Shown: in pieces, positions 1-13,552 of the stretch | How the letters are laid out: every line of letters starts with the position of its first letter | How positions within the stretch are numbered: position 1 is the first letter of the stretch | Source of the DNA: Candidatus Hermodarchaeum yapensis | GTDB lineage: Archaea > Asgardarchaeota > Hermodarchaeia > Hermodarchaeales > Hermodarchaeaceae | Length of the DNA stretch: 13,552 bases | Direction: 5' to 3' | Assembly: GCA_016840405.1 (NCBI GenBank) | Contig: JAEOSK010000049.1 | Span: forward strand, 1 to 13,552 | Program-made: the position numbers and the translations under genes | Notes under the pieces: model-generated | What the model saw: the letters and a program-made list of their open reading frames with translations, nothing else | What the model was told of the DNA's origin: nothing | Databases searched by the model: none

Positions 1-1
1 T

Positions 2-1252
2 GAAATGGGTGGAGTTGGTATACTCCTTGGTGTAACTGTTGGAAGCCTTGTTCTTTTTGTTTTAGCCGGAATATTTGTTACTGGATTTTTTGATCTGCGG
101 ATCTTAGTTTTTCTGTCAGTAGTTCTGATTGCAGGTTTCATTGGGATTGTTGATGATGTGAAAACTCTTGGAGCGAAGTTTAAACCAATTTTAACCGCAG
201 CGGCTTGTTTACCAATTCTTCTTTACACGTGGACCATAATCGGATTAGGATTATCCCCACCCTTACTACCCGCATATATACCGAACCCACATATGCCATT
301 TTTAGGTCGGACTCGTTTAACATTCGTCTATCCTTGGTTAGTTCCTTTGGCAATCGCCATTCCTGCAAATTCTATGAACATGATGGATGTCTTCAACGGT
401 GTGATGCCGCTAACATCAATACTCATGTTTGTTGCACTTCTCATTGTATCCCTATTTCTGATGGCCGTTGGAATTCCTGGGGCAGAATTAGGTGTTTTAT
501 TGTCGGCTGTAATGATTGGCGCCCTTATTGCTTATTATGCATTCAATCGGTACCCTGCAAAAGTCTTTGCTGGTGACACTGGATCATTAGCAGTTGGAGC
601 AGCTTTAGGCGCAGTCGCGATAATGGGACGAGTGGAAATTATGGCCATTGTTGCTCTTTTACCAGCGATAATGAATGCGTTTTACAGTTTGGTTAGCATT
701 GGTGGATTGTTGGAACGTCGACAAATGAAAGCTCGTCCGACAATTTTCCAAGAGGATGGGACTCTTGCAGCCTCTCAGGATGCCAATGCTCCGCTTACGT
801 TAACTCGGCTTGTTTTGGCGCGAGGTCCTATGACTGAACAAAGAATCACTCTCTCGCTTGCTACACTAACTTTTGCGAGTAGTATTCTAGCAGTTTTGAC
901 TTTGCTTCTCATCCCGTTTGATACGGAGTATCTCATTACCTGGCCTTTTACTCTTATTCTGGTTATTGTTCCGATTTGCCTAATTCTTGGGGTGTATTTG
1001 GTTCTTAGAAAGACCGATCATCTTGGTTTTCGACTTGCAGGACTAATTACGATAATGGTTGGAGTATGGACTTTGGGTATGGCGGGTTTCGCATTACTAG
1101 ATTTCTTATTGTTTTATATTCAGAGCCCGTACTGGCCAATTGCGGGAATCTTGTATATGGTTGGATGGCTAGCATTATGGCACTTTGCAACCCGATTATA
1201 CTTCCGCTATGAAATGGGTAAAAACAAAGCTGTCAATCAACTGGTTTCCTAG
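2..1252 (+). CDS. Polyprenyl/dolichyl-phosphate GlcNAc-1-phosphate transferase (MraY/GPT family, AglH/Alg7-like), 5'-truncated by the window edge
   Basis: Motifs GIVDD, NSMNMMDVFNG and FNRYPAKVFAGDTGS, plus many TM segments. The window opens with t-GAA-ATG-GGT-GGA (E-M-G-G), which matches the internal PExGG motif, so the true start lies upstream of position 1. Confidence 0.92.
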   Translation, partial: EMGGVGILLGVTVGSLVLFVLAGIFVTGFFDLRILVFLSVVLIAGFIGIVDDVKTLGAKFKPILTAAACLPILLYTWTIIGLGLSPPLLPAYIPNPHMPFLGRTRLTFVYPWLVPLAIAIPANSMNMMDVFNGVMPLTSILMFVALLIVSLFLMAVGIPGAELGVLLSAVMIGALIAYYAFNRYPAKVFAGDTGSLAVGAALGAVAIMGRVEIMAIVALLPAIMNAFYSLVSIGGLLERRQMKARPTIFQEDGTLAASQDANAPLTLTRLVLARGPMTEQRITLSLATLTFASSILAVLTLLLIPFDTEYLITWPFTLILVIVPICLILGVYLVLRKTDHLGFRLAGLITIMVGVWTLGMAGFALLDFLLFYIQSPYWPIAGILYMVGWLALWHFATRLYFRYEMGKNKAVNQLVS

Positions 1253-2054
1253 TTTTGCCCTTTTGCCATCGATACTCAAAGCTTTGCTGAAATATGGCTA
1301 CTATCCCCTCGTTGGCAGAGTAGCTAGGACGATATACATAGCGCGGTTGGCTCTTTTCGACACCAGGAGATGCCCAGATTAGAAATATCACTTTAGCTGA
1401 GTCAGCAAGGGTGCCTCGAACTGGAAAACGTAAATCGGAGGGTTGTCGGACACTAATACCTAATGACAGAAGTTTTTGCACTGCAGACCGGGTTGTGGGA
1501 TGTTGCATATTCATAAGAACTCGAATTCTGACTCCCCGTTTCAAAGCCTTCGTTAAATCTTTTTCAACACCGTCAAACCAGCTGAATACATCTGTAAAAA
1601 TATCGAGAGATTTTTCTGCCTCAACAATTAGTTGTCTTGTTTGTTTTTCTGTTATTGCCAGATTATCCAAAGATTCTAGGAGATCTTCAGGTCGAATTCG
1701 GAGACGCACGCGCCAAAATATCGGAGAGAGAACCTCTTTTACCTCCTGACTGGTTTCTTCAAGTTGACGGAACGATTCCTCTGAGGCCTGTTTTCGTATT
1801 GTCAATAAATTTTGGAATCCTTCTTCTGGACTAATGATTTCAAATTTTTTAGGGCGGCCTTCGATTATCACAATTAATCCGAGGTTTTTGAGACTCTCTA
1901 GAACTCCATAGACGCGCGGTATTGGGATATTTGCTTTACGGGCGATTTCCTCGGCACTCATTTGTGATCCTTGCACGAGTATGAGGTATGCTTGTGTTTC
2001 ATATTCTGTTAGACCCAGTTGTCTAAGTTTTTCAGCAGGTTCGGTTAGCGACAT
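1233..2054 (-). CDS. TrmB-family transcriptional regulator
   Basis: N-terminal LGLTEYETQAYLIL...SAEEIARKANIPIPRVYGVLESLKNLGL...GRPKKF is the TrmB wHTH. The C-terminal PLD-like effector domain includes AEKSLDI...ALKRGVRIRVL...FEYRW. Confidence 0.92.
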   Translation of the reverse strand: MSLTEPAEKLRQLGLTEYETQAYLILVQGSQMSAEEIARKANIPIPRVYGVLESLKNLGLIVIIEGRPKKFEIISPEEGFQNLLTIRKQASEESFRQLEETSQEVKEVLSPIFWRVRLRIRPEDLLESLDNLAITEKQTRQLIVEAEKSLDIFTDVFSWFDGVEKDLTKALKRGVRIRVLMNMQHPTTRSAVQKLLSLGISVRQPSDLRFPVRGTLADSAKVIFLIWASPGVEKSQPRYVYRPSYSANEGIVAIFQQSFEYRWQKGKTRKPVD

Positions 2055-2130
2055 GACAACCGTATTGCTTGTTGCGATTCTCCTAAATTATCGTTTCGAA
2101 TAAACTGGTTTAAACGTAACATCGGTAACT

Positions 2131-2139
2131 TTTTTTAAG
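2131..2139 (+). promoter_or_regulatory. Putative TATA box for the oxidoreductase/acetyltransferase operon (likely leaderless)
   Basis: TTTTTTAAG lies about 24 nt upstream of the GTG at 2163. Confidence 0.45.
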
Positions 2140-2162
2140 CTATACCGAATCCTCTAGTTCTG

Positions 2163-3134
2163 GTGATTTCAGTGAGCCCTGTTGGAGTTGGTGTTATTGG
2201 TGTTGGCGCATGGGGAAAAAACCATGTTCGTGTCTTTTCTGAGCTAGAAGAAGTCACTCTTGCAGGAATTGCAGATCGAGATGTCCAAAGGGCAAAATCC
2301 TATGCACAACAGTTCAATACTACCCACTACACAAGTGTTGAGGAACTATTGAAGCAGGATGATGTTGATGCCGTTACCATATGCACCCCCACTGTGACGC
2401 ATGCGGATCTTGCTTTACAGGCAATTGATTTTGGAAAACATCTGTTGTTGGAAAAGCCCATGACTGATACCGCACAACAGGCGCAACGTGTAATTGATGC
2501 CGCTAAGTCGGCAAATACTACTTTAATGGTCGGCTTTGTAGAACGATTTAACCCTTCAGTCGAGACCGCAGCTCAGATTATTGACGATGAGAAAATTGGT
2601 GAATTAGTTTTGGGTTCTGCACGAAGGCTGGGCCCTTTTGTGCCAGGCCGAGTAGCAGATATCGGGATAATTAAAGATATGGCCATTCATGATATCGATA
2701 TTGCTCGATTTCTTGCAAAGCAGGAAGCTACGTCAGTTTATGCAATTGCAGGTCAACTTTATCATAAGTATGAAGATCATGCAAACCTCGTAATTCGTTT
2801 TAATGACAAGCCAACCTTTTTTCTTGAATGTAATTGGTTGACGCCACAAAAAATGCGAGGTATGAATATCACTGGTTCCCAAGGGGTGATATCCTTGGAT
2901 TACATTTCTCAAGAAGTGACCCTTGGAACCAGCCAGCAGATAAAAAAATCCACTTCGCAATGGGATGAACCTCTAAAACGCGAACTGTCTCATTTTATTA
3001 AATGCGTCGCAGAAAAGCAGAATCCTATAACTTCAGGATCTGATGGATTGGAGGCTCTCAGAGTTGCCGAAGCTGCATTAAAAAGCGCTCGCACAAAAAA
3101 CATAATCTACCTTGAGGAGTTTCGTATCAATTGA
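2163..3134 (+). CDS. Gfo/Idh/MocA NAD-dependent oxidoreductase, WbpB/WlbA-like (UDP-GlcNAcA 3-dehydrogenase)
   Basis: GVIGVGAWG Rossmann motif, plus [15 protein letters not shown] and DMAIHDID. It is coupled to a hexapeptide acetyltransferase. The start may be GTG 2163 or GTG 2172. Confidence 0.9.
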
Positions 3135-3904
3135 AGTTGAATTCAAAAATTCATCCGTCTTCCATTATAGAAGGAACTGTGAATCTTGGAGAAGGAAACA
3201 TCATGGAGCCTTTTGTATTCATCAGAGGTGATATCAGGACTGGAAAAAGGTGTTATTTCAGCACGGGATGTAATATTCAGGGCCCAGCAAGAATTGGTTC
3301 CTCTGTTTTCTTTGGTGAAAGAACATCAGTAGGTTTCCCTAGTCAACGCCAGATTATACAATTTCAAGAAGGAAAAGCTGAATCGCCCTGGACTGATTCT
3401 ACGACTACAAAAATTGGAAACCGCTGTATCATCCGAACAGAATCTGTCATTTATGCAGGTTCACAAATTGGTGATAATGTCCGCACGGGTCACAATACGT
3501 TAATTCGAGAACAAGTCACAATTGGTGATAACACTCTTGTTGGAACAGGTGTGGTGATTGATGGAAATACTTCGGTTGGAAAGAATGTGTCGATCCAAAC
3601 CAACGTTTACATCCCCTGGCAGACAATGATTGAGGACCACGTTTTCCTCGGTCCCAACTGTATTCTTACCAATGATAAGTATGTCATGCGTAAGGATTAC
3701 GAATTAAAGGGCCCAATTCTACGGAAAGGGGTTAGCGTTGGAGCTGGAGCTGTGATATTACCAGCTATTGAAATTGGTCCTGAAGCAGTGATTGGAGCAG
3801 GAGCTGTTGTAACTAAGAATGTTCCTCCAAAAGCAATTGTCTATGGTGTACCTGGCCGCATTCACTCTTCTGTTCCAGACTCGTGGAAGATTCCTATGGA
3901 ATGA
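3131..3904 (+). CDS. Left-handed beta-helix (hexapeptide repeat) N-acetyltransferase, WbpD/WlbB-like
   Basis: Repeated IG.N/VG.N hexapeptides, [10 protein letters not shown], and [22 protein letters not shown]. Its TTG start overlaps the upstream TGA (TTGA, 3131-3134). Confidence 0.9.
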
Positions 3905-3981
3905 ATGGCTCCTTGATTTCTGAGTTTGTAACACCCCATGGAATTTTCAAGATGCGTTTTTGATTTGTAAGTAAGAGAATG

Positions 3982-3989
3982 CTTAAATA
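3982..3989 (+). promoter_or_regulatory. Putative TATA box upstream of the ribophorin-like gene
   Basis: CTTAAATA preceded by purine-rich AAGAGAATG, about 35 nt before GTG 4025. Confidence 0.4.
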
Positions 3990-4024
3990 CGTGAAAAGAA
4001 TCGACAACACGATACCTGGTTTCG

Positions 4025-5758
4025 GTGTGTGTACCTGTGAAGACTAGAGCCTTATTCTTGTTACTGATACTCTGCGTTCCAATGGTTTTTGCATTTATAC
4101 CACCTACTAATGCAAATTCTTCTCATTTGGTTATTGCTGATATCCAGCGTAATGTCGATTTCCAGGAATATGGTTTGCTTCTCGTAACTGATAACGTCAC
4201 CGCTGTTAACTCGGGTCCCGTGCCCGTGTTCTTTGTAGAAATTGCTTATCCTATTTCTGAATTTGACAAGGTTAAGATGTTTAATGCTGTAACAGAAGAT
4301 GGAACAGACCAATTGTGGGAAAGGATCACCCGACTTGGTCCAGACTGCACAGGGTGGCGAGTATATCTTCCGGAACCAGTAATGCCAAATCAAACGGTTA
4401 TATTTAAAACCCAGATGGCCTTGGCTGGATTAACTACACAGGATTCGATTAATGCTGCTGCTACCTTTTCGCCTATACCAACCAGTCCCTATCTCATTCA
4501 AAGCTACACCACAACATTAACGTATCACCTTGCGTTAACTGCACCCTCTCAAAGAGAGTGGACAGGAATAGACGTTCAGCCCTATTCCTTTGAATATTCC
4601 ACGGTTGTTCTCGATCATATCGTAAACGATTACAGACCGCTCATTACGTACTTAGAGCTTAAACGCACATTTTCTATTGATGCGTGGGGCTACATATATG
4701 CCCATGAAGAACACACCTTCCGCTTGGACAGCCCCAATCCTCGGTTTGATAACGTAGACCGATTATGGAGAAGTATAGAGATAGCATTACCTCCGGGGAG
4801 CGAATTTCTTAGGACCTATGATAGTTTAACCAACTTATCAAGAAGTCAAATAACTGAACCAACAAATGCAACTCACCCGGGAACACTAAGCGTTGTTCTC
4901 GGTTATTTTCTCGAAGAAGGTGACGTTTACCAATTTTTTGTTGAATACAGAATTCCCCTTGACTTCCATCAATTCGTCCTTCAAACAGGTCAGTTTTTCA
5001 ATTTCAATCCCTATTTCGAGGAACCTTGGCTAATTGAAAAACAGATTACTGAGTTTATTCTTCCTCCTGGCAGTTGGCTGCAAGCAATTCCGGTTGGATC
5101 AGATGTTTCAATTTCTTCGATTGGGCAATATATGATTAGTTACCATGGCGTAAATGTTACATCATTGCATAGAGCCGAGATAAACTTCAATTACATTTAT
5201 CCAATCCCACCCATCCTCGCTCGACCAATGGTGTTATTCATCCTTATTGTTATCATCTCTTTGATGTATGTTGTTGTACGACGTATTCCTTATTTCCGTG
5301 AAGAAGAGGAAGATGTTGTGATTGTAAGAGATGTAGATCCGGTCATTCTTGGGGAATTTTGTAATTTGTACGGAGAAAAAATTGCCTTGTTACTTCAAAC
5401 AGAAAGGCTTGAACAAAGTATGTTACAAGGTAAAATCTCCAAGCCTAGATATCGAAAGGAAAAGAAGAATTTTGAACGTAAGATTCGAACGCTTAACGGT
5501 GAATTAGCTAGTAGAAGTCAACAATTAATCGAGGCAGGAGGTAAGTACGAGTCGAGTCGTAACCAACTGGAACTATTAGAAGCTGAACGAATCAGCGCCA
5601 TTGAGGCACTCCATGCCCTCGAACAAAGATACCGTCAAAAGCGAATTACTGCCCAAGTTTATCAGAAGCTACAGAAAGACCTTCAAAAACGTCGAGATAG
5701 AGCAGTATCACGTATGGATCGAATCCTACTCGGTCTTCGCGAAGAATTAAACGAGTAG
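4025..5758 (+). CDS. Ribophorin I (OST1/RPN1)-like oligosaccharyltransferase subunit
   Basis: Signal peptide, then a beta-rich ectodomain with LKRTFSIDAWGYIYAHEEH (compare the RPN1 R.I.VSHWG.I.VEE motif) and LPPGSEFLRTYDSLTNLS (compare LP......YRD.IGNIS). One TM helix (PMVLFILIVIISLMYVVV) and a helical/coiled-coil cytosolic tail follow. The exact start is uncertain. Confidence 0.78.
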   Translation: MCVPVKTRALFLLLILCVPMVFAFIPPTNANSSHLVIADIQRNVDFQEYGLLLVTDNVTAVNSGPVPVFFVEIAYPISEFDKVKMFNAVTEDGTDQLWERITRLGPDCTGWRVYLPEPVMPNQTVIFKTQMALAGLTTQDSINAAATFSPIPTSPYLIQSYTTTLTYHLALTAPSQREWTGIDVQPYSFEYSTVVLDHIVNDYRPLITYLELKRTFSIDAWGYIYAHEEHTFRLDSPNPRFDNVDRLWRSIEIALPPGSEFLRTYDSLTNLSRSQITEPTNATHPGTLSVVLGYFLEEGDVYQFFVEYRIPLDFHQFVLQTGQFFNFNPYFEEPWLIEKQITEFILPPGSWLQAIPVGSDVSISSIGQYMISYHGVNVTSLHRAEINFNYIYPIPPILARPMVLFILIVIISLMYVVVRRIPYFREEEEDVVIVRDVDPVILGEFCNLYGEKIALLLQTERLEQSMLQGKISKPRYRKEKKNFERKIRTLNGELASRSQQLIEAGGKYESSRNQLELLEAERISAIEALHALEQRYRQKRITAQVYQKLQKDLQKRRDRAVSRMDRILLGLREELNE

Positions 5759-5838
5759 ACATCTGTTTACAACGCCGAAACACTCAATAAGTCCCAACGA
5801 AAAGGGTTTCGCGTTAGGATAGTAGCCCGGTAGTGTAG

Positions 5839-5873
5839 ACACCTTCAGAGTAGTTTCCTTTGAGTTTGCACAA
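5839..5873 (+). other. Putative non-canonical D-loop intron of tRNA-Gln (~35 nt, boundaries +/-2 nt)
   Basis: Extra sequence separates GTGTAG from GGTCAATCAT. Exon GTGT pairs with intron GCAC (5868-5871), and there is an internal hairpin at 5844-5850/5858-5864. Confidence 0.7.
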
Positions 5874-5896
5874 GGGTCAATCATCCGGGGCTTTGG

Positions 5897-5922
5897 TGCT
5901 GTAATCATAAAACAGCGAAGAT
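5897..5922 (+). other. Canonical 37/38 intron of tRNA-Gln (26 nt)
   Basis: Full bulge-helix-bulge: helix CTTT/GAAG, bulges GG^T and AT^A, inner stem GCTGT/ACAGC. Confidence 0.92.
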
Positions 5923-5960
5923 ACCCCGGGACCGCGGTTCGAATCCGCGCCGGGCTACCA

Positions 5961-5971
5961 TTTTATTTTTT
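5961..5971 (+). terminator. Oligo-T tract directly after tRNA-Gln
   Basis: TTTTATTTTTT immediately follows the CCA and overlaps the last codons of the convergent gene. Confidence 0.5.
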
Positions 5972-6802
5972 CTTAGACATTAGGGACGGATGCCAATGTG
6001 TTGTTTTTGCCTTTTCTGTTTGAGTATCCCATTCTGCAAGGATTTTTACGGCTTCACAAGCTGTCTTACTAGCTTCTTCTTCGCCTGCAATAGCAAATTC
6101 ATCAGTTTCGCGATTTGCAAATACGGTGCAAACCGCACCACTTCTAAGTCCGAAAAGGTTTGATAAAGTGAATATTGTTGAGCATTCCATTTCGAAATTT
6201 AGTACTCTGGCAGCCTGTAAATCAGGGAGGATATTCTTCATTGAAGACTGCCAATAGTTGTTGAACCCTGGTCGCCCCTGTCCAGTGTAGAAACTGTCTG
6301 TGCTACAAGTAATCCCTACATGGTATCGATAACCTAGATTTTCAGCAGCTTCGACCAAGGCCTGTACGACTTGATAATGGGCAACAGCAGGATATCGTGG
6401 TGTTACGTACTGTATACTAGTACCATCGTTTCGGACAGCGCCAGTTGAAATGATCAAGTCACCACATTGGATCTCTTTTTGGATTGCCCCTGAACTCCCT
6501 ACACGGATGAAAGTTTTCGCTCCAATTGTGGCTAGTTCTTCAATAGCAATAGCAGTGGCAGGGCACCCAATCCCGGTTGAGGTCGTTGATATTTGTGTGT
6601 TCTTATAGATGCCAGTGTAGGTTACGTAGCTTCGTTTGCGTGCCATGTTTTTTGAAGAATCCCATAGTTTTGATATTAAAGTAGCACGATCAGGATCACC
6701 CGGTAACAGTACTGTCGATGCAATATCTCCGGGTCGTAATCCGACATGATACTGCATTTGATCAGCCGTTTCAGGTCGGCTTGCTGATTCCCATTTTTTC
6801 AT
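5963..6802 (-). CDS. udp: Uridine phosphorylase (PNP/UDP family 1)
   Basis: Motifs QYHVGL, LLPGDPDR, STGIGCPATAIAIEEL, FIRVGSSG, DSFYTGQGR and NFEMECS. An SD-like GAGGGTGGAGG lies upstream. Confidence 0.92.
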   Translation of the reverse strand: MKKWESASRPETADQMQYHVGLRPGDIASTVLLPGDPDRATLISKLWDSSKNMARKRSYVTYTGIYKNTQISTTSTGIGCPATAIAIEELATIGAKTFIRVGSSGAIQKEIQCGDLIISTGAVRNDGTSIQYVTPRYPAVAHYQVVQALVEAAENLGYRYHVGITCSTDSFYTGQGRPGFNNYWQSSMKNILPDLQAARVLNFEMECSTIFTLSNLFGLRSGAVCTVFANRETDEFAIAGEEEASKTACEAVKILAEWDTQTEKAKTTHWHPSLMSKKK

Positions 6803-6826
6803 TCCTCCACCCTCAAAGCCTTCGAA

Positions 6827-7432
6827 TTATCGTGTCCCGCGTCGATAACTTGGACGAACTTTTCGTACTGTTTTTTCCTCGCGTTCTTCAATTTTATTTT
6901 CGCTAATGAGATAATCAATTGCCTTGTCTAATTCATCGCGACTGATTTCTAGGGAATTAGCAATTTCGCCACGTGTTTGACCATCATTATAGGCTTCAGT
7001 GATTTTGGTAAATAACTTTTCACCAAGGTAAACGTGTTTACCTTGTGAGAGGAGAAGTAATCCTTGAAATCTCGTGACTCTTGAGCTAGCCATTCGGTTT
7101 AATTCTACTTCGATTTTTGCTGGAGTTTCATCAAGGTGTCGGGCTAATTCAACCAGAGTTATTCTTTCAGCTTCTTCTAATTCGGTCTTTAGGTTACTCA
7201 CAAAGATTCTTCGACGATAGAAGATGACGAGGCCAATGAAAAGGATGATTGAAACCAGAAAAATCACTATACCCCAACTTAAAACCGGATTATCAGCGAA
7301 TGCAGCCTGAATTGCTTGAATCAAATTGGTGGTGTTCTGTGATTGGAAGAAGAGGATGTCTATTATGATTAAGATAATTGCTATTCCAAAAATGGCGGCT
7401 AAGATTTTTGATAGCGTGGATTTTAATGACAT
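6827..7432 (-). CDS. Hypothetical membrane protein: two N-terminal TM helices followed by two winged-helix/PCI-like domains
   Basis: Two hydrophobic segments followed by RRR, then HTH-like ITLVELARHLDETPAKIEVELNRM and TRGEIANSLEISRDELDKAIDYLISENKI. ATG 7432 is preferred over GTG 7456. Confidence 0.75.
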   Translation of the reverse strand: MSLKSTLSKILAAIFGIAIILIIIDILFFQSQNTTNLIQAIQAAFADNPVLSWGIVIFLVSIILFIGLVIFYRRRIFVSNLKTELEEAERITLVELARHLDETPAKIEVELNRMASSRVTRFQGLLLLSQGKHVYLGEKLFTKITEAYNDGQTRGEIANSLEISRDELDKAIDYLISENKIEEREEKTVRKVRPSYRRGTR

Positions 7433-7463
7433 ACTAGTATACCCCAGGCTAAACACTAATCGG

Positions 7464-8237
7464 CTATCCTATGTAACTAGCGCTTTCTGATTCGTCTCGT
7501 GGTTCTTGTCGTTCCCGTTGTTGTAATAGATGGTATTTCACTTGGTCAAAGATGCCTTTCATTTCTTCGATTTTTTGTTCAAGCTCTGAAACATCAGCTT
7601 TGATATCAAATCGATCATTCAGCACTTCAATTATTAATTTTGATGCGCGTGGATCAAGCCGAAGTAAAGGAACAGTTTCTGCCAGTAGGCAGACGCCTTC
7701 TATCCCATATTTGAGTTTAGCCCAAGCGGGTATCACACCATTAGCCCCGTTTATCACTCCATCTGACATGGGTACAATATAATCTAACTTAGTGAAGAAC
7801 TCTTGAAATTTTGACCCTGTAGATGAAACGAATACCTTAGGAGTTTCCGGATATTCACCGGGAACGTAAGCACCCGTTGCGACGACTTTTGATACATTTA
7901 ATTTTTTGAATGTCTCTGCGATTCGATCGGAGAATTCGTAGATTCCTTGTGATGTGGAGGGCTGAAAGTCGCCTGATACCAGTAAAATGTCTTGTTTCAA
8001 ATCTGAATTTCGATGAAGATAGATTTGACACTCGGGGATTTTCATCATTCCTTCTTCATCTATCATCACATGAGGAGGAAAATCATCAGACAGCACTTGC
8101 AAAATTGGTTCAGCGTTAAGACTCCGAATCAAGACTTCAATCGCAAGTTTCCCTACACTAGCAATGCCTGGCATTCCAACTAGTGCTATTGGATCTTTAA
8201 TATCGGTGACTTTTTTGAGCCAAATGATTTCAATCAT
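7464..8237 (-). CDS. PAC2-family proteasome assembly chaperone
   Basis: Motifs LVGMPGIASVGKLA, DFPPHV, SGDFQP, GVINGANG, CLLAET and DPRAS, with a C-terminal YIG. Confidence 0.9.
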   Translation of the reverse strand: MIEIIWLKKVTDIKDPIALVGMPGIASVGKLAIEVLIRSLNAEPILQVLSDDFPPHVMIDEEGMMKIPECQIYLHRNSDLKQDILLVSGDFQPSTSQGIYEFSDRIAETFKKLNVSKVVATGAYVPGEYPETPKVFVSSTGSKFQEFFTKLDYIVPMSDGVINGANGVIPAWAKLKYGIEGVCLLAETVPLLRLDPRASKLIIEVLNDRFDIKADVSELEQKIEEMKGIFDQVKYHLLQQRERQEPRDESESASYIG

Positions 8238-8276
8238 AGTAGGTCCCTGCAGGACGTTTAGGCTTCCCGAAGATTG

Positions 8277-8290
8277 AATTTAAACTTTAT
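8277..8290 (-). promoter_or_regulatory. Putative BRE-TATA for the PAC2 / membrane protein / udp transcript
   Basis: The minus strand reads ATAAAG-TTTAAATT about 40 nt upstream of ATG 8237. Confidence 0.55.
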
Positions 8291-8293
8291 GTC

Positions 8294-8322
8294 CCATATC
8301 TTTTGAAGTAACACAGATATGG
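8294..8322. repeat. Perfect 8-bp inverted repeat with a 13-nt spacer
   Basis: CCATATCT (8294-8301) pairs with AGATATGG (8315-8322). Confidence 0.7.
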
Positions 8323-8327
8323 TTTTC

Positions 8328-9338
8328 CTATTTGTTAATGATACCTGAGGAGTAGGCGGGTATGTAATCAACACGTTGTCGTATGGTCTTGATTAGAATC
8401 TCTTTAATCTTATCTTGGTCTAATGGTAATACCTGGAAAAAGTCATCTTGGATGCGCCCAATCTCTCTCCGTAACACTTCGGATACAACAATTATTAGAT
8501 CATGATTGTTGGCGTATTCTCCGGCAAATATCTTTAATTGTTCTTTTTCGCCGGCGAAAAAGTGTAACCCGAGTTGAAGTTCAGGTAAGAAGAAGTCGTG
8601 TTTTGCTGTTTCCCGATATTGGAGACCTAATTCAATGAGGAGTCCTTTAACTACATGAACAAAGTAGGTTCCTAGGGCTTTTGCCCTATCAAAGAAATAT
8701 AGAGTATCCTTGCCACATACTTCTCGTTGAATGCCAATACGTTTGGCGATGTCCTTTACATTTTCTGTTGGCAAATTTAAGTACCTAGCAAAATATCGTT
8801 CAGTCCAATATGTTCTGATTGCATTACGAAGATGTACGTATAGGTCTTCTCGATTTCTACTCATGAATCCGCTCGAGTTCTTTGTAGATGGAGATGGCGT
8901 GGGTTTTGATGTTTGGATAGATGGAAGCGGTCTACCCTTAATTCTGAGATTGGACCAATTTTCAAGTGAATCTAGAAGACGGGCAATATTTTCTTTCGAT
9001 AATTCAAGTACTGATATTGCCTGCTCAGTATTAGGGATAATTAGACCTTCTTGTTTTAGTTCCGATACGACGCGAGCTAATTGGATTTTTAATTCTTTAA
9101 GGTCACTTGTAAAGAATGTCATACGGACTTTGAGAGGCGTTCTAATCTCAAGGATCCAACGAAGTTGTGATGTGTCTAATCGATAATGGGGAAGTAAGAT
9201 TAGTTCAAGCGCCTCGATGATATATACTTCAGCAATATGACACCCCAAAGCAGCTTCTGAGACTACAAAGTTGATATCACGTTTTTTGAGGCCCTTAATT
9301 AATTCTGATAAATGATCATGAGTTGATAAGTGAGGCAT
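8328..9338 (-). CDS. Hypothetical protein with a possible central HTH and a C-terminal degenerate nuclease-like fold
   Basis: A 336-aa ORF with an ATG start that fits the gene layout. It has a Pro/Ser/Thr linker, the HTH-like WTERYFARYLNLPTENVKDIAKRIGI, and LLIELGLQY...DFFLPELQLGLHF. Confidence 0.7.
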   Translation of the reverse strand: MPHLSTHDHLSELIKGLKKRDINFVVSEAALGCHIAEVYIIEALELILLPHYRLDTSQLRWILEIRTPLKVRMTFFTSDLKELKIQLARVVSELKQEGLIIPNTEQAISVLELSKENIARLLDSLENWSNLRIKGRPLPSIQTSKPTPSPSTKNSSGFMSRNREDLYVHLRNAIRTYWTERYFARYLNLPTENVKDIAKRIGIQREVCGKDTLYFFDRAKALGTYFVHVVKGLLIELGLQYRETAKHDFFLPELQLGLHFFAGEKEQLKIFAGEYANNHDLIIVVSEVLRREIGRIQDDFFQVLPLDQDKIKEILIKTIRQRVDYIPAYSSGIINK

Positions 9339-9473
9339 TAATTATCAAAAAATTGACTGCCAAATAGTACAAAAGGTTGTTAATTTCATTACGTTGACCG
9401 AGTTTCATCTAGTCATAACGGGTAATTCTCGCAGAGTTGGACTACTAACTTGTAGAAACGGCTCAAAACGTGA

Positions 9474-10340
9474 TTATTCAGGATCTGTAAAAATGAAACA
9501 ATGCTCTTCATAGCGCCGCCCGTTAATGATTGCTCCTGTTTCTTTCTCGATTATCAATTTCTTTTCAAGATACTCTTTCAATTTTTGATTTGCCTTGCTT
9601 AGATTAGACTGTTTAAGCCAAGGAAGAGGAACATTAACGAACAGCGGTCGAGCAGGTACAACATGTCGAGTAGTTTTATGCGTGAAAACTTCCTTCTTTA
9701 GTGCCCATTCAATGACTTCCTCTTTTGTTAATGATGGAACAATTAGTACAGGTCGAAGCGCTGAGTGAATACTTTCTATAGCATCCGATTCTGTACTATA
9801 GAGGAGATTATAGCCCATCTCTTGAGCGAGGATTTCAATATTAGAAATTTCATCATAGACCGTTTTAATTGAAGGGTTATTGGGGAAGTTGATAAGATGA
9901 GCACTTTTCCCATTTGCAAGTGCGACATCCGCCTTCCGATGTTTAACGCTTTCAAAAGCCTTGGCTATTGAAGTTGGGATAAGGTTGAATGGGCCCCTTT
10001 TTGAAAGGTTTTTTTCAAACTCACTAACTTCGAGGTTACCAGAAAATTCACGGTGCCATGCTAGAAGTTCAATCGCCGGATTTTGGTAATCAACTAGGCA
10101 CACCGCAGCCATTTGGCATCCAAGAGCTTTTAAAGCAGCAACACGGTGCATTCCATCTAATACGACAAGAGTTGAAGAATCAACGATCAATGGATGCTTA
10201 AGCACTTGTGCCGCGATAAGGTCGCGTTTCAGTTTTTCGAGTTCTTTGGGTATTGTTTCTTCATGTATGAAAAGTGATTCAATCGAAACGAGTGTAATTT
10301 CCATTGATAGTTGTGGAGTTTCGATTATTACCCCCATCAA
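9474..10340 (-). CDS. ParB/Srx-fold kinase, SerK-like (ADP-dependent L-serine kinase family)
   Basis: HEE, PLIVD...VLDGMHR, VDY...W and TKEEV...EVF..KTTRHVVP match the SerK/SbnI-type ParB/Srx pattern. The start is TTG 10340 or ATG 10337, with SD GGAG upstream. Confidence 0.8.
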   Translation of the reverse strand: MMGVIIETPQLSMEITLVSIESLFIHEETIPKELEKLKRDLIAAQVLKHPLIVDSSTLVVLDGMHRVAALKALGCQMAAVCLVDYQNPAIELLAWHREFSGNLEVSEFEKNLSKRGPFNLIPTSIAKAFESVKHRKADVALANGKSAHLINFPNNPSIKTVYDEISNIEILAQEMGYNLLYSTESDAIESIHSALRPVLIVPSLTKEEVIEWALKKEVFTHKTTRHVVPARPLFVNVPLPWLKQSNLSKANQKLKEYLEKKLIIEKETGAIINGRRYEEHCFIFTDPE

Positions 10341-10408
10341 GGCGTGCTCCAGTTATCTTTTTGATTCTTCACATTACTTAGAATCTAAGTATATTAGCCC
10401 AGAATCAA

Positions 10409-10618
10409 TTATGCTACAATAACATCTTCATCTTGACGAAGAATCATTAGACGCGTAATATAGCCTGCAATTCGGTTTCGTAGACGTTTGGTTGTATTGG
10501 TTAAGAGCTCATCCACAACCTCTTTGTTTTGATCGAAGTCTGTGGAAAAACTGTCATGATATCTTTCAACAAGTTCTCTTGAAAGGCGTTTGATTAACAC
10601 CGTTCTTACTTTACCCAA
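10409..10618 (-). CDS. rps17e: 30S ribosomal protein S17e (eS17)
   Basis: GKVRTVLIKR...FSTDFDQNK...KRLRNRIAGYIT. TTG start with GGAG upstream. Confidence 0.97.
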   Translation of the reverse strand: MGKVRTVLIKRLSRELVERYHDSFSTDFDQNKEVVDELLTNTTKRLRNRIAGYITRLMILRQDEDVIVA

Positions 10619-10727
10619 AGTCGTATTCTCCAGAATATTGTCTTTTCAGTGCTATGTCGATACTTTTTGTTAGCTATTAGGTTTTTGTAGGTTTGAAACT
10701 GGTTATTGTTGATTGAAGCACAGTTTT

Positions 10728-10742
10728 CGAAAGTTTAAAAAA
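10728..10742 (+). promoter_or_regulatory. BRE-TATA promoter of tRNA-Glu
   Basis: CGAAAG-TTTAAAAAA ends about 25 nt upstream of the tRNA 5' end. Confidence 0.7.
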
Positions 10743-10766
10743 TGTTATGAAATCACATTCTCTGAA

Positions 10767-10873
10767 GCCGCGTTAGTGTAGCCAGGTCAATCATCTGAGG
10801 CTCTCGACCTTAGGACCGGGGTTCGAACCTGGTAGGGTATTTCCTGTCAGAGAAAATCCCCGACGCGGCACCA
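10767..10873 (+). tRNA. tRNA-Glu(CTC) with a T-loop intron at 59/60 and encoded CCA
   Basis: Acceptor stem GCCGCGT/ACGCGGC, D arm GTGT-AGCCAGGTCAA-TCAT, anticodon arm TGAGG-CT-CTC-GA-CCTTA, T stem CGGGG/CCCCG, and 3' end ACCA. Confidence 0.95.
10828..10856 (+). other. Non-canonical 59/60 intron of tRNA-Glu (29 nt)
   Basis: BHB with the T stem as outer helix, central TTCG/AGAA (one G-A mismatch), bulges AA^C and AA^T, and inner stem CTGGTAGG/CCTGTCAG. Confidence 0.88.
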
Positions 10874-10888
10874 TTAATTTTTCTTTGT

Positions 10889-12499
10889 TTATTTCAAATC
10901 AAGTGATGTTGTTAATTTTGTGATTGTATTTTTCAGTGATTTGAGAGAAAAATCTGTGTGAAAAATGGTGAGTTCTTTCTCAAGTTTTTTGAACACACGT
11001 TTACAACGTTGAGAAAAGTTAAACCAATTTTCTGTCGAATCAAAGATTGCATAAAATTTGTGATATTGTCGATTTCGAGTCACGTATTGGCTAATTTGTT
11101 CAATAAGCGGGTTTTGATCTTTGACTAGGTTCATTTTAGGAGGTTCATTTTGGGCAAGTGGGTAGAAATCGGTTAGCTCTAATGGAACGAGCCCGAAGTA
11201 TTGAGAAAGGAAGAGGCTGTCAAAAAGGCTTAGGTTCCGGGAGGAAACCAGTTCAAATTGGATTTTGAAGCGTTGAAACGTTTTTGCGGAATGATACGGT
11301 CGGGTTTTGGGCGCAGAAATGAATAGAAGAGTTTTCCGCTTTGGTTTAGGGGGAGTATAGTTAGTCATGCGAGTTTTGTGTCGGATTATTTCTGGTTGAG
11401 AGAGTGACCATTGACTTGTGATGAAGATGGCTTTTTTCTTGGTAACGGGAGAAAACTTTTCGAATAGTTTATGATATGATGTGAATTTCTTCATGGCGTC
11501 GACTAATGTAGGATGACTGCTTAGTCTACTTTCTACAAGGCGCCAAAGCCGCCCCTCGCGAATGGCTGCTTTGATTCTAATAATCTCTTGTTGGCAGATT
11601 CGGAGATTATGCTCGGCTAAAACTTGAATTCGGTCTTTTTTCTCTAGTTGTTTGATTTCAGAAACAGTGAATTGACTACATGTTGGGCAAAAGCAAAAAT
11701 CATCTTTGATTTCTTCAAGCTTGAAAGTACCCTCAGAAGAAAGAATACGATCATGTTTAGCGAATAGGGCATAAGCTGCTGAATCAAACATATCACAGCC
11801 CATAGCTACGATTAGAGGGAAAATCAGTGGATGTCCCGCGCCGAATAGATGCACTGGTTTATTTGTAGGAATATTACTCTTGGCAGTCAGGACCAAGTCA
11901 ACGAGTTTATCAAATTGATACTGTTCCATTAGTTGAGTGGGACTACCAATAGCAAAAATGGAAAAATCAAGTTTATTGATTTCTTTGGCGCATTTCTCAA
12001 CCAAGTCAGTGAATGTTCCGCCTTGGATGGGACCAACCCAAAGTATGTTGGGTTTTGTTCTGTGATTAATTGAATCTCTCGCACGGCGTATGGTTTCTTC
12101 AACCGTTTCCTGTGCTTCGTTATAGGCGGCGTTTCCCCCTGTAGGAACATCTAAAATTACAGCTATATCGGATTCGATTTTTTCTTGGAACTGGATAATT
12201 TGAAGTGGTGTTGTTTTTACATCACCATAAACAAGAAGTTGATAGGCCCCTGAGTCTGTCATGATTGTGCCAGGGTAGTCTAGGATTTCGTGGATTGATC
12301 CTTCTTGTTCGGTTTTTGAAAGTAAATAGGCATTTGTAATTATCGTTTCACAGTTGAAATCATCAAACATTCTTCGTGGTGGAATGAGAACCCGGGTTGG
12401 GTGTACTACCGGAATAAAGGTTGGTGTTTCAACTATCCCGGTCTTGGTTCGAAATCGTGAGATTCGAGCGAGTAAATCCTTATGGATAATTTCAATCAT
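10889..12499 (-). CDS. tgtA: Archaeosine tRNA-guanine(15) transglycosylase
   Basis: Motifs ETPTFIPV, MTDSGAYQ, GPIQGG, HLFGAGHP and FDSAAY, with the Zn site CFCPTC...EHN. Confidence 0.95.
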   Translation of the reverse strand: MIEIIHKDLLARISRFRTKTGIVETPTFIPVVHPTRVLIPPRRMFDDFNCETIITNAYLLSKTEQEGSIHEILDYPGTIMTDSGAYQLLVYGDVKTTPLQIIQFQEKIESDIAVILDVPTGGNAAYNEAQETVEETIRRARDSINHRTKPNILWVGPIQGGTFTDLVEKCAKEINKLDFSIFAIGSPTQLMEQYQFDKLVDLVLTAKSNIPTNKPVHLFGAGHPLIFPLIVAMGCDMFDSAAYALFAKHDRILSSEGTFKLEEIKDDFCFCPTCSQFTVSEIKQLEKKDRIQVLAEHNLRICQQEIIRIKAAIREGRLWRLVESRLSSHPTLVDAMKKFTSYHKLFEKFSPVTKKKAIFITSQWSLSQPEIIRHKTRMTNYTPPKPKRKTLLFISAPKTRPYHSAKTFQRFKIQFELVSSRNLSLFDSLFLSQYFGLVPLELTDFYPLAQNEPPKMNLVKDQNPLIEQISQYVTRNRQYHKFYAIFDSTENWFNFSQRCKRVFKKLEKELTIFHTDFSLKSLKNTITKLTTSLDLK

Positions 12500-12513
12500 A
12501 GTTAACGCGAGTT

Positions 12514-12963
12514 TTATGTGGAATCTTCTTCAACTTTTGCCTGCTGCTCTTCTACAAATCGCGTATACACCTTTCTAACTCGATCGGCGAGCGGTCCGGT
12601 TCCTTCTACTCCTTGCTCGGTAACCCTAACTTTATTGAGGACAACAATTACACGTGCATCTTCAAGAAATCTAACCTCACCAGGCGGAAAGAGCGTCTCA
12701 AATTGTTCAGCTAAACCTTTCAAATCAAAAGGATCCTCTGTTTTCACTAGTTCGAGAATTGTGTGACCGGTAATAACAACCCGATGATATAAGGTTCCTT
12801 TTGAATCACGGGCATCAGCTAACACAACACTTAATGTAGCTGGGTCATACCCTCGCATCTTTCCTGTAAGGGTTTTCCCCGTATTTGTACTTACAACAAC
12901 TGTTGCTCCTATCAACGATGCAAGCTCTTTGAAAAAATGTCGAGCCCCTGTACTTTGTGCCAT
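12514..12963 (-). CDS. Sm/Lsm family RNA-binding protein with a C-terminal extension (SmAP3 type)
   Basis: Sm1/Sm2 motifs (GKTLTGKMRGYD...VVLADA...VVITGHTI) plus a ~70-aa C-terminal domain (KVRVTEQGVEGTGPLADRV). SD GGAG lies upstream. Confidence 0.9.
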   Translation of the reverse strand: MAQSTGARHFFKELASLIGATVVVSTNTGKTLTGKMRGYDPATLSVVLADARDSKGTLYHRVVITGHTILELVKTEDPFDLKGLAEQFETLFPPGEVRFLEDARVIVVLNKVRVTEQGVEGTGPLADRVRKVYTRFVEEQQAKVEEDST

Positions 12964-13011
12964 ATTCAGTTCTCCAAGAATTCTGTTTTGTTTAATGATT
13001 ATCTATCCGTT

Positions 13012-13019
13012 TTTATATA
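13012..13019 (-). promoter_or_regulatory. Putative TATA box for the SmAP3-tgtA operon
   Basis: The minus strand reads TATATAAA about 49 nt upstream of ATG 12963. Confidence 0.55.
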
Positions 13020-13117
13020 GTGTGGAAATGTTGGTCAGATTTAATATTTGCTAATAGAACTAATACAAAAAGATAACAGAGCGGTTAAATAGAATCGAAG
13101 AACCCCTTTTTTATCAC

Positions 13118-13163
13118 TAAACACCCTTATCAGCTGCTCTCCCTCTCCTTAAATCCCCTTATC
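13118..13163. repeat. Imperfect 14-bp direct repeat with a 32-bp period
   Basis: TAAACACCCTTATC (13118-13131) and TAAATCCCCTTATC (13150-13163) are 12/14 identical. Confidence 0.6.
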
Positions 13164-13475
13164 TTCATTTTATAGTAATTGCTGGCAGCACATAGCAAGA
13201 AGTCGTAACAGCCCACCCGTCATGTGGTTTCCCCTAAGAATCTTTGAACCCATTTGATTTTTCGACGCTGATATGCTTTCTCTTATTGTTGAAAACTGAC
13301 CAATTGAAATTCTCCGAAATCAAGCCGAAAGACTGGTTTTACAGAGCTGTATCGAATACTTTCAGCTTCGTGTCTCTGTGAACTCTCAACCCGTTAGAAA
13401 GGACATCCACACCCTTTGACGCTTACCAAGTCTACATTTGACCGGATTCTATTATGCCAAAAGTCTGGTTAAGAA

Positions 13476-13552
13476 TTGTTGCACTTTGGGACAGTAGAGT
13501 CGCCCGAAGTGAAACAAACAATGGAGGATTTACATTGTAGTGAATGCAAAGG
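13476..13552 (+). CDS. Probable N-terminus of a CxxC (zinc-ribbon-like) protein running off the window
   Basis: The frame stays open to the edge, reading (L)LHFGTVESPEVKQTMEDLHCSECK. Possible starts are TTG 13476, GTG 13509 and ATG 13521. Only about 25 codons are visible. Confidence 0.4.
   Translation, partial: MLHFGTVESPEVKQTMEDLHCSECK

Follow-up and report, generated by a model that had tools for sequence, protein, structure and literature searches.

Multiple-intron tRNA genes have been surveyed in Thermoproteales, where D-loop sites are reportedly among the positions listed. These genes, which carry up to three introns each, at non-canonical positions and with relaxed BHB motifs (Sugahara 2008; PMC4033280, PMC4090602), are similar to the locus described here but belong to another phylum. 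In Asgard archaea, introns were found in 92-95% of the tRNA genes of three complete genomes, often several to a gene and of a non-canonical kind (Valentin-Alvarado et al. 2024, PMC11291895). According to a preprint (Goswami et al., bioRxiv 10.64898/2026.10.13.758758), about 30% of the intervening sequences of Asgard archaea escape tRNAscan-SE, the D-arm holds half of those that are overlooked, a canonical BHB is present in no more than about one third of the D-arm cases, and introns were gained and lost recurrently at the same positions, splicing having been shown for none of them.

The tRNA-Gln(UUG) gene in the window (the whole stretch of 13,552 nt of DNA that was analysed) is a well-documented instance of this Asgard D-arm intron class in another Asgard lineage. 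Like the hidden D-arm introns of the two Asgard reports, it combines multiple introns, a D-arm insert missed by standard finders, a position with recurrent gain or loss of inserts and a relaxed BHB-like boundary with an alpha/beta EndA. In contrast, both reports centre on Jordiarchaeia, Freyarchaeia and Atabeyarchaeia, and their accessible text names neither Hermodarchaeia nor tRNA-Gln, position 15/16 or archaeosine, whereas here the junction is base-exact by means of insert-free alleles and the same site could be traced through at least five families. With known double-intron pre-tRNAs the gene has in common one strict 37/38 intron next to one relaxed D-loop intron, the L1/CSL-loop enzyme class, and a D-arm whose folding would be blocked until the intron is removed; it differs from them in its site, 15/16, which lies at the loop's 5' edge, immediately 3' of the archaeosine site, and in the absence of a contiguous h' from the window copy. 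Current understanding is unchanged by this tRNA-Gln(UUG) case, which provides a cleanly resolved example of how heavily tRNA genes are interrupted in the archaea closest to eukaryotes; at its D-loop site, at least five Asgard families have introns that are unrelated and keep the geometry alone.

Positions 5824-5960 of the forward strand read as tRNA-Gln(UUG) only once 5839-5873 and 5897-5922 are removed. The acceptor stem consists of AGCCCGG (5824-5830) and CCGGGCT (5950-5956), the latter followed by A73 and an encoded CCA that ends at 5960, and the T-arm (CGCGG-TTCGAAT-CCGCG) sits 5' of the acceptor 3' strand. The anticodon arm (CGGGG-CTTTGG...A-CCCCG) is interrupted by the block of 26 nt, and the 35 bases of the other block stand between GTGTAG (G10-G15) and GGGTCAA-TCAT. 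Deletion of both blocks leaves a 76-nt product that ARAGORN calls as tRNA-Gln(ttg), and deletion of the D-loop block alone results in the call of a tRNA-Gln with a 26-nt anticodon-loop intron, i(39,26); the double-intron tRNA-Gln proposed in an earlier note on this DNA is thus borne out. The features of the locus are the following, all coordinates being those of the window:

4025-5758 (+), 7464-8237 (-) and 12514-12963 (-): genes for eukaryote-type homologues, flanking the tRNA gene
5782..5791 (+): candidate promoter element, an A/T-rich box, ACTCAATAAG, about 33-42 nt upstream of the mature 5' end
5824..5838 (+): exon 1, with the acceptor 5' strand, U8, A9, the D-stem 5' strand G10-U13, A14 and G15
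5833..5836 (+): 5' strand of the central helix H, identical with the D-stem 5' strand GUGU, 4/4 pairing with 5868-5871
5839..5873 (+): intron 1, 35 nt, in the D-loop between G15 and N16, non-canonical, relaxed HBh'/BHL-like, placed by insert-free CTG alleles and the register test
5845..5863 (+): intron-internal hairpin (h' equivalent), 6 bp (5845-5850/5858-5863) with a 7-nt loop
5868..5871 (+): 3' strand of the central helix H, GCAC, followed by the 3' bulge A5872 A5873 ^ G5874
5874..5896 (+): exon 2, with G16, the rest of the D-loop (GGUCAA), the D-stem 3' strand UCAU, C26, the anticodon stem 5' strand, and C32 U33 U34 U35 G36 G37
5897..5922 (+): intron 2, 26 nt, canonical 37/38 position, strict hBHBh', from the sequence reading, the MFE fold and ARAGORN i(39,26)
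5923..5960 (+): exon 3, with A38, the anticodon stem 3' strand, a 4-nt variable loop with C48, the T-arm, the acceptor 3' strand, A73 and CCA
5961..5972 (+): T-rich run, TTTTATTTTTTC, adjoining the 3' end of CCA, likely an archaeal transcription stop

T-rich tails like the one at 5961-5972 are also found 3' of the orthologues. The A/T-rich box at 5782-5791 is a possible promoter element, and boxes resembling it, GACTCAAGAAG and GACTAAATAAG, lie at an equal distance upstream of the orthologues and of the CTG paralogues. The eukaryote-type homologues around the tRNA gene comprise ribophorin I (PF04597), a PAC2 proteasome assembly chaperone and an Lsm protein with an Lsm_C domain.

Left unspliced, the gene is neither called by default ARAGORN nor matched by Rfam at the gathering threshold anywhere in the window, and the suspicion that annotation may miss it was thus justified for general finders. 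Among the relatives, insert-free CTG genes score 44 bits in Rfam, and not one of the insert-bearing genes is reported even at E<=1, from which it is evident that the D-loop insert hides the gene; the only detected gene for reading CAA codons is therefore invisible to general tRNA finders. The CTG gene of G010 (L034:203-301), in which the D-loop insert is absent, gave no Rfam tRNA report even at E<=1, three insert-free genes near-identical to it scoring 44 bits, and this miss is probably due to its 37/38 intron sequence. The CUG paralogue of the window's own genome was miscalled by ARAGORN -i as tRNA-Ala(tgc) with a 50-nt intron.

Intron 2 proved to be the textbook 37/38 BHB intron for which it had been taken. 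Its h (5886-5890/5924-5928) is provided by the anticodon stem, H (5891-5894/5917-5920), of 4 bp, is bounded by the 3-nt bulges GG^U (5895-5897) and AU^A (5921-5923), and an intron helix h' (5898-5902/5912-5916) forms the other flank, as in a strict hBHBh' motif. The motif is present in the MFE fold of the precursor, and the first h' pair covaries from G-C to A-U among the orthologues.

The junction of intron 1 could be fixed by comparison. With the 137-nt gene as BLAST query against 60 relatives, the gene was found in 14 of 14 genomes of the genus, each of which has a CTG-anticodon paralogue too, and in the sister genus as well, and every TTG orthologue found is interrupted by an insert that follows GTGTAG. 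In the CTG paralogue the insert is present in most genomes, the window's own among them (24 nt), and is absent from G008, G010 and G013, which belong to the same genus, as well as from three members of the sister genus (g2). These insert-free CTG alleles read GTGT-AGTGGTCAA-TCAT and join at GTGTAG^TGGTCAA, which equals the predicted spliced D-loop; therefore the intervening sequence lies between G15 and N16, with cuts at AG^A and AA^G. Alignment with intron-less tRNA-Gln genes of relatives, the route to the boundaries named in the earlier note, thus settles them to the base, and together with the register test described below it favours the cuts and the helix GTGT/GCAC that the note had read from the window. 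ARAGORN carries no boundary information, since it calls almost any 33-43-nt deletion in the D-arm a tRNA-Gln, and the enumeration of such deletions as a junction test was dropped.

According to the BHB geometry, the exon bases at -6 to -3 of the 5' cut should pair with the intron bases at -6 to -3 of the 3' cut. In the window copy these are GTGT (5833-5836) and GCAC (5868-5871), paired 4/4, with AGA and AAG as bulges. When 29 inserts of both isoacceptors were examined in this register, H paired 4/4 in 22 (GCAC, GCAT, GTAC or ACAC at -6 to -3 from the 3' cut) and 3/4 in the remaining seven (GCAA or ATGA), hence at least 3/4 in all of them, these counts being descriptive and not probabilities because the inserts are related and not independent. 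Moving the junction by 1-3 nt in either direction left 0-1 copies at 4/4, and shuffled introns gave a mean of 1.9 and a maximum of 7 such copies out of 29; similarly, H of at least three pairs together with an abutting h' of at least 3 bp occurs in 17/29 inserts as compared to 0.44 for shuffles. The 29 inserts form several families that are mutually unalignable, and the intron 1 motif, with the same geometry and register in all of them, goes beyond chance. Clustering of the introns by single linkage at 64% identity joined almost all of them in chains, because shuffled pairs reach 68%, and was dropped.

The same counts bear on the question whether a real intron might be cut one base more 3', in a 16/17-type register, using a helix of U11-A14 with UGCA (5867-5870) and leaving a D-loop with two additional bases, AGA-AGGGUCAA. 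In the window A14 can indeed pair with T5867, so that the +1 register is 4/4 as well, and a 5-bp GTGTA/TGCAC helix appears in the free fold of several relatives. However, the +1 register is 4/4 in only one of the 29 inserts, against 22 at register 0, the 9-nt loop AGTGGTCAA of the insert-free alleles of the same genus is reproduced by register 0 only, and in the best-formed copies h' abuts the 3-nt bulge A14-G15-i1 (i1 being the first intron base), which together make the shifted cut decidedly unlikely and argue for the cut at 15/16. For the 'GCAA' subclade, a different register (TGTA/TGCA, or ACGC/ATGC with a 3' bulge of 5 nt) was rejected as well, as it is not conserved and conflicts with h'.

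With respect to the flanks of the central helix, the exon-side helix h has 0 bp in all copies, which places them in class HBh'. Most copies form the relaxed HBh' splice motif, and in the CTG paralogue of the window's genome as well as in L024, L037, L040, L043 and L044 the unconstrained MFE fold of G10 to N16 is this motif itself. The window copy is the poorest of the related inserts in this regard: an abutting h' of at least 2 bp is found in the own-genome CTG paralogue (6 bp) and in 17/29 relatives, and the window copy, its central helix being paired 4/4, has 0 contiguous pairs there. Enforcing the core yields a fold of -6.3 kcal/mol in which a 4x2 internal loop encloses the 5' site and is separated by 2 bp and a 2-nt bulge from the 6-bp hairpin. 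The poor flanking helices and the atypical splice structure that had been remarked upon are therefore real, h being 0 bp and h' being set back from the bulge. Since neither h nor h' has contiguous pairs, a strict classifier would call the window copy 'not BHB-like'; in the light of its relatives it can be classed as a degraded, BHL-like member of an HBh' intron lineage.

In the free fold of the window copy, H is extended to an 8-bp helix (5833-5840/5864-5871, -13.0 kcal/mol), compared to which the BHB conformer is 6.7 kcal/mol less stable and by which the 5' site is buried. The sequestration of the D-stem strand by such a helix, as proposed earlier, holds in so far as the helix exists and recurs in the MFE fold of the whole precursor (-59.3 kcal/mol, z = -5.5), but not as a feature of the gene in general, because L004 and L005 (95% and 93% identical) keep the 4-bp core and lack the extension beyond it, which makes the 8-bp helix peculiar to the window's genome. 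A conserved regulatory role of the helix was rejected on the same grounds, the nearest orthologues being without it. The helix is accompanied by an altered 5' end of intron 1 and by a G at position 16 (window 5874), where the other 33 copies examined have T.

Several lines of comparison suggest that 5824-5960 is a real, working-looking tRNA-Gln gene. Spliced in silico at the inferred junctions, 34 copies give 73 nt each and one cloverleaf, in which all stem substitutions are compensatory (4-69 from C-G to U-A, 7-66 from G-C to U-A, 49-65 from C-G to A-U), as is the anticodon-stem difference between the isoacceptors (string columns 30-42), no stem pair being broken apart from the conserved U13-U22. 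Exon 1 has the same sequence in 14 species of the genus, compensated stem changes aside, and among 15 TTG genes the mean pairwise identity amounts to 98.4% in the exons, 36% in intron 1 and 64% in intron 2. A second tRNA-Gln(UUG) gene was not detected in the assembly, where its 86% completeness leaves room for another, and the prevalence of CAA over CAG (117:43) in the ORFs of the window implies that the UUG isoacceptor is needed. The spliced D-loop and 37/38 junctions had no matches in a metagenome/metatranscriptome collection, in which contigs as short as a tRNA are unlikely, so that the absent matches are no evidence against splicing.

If the 35-nt block were retained instead, the gene would be a decaying pseudogene or encode a tRNA with a giant D-loop, for which the poor splice motif of the window copy, its 5' site buried in a stable helix, and the fact that spliced RNA is unseen could be adduced. 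Such a reading appears very improbable in view of exons that at least 15 species keep unchanged or with compensated substitutions, whereas identity in the insert falls to 36%, of the gene being the sole one detected for tRNA-Gln(UUG) in a genome rich in CAA codons, of L004 and L005, which keep the core without the burying helix, and of the promoter-like box, the encoded CCA and the T-run, all of which are kept. An origin of the insert as an assembly or binning artefact would be in keeping with a fragmented MAG (2.7 Mb, 77 contigs, 44.7% G + C, 86% complete, 4.4% contamination), but collinear 35-nt inserts occupy the same site in the independently assembled MAGs L004, L005 and L051, and dozens of other genomes have an insert at the identical point, so that its probability is negligible. 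Removal of both blocks as introns thus remains the preferred reading.

A broad-specificity endonuclease, as anticipated in the earlier note, appears to be encoded in the genome. It contains two genes of the EndA family (PF01974), located at G000 C14:43386-43946 and C36:10691-11287 (minus strand). One of the two proteins, with 186 aa, aligns gap-free to the Aeropyrum pernix alpha subunit 3P1Z_B (E 2e-46) and keeps the Crenarchaea-specific loop (CSL; GIRKPK as compared to VEKPR, with the lysine aligned) and the Tyr/His/Lys triad. Its paralogue of 198 aa has neither the CSL loop nor the catalytic His, which is replaced by Glu, and when compared with fused endonucleases it maps to their structural half. 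An alpha subunit with the CSL lysine and the triad together with a structural beta subunit is what is predicted for a broad-specificity (alpha-beta)2 EndA, an alpha/beta architecture with CSL that has been reported for Asgard archaea, and CSL-type EndA was shown to cut D-loop HBh' introns and relaxed motifs in vitro (PMC5829648). The ligase RtcB is likewise encoded. Its matches are divided over two frames, one of 427 aa with profile positions 1-365 (G000 C74:10768-11895 (+)) and one of 171 aa with positions 263-426 (C61:3858-4367 (-)), which may represent two copies, a split gene or an interrupted gene.

Taken together with the motif, this makes it very probable that the gene has two protein-spliced introns, intron 1 being cut at G15/N16 by way of the relaxed HBh' motif through alpha/beta EndA and RtcB. 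In this model, GCAC of intron 1 would pair with the D-stem 5' strand G10-U13 to form the 4-bp central helix, so that the cutting bulges would comprise A14-G15-i1 on the 5' side and A-A-G16 on the 3' side. With no exon-side helix the motif would be a relaxed HBh', and in the window copy, where h' is placed behind an internal loop, BHL-like. EndA, with its CSL-lysine alpha subunit, might cut both introns and RtcB would join the exons, and the weak true D-stem (GUGU/UCAU) could form only after the removal of intron 1, as could the pair G15-C48. The degraded motif of the window copy would provide a demanding substrate on which to test the relaxedness of an Asgard endonuclease; we know of no cleavage assay of an Asgard EndA.

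The proposed cut lies directly after the site of archaeosine, G15 (G5838) being the second base of the bulge, immediately 5' of the cut, and its partner C48 corresponding to C5932. The third feature of an archaeosine substrate is likewise present, as a TgtA equivalog is encoded in the window itself, at 10889-12499(-) (TIGR00432, 524 bits with a cut-off of 350), and is the only TGT-family gene of the genome. Its product of 536 aa has no PUA domain, and no ArcS was found above the profile cut-off in the genome; a separate ORF of 164 aa (G000 C11:9639-10097) matches the PUA end of ArcS only and may, together with TgtA, constitute a split-type ArcTGT. The tgtA gene lies 5 kb from tRNA-Gln(UUG), and their linkage, which is kept within the genus at a distance of about 5-6 kb in the relatives L051 and L053, is ordinary synteny.

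ArcTGT reportedly remodels the tRNA, in which it recognises the backbone of both D-arm and acceptor stem (PMC4770233). The H helix that forms on G10-U13 in the precursor leads on to A14-G15 much as a D-stem leads into its loop, and because the helix made by the intron mimics the D-stem in this way, the structure does not force splicing to come first, as the earlier note had supposed it would, and modification may also precede it. It is conceivable, if unlikely, that the intron helix is a stand-in D-stem which presents A14-G15 to TgtA before splicing or blocks it, and that a 15/16 intron would thus impose an obligatory order of modification and splicing on tRNA-Gln (and tRNA-Pro) in several Asgard families. 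If true, this would amount to intron-dependent or intron-gated insertion of preQ0/archaeosine at a new site. A literature search found no papers that join archaeosine with a neighbouring intron. As the cut falls directly after the archaeosine site, the gene offers a simple in-vitro system for the order of modification and splicing.

The site had been thought of as a rare intron position, a view that does not hold within Asgard archaea. A gapped pattern scan of 400 genomes of the phylum for an insert between G15 and N16-GGYCAA of tRNA-Gln revealed it in at least five families, with about 54 genomes among the matches listed: the window's own family (f1), f7 (5/5 genomes, in both genes), one large genus of f9 (34 of 44 listed), two genomes of f25 and one of f28. 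The sequences of these inserts are unrelated across the families, and only the plan recurs, consisting of one base, a hairpin, GCAN, GCGN or ACGC, and two bases. Rarity is also countered by the published class and by the D-arm inserts that are common in the window's genome, where a rough and noisy, ARAGORN-based census, in which the clear cases alone were counted, found D-arm or 5'-region inserts in two tRNA-Pro (at about 15/16-17/17a), three tRNA-Leu, tRNA-Lys(UUU) and tRNA-Phe(GAA). The tRNA-Gln(CUG) gene of the same genome (G000 C14:19899-20024 (+), equal to L033:200-325) has a 24-nt 15/16 intron with a clean HBh' and a 26-nt 37/38 intron.

In the two tRNA-Pro genes (G000 C11:1671-1803 (+) and C24:19079-19211 (-)) the junction is ambiguous between GTCT/GGAC-type and CTAG/CTAG helices, and the one with anticodon UGG has a further insert in the anticodon stem. 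A third insert, of 31 nt, follows GGTCAA (at about 21/22) in two tRNA-Gln(UUG) genes, L015:1423-1578 (-) of G011 and L017:1424-1582 (+) of G016, where it leaves a micro-exon of 7 nt, TGGTCAA; inserts at about 21/22 are found in other families, too (L028, L029 and L030).

Finally, within one and the same genome the TTG and CTG genes can have similar D-loop introns, with an identity of 80% in L008/L036 (G012) and of 68% in L012/L038 (G001) and L011/L042 (G007), 68% being also the maximum reached by shuffled pairs, and an intron type ATTACTCA..GAGTATGCAC is common to both isoacceptor genes. This likeness suggests that introns may have been copied by gene conversion between the near-identical TTG and CTG genes.
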